From the IMG/VR virus record IMGVR_UViG_3300036770_003021, positions 1-64,000 of that record: 64,000 bases of DNA; one strand, 5' to 3'. A program made the position numbers and the translations under genes. Positions 1 to 64,000 of this stretch are shown piece after piece (the stretch's first letter is position 1; each line of letters starts with the position of its first letter). The DNA is from an uncultured virus (IMG/VR IMGVR_UViG_3300036770_003021). Lineage: Duplodnaviria > Heunggongvirae > Uroviricota > Caudoviricetes. The notes beneath the pieces were generated by a model. It saw nothing but the letters and a program-made list of their open reading frames with translations, made no database searches and was not told the DNA's origin.

Positions 1-50
1 ATATTGAAGTCCTTGCCAGTAACCAGATTTAGTGAATTTTTATTTTTCAT
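1..50 (-). CDS. 5' end of a gene running off the window (MKNKNSLNLVTGKDFN...)
   Basis: ATG at 50, open to the window edge, downstream of a TTGACT-N16-TAAGAT promoter-like element. Confidence 0.5.
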   Translation of the reverse strand, partial: MKNKNSLNLVTGKDFN

Positions 51-72
51 ATGTGTTTCTTACCGTAAAATC

Positions 73-100
73 ATCTTACCACGGATTTATAAGAAGTCAA
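73..100 (-). promoter_or_regulatory. sigma70-like promoter TTGACT-N16-TAAGAT with extended -10 TG
   Basis: Reverse complement reads ttgact tcttataaatccgtgg taagat, upstream of the ATG at 50. Confidence 0.5.
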
Positions 101-105
101 CACCA

Positions 106-136
106 AAAATAAAAAAACCACCTGTTACGGTGGTTT
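106..136 (-). terminator. Rho-independent terminator
   Basis: Stem aaaccacc/ggtggttt followed by a T-run on the minus strand, just after the 162..482 gene. Confidence 0.7.
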
Positions 137-161
137 CTAGAGTTTTATCAAAATAATATTA

Positions 162-482
162 TCAATGATGGTGATGATGATAATGATATACTGGACGACC
201 CCATCCACCATATACTACCACAGGTTGTGGTTGATAATATACAACAGGAGCAGGTTGATAATAAACAACTGGTTGAGGATGTACTACTACTGGTTGCGCA
301 TAAACCACTGGTTGTGGTTGAACATATACAACTTGTGTTGGGGGATTAACAATTCTACCAATAGCTTCAATCGCAACTACACCTGTCAATACTTTACCAA
401 CCGTTGCCCATTCTCTATCACCAGCAAATGTTTGAGAGGCTAAAGTTGCACTCAATGCTGCGATAGTAATTAATTTCTTCAT
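162..482 (-). CDS. Secreted Pro/Val/Tyr-rich repeat protein with His-rich C-terminus
   Basis: Likely start MKKLITIAAL at 482 after an AAGGA RBS; signal peptide ending TFA; (V)VY.QP repeats; ends HYHHHHH. Confidence 0.75.
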   Translation of the reverse strand: MKKLITIAALSATLASQTFAGDREWATVGKVLTGVVAIEAIGRIVNPPTQVVYVQPQPVVYAQPVVVHPQPVVYYQPAPVVYYQPQPVVVYGGWGRPVYHYHHHHH

Positions 483-509
483 ATGTATCCTTTTTTTAGA
501 TATACTTTT

Positions 510-538
510 ATAGTACATCAAAAATCAAAAAGTGTCAA
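510..538 (-). promoter_or_regulatory. sigma70-like early promoter TTGACA-N17-TACTAT
   Basis: Consensus -35, 17-nt spacer and near-consensus -10 upstream of the ATG at 482. Confidence 0.75.
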
Positions 539-1174
539 TTATTTCTTCTTAGCTTTACCAGCCTTAGTATACTTCACAACCAACTTTTGAAGATTTTTTG
601 GCAATGTGGGTGGTACATATTCTGCTTTCTTTGGTTTATGATCACCTTGTTTAGCAAATTTACCAACAGCTTGCATTGGTTGAGTAGGATCGTCTTTTGG
701 ATCGTTCATCTTTTCAACCTTGATATCTTTAACAATTTTAAATCCTTTTATAGGATCTACTACATTTTCTTCTTTTTCAGATTGTGCATCAGCCTTTTTG
801 CCACCTTGTTTGTCTTTGCTATTTTCTACACCCTTTGCCAATGCGCTATCAACGTAGTTTTTGGTATCTGATTTTAGATATTCTTTAACGAATTTCTTCA
901 CATCTTCGTACTTCATAAATAGCTTTTTAGTACGATCACTAGTATCTCTGTATGCTAATACATCAAATATATCGTGTACAATTGGTCTCAAGCTAATATG
1001 ATATGGTTCACATTCACATACATTGTAATTTCCCGCGTCATCCAATGTAATAGGTTTCTTGATATCCTTGGATAAATCTTCAATCATTGACTCCCACGAT
1101 TCTTTTGCGCAAGTATACTTTTGTTCCAAGGTTTCTTTTACAAGTCTGTTTACTAGTTGTTTAGAAGGCTTCAT
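539..1174 (-). CDS. Hypothetical charged protein, possibly head-associated
   Basis: Long ORF; likely start MKPSK at 1174 after TATTTATA (1186-1193); N-terminal KQLVNRLVKETLE resembles the shared leader. Confidence 0.65.
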   Translation of the reverse strand: MKPSKQLVNRLVKETLEQKYTCAKESWESMIEDLSKDIKKPITLDDAGNYNVCECEPYHISLRPIVHDIFDVLAYRDTSDRTKKLFMKYEDVKKFVKEYLKSDTKNYVDSALAKGVENSKDKQGGKKADAQSEKEENVVDPIKGFKIVKDIKVEKMNDPKDDPTQPMQAVGKFAKQGDHKPKKAEYVPPTLPKNLQKLVVKYTKAGKAKKK

Positions 1175-1211
1175 ATTAATATACATATAAATAGTAGTAG
1201 GTAGCGGATTA

Positions 1212-1766
1212 TTAATCTTTTTTATTGTCCAATACTTCTATATGTCCTATATACCCATAACTATCATTTCTAGTAGCTATTACTTTAACTTCATATATTG
1301 TACCCTCTCTATCAACCACTCTGTGCGTACTAACACTGCTTCTTTTATCTTTAATAGTTCTTTCCCACTCTTTTTCTACCATTTCCAAATCTTCACTATG
1401 TACACCATTCTTCCACCCATTACCCAAGAAATATTCCACATCGTGTTTCAATAACTGACAATACTTTTCATTTACCCACGTACAATTGCCGTTTGTATCA
1501 CATTCAAATATGGGTTCAGGTCTGGTATCAAGTATCCACTTTTGACGGGTACATATAGTATTAATTAAATTACTATCGTGACATACTTGTTTTTCTATCT
1601 TAGCAACTTGATCTTTTAAAGAAGTACCAGAGTTAGGCTTTACTTCTTTTAATATTTCTTTTACGTTCCGATTTAAGGTAAATACCCACTTGAATGCTCC
1701 AAAAAGCACCCCTCCAGCTGCACTAATTACCAATATTTTTTCAAGATATGAGAAAATGATTTCCAT
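1212..1766 (-). CDS. Membrane-anchored PAS-domain protein
   Basis: N-terminal hydrophobic helix, KPNSGTSLKD motif, then PAS/PAC signature PIFECDTNGNCTWVN...LGNGWKNGVHSEDL...HRVVDREG. Confidence 0.8.
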   Translation of the reverse strand: MEIIFSYLEKILVISAAGGVLFGAFKWVFTLNRNVKEILKEVKPNSGTSLKDQVAKIEKQVCHDSNLINTICTRQKWILDTRPEPIFECDTNGNCTWVNEKYCQLLKHDVEYFLGNGWKNGVHSEDLEMVEKEWERTIKDKRSSVSTHRVVDREGTIYEVKVIATRNDSYGYIGHIEVLDNKKD

Positions 1767-1789
1767 AATAAAGATGAATATAAATATAA

Positions 1790-1820
1790 TAAAAAACGGA
1801 TACTATTTAAAGTACCCGTT
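1790..1820 (-). terminator. Rho-independent terminator after nrdB
   Basis: Minus-strand stem aacgggtact/agtatccgtt followed by a T-run. Confidence 0.6.
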
Positions 1821-1847
1821 ACATTTTTTAATTATTTACAATTGTAA

Positions 1848-2906
1848 TTATAGTTTGAAGTCATCAAAAGCACCCTCGCTAATGGTGTTATCCACACCTT
1901 TAACGTAACTGCTCAATTCAGTTTCTTGGGGGGCTACCTGTAACTTCTTGCTATCGTAGTAACTATCCAACCATCCAGCCAATGGATTTGTCTTGGCTGT
2001 AGGATATAGTTTCTTGTATCCCATACTAGATAAACGATTGTTGGCCAACCATTCAACATAGTGTTTGAGACTTTCGCTGGTCAAACCTACTAAATTACCT
2101 TTACTGAATAGATAATCAGCCCAGTCTTTTTCTGCATTAACTGCCATTTCATAAGCGGCATAGATCTTGTCTTCATTCTTCTTAAGAATATCTTGGAAGC
2201 CTTCTTCTGGGTTATTAATCCAGTTCTTCATAATGTTCTGAGTAATAGCTACGTGTAGATTTTCATCTCTACTGATAAACTTAATAATCTTACTATTACC
2301 CTCCATCTTTCCACGATATCCAAAGTAGAAACTACAAGCAAATGATACATAGAAGATCAACCCTTCAGTAATTTGAGTTGCTAGTACCGCATCAAACAAT
2401 TGTTGTTTAACATCATTTGATGGTGCCAATAGTTCGTCATACTTCTTACTAATAGCTTTAGCACGTTTCACGATTTCTTCGTCTTCTAAGACACTATCAA
2501 AGAACTTGGTAGCATCTGGGTAAACATTGTTAAGAATGTATGTATAACTATTACTGTGAATAGTTTCAAAAAAACTCCACGAATTCATACAAATTTCCAA
2601 TTCACTATTTGTAACGTGCTTCATTAATTCGTGAATACTACGACTCAACATACTATCAGTCATAGTTTGAAACTTGAGATTACTATCAAAAACAAATCGT
2701 TCTTCTGGTGAAAGATTCTTGTAGTCACTAATGTCCTTCACCAATGATACTTCTTGGGGTCTCCAAAAGAAGTTTAGTTGTTGATCATACAACTCGTAAA
2801 ACTTAGGATACTTGATCTGATCATATCGTTGTAGCGATAAATCTTCTCCCAAGAACATTGGATTACGTAACTGATCTATGTTTTTCTTATTTAATACTGT
2901 CTTCAT
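1848..2906 (-). CDS. nrdB: Ribonucleotide reductase class Ia beta subunit
   Basis: FFWRPQEV, ETIHSNSY, EGLIFYVSF, RDENLH, VAPQETE motifs; start at 2906 after AGGAGG. Confidence 0.97.
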   Translation of the reverse strand: MKTVLNKKNIDQLRNPMFLGEDLSLQRYDQIKYPKFYELYDQQLNFFWRPQEVSLVKDISDYKNLSPEERFVFDSNLKFQTMTDSMLSRSIHELMKHVTNSELEICMNSWSFFETIHSNSYTYILNNVYPDATKFFDSVLEDEEIVKRAKAISKKYDELLAPSNDVKQQLFDAVLATQITEGLIFYVSFACSFYFGYRGKMEGNSKIIKFISRDENLHVAITQNIMKNWINNPEEGFQDILKKNEDKIYAAYEMAVNAEKDWADYLFSKGNLVGLTSESLKHYVEWLANNRLSSMGYKKLYPTAKTNPLAGWLDSYYDSKKLQVAPQETELSSYVKGVDNTISEGAFDDFKL

Positions 2907-2917
2907 ATATCCTCCTA

Positions 2918-5206
2918 TTATAGAGCACAAGCGCCACTGGCACAACCAGATTCTTCTTGTACTTTTGGTTTCGCCTCAACAGACTTTGTTTCCATAGCGG
3001 TCTGTTTGTCGCCGTCATCAGTATTAGCATAATATAGATTCTTCAATCCATACTTGTATGCCAACAAGATGTCTTTAATAACAACTTCAACCGGCACCTT
3101 ATTTTTCTCGTAACGTGATGGAATATAGTACGTGTTAGTACTGATACTCATATCTGTAAACTTTTGAATAGCAGCTGCTACCTTTAGGTAACCTTCATTA
3201 CTTGGCATATCAAAAGCAAAAGTATAATTGTCTTTGTACTTATCAATATTAGGAACTACCACAGGCAAAATGTTACTCTTGCTTCCCTTGAAGCTAATAG
3301 CACTACGTGGTGGTTCAATGCCATTGGTGCTGCTCTGAATTACACTACTAGATTCAACAGGCATACAAGCTGTAAGTGTACTGTGTCTCATACCGTACTT
3401 CTTGATTTCTTCACGAAGTGTTTCCCAATCACAATGTAGTGGTTCTGTAATAAATTCATCTACATCTCGCTTATAAGTATCAATTGGCAAAATACCTTGA
3501 CTGAACTTGGTACGATCAAACTTTTCACATTTACCCAATTCTTTTGCCATTTCAACACTAGCCTTGATTAGATAGTAACTGGTCTTTTCCATCCACTTAG
3601 AAACAAAGTTAGGAGCGTTAACATCCCAGTACTTCAATTCTTCTTTAGCCAATAGAGCAGCCAAGTTACTTACGCCTACACCAAGACTACGACGCTTAGT
3701 AGCAAAATTCTTTGCAGCTGGTACGAAATATTCTTGATGATCAATCAAAGCATCCAACATTCTGACAATGATATCACAAACACTTTCCATTTCATTATCA
3801 TCCTTGATTTCCAACCAATTTAGTGCTGCTAAGACACAAACACCAATTTCACCATCTGGATCATTTACATCATAAATTGGAATTAGTGGATGATTTACTT
3901 CAAGACATAGATTGCTTGTATCTACTTGATCCAACCAACTACCGTGTTCATTTGCGTGATCAACGAACATTGTATAAATACGTCCAGTTTCAAGACGTTC
4001 TTTAGCCAATAGACCCATCAATTCACGAGCGGGTACTTTCTTCTTGAACTTAATGTTTTTGTTGGCTTCAGCCTTTTCGTACTTCTCCTTAAATCCTTCC
4101 ATACCAAAAGTATTCCACAGTGAAGGACATTCGTGATAACTAAATAGTGTTACGTCTTGATTCTTCAAGAAACGTTCAAAGATTAACTTATCCAATCCCA
4201 CACAATAGTCCAACTTACGTACACGGTTATCATCAGTACCTTGGTTATTCTTCAATACGAGAATATCTAAAATATCATAATGGAACCAAGCAAAGTTAAC
4301 AGTTGCACTACCACCACGAATGCCGTTTTGATGACAGCTCTTTACAGTGGATTCAAATGCTTTAGCGAATGGAATTGGTCCTGTATGTACAACTTCGCCA
4401 TTACGAATAGGAGCATTTGTAGCACGTAGTCTGGATAGATTCAATCCAATACCATAACGACTAGCTGTAGCAAATCCCACAGCACTATTGTTACTGAAAA
4501 TACTACGAAGATCATCGTCTACAGTAAATAGTGAACAACTAGCATAACTCTTCATTGGAGTTCTTACACCCGCCATAATAGGGGTTGGTAGATTAATCTT
4601 ATGCTTACTAAAGTAGTTGTAAGCCTTCTTGATATAATCAAGACGATTTTCTTTATAACCTTTAAAGAATGTCATTGCGATAAGCATATAAGCAAACTGT
4701 GGGGTTTCATAAATCTGTTTGGTTACACGATTTTGAACCATATACTTATCACACAACTGTTTAATACCAGCATATGTGAAATTAAAATCACGGTCGTGAC
4801 GTAAAAATTCATCTAGCTTATCAAACTCTTGTTTGGTGTACCAATTTAAAATTTCTTCGTCATATACCAAAGCATCAATATTTACTTTGACGATATCATA
4901 TAGTTTAGGAGGATTCTTACCACCCCAAACATTCTTACGTAACTGGTAATTCAATAAACGTGAAGCTACATATTGATAATTGGGTTTATCTTCAGAAATT
5001 AGATTTGCAGAAGCTTCAATCAACATTGCATGAATGTCTTTGGATGTCATACCATCGAAAAACGATAGATGAGCATTCATTGCAACTTCTTCAAAACTAA
5101 CACTTTTTATGTCTTCGGTAGCCCATTGCAAAATCTTATTGATTTTATCTGCATTGAATTTCTCGACGTTACCATTTCTTTTCTTTATAAAAATTTCTTT
5201 ATTCAT
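2918..5206 (-). CDS. nrdA: Ribonucleotide reductase class Ia alpha subunit
   Basis: N-terminal ATP cone, PTPIMAG, SCSL, SNLCLEV, TNGIEP, C-terminal CASGAC. Confidence 0.97.
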   Translation of the reverse strand: MNKEIFIKKRNGNVEKFNADKINKILQWATEDIKSVSFEEVAMNAHLSFFDGMTSKDIHAMLIEASANLISEDKPNYQYVASRLLNYQLRKNVWGGKNPPKLYDIVKVNIDALVYDEEILNWYTKQEFDKLDEFLRHDRDFNFTYAGIKQLCDKYMVQNRVTKQIYETPQFAYMLIAMTFFKGYKENRLDYIKKAYNYFSKHKINLPTPIMAGVRTPMKSYASCSLFTVDDDLRSIFSNNSAVGFATASRYGIGLNLSRLRATNAPIRNGEVVHTGPIPFAKAFESTVKSCHQNGIRGGSATVNFAWFHYDILDILVLKNNQGTDDNRVRKLDYCVGLDKLIFERFLKNQDVTLFSYHECPSLWNTFGMEGFKEKYEKAEANKNIKFKKKVPARELMGLLAKERLETGRIYTMFVDHANEHGSWLDQVDTSNLCLEVNHPLIPIYDVNDPDGEIGVCVLAALNWLEIKDDNEMESVCDIIVRMLDALIDHQEYFVPAAKNFATKRRSLGVGVSNLAALLAKEELKYWDVNAPNFVSKWMEKTSYYLIKASVEMAKELGKCEKFDRTKFSQGILPIDTYKRDVDEFITEPLHCDWETLREEIKKYGMRHSTLTACMPVESSSVIQSSTNGIEPPRSAISFKGSKSNILPVVVPNIDKYKDNYTFAFDMPSNEGYLKVAAAIQKFTDMSISTNTYYIPSRYEKNKVPVEVVIKDILLAYKYGLKNLYYANTDDGDKQTAMETKSVEAKPKVQEESGCASGACAL

Positions 5207-5307
5207 ATGGGTAAAAAATAACTATCTTTTGGATAGTCTATTGTGTGTTTAGATTATAACTTTTTAATAATTTTTTTATACGTTTTTTGCGCGTTACATA
5301 CTATAAA

Positions 5308-6690
5308 TTATTCTTCGTCATCGCTGTTATGTACATTCCACTTGGACTTTAGTGCTTTTTTGACTTGATTTTCTCCATCCATCATTTCATTTAGAATACT
5401 CATACCCTCACGGCTATTTTCTCCATAAATTTCAATGTGACCACAACCAGCGTTCATCTTACTTGGGAATGTCAAACCATCTGGTCCGAAACGATTCTTA
5501 ATTACGTGGAATCGTGCTGTATTTGCCTGTTTATCGTTAACTTTACGACTGAGCGACATAACGAAGTCAGCAGTCATAATCTTACGATAACTATCAGCAA
5601 TATTGTTGGCCTGAATGATATCTTCGTCCATAGCAGCACGATTGCTCTGTGAAGCACTCCAAATGGGAACTTGTAGTTCACCAGCTACACCACGTAACTC
5701 TTCATAGATACCACCAGCCTCACTATAACTGTTACTATTACGTTCGCTTTGTGATGGACGTAGAATATCAGCATAGTCAACAATAATCATATCTACCTTT
5801 GTACCAAGTACAGCCAATCGTTCACAATGTGCTTTTAAACTATAAGCACTAACTGTCTTGATTGGGAAGTATTTGATCTTCAACTTGCCTGGTACATCAG
5901 CAATCTTCTGTTTTACGATATCAACGTTGTTACGAATGTTTTGGAAATCAATTCCAGTAAAACAAGCATCATAACGAAGACCCACATAGTTTTCATTCAA
6001 CTCTAGAGTAAAATGAACTACATTCTTACCCTGCTTCATTGCTTCGGCACCCAACTTGGATAGTACCCAACTCTTACCACTACCAGCACAAGCTGTAATA
6101 ATACCAAGTTCGCCGGCCGCCAATCCACCATCCATAATGGTATCAATTTCAGTCCAATTGGTCTTGACACAATTGCGACTCATTACACTCATACGTTTTT
6201 CAACGTCTTCAGAGTAATCGTGACCGATATTACGTTCCATACCAGCTTTCATTGCGTGGTCAACTACGTTTTTAATCTTTTCGTATTGACCAAGTGCCAA
6301 TAGATCAGCACTTTCAATAATAGCGTTCTTTAGCTTTTGATTCTTACAGAATTCCAAAAACTGTTCTTTGACAAATTTCAAATCACTATCACTAACCTTT
6401 TGATATACCAATTTGAGATTGTCTACTATGCTTCGTTTTAGAAGTTCATCATTAATCTCATCCAATTTAATTTTGAATACTGTTAATGTTGGAAGATCTT
6501 TATACTCATTGAAATATTTAATACTTTCTTTTACTACCCACTTATTTGCATCACTTTCAAAGAAGTCTACTTCAATAATATCGTGAATTCTTTCAATAAA
6601 TGAACGATCAGATATCAAGCACGAAATACACTTGATTTGGAAGTCACGGCCATATTTTGTTAATGAATCAATTGCTTTTTTGTTTTCCAT
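5308..6690 (-). CDS. gp41: DnaB-like replicative helicase (T4 gp41-like)
   Basis: Walker A ACAGSGKS, FTLEL, IIVDYADIL, SASQSNR, KNRFG. Confidence 0.93.
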   Translation of the reverse strand: MENKKAIDSLTKYGRDFQIKCISCLISDRSFIERIHDIIEVDFFESDANKWVVKESIKYFNEYKDLPTLTVFKIKLDEINDELLKRSIVDNLKLVYQKVSDSDLKFVKEQFLEFCKNQKLKNAIIESADLLALGQYEKIKNVVDHAMKAGMERNIGHDYSEDVEKRMSVMSRNCVKTNWTEIDTIMDGGLAAGELGIITACAGSGKSWVLSKLGAEAMKQGKNVVHFTLELNENYVGLRYDACFTGIDFQNIRNNVDIVKQKIADVPGKLKIKYFPIKTVSAYSLKAHCERLAVLGTKVDMIIVDYADILRPSQSERNSNSYSEAGGIYEELRGVAGELQVPIWSASQSNRAAMDEDIIQANNIADSYRKIMTADFVMSLSRKVNDKQANTARFHVIKNRFGPDGLTFPSKMNAGCGHIEIYGENSREGMSILNEMMDGENQVKKALKSKWNVHNSDDEE

Positions 6691-6751
6691 AAGATAACTC
6701 TACTATACCACTGTTTTTTACCAACCACAACGTTTAAATAACGTTTATTTT

Positions 6752-7824
6752 TTATTCGATGAAACTGTTTAGTTTGCCAAAACACTCATTCAACCAAATG
6801 TGATAATTTGGGATATTATTCCACATTTTGTCTTCTGTAATCAACTTCGTAAAAGTCATTTTATCTATTTTACGAATAGGAGTCTTTATTATTTCTTCTA
6901 TACGTAATTGTGTAAATGACTGAACCTGCGTATCACTCAATTGCATCAAAGAGTGATTTCTTTCTAGTAACAACTTATTATCCAATACAGTATCGTATAT
7001 TTTATATTTACCTCTGTTGTTTTCAGAGTAATTATAAATTTCTTGTAATCCATATTGTTGACCGTCTGATAAAAATGGAAATGCTTTTACTACACGTTTT
7101 AAACCCACACCATCTAGTCCAGGTATGTTGTCGCTAACGTCACCTTCCATAACTCTGTATAAAACAAAGTTATTGCAAGTAATTCCATATTCATCCACTA
7201 TTTCTTTACAACCAAAAATTTTCTTTTTTACAGGACTCCAGATTTTAATCTTGTCACTTGCTAGTTGAAGAAAATCTTTATCAGTAGACATAATTGTTAC
7301 ATTACTGTCCTTAAAAGTTTCTTTAGCTAAATAAGCAATTGTATCGTCTGCTTCTATTTGATCAATTGCCATAACTGTTACAGGCAATGTGTCCAAATAA
7401 TTTACAGTACGAATCAATTCTTTTTTGAAGTTAACAGATTCAATCTGCGATGAAGATAATTCTTCGTAATTACGGTTGAGACGAATATCAGTCTTTCTAC
7501 CGTTTTTGTAACCTGGATATATCTTTCTACGTTTCTGACTACCACCTTTACCATCAAATACAATAATAACTCGGGTAGGAGAAATCAATTTAATTGCATA
7601 TCCAATGCTCTTCAAGAAACCAGCAATACCCCCGGTATGTAATCCGTCTTCATTGAGTGAAGGAATGGCCATAAAACTACGAATGTAAGTATTCACTACA
7701 ATCCGTCAACCAAAAGGACATCACTATTAAGTGATTTTTTAAGTCCTCCGGTGACGGAATCGCTTTCTATGTTTTGAAATAAAGAAAATAACTTCTTCAT
7801 TTCTTTGTTGTCAAAGTTGCTCAT
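6752..7824 (-). CDS. rnh: 5'-3' exonuclease / RNase H (FEN/PolA N-terminal family), split into 7696..7824 (42 aa) and 6752..7696 by a 5-nt gap
   Basis: Upstream piece ends DVLLVDGL*; downstream piece continues NTYIRSF...VFDGKGG...YKNGR...EADDTIAY...STDKDFLQL...GDVSDNIPG. Confidence 0.85.
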
Positions 7825-8743
7825 TTAATAATTTTTTAATGTATATATTTTTGTCTTTACATTGTTCCCAATCGTGTTGCCATATAACTTTTATTATATA
7901 CCCATTCGATTCAGCAATCAACATTTTATTTTTATCTTTTTCCCATATTTTAATAACTTCATCGGACGATGTAAAAAATCTAGGATCTCTGTGCCAATAA
8001 GTACCATTAAATTCTATTAATAAATTTTTTTCTTTTACAAACACATCGTATGGCTTCCCCCCAACAACATATTCATCTTGAATTGAATATCCTTGTTCTT
8101 TTAACAATCTAATTACTTCCTGCTGTCCTTTAGATTTAAAAATTGGTTTATGAATTCCACTTTTCCACTGATTTTTAGTAATTAACGATAATTTGTGTTT
8201 TGTTTCAGTAGTATGTCTAAAATTAGATCGCTTGGTTTTCTTTGGTTTTCTTAATTTTAACTTATGTTCTTCTGTTAATGACTTTCCAAGTTGAGATTGA
8301 GACATTTTTTGTTTAGTATCTTCACTGGGTTTATACCAGTCTCTACTCTTTACTCGTTTTATTTTACTCTCCATTGTTTGACACTTTGGTAAACAATGTT
8401 TAATCATTAAATCCCTACATCTAGACTTAGCGGACTGATTATTTTTGTAATATTTTTTAATACCAATCGACATTTTTTGTCTTCTTTCTGAAGAAATAAA
8501 ATAACTATCTTTGTTTCTTTTTTGATGAGCAGCTTTAGACGTTCTAACAGCACTTATTTTTTTCAAATAAGTTTCACCATATTTATTATATAAATATTTT
8601 TTTATTTTTTCCCCAGTTTTGCTACCAATTTTATTCAGTTTAAATAAAGAAGTAAATCCACATATTGATTCATCTTTTATAAAGATTTGATATAATCGTT
8701 CAGATCGGTCTTCAAAAAAGAGTTTTTCCGCATTGTTATCCAT
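7811..8743 (-). mobile_element. Free-standing homing endonuclease (NUMOD3-like repeats plus Vsr/EDxHD-like nuclease)
   Basis: Repeats SEDTKQKMS, TEEHKLKL, HTTETKHKLS; C-terminal YDVFV..LLIEFNGTYWH..D..K..IWQHDW. Confidence 0.8.
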
Positions 8744-8773
8744 ACTAATAAATAGTAGGCAATGCGGAAAAAC
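8722..8773 (-). promoter_or_regulatory. Hairpin enclosing the endonuclease start codon and a late-promoter motif
   Basis: Perfect 14-bp inverted repeat gtttttccgcattg (8722-8735) / caatgcggaaaaac (8760-8773); ATG (8743) and TATTTATT (8747-8754) lie in the loop. Confidence 0.75.
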
Positions 8774-8787
8774 ATCCTATCAACGTA

Positions 8788-9933
8788 TTATTCTTCGTTG
8801 CCTGCAGTTTCTTCGTGTGTATCCACAACAGCATCCTCAATAATTTGACTATTGGGATCTTTGTATTTCATAATTACAGCGTCACAAATCTTCAGGTAAA
8901 TTTCTTCACCCAATTGTTTGTCACTCTGCATTACACTTACAAAGTCTTTGGATTGGAACTTCCATTCGTTTCCATCGTTCTTTTTATAAGTATAATAAGC
9001 ACCACCCTGTTTAATTAGATTTTGTTCTTTTAGAACTTTAATCCAACTGCCATAGTCAGCAATTCCACTATCAAAATAGATATCAAAATTGGCCTGACGT
9101 TGAGGTGGTCCCATACGATTCTTGATAACAACTGCCTTACACTCGTTTCCGATGACTTCTTCACCCTTCTTGAGTTTACCGGCATTATTCAAACGAACAC
9201 GTACACTACAATGATATGCTAAAGCCTTACCACCACTTACTACGTACTTATCACCAAATGCCATAGCATTTAAATTCTGACGTAGTTGATTAGTAAATAC
9301 AGTCAATACTTTCTGTTTACCAATCATAGTAGTAATCTTACGCATTGCCTTACTGATAATAATAGATTTACCCGTTGCAAATCCATCCTTACCGTGATCA
9401 CTTTCCAATTCAACTTTAGTAGATGCTGCTGCTACAGAATCTACAATGATTGTAAGAATACGATCTTTGTTGCTCTTACGAACAATCGCGATCATCTTCT
9501 CCATCTGAGCAAAAATATCTTCAACGGTTTCACATTGAACATATAGTAGCTTAGACAAATCTACACCAAGACTCTTCCAGAACTCAGGCGCAGCTGCGTT
9601 TTCAGTATCAATTACTACAGCGACTCCACCCTTCTTCTGTGTATCTGCGACAACGTGTGCCGACAATAGACTCTTACCAGTACCTTCAAGTCCGTTGAAT
9701 TCAACCATCTTACCAACTGGTAGACCGCCGTGTGGACGATTACTAATTGCAAGATCCAAAATAGAAGAGCCAGTACTAATCCAATCAGTAATTTCTGAAG
9801 GATTATCTTGTTCATCTAGGAAATGTGCAATTTTACCACCATCTTTATTTGCTTTGTTAAGCTCATTCGCCAACATTTCGATTAATTCGTCACGTTGACC
9901 CGATGTATCTTTTGTAACACTTTTCTTTGCCAT
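8788..9933 (-). CDS. uvsX: RecA/UvsX-like recombinase
   Basis: ISTGS..LD, Walker A GLEGTGKS, IDTENA, IIVDSVAA, NQLR, GGKALAY, KNRMGPP; likely start MAKKS. Confidence 0.93.
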   Translation of the reverse strand: MAKKSVTKDTSGQRDELIEMLANELNKANKDGGKIAHFLDEQDNPSEITDWISTGSSILDLAISNRPHGGLPVGKMVEFNGLEGTGKSLLSAHVVADTQKKGGVAVVIDTENAAAPEFWKSLGVDLSKLLYVQCETVEDIFAQMEKMIAIVRKSNKDRILTIIVDSVAAASTKVELESDHGKDGFATGKSIIISKAMRKITTMIGKQKVLTVFTNQLRQNLNAMAFGDKYVVSGGKALAYHCSVRVRLNNAGKLKKGEEVIGNECKAVVIKNRMGPPQRQANFDIYFDSGIADYGSWIKVLKEQNLIKQGGAYYTYKKNDGNEWKFQSKDFVSVMQSDKQLGEEIYLKICDAVIMKYKDPNSQIIEDAVVDTHEETAGNEE

Positions 9934-9949
9934 AACGTATATAACTAGA

Positions 9950-9981
9950 AAGCCGGTGGGGTATAAAAACTCCACCGGCTT
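9950..9981. terminator. Stem-loop / terminator between gp32 and uvsX
   Basis: aagccggtgg...ccaccggctt inverted repeat flanked by A/T runs. Confidence 0.65.
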
Positions 9982-9992
9982 ATTTTTATTTT

Positions 9993-10829
9993 TTAGGAGT
10001 TAAACAAGTCATCAAATGCTTGTTCTACACTGTCTTTACCCTTTGCTTTGGCAGCAGTTGGTGAAGCTGGTGCCTTAGCTGTAGCAGTTGCGGTTACTGC
10101 TGGTGATGTTGAAAACGGAGCTTCATCATCATCTCCACTAGGAGTAGGTTCAGCTGCAACTTCAGTTGCGGCTGATTCTGGATTCAACCACTTATCCATA
10201 ACTTCCTTCAAGTCATCATAGGATAGTTCTTCAAACAAATCCAAGATGTTTACTTGTGCCTTTAGAGCATCCAAGAGTTGGGTATTCTTTGGATCTACGG
10301 CGACACTTACGTTTGGCTTAACACGAATGCTGGTTTCTGGGAAACTAGCTCCGCCTTCAGCTGTCTTGAATTCTACAACGATATCACGACCATTGGTTAG
10401 ATCGGTAATATCACCGAAATCAGGATCACTGATGATTGAAAGAAGTTCTTGATAAACTTGCTTTCCAAATCCCCAGAACTTGACACCTTCTCCTTCTTCA
10501 CCACGAACAATGACTGGTACGAAAGTACGCATCTTTGGCTCCATCTTACGACCCATCTGCCAATCTTCCTTTGAACCAGTCTTCTTCAGACGGTTAGCAA
10601 ATTCAACGATTGGATCTGGACGACCAAAACTATCAGGAGATAGATAAGTCTTGTTATTGATGTTGTAATGAAACTTTAGTTCGATAAACGGATTCTCAGG
10701 TACGTACTTATATGGTACGATACGAACTACTTGTTTACCTGGCTTTGGTTTCCAAATCAAGTTGGATTTTTGATTTGTGTTTGAAAGGGAGTTCAAACGA
10801 CTCTTTAGTTTACTTAGATCTAATGCCAT
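9993..10829 (-). CDS. gp32: Single-stranded DNA binding protein (T4 gp32-like)
   Basis: WKPKPG..VRIVP, PF.EL.FHY, GVKFWGFGK.VY, GDITD..GRD, acidic tail ending FDDLFNS. Confidence 0.85.
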   Translation of the reverse strand: MALDLSKLKSRLNSLSNTNQKSNLIWKPKPGKQVVRIVPYKYVPENPFIELKFHYNINNKTYLSPDSFGRPDPIVEFANRLKKTGSKEDWQMGRKMEPKMRTFVPVIVRGEEGEGVKFWGFGKQVYQELLSIISDPDFGDITDLTNGRDIVVEFKTAEGGASFPETSIRVKPNVSVAVDPKNTQLLDALKAQVNILDLFEELSYDDLKEVMDKWLNPESAATEVAAEPTPSGDDDEAPFSTSPAVTATATAKAPASPTAAKAKGKDSVEQAFDDLFNS

Positions 10830-10888
10830 AATTATTTAATGTTTAATTGTTAATTAGTTAATTACTTCAACGGATCACTCGACCCGTC
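10830..10888 (-). promoter_or_regulatory. Putative gp32 autoregulatory translational operator
   Basis: Hairpin (10869-10888) followed by four or five AATTAA(C)-like repeats directly before the ATG. Confidence 0.5.
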
Positions 10889-10950
10889 ATATAACCAACC
10901 TAAAATCAGTCTACACTATGTATCGACTGAAATCAAGTCTAAAATATATA

Positions 10951-11340
10951 TCAAATTTCTTGGATAGAAAACAATTTTAATGGAACTATTTTTACACCAA
11001 TTTCGTTGGTTAGTATAATACTGTTTTTATATAGTTCCCAATTTAATTGGAAGTTCTTATCAAATACACCATTGTTTTCGTCAGCAATCAACTTATTCAT
11101 TGCGTTGAGCGTATATAGTGTATTTGTTTGTTTCTTACGATGAATACTTATAGTGCCTTTGTAACGATTATTACGTTCGGTTTTTTCCACATTAAACGTT
11201 AAGTACAATTCCCGAAGATTATTCTCATTTGCAAATATAAAAATCTTATTATCGATCAATGTATATTGTTGAGTTATCTCTTTAATCGTTTCAGTATAAT
11301 TTATACTGTTTGCAAATGTGCAAAGTAGTTGTTTATTCAT
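10951..11340 (-). CDS. Hypothetical phage protein
   Basis: 129-aa ORF overlapping the upstream stop (ATGA); KQLLCTF and HRKKQTNTLYTLNA segments. Confidence 0.7.
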   Translation of the reverse strand: MNKQLLCTFANSINYTETIKEITQQYTLIDNKIFIFANENNLRELYLTFNVEKTERNNRYKGTISIHRKKQTNTLYTLNAMNKLIADENNGVFDKNFQLNWELYKNSIILTNEIGVKIVPLKLFSIQEI

Positions 11341-13655
11341 ATTTTTTCTACTACCTTAGATCCCTCTACGCTAAATGTGAAAGCACTACCACTGTTGCTT
11401 TTCATCAAATATTCAATATATGTTGGAACAGTTATATCATCTTCTGTAACCATGCCGTTAAAAAGATACAAATATACCGTTAGGTATCCTTCGTCTGGAA
11501 CTATGTTTATTTTAAGTTTTCCTAACTTTAAATCGTCAATTTTATCAGGTACTTCAAATTTAAAATTTCTTTTATACTTTAGTTTTTCAATTTTTTTGCC
11601 GGTAAATTTAATTAAAGGTAAACTAACATTGTTTCCAAATACAGCTTCTGTAGAAAGTACACTAGCAAGTTTAATAAACTCCTCGCGAATTTTAGAAGAA
11701 TCAGACGAGTTTACATCTTTTAGTATATTTGCTAATATTAAATCAATATAACGTAATGACAATATATTAGCTCTGTATTTTAGAATAGGATTCAATGTTG
11801 CTCTATCGATACAATCACTTACATTGTAATCATTTTCAATGCTATTTAACAAGTTTATTAAAATGCTTCTGAAATTTTTCACACTTTCAATTTGTTCTTG
11901 TGAAATTAAGATTGGAAAATTTTGTTTTAACAAAGGGTTATTTGAATATTGTAATATTTTTTGTATTAAAACTACGTCTGTATTATCGGATTTTAAAATG
12001 TTCCGAAATGCTTTCATATTTTTAAACAATGAATCTTTTAATTCTGCTCCTTCTTTACCACACTTACCTTTAGCCTCGTTTACAGGTCCAATTTCTTTTT
12101 CAATTTCATTTTCTAAACGCTGTATGTTTTTGTAATCAGAATTATTAATTTGTTTTACGTTATCATTCAATTCCTTAGAGAAAAAGCTTGAAATTTTCTT
12201 GGTAAATGGATTAATAACATTTATGAAAGATTTATAGTATTCTTTTGCTAAATCAGGTACGCCCTTTAACTTTGTTATTAAAGTAGAAATACTTTGAGAA
12301 ATTGTATCCAATAAACCTTCATTTAAAGGTTTTGGCTTTTCTTTGGAAGGTACAGCTGGAATATCTTGGCCAACATAAGAAACGAGTTGTGTTAATACAC
12401 GACCAAGTTTTGCTGATCCGGCTTTTAAACTTATTAATGCAAATTTAACATTTTTATTTTTAATTTTTGCCATTGAATCAACATCTTCTTGTTCAATGTT
12501 GCCAGATTTCAAAGCCTCATAAACATCATTAGCCGAACCACCATATATTAAAACTATATCTGCTGTGTTTTCTTTTCCTTCCTTTTCTTTGATAAATCTT
12601 TTATTATAATCTTCAGCGTAGGTATAAAACTTTTTAATATCTTTGTGAATAAAATCCGTTGGTTTACCCAAGCTTTCAAGACTTGTGCCATTAAGACCGC
12701 CTATTTCTTTCAAATCAATGTCTACTAAATCGTATATTTTTATATTTTCTACACGAGCTTTCTCATCTGATATAGCTTCTAATTTTGAACGCAAATTTCC
12801 CCACTCTTTTAAGAAACTGATGGCATATGAATTGTAATTTCCACTCACATTTAAATTTTCAAACGTCTTTATTCCATTTGCAAATAAAATGGGAATAGTT
12901 TCAAAAATTAAAGTTCTTTGTGTTTTTTCTGCATTTTTCAAAAAGTCCAATTTACTTAATAGTTCAACATTAATTTGGTCTTTAATCTTCTCTGCTTTTT
13001 TGATATATTTAGCAGGCGCAATTGCATCAGATACAATTACATTTTTAGAAATAGTTTCATCGTATATCTGTTCACCTATTAAATCTCCATTAGTATCAAA
13101 CCATTTGAATCCTTTGTTGTAAAATCCATAACTTTTAGCTTCATCTACACTATAATTAACAAGTGGCGTTTGACCTGTTAATATAGCTTCCACTCCCCAA
13201 GCATCTTGTTTTTTCTCCGCTGGTGTTCTTTTGTCTACACCACTGTCACCTTCGATGTCTTTATCTAATGTTTGATCTAACGTGGCAGGTTCTTTCTTAG
13301 ATGGTTCTGAATCTGTTTGCGCATCAGTTCCTTGTTCGCCATCAGCTTTAAAAATATTAGCTTGAGCCTTTTTGGGATTTTCAGCGAAGTGAGTACCTTT
13401 ATTAACAGCTCTATCTCTGTATTGTTTATTAGGAAATGTTACAAGTATACCATCTTTATTATATGCTTGTCGATCTGGAAATCTACCCGCTTCAAATAAC
13501 TTAGCGGTCTTTTCTACTATCTCATCGATATTATATCCAGCTTTCTCTAGATATTCCTGCAATATAAAAACGTGATCTTCGTTCTTAAGATCCAATACAC
13601 CGTTCTTAATACGATTGTCACAACAAATTTCGTTTACTAATGATTTAAAGTTCAT
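11337..13655 (-). CDS. Large hypothetical protein with a possible PD-(D/E)xK nuclease-like domain
   Basis: 772-aa ORF; NTADIVLIY...ALISLK pattern; leader MNFKSLVNE; TATTTATA 4 nt upstream. Confidence 0.6.
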   Translation of the reverse strand: MNFKSLVNEICCDNRIKNGVLDLKNEDHVFILQEYLEKAGYNIDEIVEKTAKLFEAGRFPDRQAYNKDGILVTFPNKQYRDRAVNKGTHFAENPKKAQANIFKADGEQGTDAQTDSEPSKKEPATLDQTLDKDIEGDSGVDKRTPAEKKQDAWGVEAILTGQTPLVNYSVDEAKSYGFYNKGFKWFDTNGDLIGEQIYDETISKNVIVSDAIAPAKYIKKAEKIKDQINVELLSKLDFLKNAEKTQRTLIFETIPILFANGIKTFENLNVSGNYNSYAISFLKEWGNLRSKLEAISDEKARVENIKIYDLVDIDLKEIGGLNGTSLESLGKPTDFIHKDIKKFYTYAEDYNKRFIKEKEGKENTADIVLIYGGSANDVYEALKSGNIEQEDVDSMAKIKNKNVKFALISLKAGSAKLGRVLTQLVSYVGQDIPAVPSKEKPKPLNEGLLDTISQSISTLITKLKGVPDLAKEYYKSFINVINPFTKKISSFFSKELNDNVKQINNSDYKNIQRLENEIEKEIGPVNEAKGKCGKEGAELKDSLFKNMKAFRNILKSDNTDVVLIQKILQYSNNPLLKQNFPILISQEQIESVKNFRSILINLLNSIENDYNVSDCIDRATLNPILKYRANILSLRYIDLILANILKDVNSSDSSKIREEFIKLASVLSTEAVFGNNVSLPLIKFTGKKIEKLKYKRNFKFEVPDKIDDLKLGKLKINIVPDEGYLTVYLYLFNGMVTEDDITVPTYIEYLMKSNSGSAFTFSVEGSKVVEKI

Positions 13656-13682
13656 CTATTATAAATATAGATATAAATATAT

Positions 13683-14981
13683 TTACAATTGGACTAATTT
13701 CAAATCATTATAATTATTTCCCGTGTAAGTCTTTACCTTAAATCGCTTGTTTTTAAAGATCTCAATCAAATCAGTAATATCTTGTCTATCCACATCATTG
13801 TGAATATCAAACACTATCGAATCATATACATACAGAATAGGTACGATCTTTTTGTTACTAACAAACTTAATACACTTACTTAAGCTGTCAATTCCATATT
13901 CAGTTTCAGCAGCTTGAATAATATAAGCAAACAACTTGTTTTTGTTGGCATCAACTATATGTTTATTTGTTATCTTTCGTTTATATATCGGAGTTGTTAT
14001 ATACCCATTCTTCTCAAACTTTTTCCAATATTTATCCTTTAACTGTTCAACTTTGTGAAAATAAGGAATATCACAATATTGATTGGAAATCTGACCATAT
14101 AGATTTACCATCGTTAATTTCTTTGATTTGCCAATATCATCAGCTGTTACATTGACAATGTTAAAGTAATATTTAGCTAAATGTTCATATATTGTTTCTT
14201 CTTCGGGTACTTTGTACTCCACAAGATTTGCTACAATGTAAGGATGGAATCCTGTAAAATCAATCATCATCAAATGACCATCTTGTCCATATCTTGAAAC
14301 AAAACTAGCTCTCGACCCATCATCTTTTTTAAGAGCTACATAATTGATGGTATCATATGAATTACTTGGTCTTCCCGTTGGATTGTATATGTTGTAGTTG
14401 GTATATACAAATTTATTATAAGTTTTGCTCTTGAAATATTTTGAAAAAACATCAACGTCTACTTTGATTCCGTTCTTTTCTACTTCAAACAATGTATCAG
14501 ATATAACATTGTTAAAAAATTTAAAACAATAACTCTCAGTTTCCTTTGAATCCAAGTGTTTGATTTGTTCTACCTCTTTATCAAAGACCTGTTGATGTAT
14601 AACATATGGTAATATCAAATTAAAGTTATTGATATTGTAGTAACTGTGTTGTAGAAAATTTCTGCTAAGGTTTTCCACTTCATCCAATGTTTCATTGTTG
14701 TCTATAAATCCAAATAGATTAACATCAATTAGTTTACAGTTTAACCAATACTTATATGCCTTTTTATTGTTAACGTATACTGTAATATCTTTTGATTCGA
14801 TGCCCAGTTTAAATTGATCAAACGAACAATCCACAGGCAAATCACCGTGGGAAAAATTTAAGTAATGTCTCTTACCGTCTTTAAAATCATAAATAAAAGC
14901 TGCAATAATATCATTACAAGCATTATGATAATTATTGTGCTTTGTTACTAATTTTAGATAGATTTTAGACGAATACTCCAC
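13683..14981 (-). CDS. Short, divergent family A DNA polymerase
   Basis: TGRPSN, motif A MIDFTGFHP, motif B SKKLTMVNLYG, IIQAAE, motif C YVYDSIVFD; GTG start. Confidence 0.8.
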   Translation of the reverse strand: MEYSSKIYLKLVTKHNNYHNACNDIIAAFIYDFKDGKRHYLNFSHGDLPVDCSFDQFKLGIESKDITVYVNNKKAYKYWLNCKLIDVNLFGFIDNNETLDEVENLSRNFLQHSYYNINNFNLILPYVIHQQVFDKEVEQIKHLDSKETESYCFKFFNNVISDTLFEVEKNGIKVDVDVFSKYFKSKTYNKFVYTNYNIYNPTGRPSNSYDTINYVALKKDDGSRASFVSRYGQDGHLMMIDFTGFHPYIVANLVEYKVPEEETIYEHLAKYYFNIVNVTADDIGKSKKLTMVNLYGQISNQYCDIPYFHKVEQLKDKYWKKFEKNGYITTPIYKRKITNKHIVDANKNKLFAYIIQAAETEYGIDSLSKCIKFVSNKKIVPILYVYDSIVFDIHNDVDRQDITDLIEIFKNKRFKVKTYTGNNYNDLKLVQL

Positions 14982-14987
14982 ATCTTT

Positions 14988-15015
14988 AGTGTATACTGTT
15001 TACACCAAATGTCAA
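14988..15015 (-). promoter_or_regulatory. sigma70-like promoter TTGACA-N16-TACACT of the PolA-like gene
   Basis: Consensus -35; the -10 ends 6 nt before the GTG start. Confidence 0.55.
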
Positions 15016-15020
15016 TTGAT

Positions 15021-15404
15021 TTATTTGTAGAACTGAGTAAGATTGGTTAGAACGTCGTTGGTTCCGTTAATCACTGTATTTATTTGTTCCACTTGCTTCT
15101 TGTTGTACTCAATTACTCCTTGTTCCAGTAACATCTTACCATCATACTTACTGTTTAACGGACCTGTTATTTTCCATTTCAATTTGGCTTTTCTGAAAAA
15201 GTTTGAGTCTATTTTGTTGTAAACGTCGCCTGATACTTCTGTTATTTCTGAGTAGTTAATCTTGGAAACTAGATATCTTTCTATATAACCCACCTTATAA
15301 TCTTTTTCTTGTGGTTTTGGCAAAAACGTATTTGGTAAATTAATGTTAAAATTACCCAGATTTAATTTTGTTTTGGTTGCAACATCAACATCTTTTATAA
15401 TCAT
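15021..15404 (-). CDS. Hypothetical protein in the baseplate operon
   Basis: 127-aa ORF overlapping the upstream stop; P..KDY..GYI.RY and L.WKITGP segments. Confidence 0.65.
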   Translation of the reverse strand: MIIKDVDVATKTKLNLGNFNINLPNTFLPKPQEKDYKVGYIERYLVSKINYSEITEVSGDVYNKIDSNFFRKAKLKWKITGPLNSKYDGKMLLEQGVIEYNKKQVEQINTVINGTNDVLTNLTQFYK

Positions 15405-18265
15405 ACAGGTATTAGTTCAATGTTTTGATCTGCTACACATCTTGCCAAACATCCAACAACAGTTTCCCATTTGCCATTGCCAGCTGTAACATAATGTGTA
15501 ACATCTGTTATCATAAATATTACGTTCTCAGGAATATAAGGTTTTGGAAAATTTGAAATACCAAAGTGTTGAAACATTCTAAATCCAAATATACCATCAA
15601 ATGTTACTGTCAACGAAAAGTTAGGAGAGATTCCACTATATAAAGATAAATTGTTTTCTATATCTTGATCGTCTATTATTTGTCCCAACTTGTCTTTTAA
15701 ATCGGTAGATAAATTCAACTGCTTGTAATTCTTAGCGGCATCATTTGGGTTTTCACCATCTACAATATAAGCACTTGTTAATGTTAATACCTTGTCTATT
15801 GTTCCGTGCGTTTGTATTGCGGATATTAATGGGTTTTGATCTACTGTAATTTCTTCTTGCGAAGGCACTGTATTACTTTCACCAGTACCTGTTTCTTCTT
15901 CATTGAAGACATCCAATCTATCTATAAAACTGGTAGCAGGCACACTTGAATTCTTAGCACTCATCGATGTGTCAGAAGAATCTGGTTTGTTGATACCCGC
16001 TTGAAATAATGTCAACGTAGCTTGTTCGCTCGTCAAAGAAGTATCTAAACTAATGTTTTTTATGCAGGAATCAGTGCCACCAGCATCAAAGACATATACT
16101 TGTTTTAGACTAGGCGATTTGTCACCTAAATCAATATAATTGTTATCCAATATAGATAATCCGCCCAAATCATCTTGTGATATTTGGAATTTCCAAAATC
16201 CATTAGAAGCTTCATTAATAACATTCATTATTGCGTTTGCGAACTGTTGCCAAGTTTGAACTTCTTTGTTTTCTACAATTTCCAAGACTTTGGTTTTGCT
16301 TATGTATATGTTTTTTAAATTACCATATCTAAACTTCTTGTATGTTCTTTTAATTGACTGCGATCTTGTTTTTTGAGGATCGGATAATACAAGTTCTTCA
16401 CCTGTCAATACAACTTCTTTGTCATAAATAAACGGAAATGATATATTGTCACTTGGACTATTTTCACTTATACCACCAATATCATAATATAGTCTATTGA
16501 TAACAGTATCTAAATTATCTCTATAAGCACCCGCTGTTTTAAATACAGTTTCGACTTTTTTAGCAGCTCTATAAAGTTCATCATTTACATCGGTTACCTC
16601 TACATCATATTTTGATTTTAAAAACGCATTTTGATTTGGATCGCCATTTTTCAAATACCCACCAGACTTGATTTCATTTTCAACTCGACTTTGTGCAGTT
16701 GGATCCAATTTGTTATTTTTTACAGTATTTAAGTAACTTTCATCTGGAAGTTTTTTGCCAATATTAAATTTAGGAGCAATTCCATTTGGTATTAATACGT
16801 GTGGATCACAACTTATTAAATTTGGATGTGCATTTATTATCTTATCTACATTAATAGTAAATGTTTTATTTGATACGACGGAACAGAATTTGTTAGCAAC
16901 TTCAAAAAGAAAATCCAATTGCATCCACACTTCATCGTCGCCTTTGGTATCAAAATCACAACGATCATCTTTATATGATACAGCTTTGTAATTTACTCCA
17001 CCAATATTAGTTGATTTATATGATATATTTTCATCTCCAACTGGTACAGCTGGTTTTTTATATACATTAGGCGCATCTGTTCTTCCTATAAAAATTCTGT
17101 TTTCAATTTTTCCATCATAAAAAGTTTGTTGTTTTAAAAACTCCTGTGTTTTAGAATTGTCATAATCTTCCGAATTGGATATACCGTTTGTAGCAATATA
17201 TTCCATAAAATTTTTACGATCAATAACAACTTGCTTTAACTTGGGTAAAGCGGTTTTCAAAAACGTTTTTAATCCTGTATATTCTTTTGTTTCTGTTGGT
17301 ATTTTTTTGCCATTGGAATCGGTCTTTGAATTTGTTGTGGTACTTACATTGTTTTCCGCAGGCATACCAGCAAATAATGCTTGTCGAGAAGTTAGTTCCA
17401 CATTGCAATCATATATAGTACCGTCTTGTGTTGAAAAATTATACTTGGTTACAATTCCAGTAATACCACCATAATTACCATACGATTGGTACCATTTATC
17501 CATTATTTTTTGTGGAGATTGTATTATTGACCAACATTCATTTTTGCTGGATAAATCAATCAGTGAATTGATATTAAACAAATTCCATCCTATTTCAACA
17601 AACACATTTATTCTGGGTGTCAAAAAGAATGGTGCTAGATATTCCAACTGAGCCAATCCATAACATTTGAATTTTATGGTAGCAAACGACAACATATCTT
17701 TGCTAGTTTTTATTTCTATGCTATCTAAATTAGGTGGTGGTAACACAGAAGACACTTCAGATTTCTGTACGCTTTCTATAATCTTGCCGTTTTTGTTAAA
17801 TGTACTTGGCCACTTGTAAGAAAATTGATTTCTATATCTAGAATCTATATAATGTGGATTTCCATTAGCTTCATATCCAATAACAGACTTGTCTTGTTTT
17901 AATACATTGCCATCTTGTTTAAAACCATACATTTCATAAAATCCACTGCCAGGCATAAACAAGAATCCATCATAACTCTTTTCTTCTCCGTTTTTATTTA
18001 GTATCGTACTACGAGGTACCAATCCATTTCCAGCTATACCAGTGCCATTTGAAAAAACTCGTACCCACGGAGTCATTGGTCCTTTGTACTGACCATGCTT
18101 ATTGTAGAAATCATATACAACACCACTTGGGTCACCTGGGGTTGGATAGTTAAAACCAACGTTATTTGAGTTTTTTCTGCGTCTTAATTCACGAATTAAT
18201 GCAACAGGAATGTTTTGTACTTCCCACCATCTAGGTTCTTCTGCAATTTCATCCTCGTATGCCAT
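15401..18265 (-). CDS. Putative baseplate hub / tail protein
   Basis: 954-aa ORF after tape measure and LysM-like genes; C-terminal LTVTFDGIFGFR...FMITDVTH...WET resembles hub-type beta-barrel ends. Confidence 0.55.
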   Translation of the reverse strand: MAYEDEIAEEPRWWEVQNIPVALIRELRRRKNSNNVGFNYPTPGDPSGVVYDFYNKHGQYKGPMTPWVRVFSNGTGIAGNGLVPRSTILNKNGEEKSYDGFLFMPGSGFYEMYGFKQDGNVLKQDKSVIGYEANGNPHYIDSRYRNQFSYKWPSTFNKNGKIIESVQKSEVSSVLPPPNLDSIEIKTSKDMLSFATIKFKCYGLAQLEYLAPFFLTPRINVFVEIGWNLFNINSLIDLSSKNECWSIIQSPQKIMDKWYQSYGNYGGITGIVTKYNFSTQDGTIYDCNVELTSRQALFAGMPAENNVSTTTNSKTDSNGKKIPTETKEYTGLKTFLKTALPKLKQVVIDRKNFMEYIATNGISNSEDYDNSKTQEFLKQQTFYDGKIENRIFIGRTDAPNVYKKPAVPVGDENISYKSTNIGGVNYKAVSYKDDRCDFDTKGDDEVWMQLDFLFEVANKFCSVVSNKTFTINVDKIINAHPNLISCDPHVLIPNGIAPKFNIGKKLPDESYLNTVKNNKLDPTAQSRVENEIKSGGYLKNGDPNQNAFLKSKYDVEVTDVNDELYRAAKKVETVFKTAGAYRDNLDTVINRLYYDIGGISENSPSDNISFPFIYDKEVVLTGEELVLSDPQKTRSQSIKRTYKKFRYGNLKNIYISKTKVLEIVENKEVQTWQQFANAIMNVINEASNGFWKFQISQDDLGGLSILDNNYIDLGDKSPSLKQVYVFDAGGTDSCIKNISLDTSLTSEQATLTLFQAGINKPDSSDTSMSAKNSSVPATSFIDRLDVFNEEETGTGESNTVPSQEEITVDQNPLISAIQTHGTIDKVLTLTSAYIVDGENPNDAAKNYKQLNLSTDLKDKLGQIIDDQDIENNLSLYSGISPNFSLTVTFDGIFGFRMFQHFGISNFPKPYIPENVIFMITDVTHYVTAGNGKWETVVGCLARCVADQNIELIPV

Positions 18266-18270
18266 ATAAC

Positions 18271-18564
18271 TTAACTATTAATCTGTTTGAGATTCTGTAA
18301 TATATTTGGTAAATTGCCTGGAATTCTTAATTGTTTATTTGCATTAACGGACAATTTGCCATCAGATATGTTGTTAGCCAAAGCAATTATCCACCAGTAC
18401 ATTTCATCACCATAATACTTTTTGGCTAAAGCATCCAAATAATCTTCATTGGATGCGGTAATGTATATATCGTCCTCGGTTTCTGGTATATTGGGATAAT
18501 ACGTGGTCTTAAATACCAATTTCCCATCATATCTTTTTTCAGTTGGCGTAAATTGATATCTCAT
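18271..18564 (-). CDS. LysM-like / gp53-like baseplate wedge protein
   Basis: DYLDALAKKYYGD..YWWIIALAN...QLRIP. Confidence 0.75.
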   Translation of the reverse strand: MRYQFTPTEKRYDGKLVFKTTYYPNIPETEDDIYITASNEDYLDALAKKYYGDEMYWWIIALANNISDGKLSVNANKQLRIPGNLPNILQNLKQINS

Positions 18565-21173
18565 TTATTTCCTTGTCTGTCAACATCATATCGCATATTC
18601 ATAGAGAAATCATTATTAGCTACATCATTATAATCTTTATCGCCATAAAGATCGGTTGTACCAAATGTAGATACAGTAGCAGTTTCTCCAGCATCCGCCT
18701 GAGTCATAGTTGCAACAGGAGCATTTCCCCACAAAGCTCTTCCTGTTTTTGGTCTGTCTTTTTCCATCAATGACATATTGATAGTAATTTCCGCTTCTCT
18801 TGGAAATTGTGCAACTTTACCTTTCATACTGGTTTTGTCAAATGTAAATATATTTCCTAAATTATAACTCCAATCTTGTTGTTGTACAGTACTTTCGTTA
18901 ATTAATTCCCAAGATGCGTCTTCAGGTATACTAACATTGCACGAATTTAAAACCACACAGTGGTTTTTGTAAAAATCTCCAAGTGTAAATTGTACCATCG
19001 GTGGTATCATAAATCCGCCATTTACAGTGGAAGTATAATTAGAAGGTCTGGTTAAACCCACCAAATAGTTTACACGTTGCCACATAGGCAGTAATTCTTT
19101 AACAGAATGTGCAACCACTTTAAAATTGAAACTAACGTCTCTGGTAAATCCTTTGTAATAGTATAACTTATCAGGTCTACCCAAATATTCAATTGGTTCC
19201 CAAGTAGATGTATTGTTTTCTTGCAACCCTTTTACAGTAGCATTAAACGGTATAAATCTGTTATTAACTATATCATAGAAGTAAAACTTAACCAAATCAG
19301 GACCCAATCCGTTAAATTGATCATTATATTTTTCAGCAAATTCATCCGCATTTAATACACCCAAACTGTTAACATAGTCAACATTGTTGGTGGGTCTTAT
19401 AAATCTATCTCTACCTTCTTTTTTACCCAATAGAGTTGGAAACTTTTCTTTTCTTTCATATCTGATTCGACCAGTATAAGTGTATTGATTTGCACTATCA
19501 GATCCATCAGGATTGGTTCTGTCTGATTTTACTTTTGCTAAATAATTAAAACCAACATCATCTGTAGCATACTGTTGTGTTTTTCCAAATATAGGATCTA
19601 CACCATACTTTAAATTGTCGTTTCCAGCAATTTTGGTTTTTAAAATTCTGCTTAAATCTTGAATATATTCTACAGTTTTATCTGTTTTATCTGAAAGTGT
19701 ACGTTGATAGTTTACAGATAATTTAGGATCGGTATATTGTTTATAGTTTAACAATTGATCACTATATTCTACATCTCCATCTATTTTAACTAAATCGCCA
19801 TATCTGTTTGTATTAGCTCCGTCTACAGAACTAATTTCAACATTACTAATTGTATACGAATCTGTTAATTTACCAACGCCAGGTGTAGTTGAATATGTAA
19901 CAGATAAAAAGCTGTTGTTTCTTAAATTTTTATTGCTTTGAACATATAGTCTCAATCGTTTAGAAACTATGTTTGTCAGAGGAGTGGCAAAAAATCTCAT
20001 TCCACTTGTACCACTGCTGTTTCCTCCTGTTATTTGTTGTAATCCAACTGCTTTTAACAATCCACCAATAAAACCACCTTTTGATTTTGGTTGTGTACCT
20101 GTATATAACAAATTATTACCCTGATTTAAATTAACATTTAGATTAGCACTCTTCTTACCACTTGTTCTGTCGTGTGTAATAGAATTGCTCCATCTATTGG
20201 TATTCAACATCAGATCATATGTATCTTCATCAGCTCTGTAATTTAATCCTGCTATTGGTTGAGTAGGTGGCAACAATCCACCTAGAATCGTATTATTCTT
20301 TAAAAATGACCCAGCTGCTTTTAGTAGATTACCAAAGAATCCACCTTTGCCTGTAGAATTACTCATCAAACTCTTGTATCGTTTGTTGTTGTAACCAGCA
20401 GTAGCTGTATTACCTCTTAGTAATCCTTTAACACCATCTCGACCTGTAATAGGCATTACTTGATCTGCTTTGTCACCACCCCCAAGTAATCCTGTAAAAT
20501 TGAAAAATCCACCCAATCCACTCTTTGGCTCACTAGCTGCACTAGCCACACTACTACGTGGCGGAGATGGATTTCCTTCAGTAGCACCAAACAATCCACC
20601 TATAGCTTTGGTAATACCACCTATACCGGCAGCACCCATTAATCCACCAACAATATTGCTACTATCTATAAATCTGGTGGGTCTTTCTATAGCACCAAAT
20701 GTTGATAATCTAACCGCAGCCAAAAGAGGACTTGCTGGATTATAAATCTTGGTTTCGTCAAATGGAGCAAATCCTTGTAATAGTATTTGTTTTGTTAAAA
20801 AAGTACCACCTTTACCAGATCCTAGAAATCTTCTGATTCTGGTACCGTCTCTCAATGCGGATTGTATAGGAAACGATCTGCTAACATTTATCTTCTGACG
20901 TTGACCTTGATTTGGATTTGCGTAAAATGGAGGTGCTAATTCGCTGCTAATTAATCCTCTTGCGTATAAATCAGTTGGTTTATTCTTGCTATATAATACT
21001 TCGTTGTTATTATTAGTATTGAATAATGTTTCTAATTTACCAGGCGCTCTTAGATTTATATATTGTTCGGCATTTGGCGGCAAAGATAAACCCGCACCTT
21101 GTATATTAGAAAGTGTGGTAACTTGCGCACCATCATTACCTATTGCGCTAGAATATGTATTACTATTTGCCAT
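18561..21173 (-). CDS. Putative baseplate / tail-tube initiator protein
   Basis: C-terminal IPFNATVKGL..W....YLGRPDKLYYY.GF.R.VSFNFKV tube-initiator-like domain; follows tape measure. Confidence 0.55.
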   Translation of the reverse strand: MANSNTYSSAIGNDGAQVTTLSNIQGAGLSLPPNAEQYINLRAPGKLETLFNTNNNNEVLYSKNKPTDLYARGLISSELAPPFYANPNQGQRQKINVSRSFPIQSALRDGTRIRRFLGSGKGGTFLTKQILLQGFAPFDETKIYNPASPLLAAVRLSTFGAIERPTRFIDSSNIVGGLMGAAGIGGITKAIGGLFGATEGNPSPPRSSVASAASEPKSGLGGFFNFTGLLGGGDKADQVMPITGRDGVKGLLRGNTATAGYNNKRYKSLMSNSTGKGGFFGNLLKAAGSFLKNNTILGGLLPPTQPIAGLNYRADEDTYDLMLNTNRWSNSITHDRTSGKKSANLNVNLNQGNNLLYTGTQPKSKGGFIGGLLKAVGLQQITGGNSSGTSGMRFFATPLTNIVSKRLRLYVQSNKNLRNNSFLSVTYSTTPGVGKLTDSYTISNVEISSVDGANTNRYGDLVKIDGDVEYSDQLLNYKQYTDPKLSVNYQRTLSDKTDKTVEYIQDLSRILKTKIAGNDNLKYGVDPIFGKTQQYATDDVGFNYLAKVKSDRTNPDGSDSANQYTYTGRIRYERKEKFPTLLGKKEGRDRFIRPTNNVDYVNSLGVLNADEFAEKYNDQFNGLGPDLVKFYFYDIVNNRFIPFNATVKGLQENNTSTWEPIEYLGRPDKLYYYKGFTRDVSFNFKVVAHSVKELLPMWQRVNYLVGLTRPSNYTSTVNGGFMIPPMVQFTLGDFYKNHCVVLNSCNVSIPEDASWELINESTVQQQDWSYNLGNIFTFDKTSMKGKVAQFPREAEITINMSLMEKDRPKTGRALWGNAPVATMTQADAGETATVSTFGTTDLYGDKDYNDVANNDFSMNMRYDVDRQGNK

Positions 21174-21190
21174 TAATTATAAATATCAGA

Positions 21191-24100
21191 TTAATTGGTT
21201 GTTGCTTGACCAAATGAACCAAATTTTGAGTTACTTGTTGCTAATAATTGATTTGCACGCTGACCATCAATATACACAGCAATTTGACCAGATGCCATCA
21301 TAGAAGTCAATTTATCAAGTTTTTCTGCTAAAACTCTATTGGAATTTACAATTGTATTGATCAATAAATCATCAGTTTTTACACTTGTTTTTGATTCAGT
21401 CGCAGTTTTTGATGGAGTTTCTTCTGATGTTCCGACTATTCTACCAACAAAACTAAAAGTTTTTCCTATTGTATCAGATATAAATGAACCAATACCTTTC
21501 ATTTTTTCCCATACTTTTTCAAGAGCACCAATAATAAAAGTAAACGCTCCACTGAATGTGTCTTTGAGAAAAGTGCCCACTTCAGATACAGCAGACTTTA
21601 TTAGTTCAAATCCTTTTTTAAATGGATATGTAATTACATCAAATAACATATCTACTACAGATTTAATACCATCGACAATTGACAAACCAAGTTCAGATGG
21701 GGAAAATCCTAACCATTTTTTAATTCCTTCCCAAGCAGCATTAAATGCTCCTATGATTATATTTGGAATTTCTACTACTAAAGATGCTAGTCCTTTTAAA
21801 ATAACCAATCCTAATTTTGCGGCTATTTTAACTAAAGCTATAGGCAATTTAACAAACTGAAATACAATCATTTCATATGCCAAATGTCCAATATTATAAA
21901 AAATTTTACCCCAATCAATTCCTCCACCTCCACCACTAAATAACTCTTCTATTTTATCAGGCAAACTTGTCAGTGCATCTAATAAAAAGTTGGTTACATC
22001 TTTGTATATTGCTCCAAAATCTATCTCAGCTAAAAATGATGGTATCTTTTTAAGAAAATCCCAAACCATTTTTAATGGTTCTATTACCAAAGAATTAATT
22101 ACAGCTTTTAATCCGGCTACTGCTTTTTGACTCACGGTGCCTGTAGTTTCATTAAATGCTTTAAAAAATGCTATGCCGCCTTGGATCACAGATACAACTA
22201 GTCCTATTGGTCCTAAAAATTTAGCTACTGCTCCAAAAATCGGAGCAAGTTTTGAAAAAACGCTAATTCCTCCTCCTATTTTTCCAAAAATATTTCCTAT
22301 TATACTGCCAGTGCCACTTATAAATTTACCGAATCCACTAAATACACTCCCTATTGTTTTACCAACCGTAGATAATATGCTTGTGCCAGTAGAAAGTGTT
22401 GTGAACACCGATCCTATTATTTTATAAAATCCACCGGCAATTGATGCGCTTGATTTAAGAGCAGACCCAACTTTTCCTACGGATTTGCCAAGAATTTCCG
22501 CATACTGAGAAATATATTGTAAATTTTTAAATACTAAAAATGCTTTGCCTATTTCTTGAGCAAATTCTTTAATTTGAACTCTGTTATCTTTTATATACTT
22601 TAATAACTGTGTAAATATTGGTCCAATTTCTTCCAATATAGGCCCAATAAATTCCATAAAAATTGCATTAATTTCATTTTGCAACTGTTTCATTCTGGTT
22701 TGATTTTTTTCTTGAATCAACCCTTTTTCATATTCGGCTTGAGCAGCTTTTTTAGCAGCAATAGGATCGTTCTTCATCATTTCCGCCATTTGCTTTTTCT
22801 TCTCTGCTTCGGCTCTTACCAATGGATCTTTTGATTTTAATGCTTCTTTCAGATTTTCTTCAGCATTTAACATTTCTTGCAATTCTTTTACAGTCTTACC
22901 AGCAGCTTTTGCAAACGCGTCTTGTGCAATTGGATTTAACTGATTGAACTTAATTTTCTTAGCTTGATCCAATATTAATTTATTTGCCCCAATAATATCG
23001 CCTTGAAATGCCAATCTGCGAGCTTCATTAAAATTAATATTTTTACCAATCAATGCACTAGCTTTTAATTCTGATTGAATACTACTTTCAAAGTCAAGCA
23101 AACCCTTTGCAGTTTTTGCCATATTGTCAAGAGTAGTACCCATTTGTCTAGCTTGAGCTGCAGCTCTAACCATTTCATCTGCATTTTTACCAGCAAACAT
23201 TCTAGCTTCTTCAGATGCATTTGCGACATCGTTCATTACATCGTCCAACCCAACTCCATAAGCATTTGCAGCAAATTTTGCCAATCCCAACATATTTTGT
23301 TTGGCTATTGCACTTTTTCCAGATACACCGCCTAACGTTTGTAGAAACTTAACACTTGTTTCAGAAGCTACTCCAAATTGAGCAGACATTATTGAAACAT
23401 CTTTAACCAATCCTTTTTCCATAGATTGCAAACTTGTAAAAGTTGAACCTATTTGTTTCATTGTTCCGCCAAGTTGTTCAGCGTTTATACCAAACTCAGC
23501 TAACTCAATAGAAGCTTCTCGTATGTTTTTTTCAAAAATTGCACCCTGACTTGGTAATAGTCCAAATTTTTGTCTAACATTTGTAGCAGCGGTGTCAATT
23601 TGATTAAAAACGTCTAATATTCTTTCAAAAGTACCAGCTAATGTGGTGGGTATATTTAGTTTAGTTGCTAAACCCGAAGCCAAATCACCCATCTTGTTTA
23701 ACAACTTTACACCCATCTCCAATGATTTGTTATATAAATCTATTAACTCGTTTGCTGCTTTTAGTAAAAAATTATGTCGTTTTAACGATTCTAACTTGGA
23801 AGCACTGTTTTTCAATAAATGTTCTTCCAAATTCAACTCGGTTGATTTTTTATTAATTAAATCTTGTAAAGCTATAACAGTATCGCTGGTAGGATCTTTA
23901 CTTTGCTCTACTAGAAGTTCAGCTGCTTTTGTCGATAATTCATTTTGTAAACTCTCTATTTTTATGTAACTGTTGATACGTGCCTGTGCAAATTCATTTA
24001 ACTTTTTTTCAGAATTTACAAATTTTGATGATAATTTTTCTTGTAAACTTTTTCCTTTTAACTGTTCATCAAGCTTATCTTTTTGTGTTTTATATGCCTG

Positions 24101-24250
24101 TCCTAACTGTTTGGCTATATCAACCATTCTTTTCTCAGTATCAACTATCTTGTCTAGATTAGACAGAGTATCTTTGGTTTCAGCGTTTAAATTGTTAAAC
24201 GCCTCTACTAGTTTATCCGCTGTTGCTTTATCAAATGGTTGTGCTGCCAT
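21191..24250 (-). CDS. Tape measure protein
   Basis: 1019 aa, Ala/Lys-rich helical, Gly/Ile/Phe-rich middle, periodic W/F residues, VYIDG near the C-terminus; position in the tail module. Confidence 0.8.
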   Translation of the reverse strand: MAAQPFDKATADKLVEAFNNLNAETKDTLSNLDKIVDTEKRMVDIAKQLGQAYKTQKDKLDEQLKGKSLQEKLSSKFVNSEKKLNEFAQARINSYIKIESLQNELSTKAAELLVEQSKDPTSDTVIALQDLINKKSTELNLEEHLLKNSASKLESLKRHNFLLKAANELIDLYNKSLEMGVKLLNKMGDLASGLATKLNIPTTLAGTFERILDVFNQIDTAATNVRQKFGLLPSQGAIFEKNIREASIELAEFGINAEQLGGTMKQIGSTFTSLQSMEKGLVKDVSIMSAQFGVASETSVKFLQTLGGVSGKSAIAKQNMLGLAKFAANAYGVGLDDVMNDVANASEEARMFAGKNADEMVRAAAQARQMGTTLDNMAKTAKGLLDFESSIQSELKASALIGKNINFNEARRLAFQGDIIGANKLILDQAKKIKFNQLNPIAQDAFAKAAGKTVKELQEMLNAEENLKEALKSKDPLVRAEAEKKKQMAEMMKNDPIAAKKAAQAEYEKGLIQEKNQTRMKQLQNEINAIFMEFIGPILEEIGPIFTQLLKYIKDNRVQIKEFAQEIGKAFLVFKNLQYISQYAEILGKSVGKVGSALKSSASIAGGFYKIIGSVFTTLSTGTSILSTVGKTIGSVFSGFGKFISGTGSIIGNIFGKIGGGISVFSKLAPIFGAVAKFLGPIGLVVSVIQGGIAFFKAFNETTGTVSQKAVAGLKAVINSLVIEPLKMVWDFLKKIPSFLAEIDFGAIYKDVTNFLLDALTSLPDKIEELFSGGGGGIDWGKIFYNIGHLAYEMIVFQFVKLPIALVKIAAKLGLVILKGLASLVVEIPNIIIGAFNAAWEGIKKWLGFSPSELGLSIVDGIKSVVDMLFDVITYPFKKGFELIKSAVSEVGTFLKDTFSGAFTFIIGALEKVWEKMKGIGSFISDTIGKTFSFVGRIVGTSEETPSKTATESKTSVKTDDLLINTIVNSNRVLAEKLDKLTSMMASGQIAVYIDGQRANQLLATSNSKFGSFGQATTN

Positions 24251-24285
24251 ATAATATATAAATATGACAACTATATTATTTTACA

Positions 24286-24504
24286 CTAAAAAGGCTTATC
24301 TACTTTACCCGACTTTTTAGCAGGTTCTTTGTAACTATCACTTTCTTTGTTCTTTATGTTTGCTAATTGAGCATAGTAAAAATTACGTAAAAATACAGGT
24401 AAATTATACGCAATTTGTACATTTACCGCTCCTTGCGAGAAATAACTCAATTCAAATATTTGACCGTGAACTTGTAACTTATATTCAGGACTCAGGCCAA
24501 AAAA
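24286..24504 (-). CDS. ATG-less ORF, probable frameshift extension of the tail assembly chaperone (gp51/gpT-like)
   Basis: 72 sense codons FFGLSPEYKLQVHGQIFELSYF...YNLPVFLRNFYYAQL...KPF in the +1 frame starting at a T7 run; no ATG/GTG. Confidence 0.65.
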   Translation of the reverse strand, partial: FFGLSPEYKLQVHGQIFELSYFSQGAVNVQIAYNLPVFLRNFYYAQLANIKNKESDSYKEPAKKSGKVDKPF

Positions 24505-25309
24505 ACTGTACCGTCATCGGTACATCCATCCTTTCCACCTCACCACAGTGTTCACATACAAAGTCAAAGCCCATATCCAATTCAGGCGCAATTGTTTTAA
24601 TATAAGCTCTTAGTGCCATACTGTCTTTTGACAACAACTCATTGTCAACAAATTTATTGATAGCTGCAATATCTGGTTTTCCATCTATACTTACGATCAG
24701 CTTTTTAAGTCTGGTAGTTACTTCTGTGCTGGCTTGTTTTTTGATCTTGGTCATCGCTTTGATATCACGATCAATGATTTCTTGATCACCAGATGTAACG
24801 AGCTTAAAAGTTATTTTACGTTTACAGAATGGAAACTCAAATTCAAATTCATTGCTACCTTTCTGAAACTTATTGAAGTCCACTTCTTTTTCATTTAATG
24901 TACTTAAATCAATATATGTTTTGTTTTCGGTATTACATTTTTTGCACTCAATTTTAACAGGTCCGTATTTGTCACCATATGCCAAACGTCTAGCAGCAAC
25001 AAACAGTGCGTTTTTGTCTACCATCAACAAATCTTGTGTTCTTACACCTGGTGTAACAATTAAAGATTCAAGCAATTTATCCAATACAGTGCCGTTTTTG
25101 ATGAAGTTTTCATTGGTTAATATGTCTTCTTCTCTAGCAGTCATCATCTTTAATTCCACGCTACCTTTGCTTAGTGGACTAGACTCATCATAGAAATATC
25201 CTTTGGATGGCAATTCTATTGTTTCCGCAGGATAACTTGTAGGTGCAGCTGTTGTTGATGCAGTTGAATGCTGTTGCTTTAATTTTTGAATTATAATTTC
25301 GTCACTCAT
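24485..25309 (-). CDS. Baseplate hub assembly / tail assembly chaperone (T4 gp26-like)
   Basis: IELPSKG..Y, MTAREEDIL, two CxxC motifs, terminal FFWP. Confidence 0.75.
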   Translation of the reverse strand: MSDEIIIQKLKQQHSTASTTAAPTSYPAETIELPSKGYFYDESSPLSKGSVELKMMTAREEDILTNENFIKNGTVLDKLLESLIVTPGVRTQDLLMVDKNALFVAARRLAYGDKYGPVKIECKKCNTENKTYIDLSTLNEKEVDFNKFQKGSNEFEFEFPFCKRKITFKLVTSGDQEIIDRDIKAMTKIKKQASTEVTTRLKKLIVSIDGKPDIAAINKFVDNELLSKDSMALRAYIKTIAPELDMGFDFVCEHCGEVERMDVPMTVQFFWPES

Positions 25310-25358
25310 AACTTTATAACAATATATAGAACTTTATATAACTTTTGTGTTATTATAT

Positions 25359-26270
25359 TTAAATTGATTTCAACTGATGTTGAGCAGCATCACGAGCAGC
25401 TTTTTTACTATCTACCGCATCTTTTTTGTTTTTTACATTTAGTTCAGCTCTGTCTTTTTCTTCGGGGGTAGTTGCAGCTTTTAAATCGTCATTTGCTTTT
25501 GTAAGTTCTTGTTGTGCCGCATCAAGTTCAGCATTACGAAGAACCAATCCTGCTTGATTCCACTTTTGTCTTGCAGATTTTATTTTTGCATCATCTTCTT
25601 TCATTATACCTACAATCAATTTCTTTAATAACTTCTTTTGCTTTTCAGTTAATTTACCGGCGTTGTTACCCAATCTATTGTTTAGTATATTATGAACATT
25701 TGTATTATAATTACCAAACAAATCAGTAATAAAAGCCTTTTGTTGTTCTGGGGTTAATGTAGCATATTGAGATCTTAATTGACTTGCGCTTCTAGCTGGT
25801 AACCCTAGTACTGTAAAATCTGTAGTTGGTACTGTTATCAAGTATCCGTGTTTTATGGCTGGATCCAATTTGGATTGATTTTTTGGCAATGGCTGTAAAT
25901 AAGAAGGAGATCCATCTTTTTTTACAAAGTTTTTGAATCGTGGATCTTCAGCCATATCCTTTTCACTAACCGCAAAAATAATACTATCACGTTCTATATT
26001 AATCGGTATTTGACCAGCTACACTTTGCAAGTTGTAGTTGTTTTTGACGTTTAGTATTTTGTTTGCGGGTATACCTGTGGCAATCATCATTTGCTTTTTT
26101 TCATCAAAAGTAAATGGTGATTTTGGCAATTCTGTAACACCTGTGGTTGTTATATATACATCATTACCACCAAATTTAGTGGTTAGATAGTTGTATACAC
26201 TTTTGTGACCGTTATGCCATGGGTGAAATCTTCCAGGGAATATTACGAATGTTTTTTTATTAAGTTGCAT
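25359..26270 (-). CDS. Cytidylyltransferase-like (HIGH-motif) nucleotidyltransferase with coiled-coil tail
   Basis: FPGRFHPWHNGH, SPFTFDEKK, SASQLR. Confidence 0.75.
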   Translation of the reverse strand: MQLNKKTFVIFPGRFHPWHNGHKSVYNYLTTKFGGNDVYITTTGVTELPKSPFTFDEKKQMMIATGIPANKILNVKNNYNLQSVAGQIPINIERDSIIFAVSEKDMAEDPRFKNFVKKDGSPSYLQPLPKNQSKLDPAIKHGYLITVPTTDFTVLGLPARSASQLRSQYATLTPEQQKAFITDLFGNYNTNVHNILNNRLGNNAGKLTEKQKKLLKKLIVGIMKEDDAKIKSARQKWNQAGLVLRNAELDAAQQELTKANDDLKAATTPEEKDRAELNVKNKKDAVDSKKAARDAAQHQLKSI

Positions 26271-27002
26271 TTAAATTTCCTCTATTATTTTAGTTAAATA
26301 CGTTTTATCAATATTATGTCGTTTACGAATATTTTCAGTTGCTTTGATGAATCTAAGATTTTTAATATTGCCTATAATTTCCGGCGGGATTCTGTTTCTG
26401 AATCCATACCATATCGATACAGCGTGATCCAGATGGTGTGCGTCTATTTTATCATTCAATCTACCACGTTTATCATAATTCTCCAATGATTGAATTGGCT
26501 GTAAACGTGTTATCATCCAAACATCGTTATTATATTTTTCCCAGTCACTTAAATTGCGTTTCCACTCTTCATATGAAATATTCAATTGTGATTCAATTGT
26601 ACATTTTCTAATTTTTTCTCGCATTTCAATAGTTGACAGTGATTTTTTTGTATTTTCTTTTATTTTTTTAAGTGTAACATCGGTATGTTTTTTCCCATAT
26701 CTTGGAGATTTAGTTCCAATTTTACCGAACATTGGATTACTAGTACCTATTTTTGATTTTTTTATTTTTTCCCGAACTTCTCTTCTTTTTGACGGATTGT
26801 TTTCGCCGACCATATCTAATCTAGATTTACCATAAAACGGATGATTTTCTTTGATGTTAAATTGTGGATTATTTTCGCCTTTTTTGGAACAAGACTTACA
26901 AGTACTATTTTTTGCAATTGATCTATTTAGTTTAGATTTATTAACATAATTTAAAATTTTGCCGCAGTTAGGACAATTTTTTGTAAATTTGCTTATTTGC
27001 AT
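26271..27002 (-). mobile_element. HNH homing endonuclease-like gene with zinc ribbon and NUMOD3-like repeats
   Basis: CPNC..CKSC, GENNP/NPMFGK/YGKKHT repeats, HLDH...NLRFI...N; likely start MQISK at 27002. Confidence 0.75.
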
Positions 27003-27015
27003 ATAGTAATAAATA

Positions 27016-27048
27016 GAAAACCCCACAAATAAATGTGGGGTTCTTTTT
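27016..27048. terminator. Terminator after the tail tube gene
   Basis: aaccccaca/tgtggggtt stem with A and T runs on either side. Confidence 0.75.
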
Positions 27049-27061
27049 GATACAATAAATA

Positions 27062-27553
27062 TTAATATTGGAGAATTGCGTAATCGTATGCTACAGATAA
27101 ACTGATCATCTGCGCAGCACCGTCATCGCTCCAATCCATTTCTTGGAAATCAGCGCTTACGATAAATGAACCTACCAACTTCCATTCTTCTACTTTGTCA
27201 CCTACTGGACCCAAGACGTTAATTGTTAGATCCTTCTTATAGAAGTCTTGGTAACCATCACGACCAGTAACTGATTCGTGGTGCAAACGTACCCATTCCA
27301 TTACTGCTTGAGCGCCGGATGGTACAATTGGATCATAAAGTTCCATACTGATTTCATCCCATACACTTTTACCCTTGTAGTAGGTTTTTACGTTAATATG
27401 GTCAAGTTCCTTCTTGGCTTGTGTTAGTTTAGGACGATTGACCTTTTTGATGATGAATGATGGAATACCATCAACATAAAGAATAAAACGATTCTTTACT
27501 TTTGGTTCAAAAGCTGTTGAAAAAATTTCTGATGGATTTAGTAGTTCTGCCAT
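27062..27553 (-). CDS. gp19: Tail tube protein (T4 gp19-like)
   Basis: FEPK..NRF, RP..T, KGK..W..I...LYDPI, EW, YKKD.T...LGP.G..VEEW.L.G.F, YDYA. Confidence 0.85.
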   Translation of the reverse strand: MAELLNPSEIFSTAFEPKVKNRFILYVDGIPSFIIKKVNRPKLTQAKKELDHINVKTYYKGKSVWDEISMELYDPIVPSGAQAVMEWVRLHHESVTGRDGYQDFYKKDLTINVLGPVGDKVEEWKLVGSFIVSADFQEMDWSDDGAAQMISLSVAYDYAILQY

Positions 27554-27616
27554 ATTTTTACCTTATTGTTCTTGAATATAAATATTAAATGATTTAGTTT
27601 TATATAAAGTTTTTTA

Positions 27617-28780
27617 TCATTTACTCAAATTTTTATCTGTAATATTTGTGATAGCATCTTTTAGTTGATTAACGTAACCTGTGGATCTTAAAAGTTTGAA
27701 TACCAAGTTTTCTGTACTATATTCGCCACTCTTACTTAATCCAGCTTCTCTCATTTCATACAAACGTTTAACCAAACGCTTTAATTTATCTAAATTTTGT
27801 TCTTTTATAGCTGTGGAAATAAACGAAACATATTGTTTGTATTTCTTTGTAATAGCATCTTTATCAATCTGAATGTCTTCTATTTTTGGCTTTTTTACCC
27901 ATTCATTTTTCATCAAACTATATACAGCTTGACTTCTATTGACCTCTTTAATATCTTGAATGTAAACTTCCACAGGATGATTACCTATTCTAATGTTGTG
28001 GTTTTCATTCCATTTGCTTTTTAAACCATCCACATAATTCTTAACCAATTCTTCATTTGGATCAATTTTGGAAAAATCCACAACCAAATGTAAGTCAATA
28101 TCACTTGTTGGTGTCCAATTATATCCAGCAGTACTACCAAGAAAGTATATATTCTCAAGCGGTACATTCAAATCAGTATCTTTGTAAAAAGTATTTGCAA
28201 TAGTTAATAACTTGTTTAATACGTCAGGTTTAATAGCATTTTCAGTAGCCCATATCTCAGGATTTAAAATGCTATTATAAATTCTATGAGATTCTTTAAT
28301 ACCCAACATTTCTTTTAGTTTATTAATTGTATCTATTGCGCTTTTATGCAATATTGCTTTACCACCAGCTTTGATAAAATCATTTACATTATCTTCACGG
28401 TCATCTATCAAAATACTATCAGGAGATGCAAATTTTGCTTTTAAATTTCTATGCGGTACCAAATTAGCTTTAATATCAATATTGTTATTGGCTAACCACT
28501 GCTTTTTACCAACATATGCCAAATTGGTAGGGGCATGACTCAATATCTCCACAGGTAAATTTGATACAAAATTATAAAGCAATCTGCCATCTTTCATCCA
28601 AGGCATACTAGAATAGTATTCAGGACAATTCTTATCTACAAACTTAAATCTATTCTTTTTACCGTGTTCAGCATCATAAGTTTCAACAGGTACACCACCA
28701 CTATATCGCTTGAATTGCAATTCCCAATCACTTATCACACCATCCATATCCAAATATATTTTATGTTTATTAGTAATCAT
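27617..28780 (-). CDS. Fusion of a HAD 5'(3')-deoxyribonucleotidase-like domain and a Pol-beta-superfamily nucleotidyltransferase
   Basis: N-terminal IYLDMDGVI, ILS, K..W, ILIDDR; C-terminal LGSTAGYNW...SDIDLHL...VEVYIQD. Confidence 0.75.
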   Translation of the reverse strand: MITNKHKIYLDMDGVISDWELQFKRYSGGVPVETYDAEHGKKNRFKFVDKNCPEYYSSMPWMKDGRLLYNFVSNLPVEILSHAPTNLAYVGKKQWLANNNIDIKANLVPHRNLKAKFASPDSILIDDREDNVNDFIKAGGKAILHKSAIDTINKLKEMLGIKESHRIYNSILNPEIWATENAIKPDVLNKLLTIANTFYKDTDLNVPLENIYFLGSTAGYNWTPTSDIDLHLVVDFSKIDPNEELVKNYVDGLKSKWNENHNIRIGNHPVEVYIQDIKEVNRSQAVYSLMKNEWVKKPKIEDIQIDKDAITKKYKQYVSFISTAIKEQNLDKLKRLVKRLYEMREAGLSKSGEYSTENLVFKLLRSTGYVNQLKDAITNITDKNLSK

Positions 28781-28940
28781 TTATAATAAATAGTAGCATA
28801 TTATGCGCTTACAGTTAATTTAACTATCAATATTTTAGTATTATTATTTAATAATTAACTTAACCATTTAGTTAACTAAGCGCTAGCTTTAGCTTATACT
28901 TTATATAAAAGCAAAAGTCAAGTGTTATATTAATTTTAAT

Positions 28941-31900
28941 TTAAGCTCTAACAAATTCAGCTCTTACAGCTACACAATCATATAATGTATTATTATAATA
29001 TTCACAAGCCAATCTACAACTACCTGCTACTTGCGCATTGGCTTGTCTAGGTACAAACAATCCAACGTTATATAAGCTACTTGCATTTGTAAAGTCTAAT
29101 GTACAAGTACCAGCAACAGTGTAATACGCATCCACAAATGCGGTGGTAAAATTAACAGTATAATCACCAACGCCATTGTCTGTGATTGATGATACGTTAT
29201 TTGATCCGTTAATAGCAACTGTGCCTGTACCATTGAAATAAACATAAGCTCTAACAGGTGACCCACCAACAGATGAACCACTTGTGCCACTCGTTCCTGT
29301 AGCACCACTAGATCCAGGACTACCATTTGCACCACTAGTACCACTGGTACCATTAACACCGCTTGTACCGTTGACTCCAGTGGTACCACTACTACCTGGA
29401 CTGCCATTCGCACCGCTAGTACCACTAGTACCGCTTACCCCGGTAGTACCACTGCTACCCGGACTGCCTGGACTACCATTTGCACCGCTAGTACCACTTG
29501 TTCCATTAGCGCCACCAGTACGATAATTAACATTTCCAGAAGCATCGATGGTCAAGAAATTTGCATCGGATGCAGATGATACTGTTCTGATTCTTAGAGT
29601 ACCATTAATATCAAGTTTTTGGGTAGGACTTGTTGTTCCTATACCAACGTTACCGTCATTTTTAATTCTTACTCTTTCGGCGTTATCCAAATCAAATCCA
29701 CTAGTATGCAATGCTAATCCAACCATTCTGTTATAACCAGCACTATTTTCTTCGCTTACAGCATATACACACGCAGATTTTCCTTTGATGTTTATGGAAT
29801 CAATAGAACCATTCATCTTGATGCCCCATTTAGCACCACCGTTAGATACCGAAGCCGGACTTGCTCCAAATGGAGCAGTCAATACTACGAAGTCATTAAC
29901 TTTATTAGCATCCATATAGGTACTGGTAGTAGCAGTACCAAGTTGAATTCTCGATCCTGTATTGTTTGTAGCAATCACAGTTAAGGTAGCAGTTGGACTA
30001 CTTGTGCCTATGCCAACATTGCCACCTGCTTCAATTCGCATTCTTTCACTGCCGCCGTTTGTGAAAGTAAATGGTCTATATGTTCCGCCATAAAAAGTTG
30101 AAGCGAAATCTAAAGCAGATGATCCGGCTTGTATTTGTAAAATGCCACCAGAAGCAGATTCGGTTATGCGTACAACACCATAAACTTCTAATTTTGTAGC
30201 TGGAACTGTTGTACCTATACCAACGCAGCCGTTTTGTAAAATAGTAACCAATCTTGTATCCGATCCGTTACTAAAAGAAAATGACTCATTGGTATCACGC
30301 ATACCAACCAACCATTTATCAGATCCATTGTATTTTAATCTCAATGCTTGATCTCTTGTACCCGTGCTATCAAGACATAAAATAGAAGTGTCTGTAGATA
30401 CAACATTTATAATACCATAACCACCTGTATGTGATCCTCTGATGTCAAGCTTAGAAATAGGCGAATATGTACCAATACCAACCGCAGATGTAGTTGTTGT
30501 TAATACGGGGGTTATATCATACAACGTAGACATTCCATAATTTGCCGAGGTTGTTTGTGTAAATGTCCATCCTGCTGAATAATCTCCTGATGCATAACGT
30601 GTTGTATATAAATTAACGGTGAATCTTGCGTAATAATATGTGGATCCCAAACCAGCAAAACAAATATTAATATAACCGCTACTATCTTTAGCTAGATATT
30701 TTACAAATCCGTCATTGCCATTATCAACCATACTATAGTTAATAGGCGCATTTGATGGACCATAATCATAAAATACAACTTTGAAATCTACCAAGGTACT
30801 ATTACCATACACATATCCCAATACATGTACGATAGCCATTTCATAACTTGTACCTATCAAAAATGGAGTTTTGATTACATATCCGCCTGTACCATTATTA
30901 TCTAACTTGTAACTTACAACATTTGGTATTTGTGAAAAAGTACCATCATAATATCTCATTCTACCATTGTATAAATCAAATTTTACGGTTGGACTACTTG
31001 AACCTATACCCACGTTACCATCAGCCGCAATACGCATTTTTTCATTATTATTAGTTAAAAATCTCATATAACCATTGTTATATTGATTAATATCTAAATT
31101 TGATCCGCCACCATAATAAATACCACCATCATTTGTGATGGTACTGGTTGTTTTTAAGGTACCCGCAACTTCCAATTTATAGGTAGGATTTGTTGTTCCT
31201 ATTCCAACGTTACCACCATAAGGTTGAAGAATTAATTTACTATTATCTCCTACACCTGGATTATAAGCTCTCAGTTCGGCAAAATTATTGGTACCATCAA
31301 CACCAATTTTTAGAACATTAGTTCCTGAGGTTGATTTTAAATATATTAATCCTTTATTATCTCCTTGACTATTTGATGATTCAATATGAACCATTGCTAT
31401 TGGAGATGTTGTGCCTATACCAACATTACCAGAAGTATTAATAATAGCAGATACAGCAAAATTTTCAGAACCATAAGTTTGGTTTACTATAAATCTAATG
31501 TCTCCGGTGCTGACTACACCAGATGCTCCACCTGACCATAATGAAACACTTCCACCCGACGATCTTGCCCATATAAAATTATTACCTCCAGAAGTACTTC
31601 CAAAATTAGAAGTTCCTCCACCATATACAACATCAAGTTTGCCACCCGGACTACTTGAACCTATACCAACATTGCCTGATTCGTTTACTCTAAATAATTC
31701 TGTGCCCGATTTAACCGAATTGTTTTGTACAATAAACGCTCTATCAGTTTCATTATTATTTGAGTCAATACTAAGATAAACATTTCCAGCACCGGCCAAA
31801 TATAAAGCGTTACCAGATGCCGCATTTTGAACCAAACTTAAATCATAGTTATTATCACGTTTTAAATATATGTTTGTGTTATCACCAGCAGCGGTGCCAA

Positions 31901-34280
31901 AATTAATTTCCCCAGCATATGCACCTGACGCAGCTCTTATAGAACCAGAAACCACATCCAATTTAGCAGCTGGAGCAGTTGTTCCAATACCAACGTTACT
32001 ACCATAACCAACAGACATAATAACCGCAGGAGTCACGTTGGCAGATCTATTAATAGCAAAATCAATTCTAGTATCAGTGCCGCTATTCCAATATGGTCTT
32101 ATCCAAGACTGATAAGCGGTCGTAGTATCATAACGCATTACGATACCATTAGCTTGTGTACTGGCTATATCCAATTTTGTTGTAGGACTTGTTGTGCCTA
32201 TACCAACGTTACCACCACCTAGTATGGTTAATCTGTCAGTTGAATTTGTTCTTAATGTCAACGCTCTAACAGCGCTATCATGACCAATATAACTTGCGGT
32301 GTCATCCATCGTAAACGTTGTTGTATAACCGGATGTAGATGTTCCTGAAAATATATAATTTGACGCAGCATTTGTTCTAATTTCCAATTTACCGCCAGGA
32401 GTTGTTGTGCCTATACCAACGTTACCATTAAATTTAATTCTAACTTTTTCAGATCTTATAGTACCAGCATCTGATGTGTAGAATACAAGATCACCAGATT
32501 CAGCCCCATTCGTATTTGTTATAACATGCGTGCCTAGTCCGCCATATTCATGTTCATTACCAACACTATCATTTAATGTAAAATATAAGTTGGAACCATT
32601 TCCAACTGTACCATCATTCATATGCAAATATAAAAGCCCATAATTTGCAGCCGTACCAGAATAACCAGATTTCTTCAGTCTAAATGGTACGGGGGTGGTA
32701 GTTCCTGTATGTTCAAATAGAGTTGTTACATCATTTCTATTACCCACATCAACATAAAATGCATTACCTGTGCCACCATTATTATTAACCACAAATTTGG
32801 CGCCAGGACTTGTTGTGCCTATGCCAACGTTACCGTCATCTTGAATTCCCATGTACCAAGTACTTCCAGCATTGTTACCTATATACATTTTTGTGTTATA
32901 GTAATCAAATTGGAAACCATTTCCCCCGCCATCTGCCGCAAATAGTAAATCACCTCCATTTAAACTTATAGACCCATCTGTAACTGTTGTGGCTAAAGCC
33001 GTTCCATTTACTTGTAATTTAGCACCAGGACTACTTGTGCCTATACCAACATTGCCATTTGCATCTATGATTGCACTTTGAGTTGTTCCTCTGTAAAATG
33101 CTATCTTACCACTACTCCAAGTGTTTACTTCCATTTGACCTGATGAAACGTTCATTCCTCCAACAGCTGATCCATCATCATATACTCTCAATTTTACATT
33201 TGATCCGGCAGAATTACTAAATGTGCCACCCAAACTTAATATTTCTGGAGTAGCAGTTGAAGTACTTGTTAAATTGCCTAATTGTAATCTATATAATGGA
33301 CTTGTTGTTCCTATACCAACATTGCCGCCAGCAAGTATAGTAAGTCTTGGTGTAGAATTTGTGCTTAGTCTCAAATCTGCACTGTTACTATTAGAAACTA
33401 GAATAAAACTGGTACCATTAAATGACATATCAGCATTACCAACCGCTCCAGAAGGTTCTAAATTTAGACCTGGAGTTGTTGCTCCTTTAACTAAAATACT
33501 ACCGCTTTGTATATGTAATTTAGTAGATGGACCTGTTGTGCCTATACCTACATTTCCGTTATTGTTAATAACCATTTTTGTAGTTAATGTTCCTAATGCA
33601 CCTGTGTTTGTTTTGAAAGCTAAAATACCTTGGTAACCTCCACCTGTCCAAATTTGTTCAATTTGAGCAGGTTCCCAACCATCAGCGTTACGATAAAATC
33701 TAATTTTTCTCCCACTATCTAATGATGTTGCATCCGATGCGGCTAAAATTATACTACCTTCTACAGATAATTTTTCACTTACTGTGGTGGTACCTATGCC
33801 CACATTGCCCGTACTAGTAATACGCATTCTTTCAGTGCCGTTGGTATAGAATCTTGTATTACCGTGGGTATAATTGGCATTATTTTTTGTCAATTGTCCT
33901 ATTTCAAGACTTCCGCCAGCCGCACCATATGTTCCTGGCGTATAATAAATTCCAGCTTGAGCATCCCAATCCCAATTTGAACCTAAAATCAAACCATTTG
34001 TGGCATTATTACCAATCATCCACAAATTACCATCATTGTATCCTAATAAATCAAATCCATAATATCTGACACGTTCATATCCTTGAGTTAACTTAGCTAC
34101 AACAACATTTGAAGTTCCAGCTCCAATTTCAAATTTATAGTTAGGATTTTTTGTGCCTATACCAACCGATCCTTGTACATACAATCTAGAAGCGGTTAAA
34201 CTGCCACTGAAACCACTAGCTTTTATAAATTGCGTAGCTATAATTGATCCTGTAATTCTAGCGCCTTGTAATATTGCCAT
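28941..34280 (-). CDS. Long tail fibre / adhesin with GNVGIGT repeats
   Basis: About 17 (G)xVGIG(T/S) repeats separating variable beta-rich modules, a short GTS segment, C-terminal AYVYFNG..NVSSITDNG.GDYTVNF domain. Confidence 0.8.
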   Translation of the reverse strand: MAILQGARITGSIIATQFIKASGFSGSLTASRLYVQGSVGIGTKNPNYKFEIGAGTSNVVVAKLTQGYERVRYYGFDLLGYNDGNLWMIGNNATNGLILGSNWDWDAQAGIYYTPGTYGAAGGSLEIGQLTKNNANYTHGNTRFYTNGTERMRITSTGNVGIGTTTVSEKLSVEGSIILAASDATSLDSGRKIRFYRNADGWEPAQIEQIWTGGGYQGILAFKTNTGALGTLTTKMVINNNGNVGIGTTGPSTKLHIQSGSILVKGATTPGLNLEPSGAVGNADMSFNGTSFILVSNSNSADLRLSTNSTPRLTILAGGNVGIGTTSPLYRLQLGNLTSTSTATPEILSLGGTFSNSAGSNVKLRVYDDGSAVGGMNVSSGQMEVNTWSSGKIAFYRGTTQSAIIDANGNVGIGTSSPGAKLQVNGTALATTVTDGSISLNGGDLLFAADGGGNGFQFDYYNTKMYIGNNAGSTWYMGIQDDGNVGIGTTSPGAKFVVNNNGGTGNAFYVDVGNRNDVTTLFEHTGTTTPVPFRLKKSGYSGTAANYGLLYLHMNDGTVGNGSNLYFTLNDSVGNEHEYGGLGTHVITNTNGAESGDLVFYTSDAGTIRSEKVRIKFNGNVGIGTTTPGGKLEIRTNAASNYIFSGTSTSGYTTTFTMDDTASYIGHDSAVRALTLRTNSTDRLTILGGGNVGIGTTSPTTKLDIASTQANGIVMRYDTTTAYQSWIRPYWNSGTDTRIDFAINRSANVTPAVIMSVGYGSNVGIGTTAPAAKLDVVSGSIRAASGAYAGEINFGTAAGDNTNIYLKRDNNYDLSLVQNAASGNALYLAGAGNVYLSIDSNNNETDRAFIVQNNSVKSGTELFRVNESGNVGIGSSSPGGKLDVVYGGGTSNFGSTSGGNNFIWARSSGGSVSLWSGGASGVVSTGDIRFIVNQTYGSENFAVSAIINTSGNVGIGTTSPIAMVHIESSNSQGDNKGLIYLKSTSGTNVLKIGVDGTNNFAELRAYNPGVGDNSKLILQPYGGNVGIGTTNPTYKLEVAGTLKTTSTITNDGGIYYGGGSNLDINQYNNGYMRFLTNNNEKMRIAADGNVGIGSSSPTVKFDLYNGRMRYYDGTFSQIPNVVSYKLDNNGTGGYVIKTPFLIGTSYEMAIVHVLGYVYGNSTLVDFKVVFYDYGPSNAPINYSMVDNGNDGFVKYLAKDSSGYINICFAGLGSTYYYARFTVNLYTTRYASGDYSAGWTFTQTTSANYGMSTLYDITPVLTTTTSAVGIGTYSPISKLDIRGSHTGGYGIINVVSTDTSILCLDSTGTRDQALRLKYNGSDKWLVGMRDTNESFSFSNGSDTRLVTILQNGCVGIGTTVPATKLEVYGVVRITESASGGILQIQAGSSALDFASTFYGGTYRPFTFTNGGSERMRIEAGGNVGIGTSSPTATLTVIATNNTGSRIQLGTATTSTYMDANKVNDFVVLTAPFGASPASVSNGGAKWGIKMNGSIDSINIKGKSACVYAVSEENSAGYNRMVGLALHTSGFDLDNAERVRIKNDGNVGIGTTSPTQKLDINGTLRIRTVSSASDANFLTIDASGNVNYRTGGANGTSGTSGANGSPGSPGSSGTTGVSGTSGTSGANGSPGSSGTTGVNGTSGVNGTSGTSGANGSPGSSGATGTSGTSGSSVGGSPVRAYVYFNGTGTVAINGSNNVSSITDNGVGDYTVNFTTAFVDAYYTVAGTCTLDFTNASSLYNVGLFVPRQANAQVAGSCRLACEYYNNTLYDCVAVRAEFVRA

Positions 34281-34289
34281 ATAATATAA

Positions 34290-37200
34290 TTATTTATTTA
34301 TCAATCGATTTATTGTTATTTGTTGTTCATCAACTATCTGCTTCAATTCTTTAACACCCTGTATCAATACAGCTGTCAATTTACTATAATTTATACCAGA
34401 TATATTACCCAACTCATCATAACTAACAAATTCAGGATATATCTTCACAACCTCTTCAGCTATCAAACCAATACTAAATTCATTGTTGTTCTTATACCTA
34501 AATGTCACCGGATTCAATAACACAATCTTGTCCAATTGCGGCGGCAATAAAGGTACAATATCCGTTTTAGTATCTTCACTAGACGTTTCTATCAATGTAG
34601 TAGCACTAACAGTTCCAGTAACCGTTAATGTAGTACCACTCACACTCAAAAAATTAACACTCTGTAACGTAGTAAGACCAGTAGTTTTTACCAAATAATT
34701 AGGCTGATCAGTAAAACTACCACCACTAATTCCACTGGTACCACTAGGAGCACTAATACCACTAGTGCCACTCGTACCACTGCTACCACTAGTTCCACTT
34801 ATACCACTACTTCCACTACTAGCACTAGCACCTCCGCCAGCACTTACACCACTTGTTCCACTTGTACCAACAGTTCCACTACTACCACTGGTTCCGCTTG
34901 TGCCACTCGTACCACTGCTACCACTTGTTCCACTGGTTCCATTTCGACCACTTGTGCCACTGCTACCACTTGTTCCGCTCGTTCCACTTGTGCCACTTGT
35001 TCCGTTTGTTCCACTTGTTCCGTTTTGACCGCTACTACCACTTGTTCCACTTGTACCGCTACTACCACTTGTACCACTACTACCACTTGTGGCACTATTA
35101 CCACTGCTACCACTATCACGACTAAATCCGCTTGTACCACTGCTACCACTAGTACCACTTGTTCCGCTTGTTCCGCTTGTTCCGCTTGTGCCACTTGTAC
35201 CACTGGTTCCATTTCTACCACTGCTACCACTAGTACCACTGCTACCACTGCTACCACTAGTTCCACTTGTTCCGCTAGTGCCACTCGTTCCATTTGTTCC
35301 GCTTGTTCCGTTTTGACCACTGCTACCACTTGTTCCACTTGTACCGCTACTACCACTTGTACCACTACTACCACTTGTGGCACTATTACCACTGCTACCA
35401 CTATCACGACTAAATCCGCTTGTACCACTGCTACCACTAGTACCACTGGTACCACTTGTTCCGCTTGTACCACTTGTGCCACTTGATCCACTTGACCCAC
35501 TTATACCAGACGATCCGCTACTACCACTGCTACCACTTGATCCACTTGTTCCACTTGTGCCACTAGTACCATTTGTACCATTTGACCCACTTATACCACT
35601 TGTTCCACTCGTTCCACTGGTACCATTTGATCCACTCGTACCACTAGTGCCACTGGTACCACTGCTCCCACTTGATCCACTTGTTCCGCTTGTGCCACTA
35701 GTACCATTTGACCCACTTGATCCACTTGACCCACTTGATCCACTTGACCCACTTGACCCACTTGATCCACTTACACCAGACGATCCGCTACTACCACTAG
35801 TACCGCTTGTGCCACTAGTACCATTTGACCCACTTATACCACTTGTGCCACTTGATCCATTACTGCCGCTTGTTCCACTTGTTCCGCTTGTGCCACTAGT
35901 ACCACTTGATCCGCTTGTACCACTTGTGCCACTTGATCCGCTTGTACCACTTGTGCCACTGCTACCACTGGTACCATTAGATCCACTTGTACCGCTTGTG
36001 CCACTAGTACCATTTGTACCACTTGTACCGTTAGATCCACTTGATCCGCTAGTACCAGACGATCCGCTACTACCACTTGTACCGTTTGATCCGCTTATAC
36101 CACTTGTGCCACTTGTACCACTGGTGCCGTTTGTTCCACTGCTACCACTTATACCAGACGATCCGCTACTACCACTTGTACCGTTGGATCCACTTGTGCC
36201 ACTTGTACCGTTAGATCCGCTTGTACCACTTGATCCACTTGATCCGCTTGTGCCACTTGATCCACTTGATCCACTTGATCCACTTGACCCACTGGTGCCG
36301 TTCGATCCGCTTGTACCACTTGTGCCACTTGATCCACTTGACCCACTTATACCAGACGATCCGCTACTACCACTAGTACCGCTTGTGCCACTAGTACCAC
36401 TAGTACCACTTGTACCGTTAGATCCACTTGTGCCACTAGTACCACTGCTTCCACTTGTGCCACTGCTTCCATTTGATCCACTTGTACCACTACTACCACT
36501 TGTACCACTTGTACCACTACTGCCACTTGTACCGTTGGATCCACTTGTGCCACTAGTACCACTGCTTCCACTTGATCCACTTGATTCACTTACGCCACTG
36601 GTGCCGCTTGTTCCATTTGTACCACTGCTGCCACTTATACCAGAAGATCCACTACTACCACTTGTGCCACTTGTGCCATTAGATCCACTTGTACCGCTTG
36701 ATCCATTTGACCCACTTGTACCACTTGATCCACTTGACCCACTTGTACCATTTGATCCACTTGACCCACTTGTACCACTTGTGCCGCTTGTACCACTTGT
36801 GCCATTAGATCCACTCGTTCCACTAGTACCGCTTGTGCCATTAGATCCGCTCGTACCACTAGTACCACTAGTGCCGCTTGTGCCGCTTGTGCCATTTGAT
36901 CCACTAGTACCACTTGATCCACTACTACCACTTGTACCGCTTGTGCCATTAGATCCACTTGTACCGCTTGTGCCACTAGTACCGCTTGTACCACTTGTGC
37001 CGTTTGATCCGCTTGTACCACTTGTGCCGTTTGATCCGCTTGTTCCACTTATACCAGATGATCCACTTGTACCGCTTGTGCCACTAGTACCACTTGTGCC
37101 ACTAGTACCACTAGTACCGCTTGTTCCACTACTACCGCTTGTACCGTTTGACCCACTTGTTCCACTTGTACCATTAGATCCGCTTGTTCCAGATGATCCA

Positions 37201-40028
37201 CTTGTTCCACTAGTACCACTTGTTCCACTACTACCAGATGTACCACTTGTACCGTTAGTACCGTTAGTACCATTAGTACCATTAGTACCATTTGATCCGC
37301 TTGTGCCATTTGATCCACTACTACCACTTGTTCCACTACTACCGCTTGTGCCACTCGTTCCACTACTACCACTTATACCAGAAGATCCACTGCTACCACT
37401 TGTACCGCTTGTGCCATTAGATCCACTTGTTCCAGATGATCCACTACTACCGCTTGTGCCACTACTACCGCTTGTACCATTAGATCCACTTGTACCACTT
37501 GTGCCACTTGTGCCACTGGTACCATTTGATCCACTACTACCGCTTGTACCATTAGATCCGCTAGTACCAGATGATCCACTACTACCGCTTGATCCGCTTG
37601 TACCAGATGATCCACTTGATCCACTTAATCCACTTGAACCACTTGAACCACTAGTACCGTTTGTACCGCTTGTACCACTAGTACCGTTTGATCCACTAGT
37701 ACCACTAGTGCCACTTGATCCGCTTGAACCACTTGAACCACTTGATCCACTTGATCCACTTGTACCGCTAGTACCACTTGATCCGCTTGTACCACTTGTG
37801 CCACTGCTACCACTGGTACCGTTAGATCCGCTAGTACCACTTGTTCCATTAGATCCACTTGTACCGGATGATCCACTTGTTCCGCTAGTACCAGACGATC
37901 CACTTGATCCGCTAGTACCGGACGATCCACTTGTTCCATTCGTTCCATTGGATCCGCTGGTACCAGATGATCCACTTGATCCGCTAGTACCAGATGATCC
38001 ACTTGAACCGCTTAATCCACTTGATCCACTTGATCCGCTCGATCCACTTGATCCACTGGTACCACTAGTACCGCTTGTACCACTAGTACCACTTGTGCCA
38101 TTAGATCCACTTGTGCCGTTTGATCCGCTAGTACCACTTGTTCCATTTGATCCACTTGTTCCACTACTACCACTTGTACCACTTGTTCCACTACTACCAC
38201 TTGTACCGCTTGTACCACTCGTTCCACTTGTACCATTTGATCCACTAGTGCCATTTGTGCCGTTTGATCCGCTTGTACCATTTGATCCACTAGTACCACT
38301 TGATCCACTTGATCCACTTGTACCGCTAGTACCACTGGTACCACTTGTTCCACTTGTGCCGCTCGTACCACTAGTGCCGTTTGTGCCATTAGATCCACTT
38401 GTTCCGCTACTGCCAGACGATCCGCTAGTACCAGATGAACCACTTGAACCACTTAACCCACTTGAACCACTTGAACCACTTGATCCGCTAGTACCGCTTG
38501 TGCCACTTGTTCCGCTAGTACCACTGGTACCATTTGTACCACTGGTACCATTTGTTCCACTTGATCCACTTGATCCACTTGATCCACTTGATCCACTTGA
38601 TCCACTTGATCCACTGGTACCACTCGTACCACTTGTACCGCTAGTGCCGCTTGTACCACTAGTGCCATTTGTACCATTAGTGCCGTTTGTACCATTTGAT
38701 CCACTTGACCCACTTGATCCACTTGATCCACTAGTACCGCTTGTACCACTTGTGCCGCTTGTACCACTTGTGCCGCTTGTACCACTAGTACCGCTTGTAC
38801 CACTTGTGCCGCTTGTACCACTGGTGCCATTTGTCCCATTACTACCGGATGATCCACTATTACCAGATGATCCACTTGTACCGCTTGTACCAGATGTACC
38901 ACTTGTTCCACTAGTACCACTTGTGCCACTGGTACCATTTGTGCCGCTTGTGCCGTTTGAACCACTGCTTCCACTTATACCAGATGTGCCACTTGTGCCA
39001 CTAGATCCGCTCGATCCACTTGACCCACTGGTACCACTCGTACCACTAGTACCACTGGTGCCACTGGATCCGCTTGTACCACTTGTACCACTTGATCCAC
39101 TTGTACCACTTGATCCGCTGCTACCACTTGTACCACTGCTACCACTTGTTCCACTTGTGCCACTAGATCCGCTTGTACCACTTGTACCACTGCTACCACT
39201 AGTACCGTTTGTGCCACTTGTACCACTGGTACCACTGGTACCACTAGTACCACTTGTTCCGCTACTACCACTTGTTCCGCTGCTTCCACTGGTGCCTGAT
39301 CTACCGCTTGATCCTCTTGTACCACTTGTGCCGGTTGTACCGCTTGTAGTACTTGTACCACTTGATCCGCTTGATCCATCTAATAAACCGCTACTGCCGC
39401 TTGTACCACTGCTTCCATTTTCTCCACTGGTTCCACTGGTTCCTATATCGCCACTTTGACCGCTACTACCACCCTCACCATTTGTACCGCTTGTGCCTTG
39501 ACTACCACTGGTACCTGAAGATGTGCTTGTACCGCTTGTGCCGCTTGTATTGCTTGTTCCGCTTGATCCAGCTGATCCTTTTTCTCCGCTGCTGCCACTA
39601 CTACCACTAGTGCCTGTGCCTGAAGTACCACTGGTGCTGATATTACCGCTTACACCTATGATGTATCCGCATGCATCAAACGAAAAAGTTATAGTTGCGG
39701 TATTATCGTTATTAAGTACTATTGTTTCTGGTATTAATTGATTGAAATTTTCGTCGTATGTTTGAATTAATACTAGATCTGAGTTTAAATTATGATCAAA
39801 TACCCAAGTTTTTGATTTTTGATCGCATGGTATTTGTTTAGTAGCAACATTGTTGAAAAACTGAGAACTGGTTCGGCAATAAATAATTTTACGTAATTCG
39901 TCGATTATTTTAAGAAACAGCTCTGTAGTAGGATCTTTAAAAGTCGCTGTTAATTTTTTATAATCATACAGAGCATTATCCAATTTTATTGGAGAAACCT
40001 CGCATGGATCTTTCTTTAATGTTGACAT
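34290..40028 (-). CDS. Giant Gly-X-Ser/Asn triplet-repeat fibre with C-terminal intramolecular chaperone (peptidase S74-like)
   Basis: About 1,640 aa of GTS/GSS/GSN/GTN triplets; C-terminal TSS..TK..I...LNPVTFRY...IGLIAEEV...INYSKLTAVLIQGVKEL; N-terminal W.F.HNLN...IQTYD. Confidence 0.8.
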   Translation of the reverse strand: MSTLKKDPCEVSPIKLDNALYDYKKLTATFKDPTTELFLKIIDELRKIIYCRTSSQFFNNVATKQIPCDQKSKTWVFDHNLNSDLVLIQTYDENFNQLIPETIVLNNDNTATITFSFDACGYIIGVSGNISTSGTSGTGTSGSSGSSGEKGSAGSSGTSNTSGTSGTSTSSGTSGSQGTSGTNGEGGSSGQSGDIGTSGTSGENGSSGTSGSSGLLDGSSGSSGTSTTSGTTGTSGTRGSSGRSGTSGSSGTSGSSGTSGTSGTSGTSGTSGTNGTSGSSGTSGTSGSSGTSGTSGSSGTSGSSGSSGTSGSSGTSGTSGSSGTSGTSGTSGTSGSSGSSGSSGTSGTSGISGSSGSNGTSGTNGTSGTSGTSGTSGTSGTSGTSGSSGNSGSSGSNGTNGTSGTSGTSGTSGTSGTSGTSGTSGTSGTSGTSGSSGSSGSSGSNGTNGTNGTNGTSGTSGTSGTSGTSGTSGSSGSSGSSGSSGSSGSSGTNGTSGTNGTSGTSGTSGTSGTSGSSGSSGSSGLSGSSGSSGTSGSSGSSGTSGSNGTNGTSGTSGTSGTSGTSGTSGTSGSSGSSGTSGSNGTSGSNGTNGTSGSNGTSGTSGTSGTSGSSGTSGTSGSSGTSGSNGTSGTSGSNGTSGSNGTSGTSGTSGTSGTSGSSGSSGSSGSSGLSGSSGSSGTSGSSGSSGTSGSNGTNGTSGSSGTSGSSGSSGTSGTSGSSGTSGSNGTSGTSGSNGTSGSSGTSGTSGSSGTSGTSGSSGSSGSSGSSGSSGTSGTSGSNGTSGTSGTNGTSGSSGSSGLSGSSGSSGTSGSSGSSGSSGTSGSNGTSGSSGSNGTSGTSGTSGTSGSNGTSGSSGTSGSSGSSGTSGSNGTSGTSGSSGSSGISGSSGTSGTSGSSGTSGSSGSNGTSGSNGTNGTNGTNGTNGTSGTSGSSGTSGTSGTSGSSGTSGSNGTSGTSGSNGTSGSSGTSGTSGTSGTSGTSGTSGTSGSSGISGTSGSNGTSGTSGSNGTSGTSGTSGTSGTSGSNGTSGTSGSSGSSGTSGSNGTSGTSGTSGTSGTSGSNGTSGTSGTSGSNGTSGTSGTSGTSGSSGSNGTSGSSGSSGTSGSNGSSGTSGSNGTSGTSGSSGSSGISGSSGTNGTSGTSGVSESSGSSGSSGTSGTSGSNGTSGSSGTSGTSGSSGTSGSNGSSGTSGSSGTSGTSGSNGTSGTSGTSGTSGTSGSSGSSGISGSSGSSGTSGTSGSNGTSGSSGSSGSSGSSGTSGSSGSSGTSGSNGTSGTSGSNGTSGSSGSSGISGSSGTNGTSGTSGTSGISGSNGTSGSSGSSGTSGSSGSNGTSGTNGTSGTSGTSGSNGTSGSSGTSGTSGSSGTSGTSGSSGTSGTSGTSGTSGSNGSSGTSGISGSNGTSGTSGTSGSSGSSGVSGSSGSSGSSGSSGSSGSSGSNGTSGTSGTSGSSGSSGTSGTSGTSGSNGTSGTSGTSGISGSNGTNGTSGTSGTSGSSGSSGSSGSSGISGSSGSSGTSGTSGTSGTSGTSGSSGTSGFSRDSGSSGNSATSGSSGTSGSSGTSGTSGSSGQNGTSGTNGTSGTSGTSGTSGSSGSSGTSGSSGRNGTSGTSGTSGTSGTSGTSGTSGSSGTSGFSRDSGSSGNSATSGSSGTSGSSGTSGTSGSSGQNGTSGTNGTSGTSGTSGTSGSSGTSGRNGTSGTSGSSGTSGTSGTSGSSGTVGTSGTSGVSAGGGASASSGSSGISGTSGSSGTSGTSGISAPSGTSGISGGSFTDQPNYLVKTTGLTTLQSVNFLSVSGTTLTVTGTVSATTLIETSSEDTKTDIVPLLPPQLDKIVLLNPVTFRYKNNNEFSIGLIAEEVVKIYPEFVSYDELGNISGINYSKLTAVLIQGVKELKQIVDEQQITINRLINK
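34720..39640. repeat. ~4.9-kb 9-nt-period coding repeat, including a 288-bp-period duplication (35021-35159 / 35309-35447)
   Basis: Units such as ccacttgta/ccacttgat/ccactagta on the plus strand; GFSRDSGSSGNSATSG occurs twice. Confidence 0.95.
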
Positions 40029-40097
40029 TTCTTATAAATATAACGATACGGTTAAGTAACACCGTGTAAGTGTTAAAAACATAAATATTAATTATAT

Positions 40098-41486
40098 TTA
40101 ATTAAATAGAGAAATTGGTATTCTTCTCCACTGTCCTGCGCTGTATATATAAAAATAATTACCGTCGTAGCTTACCCATCCATCTTCACCGTAATCTGAT
40201 GATTGATATGGTACTTGATGGTAAAATTTGTCAGGAAATCTTTGAAATACTCTAAAAGCGGTATTTATTGGTCTTTTATTTGCGGTTGTGTAAATGGGAT
40301 TACCATTGCAATCGTATCCACTGATATAGGTTTGACTATTATAGTCATAATCAAATGTAGCAATTTCTCTTTTTAACCACCCCGCTGGATATTGATAAAC
40401 ATAGATATATTTAGAATCGTATGCTAACCAACCATTTTCTCCATAATCGGTGATAGATTTTGGAGCTGGATGAAATGGTGTTTTGGTAACACCTTCGGAA
40501 CTGGGTTGTATTTTATTATATCCGTCTAAATTTGTTACTTTATTTACATTTAGTGCCATTGTACCTTGACCTGTTACATCTGTGTAATCCAATGGACTAT
40601 CTTTTAAATTGCTACTATTTTTAATAATATTGTTTGAAATGTTTTCCATTTCACCTGCACTAGCAATTGCATTTTCTTGCAACATTACTTTTCTTACTGT
40701 AAATAGCTTTTGAGTAGTATTTTTTACCCCATTTAAATTTGTTATGTAATTTTCATTTAACAAATATGCATTGACATTTATATCAAATGATGTTTTGATA
40801 TTACGATCTTCGCCTTCATTGATTTCTTGTTCGATGCTATAACTGTCTATTCTGGCTCTGAACTTAAATCTTTCTGCGTCTCCCCAGTAATCTTTAGCTG
40901 CATAATTGATTTGTTCCAACAGCTTATTGTTTTGATCTACATAATCAGTCCAAATGATACATTCGTATGTAATATTTACTTGAACGGGTAAACTTACACT
41001 ATAAATTTGCTTGGTTGGTTTGCTTGCAAACGCACCTTTGTTCATCAAATCAAATCTGTCATATTTGTTTTTCTCGCTATAATTCATTATGGTTTCATAA
41101 CTCAAATAACGGTTAAATGTTGCAAGATCTTTGTTATTTTCTACACTTTTTCTACGAATCATAACAGCTGGCAACAATATTTTGCCTTGATTGTCTCTGA
41201 TATGACCAAACTTTTTCATAGCAAACCATCTTTCTGGATTGCCATATATAATTGGCACCTTGACAACTTCACCATTATCGTTTACTTGTAGTCTTAAAGT
41301 ACTATCTAATGTGTTGATAATAGCTGTATCAACGTCCAATAACGTTACAGTAAAATTCTTTTGTTTATCTGTATCACGACGAGTTGCGTTGGCTCTATTA
41401 TAGAACTTTTTAACATCTGATTGCGCAGATGCGTTTTCAATAGGATTTGGTGGCGGATTTGTATTAGTATTTGGACCCCAAGCCAT
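40098..41486 (-). CDS. gp15: Tail terminator / sheath stabiliser (T4 gp15-like) with a duplicated C-terminal module
   Basis: VKVPIIYGNPERW, LP...I.R, PV.V.I.Y...IWT, N...EQI; follows gp13 and gp14. Confidence 0.7.
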   Translation of the reverse strand: MAWGPNTNTNPPPNPIENASAQSDVKKFYNRANATRRDTDKQKNFTVTLLDVDTAIINTLDSTLRLQVNDNGEVVKVPIIYGNPERWFAMKKFGHIRDNQGKILLPAVMIRRKSVENNKDLATFNRYLSYETIMNYSEKNKYDRFDLMNKGAFASKPTKQIYSVSLPVQVNITYECIIWTDYVDQNNKLLEQINYAAKDYWGDAERFKFRARIDSYSIEQEINEGEDRNIKTSFDINVNAYLLNENYITNLNGVKNTTQKLFTVRKVMLQENAIASAGEMENISNNIIKNSSNLKDSPLDYTDVTGQGTMALNVNKVTNLDGYNKIQPSSEGVTKTPFHPAPKSITDYGENGWLAYDSKYIYVYQYPAGWLKREIATFDYDYNSQTYISGYDCNGNPIYTTANKRPINTAFRVFQRFPDKFYHQVPYQSSDYGEDGWVSYDGNYFYIYSAGQWRRIPISLFN

Positions 41487-41489
41487 AAA

Positions 41490-42059
41490 TTATGTTTGTC
41501 TTTCTACTAGGTTAATTTTGCTTAGTCTTGTGTAATGAGTATTAACAATCAAACTCCAAGACTTATCAGGATGACCACCCAAGAATTGTTCTTGAACTAC
41601 GTTATCAATTTCGTAATAACGTTCATTGTAAAGCACCAAATCGCCAATTTCTGGGAAATAGTTCGTGGTAATACAATCACGTTCTCTAAATCTGTAAACA
41701 ATATCTTGTTTTCTATCAGGTCCGTATCCTTGATTTTCTGTGTTAATGTCTTCACGTTGTACCAAACAACTCAAGTCTATGCCAGAGTAAAAAACCTTAC
41801 CCTTATCACTACTACTTTCACCGTAGATATTGGTATTGGTTTCATAAGCCGCAATTTTAAATACTTGCACAACGCATTCGATTATATCACCAATTAATTC
41901 AGAATTAACACTTCCCAAAAAATTTATATCTCTTGGAGAAAAGTATCTACCGGGAGAATAATTATTGTTATAAATACCCACATCTTTACGTGTAGATGTC
42001 CAGTATTGCTTAAAAGCCGGATTTTGTTTAGGGTATTGTGGTGATACAGGTGCTGCCAT
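41490..42059 (-). CDS. gp14: Neck / head-closure protein (T4 gp14-like)
   Basis: NIYGES..K.F, PEIGDLV.Y...YYEID.V; lies between gp13 and gp15. Confidence 0.65.
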   Translation of the reverse strand: MAAPVSPQYPKQNPAFKQYWTSTRKDVGIYNNNYSPGRYFSPRDINFLGSVNSELIGDIIECVVQVFKIAAYETNTNIYGESSSDKGKVFYSGIDLSCLVQREDINTENQGYGPDRKQDIVYRFRERDCITTNYFPEIGDLVLYNERYYEIDNVVQEQFLGGHPDKSWSLIVNTHYTRLSKINLVERQT

Positions 42060-42062
42060 AAA

Positions 42063-43292
42063 TTATCCTATATAAATGTGTAGTGGCACTCTGGAAAGCA
42101 TCTTATTCATTTCTTCGCTTTCCTTACCTTTATTTTCCAATTGATTGACACGTAAGGTTTTCTCCAACATATCTCTTAATTTTTCAAGCAATGTGTCTTT
42201 TTCTTCCTTGGCTTCAGCACGCAATTCTGCACCGTCGAGAGTTACTTCGCCACCTGGAATTGGTACCGTACTATATTTTTGTAATATACGACCCAACGTT
42301 TCTTTGCACAAAGCCAAGAAATATTTCTTGATCCACTGTTTGCCTGGTTGATTTATCTTACAATATGTACAGTATTCGTATGGTATATCACTTGGATCGC
42401 TAATGTATTCATAACGAGATCCACTATAAAAGTTGGTAATATCACGTTCACTTTCAACTATATAATCTATATAAACTTTGAAATTGTCGGTTGGAATTGG
42501 AAATATTCTCAACTTATTATTACCTAGAATTTCAAAACTATATGCGCTTTTACGAACCATATCATTAAACTCAATAGCTTGTACACGTTCCAAGTCTTCA
42601 AAGATCGGAGTCATTAAGAATTGTGTAGCAGGACTGTATGCGCTAAATCCCATTTCTGTTAGTACGTTACTATAACTCATACCAGTCATACTAAACGGAT
42701 CATAAATACGAGCAATTGCTGGTGGTCTTTGGTGAAATACACGTTTAACTTCGATACGAGAACCTGTCAAGTGTTCAATATCTTTGCCAATCAATTGATT
42801 TAAGTCATAAACTTGTTGTGTGCTGCTTGGATTAACACTGCCACTGACAGTAATATAATTGCGTTTAACTTCATATTCACCGCCAACAAGTGCTTCTGCA
42901 CCATATTGTTTGCTCAATTGAATTATAAAAGGCAATCCTGTACTTTTTACTCCTAGACCTGTTAAATTTTTGTATTGGTTTTGTGGTAATCCTTGTAAAT
43001 TTACCATATTATTAACGATGTTGAATTCGTTAACTACACGGTTATATTCCAATACAGATTCTTCAAAACAGGCATAAAAATTAACATCGATCATTTCAAT
43101 ATCGACGATAGGATAACCCAAACGTTTTGCTGCCCACATAGCACTACTACTACAATCATTTTCAAAAGTAGTTTCGCCAGATCCTGTGTTACAACTTTCG
43201 CTTAAGTAATAACCAAATGGCACAGTGTTTTGAGTAACACTACTACCACTCCCAGGCCATCTTACCCTATCTTGATCTAAATTAGCACTCAT
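42063..43292 (-). CDS. gp13: Neck protein (T4 gp13-like)
   Basis: RLGYPIVDIE, QWIKKY.LAL.KE.LG..L.KY..PIPGGEVTLDG..L..EA. Confidence 0.85.
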   Translation of the reverse strand: MSANLDQDRVRWPGSGSSVTQNTVPFGYYLSESCNTGSGETTFENDCSSSAMWAAKRLGYPIVDIEMIDVNFYACFEESVLEYNRVVNEFNIVNNMVNLQGLPQNQYKNLTGLGVKSTGLPFIIQLSKQYGAEALVGGEYEVKRNYITVSGSVNPSSTQQVYDLNQLIGKDIEHLTGSRIEVKRVFHQRPPAIARIYDPFSMTGMSYSNVLTEMGFSAYSPATQFLMTPIFEDLERVQAIEFNDMVRKSAYSFEILGNNKLRIFPIPTDNFKVYIDYIVESERDITNFYSGSRYEYISDPSDIPYEYCTYCKINQPGKQWIKKYFLALCKETLGRILQKYSTVPIPGGEVTLDGAELRAEAKEEKDTLLEKLRDMLEKTLRVNQLENKGKESEEMNKMLSRVPLHIYIG

Positions 43293-43331
43293 TAATTATA
43301 AATATCTCTTGACTGAGATAATACAACTAAA

Positions 43332-44618
43332 TTAGTGAATTAGTAACCAAGTTCCTATTACATCTGCTCTATTTGCACTGTCATCGCCATCGCCTGGTTT
43401 AACAATAACATTCCATTTTGGCATAACTCCCACAGGAATACTCATCATTTCGTCGTAAGTAATAACACTATCTTCAGGTACGTTATACTTTAATGTCAAC
43501 TTTTTCTTTAAAATATCAATAGCTGCTGGCGATTTATAAACCAACTTTTTAATTAATTTAGGTTGTTTGTTGGGTTTTTTTGGATCTGGTATAAAATCTG
43601 GATCGGGAATTTCCATTCTATCAACCAAATCAGCAAACATTTGTTTTGGTACTACCGTAGAATGTTTAGTGGTTTGTAGATTTATTTGTTTTTCTTGATC
43701 TGGTTTTGCACCAGCACTAAAATTCATTTTGAAATTTACTGGCTTATCACCTTTAGCAACACTTGCCATCTTGGTATAAGCGTAGAAATCTACATCGGGA
43801 AACATTCTAGCAACATTATATGCTAAATTCAAATAATCTTCACTAAAGAAATCACCAGAATCGTGCCATCTGATTACTGTTTTGACTTTCTTTTTTTTAT
43901 TTTTATCATATGCGGATTTAATTTCAGCTGCCAACATATTTCTATAACCTTCTGGGTCATTTAACAAAAAGTTAAGTTGTCTTGTTTGTGATGTGTTAAC
44001 AGGCATATATTGTACATAACCGCCTTTTTTAGCATAACAATAAACTTTACACGCACCTGCGCCCGGACAAGTATTTATGATAACAAACTTTTGATTTTTT
44101 TCGTCATATCCAAGGCCTTGTAAAGCTGGCAATCCTATATTATAAAACTGAGTACTTTCTCCGCCACTGTGTGAGATTTTTTCATTTTGTTTTAAAATCT
44201 TATCAGGTCGTGTTGTAATATGGGTTTTTAACTTAGATAAATCAAACTTGCGTCCATTTGGATCTACGATTTGTATTTCTCTTGCAAGTTTCGGATGTAC
44301 ATATGGAAACTTAAATTTATCAGTTGGATCTTTTGTGGTAGTGTACTTTTGTTTGCCTTTTTTATCCAATTTAGGTAATCCAGTTTTTTTGTAAAAGTCA
44401 GGCTTACCGGCGGATCTATCCAAATATCCTTGTAGTGCATCAGAAGGCAATTCTGTGGTGCCAGCGCCTAACATATCAGCTTCGTCTAATTCGATTTCAA
44501 ATTCAGATTCTGGTCCTAATTGTTGTGCTACAAATGAATCAAGTGATTGAATAGCTGATGATGGCAATCCAATTCCTTCATACATTTTAGCTTCTGTTAA
44601 TAAATCGATAAATTTCAT
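43332..44618 (-). CDS. Gp88-like protein (CxxxxxCxxxC, radical-SAM-related)
   Basis: TCPGAGACKVYCYA, IRWHDSGDF, FYAYTK; N-terminal extension starting MKFIDLLTE. Confidence 0.75.
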   Translation of the reverse strand: MKFIDLLTEAKMYEGIGLPSSAIQSLDSFVAQQLGPESEFEIELDEADMLGAGTTELPSDALQGYLDRSAGKPDFYKKTGLPKLDKKGKQKYTTTKDPTDKFKFPYVHPKLAREIQIVDPNGRKFDLSKLKTHITTRPDKILKQNEKISHSGGESTQFYNIGLPALQGLGYDEKNQKFVIINTCPGAGACKVYCYAKKGGYVQYMPVNTSQTRQLNFLLNDPEGYRNMLAAEIKSAYDKNKKKKVKTVIRWHDSGDFFSEDYLNLAYNVARMFPDVDFYAYTKMASVAKGDKPVNFKMNFSAGAKPDQEKQINLQTTKHSTVVPKQMFADLVDRMEIPDPDFIPDPKKPNKQPKLIKKLVYKSPAAIDILKKKLTLKYNVPEDSVITYDEMMSIPVGVMPKWNVIVKPGDGDDSANRADVIGTWLLIH

Positions 44619-44887
44619 ACGTGTTTTGTTATTTTTACTTTTAAATTACCAGTGCCTTTTATTACACGGTGATATGTTTCTTTGGGTATAAATATTGTTT
44701 CTTTAAGTAATTGTGGTAGATTATTGTCCAATTGAAACTGCCAATCTATATTTTCTATAACTTCTATAGTTCTATCTTCTTTGTCTATATGCCATTCCAA
44801 TTCGTGCGTATCTACATCAGTACTAAATTCTCTTATATACTGATTGTTACCCACGGATTTTTCTGTGAACGGCAAATCCATTACCAA
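44615..44887 (-). CDS. Small cupin-like protein
   Basis: WH.D.EDR...W.FQ.D and IFIPKETYHRVIKG cupin-type motifs. Confidence 0.6.
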   Translation of the reverse strand: MVMDLPFTEKSVGNNQYIREFSTDVDTHELEWHIDKEDRTIEVIENIDWQFQLDNNLPQLLKETIFIPKETYHRVIKGTGNLKVKITKHV

Positions 44888-45489
44888 TACTTTCCTCGCC
44901 CTTTGTTACCAAGAGAACGCATTCTGTGACTACGGCAACTCCAGTATCCAGCGGTGGTTCTATCTTTCTTTTGACTACATTTGTGTCTAGCAGCAAAACT
45001 CTTACGACGAGCCTTGTTACCAGCTCTACTTCTCATATTTGGATCACCAAATGTTACTTTTTTAACTTTGCCATTCTTGGATTTAACATATACCGCATAC
45101 TTTTTAGGGCCACCTGGAGTTCTAAATGGTCTACTTAAATGAACTGTGCGACCTCTATGTTTCAACTCCATCAATAAATCTTCTTCGTCTTCGATAGGCG
45201 CATCCAAATATACTTCTCTACCTTCAAATATAGCCTTTTTACCCAAATCACTTTCAACCAATTCAGCGTCAGCGTCACACAGTTCTATTAAATTTTGAAA
45301 ATACAAAGTACGAACTTCTTCGATTAAATCAAAATAAGACTCACTATAGGTTCTAAAAATGTTTTCGCTAAGTGGAATTTTATTGTCAATATGATAACGC
45401 AAATAAGAACTCATCACTGGTTCTATGTTCTTGGGATGTGCCATCGGACACAACGAATCGTTCTCCATTAAGTCATTAAGTTTGATCAT
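44881..45489 (-). CDS. Hypothetical phage protein with basic C-terminal domain
   Basis: Leader MIKLNDLME; acidic N-half; basic domain PKKYAVYVK...VTFGDP...RKSFAARHKC...YWSC after LLME. Confidence 0.7.
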   Translation of the reverse strand: MIKLNDLMENDSLCPMAHPKNIEPVMSSYLRYHIDNKIPLSENIFRTYSESYFDLIEEVRTLYFQNLIELCDADAELVESDLGKKAIFEGREVYLDAPIEDEEDLLMELKHRGRTVHLSRPFRTPGGPKKYAVYVKSKNGKVKKVTFGDPNMRSRAGNKARRKSFAARHKCSQKKDRTTAGYWSCRSHRMRSLGNKGRGKYW

Positions 45490-45492
45490 ATT

Positions 45493-45530
45493 GATAAATA
45501 TTAGTTTTATTATAAAAAATAATATTTATA
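45493..45530. promoter_or_regulatory. Back-to-back divergent TATTTAT late-promoter motifs
   Basis: TATTTATC on minus (45493-45500) 3 nt from the ATG at 45489; TATTTATA on plus (45523-45530) 4 nt from the ATG at 45535. Confidence 0.65.
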
Positions 45531-45534
45531 TTAT

Positions 45535-46500
45535 ATGAACTTTAAAAAACAACTGTTTTACACCATCGTAATTTTAATACTAACCGGTTGTATTTCTTCT
45601 GAAGTTAGACCGGCGAAGCAAGTTACAACTGCACAAGACGCTGTTGCTAAACAAGAAGCCAAAGTAGATAATACGATGGTAGAGTTGGAAAAAGTAGAAA
45701 AAGGCAAACGTGTACAAGCATCGTCTTTGTCTATAGGTATTCAACACTCTTTGAGTCAAGTAACAAACCCGTCAGTACAAGTAGATACTGCTAAATCACT
45801 CAATGAACGTGTAATTTCTATAGTTGGATCACCACACATAGATGAAATTAAACGTATAAAAGCTACCGTTGATTTATTAAACAGTCAAGTTGCCGAGGAA
45901 AGAAAGAAGGGCGATCAATTACTATCACAACGTGACGAAATCATAAACAAATTGCAAAAAGAAAAGTCTGCTTTAAAAGAAAAGTATGACGATGAATTAT
46001 GGCAAATGACTGATAAAGCAAAAGAAATTGCAAAAGAAGCTGATCAAAGCAAGGCTACTTTGGATGCTATGAGTGGTATGTTTGGTCTTAATGCTGTATT
46101 TTGGGGTTTAAAGAAGTTCTTTGTTAGTGCAATGACTGCAATTATCATATTTGTTGTGGTATTTGTTATATTAAGAATATTAGCAACAGTACATCCTGCA
46201 GCTGGTGCAGCGTTTAGTATATTTAATATGATTGGTTCTGGATTACTAAGTTTGGTAAAAGCATTAACTCCACATGCATTTGAATTGGCTAACTTCGCTT
46301 CAAAAGACAAAGTTGACGAATTCAAGTCTCCACTTGTTAAAATAGTTGATGTAATTCAAGAACTAAAAGAAAAACAAAAAGAATCTCCTGATAGAGTATA
46401 TCCATTGACTGAAGTATTGAAAAGATTTGATAAAGAAATGGATAGTTCCGAAAAAGAATTGATTGATGACATTCTAAAAGAACAAAAGTGGATTAAATAA
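45535..46500 (+). CDS. Lipoprotein with coiled coil and C-terminal transmembrane segment(s); u-spanin-like topology
   Basis: Lipobox ILTG|C at residue 19, heptad-rich region, strongly hydrophobic AMTAIIIFVVVFVILRIL. Confidence 0.7.
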   Translation: MNFKKQLFYTIVILILTGCISSEVRPAKQVTTAQDAVAKQEAKVDNTMVELEKVEKGKRVQASSLSIGIQHSLSQVTNPSVQVDTAKSLNERVISIVGSPHIDEIKRIKATVDLLNSQVAEERKKGDQLLSQRDEIINKLQKEKSALKEKYDDELWQMTDKAKEIAKEADQSKATLDAMSGMFGLNAVFWGLKKFFVSAMTAIIIFVVVFVILRILATVHPAAGAAFSIFNMIGSGLLSLVKALTPHAFELANFASKDKVDEFKSPLVKIVDVIQELKEKQKESPDRVYPLTEVLKRFDKEMDSSEKELIDDILKEQKWIK

Positions 46501-46575
46501 ATTAATATTTATATTTATTATATAATTGTTTTAGATTGTTAACAAATGTTATGTGTTAATAAACTAAAGACGATT

Positions 46576-46953
46576 ATGGATACAAATACAGCACACGTAA
46601 TATCTCAACAGGTACTAGAATCAACCGCACAAGATATGACAGGCAAATATGTCTGGATGTTCGTAGCGGGATTAGTAATTCTAATGTTTAAATCAAGCAT
46701 TGAAAAACTTGCCGCGGCACTGTTTATGTTTATTGGGTCCGATTACAAAGAAGATGATGTTGTATATATTGATGGCAAACCCGGCAGAATTGTTCGTGTG
46801 GGACTTACAAAAACTGTATTTTTCATATATGACGTAGTAGATGGTAAGGTTGTAGGCGGAAGTAAATTAGTTATCCAAAATGAAAGACTAGCTGGTCTAA
46901 ACATAGAAAAACCACTACCTCAATTGGATTTAAGCCGTTTCAAAAAAGACTAA
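46576..46953 (+). CDS. Small membrane protein with MscS-like beta domain
   Basis: TM helix, then YKEDDVVYIDGKPGRIVRVGLTKT...KLVIQN, matching the MscS GD.I.I....G.V..I....T pattern. Confidence 0.65.
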   Translation: MDTNTAHVISQQVLESTAQDMTGKYVWMFVAGLVILMFKSSIEKLAAALFMFIGSDYKEDDVVYIDGKPGRIVRVGLTKTVFFIYDVVDGKVVGGSKLVIQNERLAGLNIEKPLPQLDLSRFKKD

Positions 46954-46968
46954 TTTACTAATTAAACT

Positions 46969-48744
46969 ATGGCTATTAACATTTTTACCCACATCAAACG
47001 TGGGTTATACGATAACGTCTACAACTGTATCGAAAAAGAAAAAGTAGATGTCAATCAAAGAGACGATGATACAGGCAATCCACCATTGGTTGTTGCTGTA
47101 GAAGAAAATCAAGTGGAAATCGTAAAACTACTGTTAAATCACGGTGCAGATCCCAACTGTAAAGATTGGACCAGTAAAAATACAGCACTGGATGTAGCTG
47201 AACAAAAAGGTTTTAAAAACATCGCAGAAATACTACAACAAAGAGGGGCAAAATACAGTAGCGGTAGTAGCTTCCATTTGGCTGCAAAAAATGGTGATAT
47301 CGTTTCTATTGAAGAAATGTTAGACAAAGGATGTGATATAAATGAAGTTGACGCTGGTAAAGGTTGGACTGCACTACATTATGCTGTAAATTATGGACAA
47401 AAACACTTGGTTGAATATCTAATTATAAGAGGTGCTGATGTCAACAAGAAAGATTTCTTGGGTAAAAACAATCCTATTGACGTACTATCCAATACCAATA
47501 GAGGTGATGTTGTTAAATTGTTGAATAAGTACGGTGCTAAATCCGCAGGTGGTACCAGCATTCATTTTTGCGCGGAAACTGGTGATTTTGAAGGTGTACA
47601 ATCATTCTTTGATAAAGATGGTAAAATCAATGGCAGAGATGAAAAGAATGGATGGATGCCACTACATTATGCCGTTAACGCTAACGATGTTGATATGGTG
47701 GAATTTTTGGTACATTTAGGTGCGAATGTTAACGGTGCGGATTTCAAAGGTGAAATTGCTCCGTTAGACATTGCATTCAAGACTGGAAATGTAGAAATGC
47801 AAACATATCTACAATCCAAAGGTGCGCAAAGAAAAAAGAAACACGATATTGGTGGTGGTGGAAAAGATGTAAACATATACATCACAGATGAAGTTAAAAA
47901 ACAAATTGCATTGTTTGTTGAAAAACGTAATCGTGAAGAAGCTGCAATAAAGAAACACGAAGAAGAACAAGCAACAAAAGAACCAAAGAAAAAAGATGCA
48001 CCAGCTAAGAAAATCAACTGGAAGGATTTCTTGAAACTTAAAGATATTCCAGTGGTAGAAAAGAAAGAAGAAAAGAAGGTAGAAGTTGTTAAACCTGTCA
48101 AACAAGTTGCCAAGAAAGTTGAACAAGTTGATGTAGAAGTCAAATCTGGTAGATTGCAATTGGATGTAGAACAAGAAGGTTATATATTCTTTATGGACAT
48201 TGTTGCTTATAGTAAGAAAACAACAGATGAACAAAAGAAAGCTTGTAAAGATTTGGGTACATTAGTCAAGTCTACAATGCAATACAAAACAGCTAATGCT
48301 CTTGAAAAGTTAATTATATTACCTACTGGCGATGGTATGGTATTGGGATTCTTTACTTATTTGGAAGATGCAATGAATTGTGCAGTTACTATAGCTAAAG
48401 CAGTAAAGGATAGACCAGATTTACAAATGAGAATGGGTGTACATTGTGGGCCTGTAATACCAATGGAAGATATTAATGGCAATCTCAATATCAGTGGTGA
48501 TGGTATCAATTATGCTCAAAGAGTAATGGATGCGGGTGAAAGCAATCATCTATTGGTTAGTTCAGCAGTAATGTTAAAATATGATAGACCGCCATATGTA
48601 TTAGTAAATGACTTGGGAGATGTGGTTGTGAAACACGGTGTAGTTATGCATTTGTATAGTTTACACGGTAGTGATTTTGGTAACAAAGCATTTCCATCTA
48701 GTAGAGTAAAGAAAGTAGAACCAACAACAAATAAACCAGTATGA
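46969..48744 (+). CDS. Ankyrin-repeat protein fused to a class III nucleotide cyclase
   Basis: About 9 ANK repeats (GWTALHYAV, GADVN); cyclase motifs FFMDIVAYS, PTGDG, RMGVHCGPV, GDGINYAQRV. Confidence 0.88.
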   Translation: MAINIFTHIKRGLYDNVYNCIEKEKVDVNQRDDDTGNPPLVVAVEENQVEIVKLLLNHGADPNCKDWTSKNTALDVAEQKGFKNIAEILQQRGAKYSSGSSFHLAAKNGDIVSIEEMLDKGCDINEVDAGKGWTALHYAVNYGQKHLVEYLIIRGADVNKKDFLGKNNPIDVLSNTNRGDVVKLLNKYGAKSAGGTSIHFCAETGDFEGVQSFFDKDGKINGRDEKNGWMPLHYAVNANDVDMVEFLVHLGANVNGADFKGEIAPLDIAFKTGNVEMQTYLQSKGAQRKKKHDIGGGGKDVNIYITDEVKKQIALFVEKRNREEAAIKKHEEEQATKEPKKKDAPAKKINWKDFLKLKDIPVVEKKEEKKVEVVKPVKQVAKKVEQVDVEVKSGRLQLDVEQEGYIFFMDIVAYSKKTTDEQKKACKDLGTLVKSTMQYKTANALEKLIILPTGDGMVLGFFTYLEDAMNCAVTIAKAVKDRPDLQMRMGVHCGPVIPMEDINGNLNISGDGINYAQRVMDAGESNHLLVSSAVMLKYDRPPYVLVNDLGDVVVKHGVVMHLYSLHGSDFGNKAFPSSRVKKVEPTTNKPV

Positions 48745-48953
48745 AAACAATGCCTTTAGTAAGACAATATCATCCAAGTATTGTTAATACAGACTTGGAT
48801 GTATACAAAATAAAGGATAGAGTTATGGCAGCTCCTATAAATAATCACCCTGATCCATTTCAAGTAATAGATAGACTTGGTATCAATAAGATTAATGATA
48901 CCAAAATCAGAACTGTGGTTTATAATTCCAAAGGTCTTTTTTATATAATATAA
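48741..48953 (+). CDS. Small hypothetical protein
   Basis: 70-aa ORF overlapping the cyclase stop (ATGA). Confidence 0.5.
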   Translation: MKTMPLVRQYHPSIVNTDLDVYKIKDRVMAAPINNHPDPFQVIDRLGINKINDTKIRTVVYNSKGLFYII

Positions 48954-48956
48954 ATC

Positions 48957-48984
48957 TTGACAGTTAGAGTTATATGGTTATACT
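48957..48984 (+). promoter_or_regulatory. sigma70-like promoter TTGACA-N16-TATACT, probably leaderless
   Basis: -10 ends 6 nt before the ATG at 48991; no Shine-Dalgarno. Confidence 0.65.
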
Positions 48985-48990
48985 GAAATA

Positions 48991-49764
48991 ATGTCGGAGT
49001 ATTTTGACCCCACATTAATTTACGTCAAAAGCATCAATAAGAATGTTGCAAAAACTCTTATTGAAAAGAATCATTATACACACAAGTGGTCTCTTTGTAC
49101 TGTAGCTTATGGAGTATACTATAAAGAATATGTAGAGAGTACATTCTTTGGTGGGTTTAACGAACGACTAATAGGTGTATTAGTATATGGAAATGCCGTG
49201 GGTAGAAATGCTAGTACCAGTATCTCTTCACTACTTACTAATGATAATGTGTTGGAATTAACACGTTTATGGATAGCAGATGGATATGGTAAGAATATAG
49301 AAAGTTATTGTATTGCCGAGAGTTTTAGATTATTAAATACTGAATATCCCCACATCAAATGTATTCTCAGTTATGCGGATAGTGAAGCTGGACACGCAGG
49401 CACAATCTATCAAGCAACTGGATTTCTATATCAAGGCGATAACTATGTAGATATCGCTATAATGCCTAACTATAGTGTTAGTTTAGTTGGTCCTCCTAAC
49501 TATGACTGGATACACAGTAGAAGTGTATATTCAAGATGGAAAACACACAGTGTAGATAAACTAAAAGATCGCATCGGTAGAACATTCTGGCGTAAACGAG
49601 AGAGTGGTAAACATCGTTATATCAAGTTTATTACTAATAAGATAGAAAATAAGAAGTTAATCAAATCTCTTAAGCATAAAACATTGCCATATCTAAAAAG
49701 TACATCTTTTAAAGAAGAAGTTCAAGAAATAATTGTAGATTCTACCAGCGAATTTTTTGAATAA
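48991..49764 (+). CDS. Mom-like (GNAT-fold) DNA modification enzyme
   Basis: I.KNHY.H, IGVLVYG, LELTRLW, ES..IA.S, ILSYAD...GH.GTIYQATGF.Y.G, K.RY. Confidence 0.72.
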   Translation: MSEYFDPTLIYVKSINKNVAKTLIEKNHYTHKWSLCTVAYGVYYKEYVESTFFGGFNERLIGVLVYGNAVGRNASTSISSLLTNDNVLELTRLWIADGYGKNIESYCIAESFRLLNTEYPHIKCILSYADSEAGHAGTIYQATGFLYQGDNYVDIAIMPNYSVSLVGPPNYDWIHSRSVYSRWKTHSVDKLKDRIGRTFWRKRESGKHRYIKFITNKIENKKLIKSLKHKTLPYLKSTSFKEEVQEIIVDSTSEFFE

Positions 49765-49770
49765 TGCAAG

Positions 49771-49808
49771 AAAAAACCCATCAGCCTTTCAACTGATGGG
49801 TTTGTTTT
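49771..49808. terminator. Bidirectional terminator between the convergent mom-like and gp23 genes
   Basis: aaacccatcag/ctgatgggttt stem with flanking A and T runs. Confidence 0.8.
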
Positions 49809-49827
49809 AACTTACTAATCGTTCAGA

Positions 49828-51654
49828 TTATACGGTGTCTAGGTCACCGATGATAACCTTACCGTAGAACTCAGGGCGCACTACCTTCTTAGCGTAGCGA
49901 GTCATCACACCACGGCGTGGAGTGAAGTTCACTGGATCATAGACCAATGGAGTTTGGATTAGTGGGATATATGGAGCATATACAGCACCGGTTTCTAGGA
50001 AGTTGTTTCCACGGAAACCAACCAATACTACGTTATCGGTCATGTATGGGTTCTTGTAAACTTGGAAGCGAGAAGCAAAGCTACCAACGCGGCTTACGCC
50101 CATTGCGAACTTAGCTTGATCACCATCGGTGTTTACTACATATCCTGGGATTGATTCTAGGATAGTTGCAACGTCTGGACTTACGACCAAGAAGTTTGCA
50201 CCACCACGTAGGGTCAATTTTTGGATTGTGTTAGATACCTTTTGGATCTTGTTTCCAAGAGTTTGGAACCAAGTGCTCTTTACGTAAGCAGTACGGTTTG
50301 GTGAACTGTTTGCATTACGTGTGAAGATTGCTTCACCAGTAGTTGCATTCAATCCCTTGCTGAATTCAACACCGATTTGGGCGGACCAAGCTTCGGTTGT
50401 TACGCCTTCAACGGCTTCGTTCAACATGTCTAGGATTTCAAGATCGATTTCCATAGATACATATTCACTCAATAGAGCAGTAAGTTCTGCTTCTGCGTCG
50501 ATAGAGTGATATGCGTTCAAGTCTTGAGCCAATTCTGGGGTCCAGACTGCTTTCAACTTACGGGTCTTAGCAACGATTGGTTCGCTGTTTAGTACCAAGT
50601 TTACTTCTGGGATACTGATATCAGTATCGATGCTTTGAGTAGCAACGTTACCTGAGGTACCAGAACCTTCACCAGCGGTCTTACCAGCTTCGAAGTCACC
50701 ACGTAGGTTATCGGTAGGTTGTAGGGTATAGATCAACTTAACGTTGCTTGCTGCACCACCGAATGCGCTATTAGAAGCGGATACGATATATACGGATTGA
50801 TAGAATGGATTGCTCAAACTACCAGTGTTAATTGCTTTTGAATAGGTGTTCAATACCAAACCATTGCTTTGTAGAGTAGTTGGAGCGGTAGAACCAGAGA
50901 TCAAGTTGAATGAACGTACTGCATTCAAGTCAACGTTGTACATATATCCTTGACCAGCAACACCAGTGGTGTTGTCGTCGTGGTTCAAGATAACCTTGAA
51001 CAACTTCTTAGCTACGACAGATGCGCTTAATTCAGCAGCAAATTGAACGTCGTTCCAAGAAGCGGTTTGGATGGTGTTACCAGTTGCGGTTGCAGTTGCA
51101 CTCTTAGCTAGGGTAATAGCAGAGCTACTTACTGGACGAACTGAGTAAGCATAAGCACCTTGACCGTATAGACCACGTACTGCGTCATCAGTTGAACCCA
51201 ACTTCTTACCTGTACCACCGAACAAACTGTCGTTCAATTGCTTACCTGCACGGGTAGTTACGGAACTACCGTTGTTCAAGTTACGCAAATCACTACCAGG
51301 AGCGGTTGTACCATACTTGAAGTCTAGATAGAAAATTAGACCAGATGGTAGATTCATTGGTTGTACGCTGACGAATTCCTTAGCGGCGATTTCAGCGAAT
51401 ACACGGCGTACCAATGGTAGAGCTACACCAGCCCATTGTTCTGAACTGGTAGAGGTACCGGTGGTGGTTGCTTCGTCAAGCAATTGTTTTGCTTGGTTTT
51501 CCAATAGGATTGACATATGTGCTTTTTCAACACCTTGGCAACCTTCTAGGAGGCCTGTCTTTTCCCACTTGGATTGTAATCCACGTGTTTCAGCCATCAA
51601 TTTGGCTTGTGGATTCATATTTCCTGTCAATAGACTTTTTACATCCATACTCAT
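49828..51654 (-). CDS. gp23: Major capsid protein (T4 gp23-like)
   Basis: KW...GLL, ILLENQ, LPLVRR, VSVQPMNLPSGLIF, AKTRKLKAVWTPELAQDLNAYH, YAPYIPL, FTPRRGVMTRY. Confidence 0.97.
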   Translation of the reverse strand: MSMDVKSLLTGNMNPQAKLMAETRGLQSKWEKTGLLEGCQGVEKAHMSILLENQAKQLLDEATTTGTSTSSEQWAGVALPLVRRVFAEIAAKEFVSVQPMNLPSGLIFYLDFKYGTTAPGSDLRNLNNGSSVTTRAGKQLNDSLFGGTGKKLGSTDDAVRGLYGQGAYAYSVRPVSSSAITLAKSATATATGNTIQTASWNDVQFAAELSASVVAKKLFKVILNHDDNTTGVAGQGYMYNVDLNAVRSFNLISGSTAPTTLQSNGLVLNTYSKAINTGSLSNPFYQSVYIVSASNSAFGGAASNVKLIYTLQPTDNLRGDFEAGKTAGEGSGTSGNVATQSIDTDISIPEVNLVLNSEPIVAKTRKLKAVWTPELAQDLNAYHSIDAEAELTALLSEYVSMEIDLEILDMLNEAVEGVTTEAWSAQIGVEFSKGLNATTGEAIFTRNANSSPNRTAYVKSTWFQTLGNKIQKVSNTIQKLTLRGGANFLVVSPDVATILESIPGYVVNTDGDQAKFAMGVSRVGSFASRFQVYKNPYMTDNVVLVGFRGNNFLETGAVYAPYIPLIQTPLVYDPVNFTPRRGVMTRYAKKVVRPEFYGKVIIGDLDTV

Positions 51655-51706
51655 ATTTTTGTTTCTTTCTATATTAATTACTGTTAGGTTTTTACTCGCA
51701 AACTAA

Positions 51707-52789
51707 TTACTTCTTGATTCCTGCGAGTTTTTGGAATCTTGAAGCCATTACTTCAGCTTGAGGTTCTACAATGGTAGAATCAGGCTTTGTACTGGATACT
51801 GGTTTGCTTGCCAAACCTTCGGTGATAGTTTGAGCAGTTGTATTGGTCTTTTTCTTGACAACTGATGCACCGGAATTAAGTGATTCGGCTAAAACTGTAT
51901 ATGCCAACTTGACTTCACGAATATTCTTGGTCAAGTCGAAAGTGTTGATGATCTTCAACTTTTGATCTTCGGTAAGAGCTTTACCTTTGAACAATTTGTT
52001 GGTGTAGAGCAACTTAGCATTTAATAGATTTGTTTCAGATAGAACACTCTTCAAATACTTTACAGTCTTGATGTGTTCGCTCAATTGAGACTTTAGTTGT
52101 TCATTTTCTTCGTTGATAGCTACTAGAGCTTCTGCCATTTCTTCAGCGGATACTTCTTCTGAGTATTCACCTTCTGAAGGAGATGGAACTTGAGCTGGGG
52201 CTGGAGCTGGTACTTCAGCAGCTGGAGCAGCTGGAGCAACAGGAGCTTCTGGAGCTGGAGCAGGTGCTGGTGCAGCTGCTGGATCTTCGCCTTCTAGTTC
52301 TGCTAGAAGTTCGTCTAAATTAATTTCTTCTTCCATTGAAGCTTCGGAATCATCAGATTCACCGGCATCGTCGGAAGCTCCTTCGGATACTTCACCTTCT
52401 AGTTCTGCTAGAATTTCGTCTAGTTCTTCACTGGTTACTTCAGCGCCTTCTTCAACGGCAGCTTCTTCTTCAAGCTTTACGTCGAATTCTTGTTTGCCTG
52501 CTGGAGTTGTGTTTTTATTTGCAGCTGGTGATGGATTCACTGGTTTTGCAGTCTTAGCTGTTAGACCATCATCCTTACCAATATTGGAAGATGCAAGTTT
52601 TTCTTCAATCTTGCCTTCTTCACCTTCTGGTGCTTCGGTTTCTTCTGCCATTTCTTCCTTGAGTTTATCTGCAAACATTTCTTTCATACTGTTTGCAAAA
52701 CTTTCTTCAAGGAAGGTCTTTGCATTTGCCAATGCTGTTTCACGTACAGCCTTTGCATCCGCAATGCTTTCTTTTAATAGATCGCTCAT
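51707..52789 (-). CDS. gp22: Prohead core scaffold protein (gp22-like)
   Basis: Acidic, Ala/Pro-rich linker, coiled coil, ETNLLNAKLLY, ends RFQKLAGI; directly upstream of gp23; likely start MSDLLKE. Confidence 0.75.
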   Translation of the reverse strand: MSDLLKESIADAKAVRETALANAKTFLEESFANSMKEMFADKLKEEMAEETEAPEGEEGKIEEKLASSNIGKDDGLTAKTAKPVNPSPAANKNTTPAGKQEFDVKLEEEAAVEEGAEVTSEELDEILAELEGEVSEGASDDAGESDDSEASMEEEINLDELLAELEGEDPAAAPAPAPAPEAPVAPAAPAAEVPAPAPAQVPSPSEGEYSEEVSAEEMAEALVAINEENEQLKSQLSEHIKTVKYLKSVLSETNLLNAKLLYTNKLFKGKALTEDQKLKIINTFDLTKNIREVKLAYTVLAESLNSGASVVKKKTNTTAQTITEGLASKPVSSTKPDSTIVEPQAEVMASRFQKLAGIKK

Positions 52790-52944
52790 AATTATATTTC
52801 TGCCTTTCTTATTGTTATTTGTTGGTGAAGCTATTGAAGAACTCCAAAGAAGATAAATGTATGTGACATCAAAGAATGATGTATTTGAATAATAAATATA
52901 ATTTAAAATTGAAACAAATGAAAATATTTTATATTTATTGATAT

Positions 52945-53538
52945 ATGCCTGCAAAAAGCGAAAAACAAGCCAGACTATTTAGATTGGTAAGAGCACTACA
53001 AAAAGGTGGAATCAAATCAAAAGAAGTTTCACCACAAGTTCGTAAGATGGCACGTACCATCAAACCAAGTAGTGTAAAACACTTTGTTAAATTGAAAGAA
53101 ATATTGAAAAGTCTTAATGAAGCAGAATATTCATTGAGTGATTTTGATATCATTAAAGGCAAATCATTTAACCAAGTACTAAAAGAAAATGAAGGTATTC
53201 CGTTTACTAAAAAAGAAATGTTAACTTTTCAAAGTAAACAAGCAGGATTTAGTGGATTTGGAAAAACAAATTTTATTCCTAACCCACCAGAAAATACAAA
53301 AATAGAAACTGAAATATTTAGTAATGGTAGTACCAAGAAATATGTGTTTAAAAAGCTCATAGATCAAAAAAATGAAAATTTAATTGTATATGCTTGTTTT
53401 ATTCAAAGATCTTATCCTGATAAACCAGACAAAGAAATATTCAGTATGTTAAGTACTGCTTTGGATAAGAATAAAGATTCTGAACAAACAAAAACCCTAT
53501 CTGACTTTATAGATAGAATTAACTCTTATGGCCTATAA
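52945..53538 (+). CDS. Hypothetical protein with basic N-terminal MPAKSEKQAR module
   Basis: 197-aa ORF, TATTTATT 5 nt upstream; internal KLKEILKSLNE. Confidence 0.65.
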   Translation: MPAKSEKQARLFRLVRALQKGGIKSKEVSPQVRKMARTIKPSSVKHFVKLKEILKSLNEAEYSLSDFDIIKGKSFNQVLKENEGIPFTKKEMLTFQSKQAGFSGFGKTNFIPNPPENTKIETEIFSNGSTKKYVFKKLIDQKNENLIVYACFIQRSYPDKPDKEIFSMLSTALDKNKDSEQTKTLSDFIDRINSYGL

Positions 53539-53986
53539 TTTCAATCCAAATCTAGCTAAACATATGAATTCCACAAAAGACAATTATAAGTTTATAAAAA
53601 GAACTGGGGACGAAACTCCATATTCCAACCCAGATGTGCGTTCTATGAATAATAGCTACAACAATTATAAGTCTCCAAAATTAATTAACTTTATAAACAA
53701 TGATAATTTTGAAGAAGAAAAAATGTTTAAGTTAGAAGATATAGATAATCCAAACGGATGGGATTTTACGGAAATTGATATATTGGGTGAAATGAATTTT
53801 CGTATAGATGATGAATACAGAATGTTTTCTGAAATAGAAGTTCCATCTTTAGATATGGTCAACGAGAAAAGAAAAACCTTCGTCTATAAAACAGACGAAG
53901 GTTATGTCATAGAAGCAAATAGAAGATACGTTTTCGAATCTTTCGATAAAATGTTGGAATTTATTGATTCGATACCGATGAGTTAA
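53528..53986 (+). CDS. Hypothetical protein
   Basis: 152-aa ORF overlapping the previous gene end. Confidence 0.6.
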   Translation: MAYNFNPNLAKHMNSTKDNYKFIKRTGDETPYSNPDVRSMNNSYNNYKSPKLINFINNDNFEEEKMFKLEDIDNPNGWDFTEIDILGEMNFRIDDEYRMFSEIEVPSLDMVNEKRKTFVYKTDEGYVIEANRRYVFESFDKMLEFIDSIPMS

Positions 53987-54392
53987 TAGTGCCTTCTTGT
54001 GGTTTTGGATCAGTGTGTACTTGGTCGGCAATTTCAAAATAACGTTCCAATCTCATACCAACTTGTTCATACAACATTTCAAGTTGTTTTTCAATTTCTT
54101 TCATTTTGTTGGCTTCTTCATACATTTTGGCAGCGTCTCTTTTGATTTCTTTCATATCACGTTCAACCATTTTGGCTTGCATCCAGTCGCCACATTCTTT
54201 AATTGCGTAGCGTTCTGCTAGATTAACAGCCTCCATAATTTTTTGTGCAGTTTCATATACACAATCGGCTTTTAATCCCTTGCGATATTCATTATAGGAT
54301 CTAATAGCACCAACCATTTTTGACTTTTCTTCTTTGGTGAGTGGGCTATAAGCTACTTCAGTGGAATTTTCTAGTAAATGTTTTAATTTCAT
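53961..54392 (-). CDS. Hypothetical coiled-coil head-module protein
   Basis: Leader MKLKHLLE; helical; ends LYE..G..L.RYFEI; TATTTATA 4 nt upstream. Confidence 0.7.
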   Translation of the reverse strand: MKLKHLLENSTEVAYSPLTKEEKSKMVGAIRSYNEYRKGLKADCVYETAQKIMEAVNLAERYAIKECGDWMQAKMVERDMKEIKRDAAKMYEEANKMKEIEKQLEMLYEQVGMRLERYFEIADQVHTDPKPQEGTINSSVSNQ

Positions 54393-54404
54393 ACTTTATA
54401 AATA

Positions 54405-55007
54405 TTATAATTCTGATAGAATGTTGTGAATAATTCTTTCTACATTACCGTATGGGTTGACAATTGTTCTTTGTTCTACACTTTCATTGATTTTGCCTTG
54501 AGGATACATAAAGGCACCTTGTGTACTAGGATTGCTTACAAAGTCAAATGCGATCAAATCAAAATCGTCTTGTACAATGTCAGCCCCTTCTCTCATATCT
54601 TTTTTAACACTGCCTAATCCTCTGCTGCTAATACCTAATAAAATTCCAGATTGCAATAAATCTCTAAGAATATTACCACTTGGTGTGGGTAGTATTTCAA
54701 CTGTTCCAACTAAATCTTTGTCTTCCCAACCCATATCAACGATGTTGTGACTAACGTTCTTTAAGTTAACCACGCTGCTTTCTGGATGATCCAACTCACC
54801 CATAGCACGACGTTGTTTTACGAAGTTTTGCATATACTTTTCAGCTTCACGCTTTAGTACATCTTCTGGGTACACTCTTCCATTTTGATTCTTTGCATCC
54901 GCACGTTGTAATACGCCGGTTACATATAGTTTTCCATCTTTAAGAGATTCATTTAAAGATGTCTTTTTAAATTCAAATGGTAATATGTCTATCAATACTT
55001 GTTTCAT
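54405..55007 (-). CDS. gp21: Prohead protease (T4 gp21-like)
   Basis: GVLQRAD.KNQNGRVYP, GELDHP, VSH, GISSRG.GS, FDFVSNPS; likely start MKQVL. Confidence 0.93.
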   Translation of the reverse strand: MKQVLIDILPFEFKKTSLNESLKDGKLYVTGVLQRADAKNQNGRVYPEDVLKREAEKYMQNFVKQRRAMGELDHPESSVVNLKNVSHNIVDMGWEDKDLVGTVEILPTPSGNILRDLLQSGILLGISSRGLGSVKKDMREGADIVQDDFDLIAFDFVSNPSTQGAFMYPQGKINESVEQRTIVNPYGNVERIIHNILSEL

Positions 55008-55014
55008 ATATATG

Positions 55015-56019
55015 TTAAGCTTTAGGTTGTGTTGTTCCTGGTTGTTTTGATTGATCTGGTTGATTTGCAACAGTTGCGTCTTGCTTATCTGCGGTTATTG
55101 TATTTTGTGGAACAACATTTTGTTGACTTTGAGGGTCAACCAATGCTTTTGATTTAGCAACTTGATATTGATCTTTTGGTTTCAAATTATCAGCATTACC
55201 TAAAATTTTAAGTTTAAATCCTGGCTTGATGAAAAATTTAGCTACTTTTTGTTTATTTTCTTCACGGCCAATTATTATAATAACGTATCTGTCGTAGTAA
55301 TAATCAATAGCAACACCAGTTACATTTATAGTATAATCTGTCTCAGGTTGTTTATATCCTTTACTGGCTCTAACTACGATTTTCTTACCTAAAATTTTGT
55401 CTTGGATTGTTTTTTGTAGATTGTTCTTTAATGCCTCAGTTGAACCTTTTAACTTGGTATCAAATGCTGTAAAATCAGGCAATACATCATATGTTTTTAA
55501 ATCTACAGATGGTGAAGGTTCGGCTTGCTTTGGTTGTTGAGTTGGAGGTTGAGCAGGTGACGGTTGTGGAACAGAAGCTTTCTGACCTTCTTGTTCATAT
55601 TTTAAACCATTAAAACCTTCAGTAAATGGTAAACTTCCTTGTTTATAACCAATCAAATTTGGATCTAAATTTGGATCATTATGTTGAACCAACCCATTTT
55701 TATCTGTATATGTATCTCCTAATTCAATTGATTGAGCAGGAGTACTATATGCTGGTTCACTATACATTTGATTTTCTAACTTATAACCAGTACTTCTTTT
55801 AACTGGTTTAGCTAACTTGTATCCTACTTGTGTATATGTATCTGGTCTTGCTCCTCTTTTTGAAAAAGCAAATGGAGTTCTTGCAGCGTCACCACCAACA
55901 GCAACTGGACCAGAAGCAACAGGTGCGGTACCTGTTGTACTAGCTTCATTTTTAACCTTTAGGTTGGTTAAAATCTTTTTAATCTTTTGTTTAAGATTTT
56001 GCTTCATTTTTGACATCAA
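55015..56019 (-). CDS. Hypothetical head-module protein
   Basis: 334-aa ORF between portal-linked gene and protease; KNE|ASTTG...TPFAF, Pro/Gln-rich linkers. Confidence 0.65.
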   Translation of the reverse strand: MMSKMKQNLKQKIKKILTNLKVKNEASTTGTAPVASGPVAVGGDAARTPFAFSKRGARPDTYTQVGYKLAKPVKRSTGYKLENQMYSEPAYSTPAQSIELGDTYTDKNGLVQHNDPNLDPNLIGYKQGSLPFTEGFNGLKYEQEGQKASVPQPSPAQPPTQQPKQAEPSPSVDLKTYDVLPDFTAFDTKLKGSTEALKNNLQKTIQDKILGKKIVVRASKGYKQPETDYTINVTGVAIDYYYDRYVIIIIGREENKQKVAKFFIKPGFKLKILGNADNLKPKDQYQVAKSKALVDPQSQQNVVPQNTITADKQDATVANQPDQSKQPGTTQPKA

Positions 56020-56869
56020 TCTTTTTAATTTCTTCTATCAATTCGTATGCATTTAACAATGAAGTCAATTGATTTTCTTTAATTACGCCAACACAAGATT
56101 TTGTTGAAAACTGACTAATAACTTCATTTATTTTAATTTTTACCACTTCGGAGGTAACATTCTTCACTTGATCTTTTAATACTCCACTTATTCTCTTATA
56201 TTCTTCGTTGACGTATTTTGTAAATTTACTGGAGTTTGAAACATTAGTAATATATTCTTTTAGAAGTTTCTTTTGATCTGGCAAAAGATTGTTGTATTTG
56301 GTATTAAAGTTTTCAATCAAGAATTTATAGGCCAACAATCTAACTTCAGCACTTTGATTTCCATAAACATCCATCATTTCTTGTTCTGACTTCTTTTCTT
56401 TTGTTAAGCTCTCAACAATATATTCTCTTGATTCTAACAATTCAGATACATCAAACTTGACTTCACTTTTATCTTGATCTTCAAATAATTTGTATATAGA
56501 GGCATATAACTTATAATTTGGAATTTTATTTTTCAAAAATTCGTCTATATTATACTTCTCTTTTATTTCTTTAATTATGTTGTACTTTTGCTTGTTCAAT
56601 TCACGTTCATCTAGTTTGGAACGTGTTTGTAAAACAACATTCAAAAGACGTTCAGCGGAAGAAGCATCTTTGCTTTTTTGTTGGAGGATGAAATTGTAAA
56701 GTTGCACTTCTTTTCCTAGTTCTTTACTTTCGTGAAAATACTTGAACATCAGATTTTTGGTAAATGATTCATCTCTCCCCGCTAGAATGTCGGCTGTTAT
56801 TTGTCTAGTGAGTAGTTCAAACAATATTCCAGCATTCTTGAATTTCGAATGTTTTGCTTTCTTGTGCAT
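55991..56869 (-). CDS. Hypothetical helical protein downstream of portal
   Basis: KHSKFKNAGILFELL.RQITAD, KIPNYKLYASIYKLFE, ENFN.KY..L...QK.LLKEYI. Confidence 0.7.
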   Translation of the reverse strand: MHKKAKHSKFKNAGILFELLTRQITADILAGRDESFTKNLMFKYFHESKELGKEVQLYNFILQQKSKDASSAERLLNVVLQTRSKLDERELNKQKYNIIKEIKEKYNIDEFLKNKIPNYKLYASIYKLFEDQDKSEVKFDVSELLESREYIVESLTKEKKSEQEMMDVYGNQSAEVRLLAYKFLIENFNTKYNNLLPDQKKLLKEYITNVSNSSKFTKYVNEEYKRISGVLKDQVKNVTSEVVKIKINEVISQFSTKSCVGVIKENQLTSLLNAYELIEEIKKIDVKNEAKS

Positions 56870-56925
56870 ATTATTTATTATTATTTATAAATATAATCAA
56901 TGTGGTTAAATATGTAGGAATTATA

Positions 56926-58827
56926 CTATTCTTTTATATTTTGTTCATCCATAAAAGATTTTTTACTTCCCTCTCGTAATATTTCTTTTTCTTGATCTAA
57001 AGTTTTTAGTACATCTGTCAATCCTTTAATAGATTCTAGTGATAGCGGAGACTTGTTTTTATACTTGTGCGTCACAGACAAATCACTACGTCTATTGTTT
57101 TCTAATGTACCCAATGGATCTTCACCAAATCGATAATCACGTGCATCTTTTCTACCAGTTTGATCACGTTCTGCTAATTTTGGAGGTGTTGATTTTTCTC
57201 CACCAGCTTCACCACCTTTTGGCTCACCTCCACCTGGCGGTTCTCCGCCTGGCTCACCACCAGATGGCTCGGCACCGCCTGGTTCTCCACTTGGGCTACC
57301 AGCAGACCCACCGGCTCCTTCTTTATCGTCCTTGTTTAAGAATGATAATGCTGGATCATTGCCTTCTTCTTCGATTTGTTTAAATCTATATGTACCTTTA
57401 GCATCATCGATAAGTTGTTTTTGCAACTCAATCATATCTTGATCTGATAAACCAAAAATATTTTCATAGATCCACTTCTTAGAAAATACTTTTTGTTCTT
57501 GCATATCTTTGGAGAGTTCGACTTTGCTTTTATATACGTCGATCTTTTCTTTTTCAAAGATAGTAGATGGATTGGTCAATTCCAATGTAAAATCGACCAA
57601 CGATTCATCTCTATATCCTTGTGAATATAAATGAATAACCGCAATCTTATTTAACTCACTTACAATAATACGTTGAATACGTTGAACAGTTCTAGCAAAA
57701 CGTATATCTTCAGCTGCCAATGTAGCTTTACCGCTTAGACTTTCATCGTAACCTAAAAATGCTTTGGGGATCTTAAGCGCTGCCATCATTTTGTTACGAA
57801 GATATTCAATATCATCAGTACCTGTCCATTCTAGACCAGACAAGTTTTCAATACTTGTACCGCTATCACTACCACGAACTGGCAAGAAAAAGTCTTCTAC
57901 CATGTTCTGCAAATTGAATCTTAAATTGTAGTCGCCTGTTTGTTGATCCAAATATGGTACTTTTTTCATTTGATCCATAATGCGTTGCATATGGTTATCA
58001 ACTTCATTTGGAGGAATATTACCGATGTCAACCTTGAAAATACGTTTTTCAGGAGCGCGCATAATACGATGAATTAACATTGCGTCTTCCATCAAACTCA
58101 ATTGCTTCCATACACGACGAGCGCCTTCTAAAGAACTTTTTCCGTATGGCAAAAAGTTACTATCACTCAACAAACGAAAATGTGCAATTTGATAATTTTC
58201 TAGTTCTTCTAGTTTATTACCATATGGAAGGTTGACTTGGAACTTAACAAAATTCTTATTTGATAAATGTGCGTTTTCTACACGGGTTACATAATAAGTG
58301 CTCAATGGCTCTACCAAATAAACACCATATTCAGGGCTAATATGTAAACGTAAATAAAAATCTCCGTATTTGACCATACAACGAGTCCAACTCCAAAGAT
58401 TGAATTCGATGTTTAAAATGTCATAAAACAAATTGTGTAGAATTTGCTTGATTTCATCGTTGGATGATTTAATATGAATTACTTCACCCATTTCATTTCT
58501 AGTTGTACATTCATCTGCATAAATATCCAATGCAGATGCTAGAATTGGATCCATATCCATTGTATCATAATCACGAAATAGTTCTACACGGCTACTTTGA
58601 TACGATAAATTGAAATCTCTTGTGTATTGATTATATGAAGTGGTGCGTAATCTATTAAAACGATCTCTTAAACTATTACGATCTGTAGCATACTGAATTT
58701 CGTCAGTATCAATTACTTTTAATTTTTTACCACCAATATTACGAACAATTACATCATTTGAAAACAAACGTTTCAAACGTGCAAATAATGAACGATTGCG
58801 TAATTCTTGAAAAGATTTATCTGCCAT
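56926..58827 (-). CDS. gp20: Portal protein (T4 gp20-like)
   Basis: ALDIYADE, QL.LMEDAMLIHRI.RAPEKRIF..DIGN.P, EDFFLP.RG...GT.IE.L.G, DIEY...K...ALKIP, EDIRFAR. Confidence 0.95.
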   Translation of the reverse strand: MADKSFQELRNRSLFARLKRLFSNDVIVRNIGGKKLKVIDTDEIQYATDRNSLRDRFNRLRTTSYNQYTRDFNLSYQSSRVELFRDYDTMDMDPILASALDIYADECTTRNEMGEVIHIKSSNDEIKQILHNLFYDILNIEFNLWSWTRCMVKYGDFYLRLHISPEYGVYLVEPLSTYYVTRVENAHLSNKNFVKFQVNLPYGNKLEELENYQIAHFRLLSDSNFLPYGKSSLEGARRVWKQLSLMEDAMLIHRIMRAPEKRIFKVDIGNIPPNEVDNHMQRIMDQMKKVPYLDQQTGDYNLRFNLQNMVEDFFLPVRGSDSGTSIENLSGLEWTGTDDIEYLRNKMMAALKIPKAFLGYDESLSGKATLAAEDIRFARTVQRIQRIIVSELNKIAVIHLYSQGYRDESLVDFTLELTNPSTIFEKEKIDVYKSKVELSKDMQEQKVFSKKWIYENIFGLSDQDMIELQKQLIDDAKGTYRFKQIEEEGNDPALSFLNKDDKEGAGGSAGSPSGEPGGAEPSGGEPGGEPPGGGEPKGGEAGGEKSTPPKLAERDQTGRKDARDYRFGEDPLGTLENNRRSDLSVTHKYKNKSPLSLESIKGLTDVLKTLDQEKEILREGSKKSFMDEQNIKE

Positions 58828-58848
58828 ATTATTCTAGTATATAAGTAT

Positions 58849-60438
58849 TTACAACAACCAAGTTAAACTTTCTTTTTTGTCATTTACAGTAAATTCCATC
58901 GTCTTTTGATGATCGGGTACAGTGCTTACTTGTTTTGGTACAGTTATTTGACTTGTTACTTTTGATATTTTAGAAACCATTGCTTTATTATAAGCTATTT
59001 GTTCGTTTCTAAGTTTTAAAGCTGTTTCACGAATCCACAATCCAATGCCCAATGACATAACTAAATCGTCATTATATCCCTTCATAGCCTCAGCTTTAGC
59101 TCCATTCCATATAAACACATTCAATTCCTCATAAAGTCTTTTAGACTTGATTATAACACCTTTTTCTCTAAAAAAGTTTTCTAGTTTACTAATGATTAAT
59201 GGTCTATTTTTACTAGTGGTTGTAAATCCAGCCACTAATTTTTTGTCCGCAGAATTTAATTTATTAGTATATGTTTTTTCCACATCTATAACAGTTAAAT
59301 CAGCTGCACTATAAAATGTATTCTGATAATCTCTATCTATAATTTGTTGAAGTGTAGCCCAACCCACGTTATTGTTTTCCACGACTAATAGCGCATTATT
59401 ATATTCAGTTGCAACACTTACCAACAAGTTTCCATAATCTTTAGTAGTTAATTGTCCTTTATATTCCGCAACTTGTTCCAATGTTTCTATGTCAAAGATA
59501 TGAAATGCGCTATAATCTGCTCCATCTCCTCTCGCACAGTCAGCCGTCAATATATAATTTTTACTATAATTGGGATAATCCCATATCCAAAAATCTTGAT
59601 TGTTACCGCGTTTTTCAATTGGATCTTTAATATAAGTTTGTTTATAAAACTCTAAAATATCAACGCTCACAACTTGATTACCAGATGTACTAAAATCACA
59701 ATCACATTCTTGCGCTGCACCTTTTACACCTGACAATTCCGTTTGTTTATCTCTCCAAGCTTGATCTCTTTCTGGATGTAGATGCCATGGTAATCGTATT
59801 GTTTTAAAGTTGTTCTTACCTTCTTCAGCTTCTACCCACGTTTTATGGAAGAAATTACCAACACCATTTGGCGTACTTAATATAATAGCTCTACCACCAG
59901 TAGACAGTGTATATTGTGATGACAACCAAATTTCTTCAATACCGTCGATAAATGCAGCTTCGTCAATGATTAGTAAAGATAGTGCGGATGATCGACCAGC
60001 GGTACCAGCAGATGATACTGCTTTGATTTGCGATCCGTTTTTAAGACGCAATGAAAGACGATTGTCTTCTACACAGGGAACTTTTAACCAAGATGGCAAG
60101 TTATCATTAGCAAATCTAACTTTGGTAACGATTTCTTTTGCGGTTTCTTGAGTAATACTAATACAAAGAATATTCTTATCGTTATGGAATGTCATTAACC
60201 ACAAACTATAAGCTGCTGTAAGAGTACTAATACCCATCTGACGACTTTTTAATACAATATTAAGACTATTATCTACAAAGTCTGATAGAGTTGTCTCTTG
60301 AAAAGGAAACAATTCAAAGTTACAAGTACCACGAATAGGATGTTGGATCTTAACATACTTTTTCATAAAGTATATTGGATCCTCAATACACTTCTTATAC
60401 TCTTGCTTTATTATTTCTCTTAGATTTGGCTGACTCAT
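58849..60438 (-). CDS. gp17: Terminase large subunit (T4 gp17-like)
   Basis: DPIYF, LKSRQMGIST, LIIDEAAF, LSTPNG, QE.DC.F, AD.ARG.G.DYS, VENN, GYNDDLVM. Confidence 0.95.
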   Translation of the reverse strand: MSQPNLREIIKQEYKKCIEDPIYFMKKYVKIQHPIRGTCNFELFPFQETTLSDFVDNSLNIVLKSRQMGISTLTAAYSLWLMTFHNDKNILCISITQETAKEIVTKVRFANDNLPSWLKVPCVEDNRLSLRLKNGSQIKAVSSAGTAGRSSALSLLIIDEAAFIDGIEEIWLSSQYTLSTGGRAIILSTPNGVGNFFHKTWVEAEEGKNNFKTIRLPWHLHPERDQAWRDKQTELSGVKGAAQECDCDFSTSGNQVVSVDILEFYKQTYIKDPIEKRGNNQDFWIWDYPNYSKNYILTADCARGDGADYSAFHIFDIETLEQVAEYKGQLTTKDYGNLLVSVATEYNNALLVVENNNVGWATLQQIIDRDYQNTFYSAADLTVIDVEKTYTNKLNSADKKLVAGFTTTSKNRPLIISKLENFFREKGVIIKSKRLYEELNVFIWNGAKAEAMKGYNDDLVMSLGIGLWIRETALKLRNEQIAYNKAMVSKISKVTSQITVPKQVSTVPDHQKTMEFTVNDKKESLTWLL

Positions 60439-61042
60439 ATTTCTCTTCGTATTCTTTTATTTTGACATTGAGTTCGTCTAAACGTTTATCGATGACATCT
60501 ATATCTTTTATTAGATCTTCCAATATTTTGTTGTAATCTATGTTTCCGTCCCACTTTTCAAATGACCCGTCTTCCTCCAAGAACTCAACGGGTTTATCTT
60601 TATTTTCCTCGCAAAACTTTTTACTTTCTTCAAACTTTTTCTTATAGTCTTCCAATATACCACGTTCATTTTTAAGATCTTGTAGTTCATTGTAAACTTC
60701 AAACATCCCCATTAATTTCAACTCAGTCTGAAAATTTGTAAAACAATCATAACAATATCCAGTCTTTGGCCAAACTCTATCATCCAAATAATTACCCCAA
60801 CGAACATCCATATTACACTTTTTACAACGTTGTTCGTTGATAATGGTAGCACGTTTTGGAACTCTGCGTTTGCTTCCATTTTTCCAAACCCATTTTCTAC
60901 CTTGTCCATCCTCCCATTCTTCACCTTCTTTGCGTTTATTATTCTCCAAATTGGCATCATAACCAACTTGTACGAATGGACGATTACCTTCTAGGTAATC
61001 TTTGACAATACCCAGATTACTTTTACCTGATGCTTTTTTCAT
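60395..61042 (-). CDS. Hypothetical protein with CxxC...CxxC, upstream of terminase
   Basis: KEGEEWED..GRKW..KNG, CKKC, CYDC, coiled-coil C-terminus. Confidence 0.7.
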   Translation of the reverse strand: MKKASGKSNLGIVKDYLEGNRPFVQVGYDANLENNKRKEGEEWEDGQGRKWVWKNGSKRRVPKRATIINEQRCKKCNMDVRWGNYLDDRVWPKTGYCYDCFTNFQTELKLMGMFEVYNELQDLKNERGILEDYKKKFEESKKFCEENKDKPVEFLEEDGSFEKWDGNIDYNKILEDLIKDIDVIDKRLDELNVKIKEYEEKYESAKSKRNNKARV

Positions 61043-61060
61043 AACAAATACGTATTTAAT

Positions 61061-62095
61061 TTATTTCTTAAACTTACTGCCGAGACCTTTTATAATAAAA
61101 CTTCCTGTAATTTTAAATGGATCGACGTAAATATTTGGGTCTCTAACTACAATTCCTTCGTGTGTATCCAAATCTCCAATCTCGCTTGTAGCATTCTTTA
61201 AAACTTCGTCTCCCAATTTAATTGTAGCTAAATAAACAATTGTATCATTAACTATTTTATTTATGTCTTGATCTGGAAAATCTTGAATAATATTTTTACT
61301 ATCTACTGCTTTTAAAAATTGTTCACGGGTGATAAGTGGCGTTTTAAAAGTTAATCCTTTTAACCAATCTTTCAAGGATTTGGTTACAGCTTTACCATTT
61401 GGATACAATGTAATAGGACGAATCAAAACATTAGCTATCTTTGGTTCTGATTTGAAAGTGGTATCGACACTACCCAAAACTTTAAAACCATGCTTTACAG
61501 CGATCTTATTTAATTTATTAATATAAGACTGCATTGCAGCTTTATCATATGGAATTTCAGTAGCTACTCTTGATTTAATACTGCCATCTTTACCAAATGT
61601 TTTTGGTTTGATTTCTTTTAATCCGTGAATAGCTAGAAAGTTACCAATTTCACTATATCCCAAAACATTTGTTTGCCCTTCTACATATTCAATATTAAAC
61701 AATATGTTAGGATTATCCAACAGTCCCAATTTATTCAGTTCAGTCTTTGTAGTGGGAATAGCTTCATCAAAAATATTGATAACCTTGCTGCCAATAGTAA
61801 TGAATCCGTGACCTGGCTCAAATCTAGTAGCCAAGTCTTCTGGTCTCATTCCTTTAATATCAAGTGGCTTTGCACTACCACGATCCATTACAAATTGTCC
61901 GTTCGCAAGTCGAATACTGGCATTTACGCCGTCAATTTTAACACTACCACCACCTCGTTTGAGTGATTCAATTGACTTTACAAATACATCAACTAATTTA
62001 GCGCCTGTATTCACAAAATCAAATGGATGTGCCATATGACCTCCGGCACCACCTTCTTGTATTACTTCATTCAAAATATTATTCAGCTTTATCAT
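61061..62095 (-). CDS. Putative ATP-dependent ligase-superfamily nucleotidyltransferase
   Basis: Leader MIKLNNILNE, GGAGGHMAHPFD, motif I-like VKIDG, motif IV-like HEGIVV, PFKITG. Confidence 0.55.
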   Translation of the reverse strand: MIKLNNILNEVIQEGGAGGHMAHPFDFVNTGAKLVDVFVKSIESLKRGGGSVKIDGVNASIRLANGQFVMDRGSAKPLDIKGMRPEDLATRFEPGHGFITIGSKVINIFDEAIPTTKTELNKLGLLDNPNILFNIEYVEGQTNVLGYSEIGNFLAIHGLKEIKPKTFGKDGSIKSRVATEIPYDKAAMQSYINKLNKIAVKHGFKVLGSVDTTFKSEPKIANVLIRPITLYPNGKAVTKSLKDWLKGLTFKTPLITREQFLKAVDSKNIIQDFPDQDINKIVNDTIVYLATIKLGDEVLKNATSEIGDLDTHEGIVVRDPNIYVDPFKITGSFIIKGLGSKFKK

Positions 62096-62861
62096 ATGTT
62101 TTTAAAAATGTTTTATCAAATACAGGAATTGCTTTTTTGTAAGAACTTTTAGTTTCATCTAGACTATTATTAGTAAATTGCCAATTCCAAAATAATTGGT
62201 CTGGTGTTTTGAATCCAAAAAACTGAAGTACTTCTTTTTGTGTTTGTGTAACATCTTTACCGTGCCAGTTTTGTCCAACGGCAATAAATCCGGCTTCAAT
62301 ATCTTTTACTACATTCTTTTCTCCTAATGTAGAGTGTCTATTCTCAATCCAAGTTAGTCTTTCAATTAGTTTCTGATAATAACCATTGGCTTGACCCCAT
62401 CTAACACTTGCAAAAAATACAACACAGTCGCTTTGAAACAATTCTTTGGTAATTTTCCAAAGTTCGTCATTTTTATTATTTAAACTAGCCCAACAACGAT
62501 GATATCCACTTGGATTTTTATTATCATCTTTGAGTAAAGCTCCTTTTACACCACAATGATTGCCGTCATATTTTAGATTGCTACTTACATTGCCTTCACA
62601 AGGAGCTATATTTAAACTAGGCACTTCTATTAACGTTACTTTATCTTTACCAAGTAATTCTTGTATCTTAATTGCTAATTGAGTGCTTTTTGGAACATCG
62701 TCTTTATGACCACTCCATCTATTACTAGTAGTTAGTAATAGTACTTTGTTTTTGGCGCGTAAATAGTCTATTGTCTTTTTGTATTTACGAGCATAAAGAT
62801 CCATATCTTGCTCGCTTTGAGGAAGTTTGGCTTCTAATAATAAATCGTTTAAACTGATCAT
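62079..62861 (-). CDS. Flavodoxin-like / NAD(P)H-dependent FMN reductase family protein
   Basis: VLLLTTSNR...KS, PCEG...HC...RCW, SDCVVFFASVRWG, KLIERL, AGFIAVG; likely start MISLNDLLLE. Confidence 0.7.
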   Translation of the reverse strand: MISLNDLLLEAKLPQSEQDMDLYARKYKKTIDYLRAKNKVLLLTTSNRWSGHKDDVPKSTQLAIKIQELLGKDKVTLIEVPSLNIAPCEGNVSSNLKYDGNHCGVKGALLKDDNKNPSGYHRCWASLNNKNDELWKITKELFQSDCVVFFASVRWGQANGYYQKLIERLTWIENRHSTLGEKNVVKDIEAGFIAVGQNWHGKDVTQTQKEVLQFFGFKTPDQLFWNWQFTNNSLDETKSSYKKAIPVFDKTFLKTYDKAE

Positions 62862-62880
62862 TTTGATAATTGGTATAAAA

Positions 62881-63480
62881 TTATTTGTTTGTTTTTTTAA
62901 CGCAGTTGGGATATTTTTTACCAAACAATGTTTTCATACCTTTTTGCGTATATCCCTTCCAACATTTCTCTTCTATATTATTTTCAACCACCCCATATCC
63001 AGAACCATATGGAGATGATTTACCAGATTCTGGATTGGACGTTTCTTTATTTAATTTTATTGTTTTTGCTTTTGAAGCCTCTTTACGTTGTATAGCATAG
63101 TCTAAAGCACTTTTTAATCTGCTTTTAACATCTGGATCTTTAGCATTTTGATAAGCTGCTCTAACTCTCTGATGTATAAGATTTATAATTTGAGATTGTC
63201 TTTTGTGACTTTTTGATTTAAAACCACTACTAGCTAGTGTATCTTTAATGTCTTGTGATGTTCTAAATTTTACCCGAACAGTATCCTTCGGATTTTCATC
63301 AGTATACAATCTTCTATCAGATCCTTTTGGCTTTTTACCAGTTCCAACTTTTGGATCAGACTCAGATAAAACATTTGTATCATTAATCACAGTATCGATT
63401 AATTTTAAAAGAGATGGATCTACGGCTTCTTTAATTTGTGGCTTGGCTAAATCTTCAACAATTTGCGTTAATCGTATCAT
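62881..63480 (-). CDS. Hypothetical modular protein
   Basis: Leader MIRLTQIVE; modules DPKVGTGKKPKGSDRRLYTDENP, SGKSSPYGSGY, KCWKGY...GMK...PNCVK. Confidence 0.7.
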   Translation of the reverse strand: MIRLTQIVEDLAKPQIKEAVDPSLLKLIDTVINDTNVLSESDPKVGTGKKPKGSDRRLYTDENPKDTVRVKFRTSQDIKDTLASSGFKSKSHKRQSQIINLIHQRVRAAYQNAKDPDVKSRLKSALDYAIQRKEASKAKTIKLNKETSNPESGKSSPYGSGYGVVENNIEEKCWKGYTQKGMKTLFGKKYPNCVKKTNK

Positions 63481-63496
63481 AATATATAAATAGTAA

Positions 63497-64000
63497 TTAT
63501 TTTCGATTCCAGATAAATTTCATATGTCCACAATCCCAAATTCTATCATATCCATTAATCTGCATATTTTGCCACTCACTCAAATTAATATCAAATTTTT
63601 CAAGTTTTTCTTTTAATTTATGTTTTTGAAAATGATTTCTTTCAATTGGTACACCTTTGTTTTTGTAAAAATAATGATAACCAGGTAGAGTGTCATCTAC
63701 AAATGACATACCAATTTGTTTATATAAATTACCTGTAAATAATCTTTTATCACTATATGTTACAATAGAATTTACATCATAATTTTTTATAAAATGATTG
63801 AATAATTTAGAAGCACCTCCTATTACATTTGTATTTAATATATTACAATACCTAGATAACTCATATTGATATTTTTTGTCATATCTAGATTTAACAAAAG
63901 TCATTAGTGACACCAAAATATTATTATAATATAATCCTAATCTTATAGATGATGTATCATTTCCCTGTATATGATTATCAGTCAAAAATGCAGATTTTTC
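63497..64000 (-). CDS. C-terminal part of a Hef-like homing endonuclease-associated protein (5' end outside the window)
   Basis: F...NHIQG, LGLYY...LVSLMTF, YELSRYC, VIGGASKLF, IVTYSD.R, G..Y...G, RIWDCG. Confidence 0.65.
   Translation of the reverse strand, partial: EKSAFLTDNHIQGNDTSSIRLGLYYNNILVSLMTFVKSRYDKKYQYELSRYCNILNTNVIGGASKLFNHFIKNYDVNSIVTYSDKRLFTGNLYKQIGMSFVDDTLPGYHYFYKNKGVPIERNHFQKHKLKEKLEKFDINLSEWQNMQINGYDRIWDCGHMKFIWNRK

What the first reader, a model, noticed from the sequence alone, without database searches (positions are those of the whole stretch)
7691..7824. 5-nt stop-containing gap inside the exonuclease active-site motif: candidate mini translational bypass beside a homing endonuclease
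Seen: the mRNA reads GUU GAC GGA UUG [UAGUG] AAU ACU UAC AUU CGU. A 42-aa ORF (7824..7696) ends ...DVLLVDGL-stop, and removing exactly 5 nt restores VDGLNTYIR, the first acidic motif of FEN/5'-3' exonucleases. The tracked GTG-start ORF lacks this Asp. A long imperfect stem-loop (7702-7758; UCCGUCA..GGAGGAC / GUCCUU..UGACGGA) ends right at the gap, and a free-standing endonuclease gene overlaps the start. Known: T4 gene 60 is decoded by ribosomal bypassing over a gap that begins with UAG after about 46 codons, and the gap protects against the neighbouring MobA endonuclease. Inference: tRNA-Leu could hop from UUG to GUG (2/3 match, +5 nt) while the insertion blocks self-cleavage. Alternatives are UAGUG stop-start coupling giving a two-chain enzyme, a -1 shift adding two residues, or a dead gene.
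Basis: partly seen in the sequence, partly recalled or inferred. Interest (0 to 1): 0.9.

Follow-up and report, generated by a model that had tools for sequence, protein, structure and literature searches.

The report
Tiny ribosome-hop gap in phage exonuclease
A phage replication nuclease gene is broken inside its active-site motif by a five-letter insert holding a stop codon that travels with a selfish endonuclease gene, and many related phages carry a six-letter version (leucine codon, stop, matching leucine codon, behind a conserved RNA hairpin), which is the layout expected if ribosomes hop over the stop, so far seen only in engineered genes.

Summary
On the minus strand a 42-codon ORF ends ...VDGL-TAG, and the 314-codon FEN body starts at the overlapping GTG. 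Intact sister alleles read VDGLNTYIR. The 5-nt TAGTG occurs in 36 contigs and in an independent DNA run.

It is the right-hand edge of a mobile cassette made of a Vsr/I-Bth0305I-like homing endonuclease, a foreign copy of FEN codons 1-42, and the gap. All 23 endonuclease carriers have the gap. None of 48 intact alleles has the endonuclease.

The window's form is a 5-nt variant of a wider site. Six related contigs, and 45 viral contigs in 12 FEN clusters (29-65% identity), carry an in-frame 6-nt insert:
- It reads Leu codon, stop, Leu codon, and all three stops are used.
- The middle codon is always a stop, even when any codon was allowed.
- The flanking codons always share their first two bases.
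- No start codon follows, and the body ORF stays intact (dN/dS 0.03-0.24).
- A covarying hairpin ends at the take-off codon.

Best reading: a short ribosomal hop ("stop-hop") that keeps FEN canonical while the insert disrupts an endonuclease target. For the 5-nt form, GUG restart remains a serious rival. Nothing is shown at the protein level. My literature searches found no prior description.

The parts
7699..7824 (-). FEN N-part: 42 codons, MSNFDNKEMKKLFSLFQNIESDSVTGGLKKSLNSDVLLVDGL. Carries the first catalytic Asp (VDG). It is the cassette's own version of the gene's 5' end.
   Evidence: 57 of 126 nt and 17 of 42 aa differ from the isogenic intact allele L002. Open in all gap alleles seen.
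7699..7701 (-). Proposed take-off codon TTG (Leu), in the P site when TAG is in the A site.
   Evidence: It is TTG in all 35 other TAGTG contigs and CTG in L426. It is paired in the outer helix of the hairpin.
7694..7698 (-). The 5-nt gap TAGTG: stop TAG at 7696-7698, and GTG at 7694-7696 as either the proposed landing triplet or a restart codon.
   Evidence: Absent from 48 intact alleles. Invariant wherever the cassette-type upstream sequence occurs (39 of 39).
6752..7693 (-). FEN C-part: NTYIRSF... to the stop, 313 codons plus stop. Contains 5_3_exonuc_N from profile position 10 and the 5_3_exonuc SAM-fold domain.
   Evidence: Intact in all 23 unique gap haplotypes of this group. It is the only PF02739 locus in the 134-kb record.
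7698..7763 (-). mRNA hairpin. Core arms are 7743-7758 (UCCGUCACCGGAGGAC) and 7702-7719 (GUCCUUUUGGUUGACGGA). The outer helix includes the take-off codon and the U of UAG.
   Evidence: z -5.4. Compensatory changes in the 6-nt sister alleles. The same placement is seen in 34 of 34 unique junctions.
7811..8743 (-). Free-standing homing endonuclease candidate, 310 aa: NUMOD3-type repeats plus a C-terminal Vsr/I-Bth0305I-like nuclease domain. Its last 14 nt overlap the FEN N-part start.
   Evidence: Pfam PF18741, below cut-off. PHROG 'homing endonuclease'. Homologs carry PF18741 and PF07460. AF2 model pLDDT 88.9; best PDB folds are Vsr 1cw0/1vsr and I-Bth0305I 3r3p.
8744..8787 (-). Cassette leader between the RecA stop and the endonuclease start. 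This is the left edge of the insert.
   Evidence: Alignment of gap and intact alleles.
8788..9975 (-). RecA/UvsX recombinase gene, the left homology flank of the cassette.
   Evidence: Pfam RecA 1.5e-53. 0 of 1188 nt differ from intact-allele locus L002.
5308..6690 (-). DnaB/gp41-like helicase gene downstream. Conserved synteny is RecA-[HEG]-FEN-helicase.

Best explanation
The TAGTG insert is a short coding gap of a kind widespread in the FEN (5'-3' exonuclease) genes of T4-like uncultured phages.

Proposed decoding, all inferred:
- The ribosome translates 42 codons and reaches Leu codon UUG in the P site with UAG in the A site.
- The 3' arm of a strong hairpin, which covers the Asp-Gly codons and the take-off codon, is then held unpaired inside the ribosome. 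Its partner strand is already outside.
- While the stop is decoded slowly, peptidyl-tRNA-Leu lets go and re-zipping of the hairpin pulls the mRNA forward.
- The tRNA re-pairs 5 nt downstream on GUG (positions 2 and 3 match). In the sister alleles it re-pairs 6 nt downstream on a matching Leu codon.
- Decoding resumes at AAU and yields a normal single-chain FEN reading ...VDGLNTYIR....

Proposed role at the DNA level, also inferred: the insert, together with the recoded 5' exon, disrupts the conserved active-site-coding sequence that the neighbouring Vsr-like homing endonuclease would cut. Carriers would then be immune while the cassette invades intact alleles.

Shown here: the anatomy, the cassette borders, the linkage with the endonuclease, the family-wide Leu-stop-Leu rule, hairpin covariation, and purifying selection on both halves.
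For: Cassette:
- WIN versus L002 differ at 0/1188 nt in recA, 57/126 in the N-part and 8/942 in the C-part. The right border lies exactly at the gap.
- On the C-part tree the gap label needs at least 10 changes.
- The endonuclease is found in 23 of 36 TAGTG contigs, in 0 of 48 intact alleles and in 0 of 6 six-nt alleles.
- The endonuclease fold matches Vsr and I-Bth0305I.

Hop, from comparative evidence:
- Six contigs of the same phage group carry TTG TAG TTA or CTC TAA CTT in frame.
- A degenerate pattern found 45 viral contigs, all reading DG-L(F)-stop-L-NT.
- Allowing any middle codon returned the same 45 contigs, all with stops.
- In metagenome contigs, 38 of 38 FEN-context hits had stops and same-family flanking codons. 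Of the 22 chance hits, 21 had a sense codon and 11 had mixed flanking codons.
- A stop-only (3-nt) insert occurred in no FEN gene.
- Stop usage over the 34 unique junctions (32 six-nt and 2 five-nt) is TAG 20, TGA 8, TAA 6. Flanking-codon families over the 32 six-nt junctions are CT/CT 29 and TT/TT 3.
- Landing codons are mostly CTT, CTC, CTA or TTA, which are not start codons.
- In 41 of 41 complete loci the body ORF is open for 314-323 codons, with dN/dS 0.03-0.24.
- The N and C parts co-diverge (65-91% nt identity) in lineages without an endonuclease, while the stop changes identity.

Hairpin:
- All 34 junctions have z of -2 or lower, and at least 5 of the 6 Asp-Gly nucleotides are paired to upstream sequence.
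- In alignment A3, 96.6% of cells pair, 5 pairs show double changes including the wobble base of the take-off codon, and 0 of 500 shuffles reach the observed value.

Other:
- Canonical spacing without two extra residues holds in intact relatives and in cultured phages.
- The genome has no suppressor tRNA.
- Literature (passages read): 5' mRNA pairing drives forward bypassing in gene 60, and stop-hops are known only from constructs. The gene 60 gap blocks MobA and persists after endonuclease loss.
Against: - There is no protein, ribosome or cleavage data.
- In the window's own 5-nt form the landing triplet GUG matches only 2 of 3 positions. It is also a good restart codon overlapping the stop. 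TAGTG is conserved in both 5-nt variants (TTG and CTG take-off), which restart explains as well as a hop does.
- The matched Leu codons could partly reflect how the insert arose (microhomology), and the lineages are not independent samples.
- Stop-bearing alleles are a minority among intact relatives: about 9 short forms among the 120 best clusters, 5 of which are of another kind. In the cassette-borne clusters the C-parts are recent recipients, so their low dN/dS says little about life with the gap.
- Intact alleles of this group also keep a hairpin.
- FEN may be dispensable if the host provides a 5' nuclease.
- Many stop-bearing genes have no endonuclease next to them, so the immunity role is an analogy and was not tested.
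- RNA evidence is weak. One RNA-library contig holds the 5 nt with only about 22 nt on one side.
Confidence: 0.5

Rival explanations
1. Stop-restart. Ribosomes terminate at UAG and re-initiate at the overlapping GUG. This gives a 42-aa peptide carrying strand beta-1 and the first Asp, plus a 314-aa body, which assemble into a two-chain FEN or leave a crippled enzyme. The gap still serves as the endonuclease-immunity mark.
For: - UAGUG is a classic overlapping stop-start.
- It is invariant in 36 contigs and is kept when the take-off codon is CTG (L426).
- The endonuclease-linked and most abundant allele is the 5-nt form, the only form that creates a start codon.
- T4-type endonuclease insertions are known to split genes into interacting halves (Manning and Atkins preprint, section read).
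Against: - The 6-nt sister alleles of the same cassette family, and the 45 viral plus 38 metagenome sites, have no start codon at the junction yet keep both halves under selection. A different mechanism must already exist in this lineage.
- The GUG lies in a G+C-rich, paired stretch, whereas the phage's real starts are A/T-rich. Only 9 of 91 starts have an SD-like motif, against a 6% background.
- From general knowledge of the FEN fold, beta-1 is a central strand, so a 42-aa fragment would have to insert into the core.
Confidence: 0.25
2. Null or decaying allele. The insert simply inactivates FEN. The allele persists because the endonuclease drives it into co-infecting genomes, because it is immune to cutting, and because a host 5' nuclease covers the loss.
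For: - The cassette is very mobile, with at least 10 label changes on the tree.
- The N-part is nearly identical across diverged bodies, so many bodies met the gap only recently.
- T4 RNase H is non-essential (recalled, not checked here).
- The Manning and Atkins preprint considers the MobA element possibly mildly deleterious.
Against: - 0 of 23 unique gap haplotypes of this group, and 0 of 41 complete loci elsewhere, show a second lesion.
- Close B-B pairs show 25 synonymous versus 5 non-synonymous differences.
- Stop-bearing lineages without any endonuclease have co-diverged to 65-75% nt identity with dN/dS 0.13-0.24, while the stop mutated only among stop codons.
- The hairpin and the take-off codon covary.
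Confidence: 0.12
3. Other recoding. For the 5-nt form, a +2 shift (UUG to GUA, adding one Val) or a -1 shift (adding Val-Val). For the 6-nt forms, stop-codon readthrough adding two residues.
For: - All of these reach the right frame.
- GUA also pairs 2 of 3 with a Leu anticodon.
- UGA C and UAG C are weak termination contexts (recalled).
Against: - There is no slippery heptamer. A TGA in the target frame 9 nt upstream of the GTG leaves only GGA-UUG as a shift site.
- UAA, the least leaky stop, is used in 6 of 34 unique junctions.
- A stop alone never occurs without the second Leu codon.
- All intact relatives keep the D-G-x-N-x-x-I-R spacing.
- The genome has no suppressor tRNA.
Confidence: 0.06
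4. Rival on purpose only. The Leu-stop-Leu site is mainly a dosage or timing control for a nuclease that is harmful in excess, or a way to make a separate clamp-binding N-peptide. Homing endonucleases merely sit in the RecA-FEN spacer.
For: - Many stop-bearing genes have RecA directly abutting FEN, with no endonuclease (L321, 326, 333, 337, 338, 339, 343, 347, 349, 362).
- The site persists through long co-divergence.
- Hops in constructs are inefficient (review passages).
Against: - In two separate clusters the site travels with an endonuclease of a different family: Vsr-like here, HNH in L329/L331/L350/L363. There the N-part is 97-99% identical across bodies that are 72-76% identical.
- Every endonuclease carrier has the gap.
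- Most relatives do without the stop.
Confidence: 0.2

Closest known systems
Phage T4 gene 60 translational bypass with the MobA homing endonuclease cassette (Manning and Atkins, bioRxiv 10.1101/2022.08.31.505936: abstract and section 12 read. Wills, Parsawar and Atkins, bioRxiv 10.1101/2024.12.09.627546: abstract and passages read)
   Same: - A stop codon lies directly 3' of the take-off codon, about 40-46 codons into the ORF.
[quoted passage not shown] - The gap and a recoded 5' exon are carried with a free-standing homing endonuclease.
- The gap is present in every endonuclease carrier and persists after endonuclease loss.
- The endonuclease can be of different families.
   Different: - The gap is 5-6 nt, not 50.
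- No A-site or take-off stem-loop forms inside the gap, and there is no SD-like landing aid. No KKYK-type nascent signal was identified.
- Take-off is at Leu, not Gly GGA.
- The hairpin ends at the take-off codon rather than 9 nt before it.
- The gene is FEN, not topoisomerase.
- The endonuclease is Vsr-like (HNH in another cluster), not MobA.
- No sequence homology was tested or seen.
- Decoding here is unproven.
[quoted passage not shown] 1987 and O'Connor et al. 1989, as cited in Atkins et al. 2016, PMC5009743; passages read, originals not read)
   Same: The 6-nt sister alleles have exactly this layout: Leu codon, stop, synonymous Leu codon. The window's form is the same minus one base.
   Different: - These sites are natural, conserved, and preceded by a covarying hairpin.
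- The review states that no natural in-frame stop-hop was known in 2016.
- Efficiency here is unknown; the constructs gave low levels.
Magnusiomyces capitatus mitochondrial 'byp' elements, and the likely short bypass in the Streptomyces phage Hau3 terminase (both as described in PMC5009743; passages read)
   Same: Short inserts are rendered harmless by translational bypass. Two-of-three pairing at landing is tolerated in the mitochondrial cases.
   Different: - The byps are 27-55 nt (length recalled, not from the passages read), lie in mitochondria, and use an unused A-site codon.
[quoted passage not shown]
- The Hau3 case hinges on a rare UUA codon and an SD sequence.
Vsr-like free-standing homing endonucleases of 'fractured genes' (Dassa et al. 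2009, PMC2677866, passages read) and I-Bth0305I (PDB 3r3p; Taylor et al. 2011, PMC3239194, listing only)
   Same: - NUMOD-type DNA-binding repeats plus a Vsr-fold nuclease.
- A free-standing gene between or within replication genes of T4-like phages.
- Its 3' end overlaps the start of the downstream gene part.
   Different: There the damage to the host gene is repaired by split inteins or introns. Here no intein or intron is present, and the proposed repair happens on the ribosome.

Membership tests
Programmed translational bypassing / hopping | Take-off and landing codons are cognate to the same peptidyl-tRNA. | tested here: inconclusive
   Window: UUG to GUG pairs at 2 of 3 positions. In 32 of 32 unique 6-nt junctions the flanking codons share their first two bases (CT/CT 29, TT/TT 3), against 11 of 22 in chance hits.
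Programmed translational bypassing / hopping | A slow-to-decode A-site codon (stop) lies directly after the take-off codon. | tested here: met
   UAG follows UUG. A stop is present in 45 of 45 viral hits and 38 of 38 metagenome FEN hits even with any codon allowed.
Programmed translational bypassing / hopping | A stimulatory mRNA structure with evolutionary support. | tested here: met
   A hairpin abuts the take-off codon in 34 of 34 junctions. Covariation: 5 pairs with double changes, 0 of 500 shuffles reach the observed value. That it stimulates a hop is inferred.
Programmed translational bypassing / hopping | One polypeptide is made from the two ORFs without the gap-encoded residues. | not testable with these tools
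   Needs a reporter and mass spectrometry. Only indirect support exists: both ORFs are conserved and no start codon follows in the 6-nt forms.
T4 gene 60 / MobA cassette (homologous family) | Inserted in the topoisomerase II large-subunit gene, with a MobA-type endonuclease and a 50-nt gap. | tested here: not met
   The host gene is FEN, the endonuclease has a Vsr/I-Bth0305I fold, and the gap is 5 nt. This is an analogue, not a member.
FEN / 5'-3' exonuclease (Pfam PF02739 + PF01367) | An N-terminal resolvase-like domain with the first acidic motif, and a SAM-fold domain. | tested here: met
   The C-part matches PF02739 positions 10-164 (3.4e-27) and PF01367, the latter below the cut-off. The N-part supplies LLVDGL, as in intact alleles.
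Vsr-like / I-Bth0305I homing endonucleases | A Vsr-type nuclease fold with conserved acidic and His residues, plus NUMOD DNA-binding motifs. | tested here: met
   Foldseek: 1cw0_A E 1.9e-4, 3r3p_A E 3.1e-4 (TMt 0.73). Invariant E224, D233, E244, H251, D253, D270 and K273. PF07460 and PF18741 in homologs.
Vsr-like / I-Bth0305I homing endonucleases | Site-specific cleavage of the endonuclease-less allele, followed by homing. | not testable with these tools
   Only population evidence: presence/absence polymorphism in isogenic genomes and the scattered tree distribution.
Termination-reinitiation (overlapping stop-start) | A start codon overlaps or adjoins the stop. | tested here: met
   UAGUG is present in the window and in L426. 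It is not met in any 6-nt allele; their landing codons are CTN or TTA.
-1 programmed frameshifting | A slippery X XXY YYZ heptamer with a downstream stimulator. | tested here: not met
   There is no heptamer. The target frame is closed by a TGA 9 nt upstream of the GTG.

The most novel reading that the evidence does not exclude
A whole natural class of hairpin-driven 6-nt (and here 5-nt) ribosomal hops exists in the FEN genes of uncultured T4-like phages, in at least 12 diverged lineages from fresh and marine waters. Peptidyl-tRNA-Leu jumps over a stop onto a matching Leu codon. A 2-codon DNA insert in the catalytic motif therefore costs no residues, and phages use it as immunity against several families of homing endonucleases. 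Recoding would then be a general answer to selfish nucleases, and this would be the first natural stop-hop.
Probability: 0.5. Interest if true: 0.93.

Novelty: new variant of a known kind. Interest (0 to 1): 0.88.

Why it matters
- Programmed bypassing rests on very few natural cases: T4 gene 60 and its homologues, and the yeast mitochondrial byps. [quoted passage not shown] It also says no natural in-frame stop-hop was known (passages).
- If these sites are decoded as proposed, they give dozens of natural sequence variants of a minimal bypass: 9 nt, one hairpin, one tRNA. With these, the idea that re-pairing of exiting mRNA pulls the ribosome forward can be tested far more simply than with gene 60.
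- They would extend the arms race between homing endonucleases and their hosts from introns, inteins and split genes to the ribosome.
- They would explain FEN genes that gene callers now truncate, as in the calls starting MNDDG or MNTFIR.

Tried and rejected
- The 15-mer scan GTTGACGGNTTGTAG gave mostly chance hits and was replaced by longer or degenerate patterns.
- A -1 frameshift is rejected. There is no slippery site, and a TGA closes the target frame 9 nt upstream.
- TAG reassignment or suppression is rejected. TAG is followed in frame by TGA in the window. All three stops are used across the family. The 134-kb genome has 18 tRNAs and none is a suppressor. TAG ends 4 of 94 long ORFs.
- A second candidate at window ~38977 (GTA TAA GTG) is a false alarm. 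It lies in an off-frame of a 1912-aa Gly/Ser/Thr-repeat ORF.
- The genome-contig scan gave 5 hits, none in a FEN context.
- No cultured carrier was found. The nearest GenBank phages (Microcystis Mel-JY01 at 42-43%, Flavobacterium immuto at 35-40%) have intact genes.
- RNA evidence is thin. RNA-library contig X15 holds the 5 nt but with only about 22 nt on one side. X16 and X17 turned out to be the intact allele. All were contigs, not reads, so this says nothing on expression level or RNA-level removal.
- There is no second FEN-domain gene in the held 134 kb, but the record is only about 48% complete.
- The earlier-findings index had nothing on this locus or on hops.
- A two-chain complex prediction was not run, because halves of one fold tend to pass regardless.
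- Not found in print. Searches gave no paper describing a stop or hop site in a phage FEN gene. Subscription journals are mostly outside that library.
Full report
**What is in the window**

Read on the minus strand, the region holds a T4-like replication block:
- a gp32-like gene (9993-10829)
- RecA/UvsX (8788-9975)
- a 310-aa ORF (7811-8743)
- a 42-codon ORF (7824-7696)
- a 314-codon ORF from GTG (7696-6752)
- a DnaB/gp41-like helicase (5308-6690)

The mRNA reads GTT GAC GGA TTG TAG TG AAT ACT TAC ATT CGT. The 314-aa product matches Pfam 5_3_exonuc_N only from profile position 10. The 42-aa ORF ends LLVDGL, which is the missing first acidic motif. The hairpin arms lie at 7743-7758 and 7702-7719, with z -5.4.

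**The gap is real and polymorphic**

A protein-guided scan of viral contigs returned 80 loci with 77-100% identical FEN bodies. At the junction they fall into three classes:
- 48 loci are intact and read ...LLVDGLNTYIR.
- 29 loci carry the same TTG TAG TG AAT as the window.
- 3 loci carry TTG TAG TTA AAT, an in-frame stop followed by a second Leu codon.

A scan for the cassette-type upstream sequence found 39 contigs. All carried a gap: 35 TAGTG and 4 TAGTTA. A DNA contig from another study spans the site with the 5 nt. The record is a 134-kb IMG/VR virus contig with a single FEN-domain locus.

**It is the edge of a mobile cassette**

The window and locus L002 are isogenic apart from the insert:

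| Region | nt differences |
|---|---|
| recA | 0 of 1188 |
| FEN body | 8 of 942 |
| 42 N-terminal codons | 57 of 126 (25 of 42 residues identical) |

The window also holds the endonuclease gene and a leader. The alignment shows that downstream of the gap every locus has its own lineage's sequence, so the right border of the cassette is the gap itself.

The endonuclease is present in 18 of the 29 TAGTG loci and in 4 of 6 further contigs. With the window, that is 23 of 36. It is in none of the 48 intact alleles and none of the 6-nt alleles. On a tree of the FEN bodies the TAGTG label needs 14 changes, at least 10 of them forced by well-supported branches.

Characterisation of the endonuclease:
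- It has 53 relatives carrying PF18741 and NUMOD3 (PF07460).
- An AlphaFold model built on 31 sequences has pLDDT 88.9.
- The model's C-terminal domain is closest to E. coli Vsr (1cw0, 1vsr) and to the homing endonuclease I-Bth0305I (3r3p).
- This is the Vsr-like family of Dassa et al. 2009 (passages).

**The 5-nt gap is one variant of a wider site**

A second protein-guided scan found two more alleles in the same phage group: L260 with GGC CTC TAA CTT AAC and L318 with GGA TTG TAG TTA. In L260 the take-off and landing codons have changed family together and the stop is a different one.

I then scanned with degenerate patterns built on the Asp-Gly and Asn-Thr codons:
- GAYGGN YTN TRR YTN AAYACNTWYAT returned 45 viral contigs, all reading DG-L-stop-L-NT(F/Y)I. 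One of them reads F-stop-L.
- With any middle codon allowed, the same 45 contigs came back, all with stops.
- In the far larger metagenome collection the any-codon pattern gave 60 hits. 38 were in FEN context, all with stops and with flanking codons sharing their first two bases.
- The other 22 metagenome hits were chance matches and act as an internal control. 21 had sense middle codons and 11 had mixed flanking codons.
- A stop without the second Leu codon occurs in no FEN gene (2 hits, both unrelated).
- A 5-nt pattern found only the 35 known contigs plus L426, which has CTG TAG TG AAT.

**The stop-bearing genes look functional**

- In 41 of 41 complete loci an ATG-started N-part of 31-48 codons is followed, after the stop, by an open frame of 314-323 codons.
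- The 35 unique bodies form 12 clusters that share only 29-65% identity.
- Pairwise dN/dS among stop-bearing bodies is 0.03-0.24.

Two modes of inheritance appear:
- In the cluster with an HNH endonuclease upstream (L329, L331, L350, L363), N-parts are 97-99% identical while bodies are 72-76% identical. This is a second cassette.
- In lineages without any endonuclease (L321, L326, L333, L337, L338, L362; L349/L355), the N and C parts have diverged in step (64-91% nt identity for both). Meanwhile the stop changed among TAG, TAA and TGA and the Leu codons changed synonymously.

Landing codons are mostly CTT, CTC, CTA or TTA, so a restart cannot explain these genes. TAA is used in 6 of the 34 unique junctions, and the stop-only form is absent. 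Both points argue against simple readthrough.

Intact relatives, including Microcystis phage Mel-JY01 and Flavobacterium phage immuto, keep the spacing D-G-x-N-x-F-I-R.

In the window's own group, all 23 unique gap haplotypes are intact. Close pairs show 25 synonymous against 5 non-synonymous differences. Because the cassette moves often, this last point is weak.

**The hairpin**

- All 34 unique junction windows fold better than shuffles (z of -2 or lower; 32 at -3 or lower).
- In all 34, at least 5 of the 6 Asp-Gly nucleotides pair with upstream sequence.
- In a 13-sequence alignment of one super-clade, 96.6% of cells pair and 5 pairs show changes on both sides.
- One of those pairs involves the wobble base of the take-off codon (AU 7, GC 3, CG 2).
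- None of 500 shuffles reached the observed values, and slid controls pair at 25-61%.
- The window's form and its 6-nt sisters show the same with compensatory changes.

Against specificity, intact alleles of the window's group also have a covarying hairpin. It ends 9-24 nt before the Leu codon. More distant intact genes have none. I cannot explain the hairpin in intact alleles.

**Mechanism proposed**

With the take-off Leu codon in the P site and a stop in the A site, the 3' arm of the hairpin is inside the ribosome and its partner is outside. Re-zipping would pull the mRNA forward. The peptidyl-tRNA would then re-pair on the next matching codon, 6 nt on, and decoding would resume.

This follows the forward-driver idea for the 5' stem-loop of gene 60 (Wills et al. 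preprint, passages). It also follows the stop-hops of Weiss et al., as cited in the 2016 review.

In the window the landing triplet is GUG, so only positions 2 and 3 match. The form looks like TTG TAG TTG minus one T. Because TAGTG is also an overlapping stop-start, restart is a real rival for this allele. Against restart, the GUG lies in paired, G+C-rich sequence, whereas this phage's starts are A/T-rich. Only 9 of 91 starts have an SD-like motif, against a 6% background.

The immunity role is inferred from three things: the one-way linkage with endonucleases, the position of the insert in the most conserved coding DNA, and the MobA precedent.

**What is known, and novelty**

The closest system is the gene 60/MobA cassette. 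It is the same in logic but differs in gap length, signals, gene and endonuclease, so this site is not a member of that family.

The layout of the 6-nt forms equals the synthetic stop-hop. The 2016 review states that no natural case was known. My searches found no description of such a site in a FEN gene. The library lacks most subscription journals.

I rate it a new variant of a known kind.

**Verdict**

My estimates:

| Reading | Probability |
|---|---|
| Family-level stop-hop reading | about 0.65 |
| Window's 5-nt form decoded by a hop | about 0.5 |
| Window's 5-nt form decoded by restart | about 0.25 |
| Null allele | about 0.12 |

Everything about decoding and cleavage remains to be shown at the bench.

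Noticed in passing
L053:4007-6766: The gp41/DnaB-like helicase gene is cut at GSGK|C...SHN|S by a split intein. A 241-aa Vsr-like free-standing endonuclease gene (4885-5610) lies between the halves. This is a 'fractured gene' as in Dassa et al. 2009. L069 and L022 are also interrupted near residue 204-223.
   Followed up: partly
L025:63-3000: The RecA match stops at residue 246, and a stretch 38% identical to the endonuclease lies at 1696-1890. The recombinase gene is probably interrupted too.
   Followed up: no
L329, L331, L350, L363 (about 790-1424 in each, oriented so that the FEN gene reads forward): An HNH endonuclease gene sits between uvsX and FEN. The N-part plus CTT TAG CTT is 97-99% identical across FEN bodies that are only 72-76% identical. 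This is a second, unrelated mobile cassette carrying the same kind of site.
   Followed up: partly
L002, L026, L064, L069, L074 and others, about 60-110 nt into the FEN gene: Intact alleles keep a strong covarying hairpin (z -3.8 to -7.6) that ends 9 nt or more before the Leu codon. Its purpose is unexplained.
   Followed up: partly
Proteins P0014, P0028, P0071, P0110, P0081: Five gene calls of FEN relatives begin exactly one codon before the catalytic Asp (VDGLNTF or MDGLNTF). This hints at another kind of interruption just upstream. Their DNA could not be seen.
   Followed up: no
G000:C1:124693-124768 (outside the window): ARAGORN calls a tRNA-?(Glu|Arg) with a four-letter anticodon CTCT and an 8-nt loop. 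It lies inside an 18-tRNA cluster at 113.8-124.9 kb. The only Leu tRNA has anticodon UAG.
   Followed up: no
window 34290-40028 (-): A 1912-aa ORF made almost wholly of Gly-Ser/Thr triplet repeats (collagen-like), with long spurious ORFs in its other frames.
   Followed up: no
L024, L028, L033, L053, L055 (spacer between recA and FEN); L066/L067: TAGTG alleles without the endonuclease carry a ~100-nt spacer with an inverted repeat instead. L066 and L067 have a 740-nt insert that starts like the endonuclease gene and then turns unrelated.
   Followed up: no
L027:2861-3010: An intact allele whose N-part is cassette-like (MSNFDNKEM...DSVTGG) but whose last codons are native, with no gap. It is either the donor lineage of the cassette's 5' exon or a recombinant that lost the gap. 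No significant hairpin (z 0.1).
   Followed up: partly
L345 (contig ending 3300037492_000422): The only junction with Phe-stop-Leu (TTC TAA TTA). No in-frame ATG was found for its N-part.
   Followed up: no
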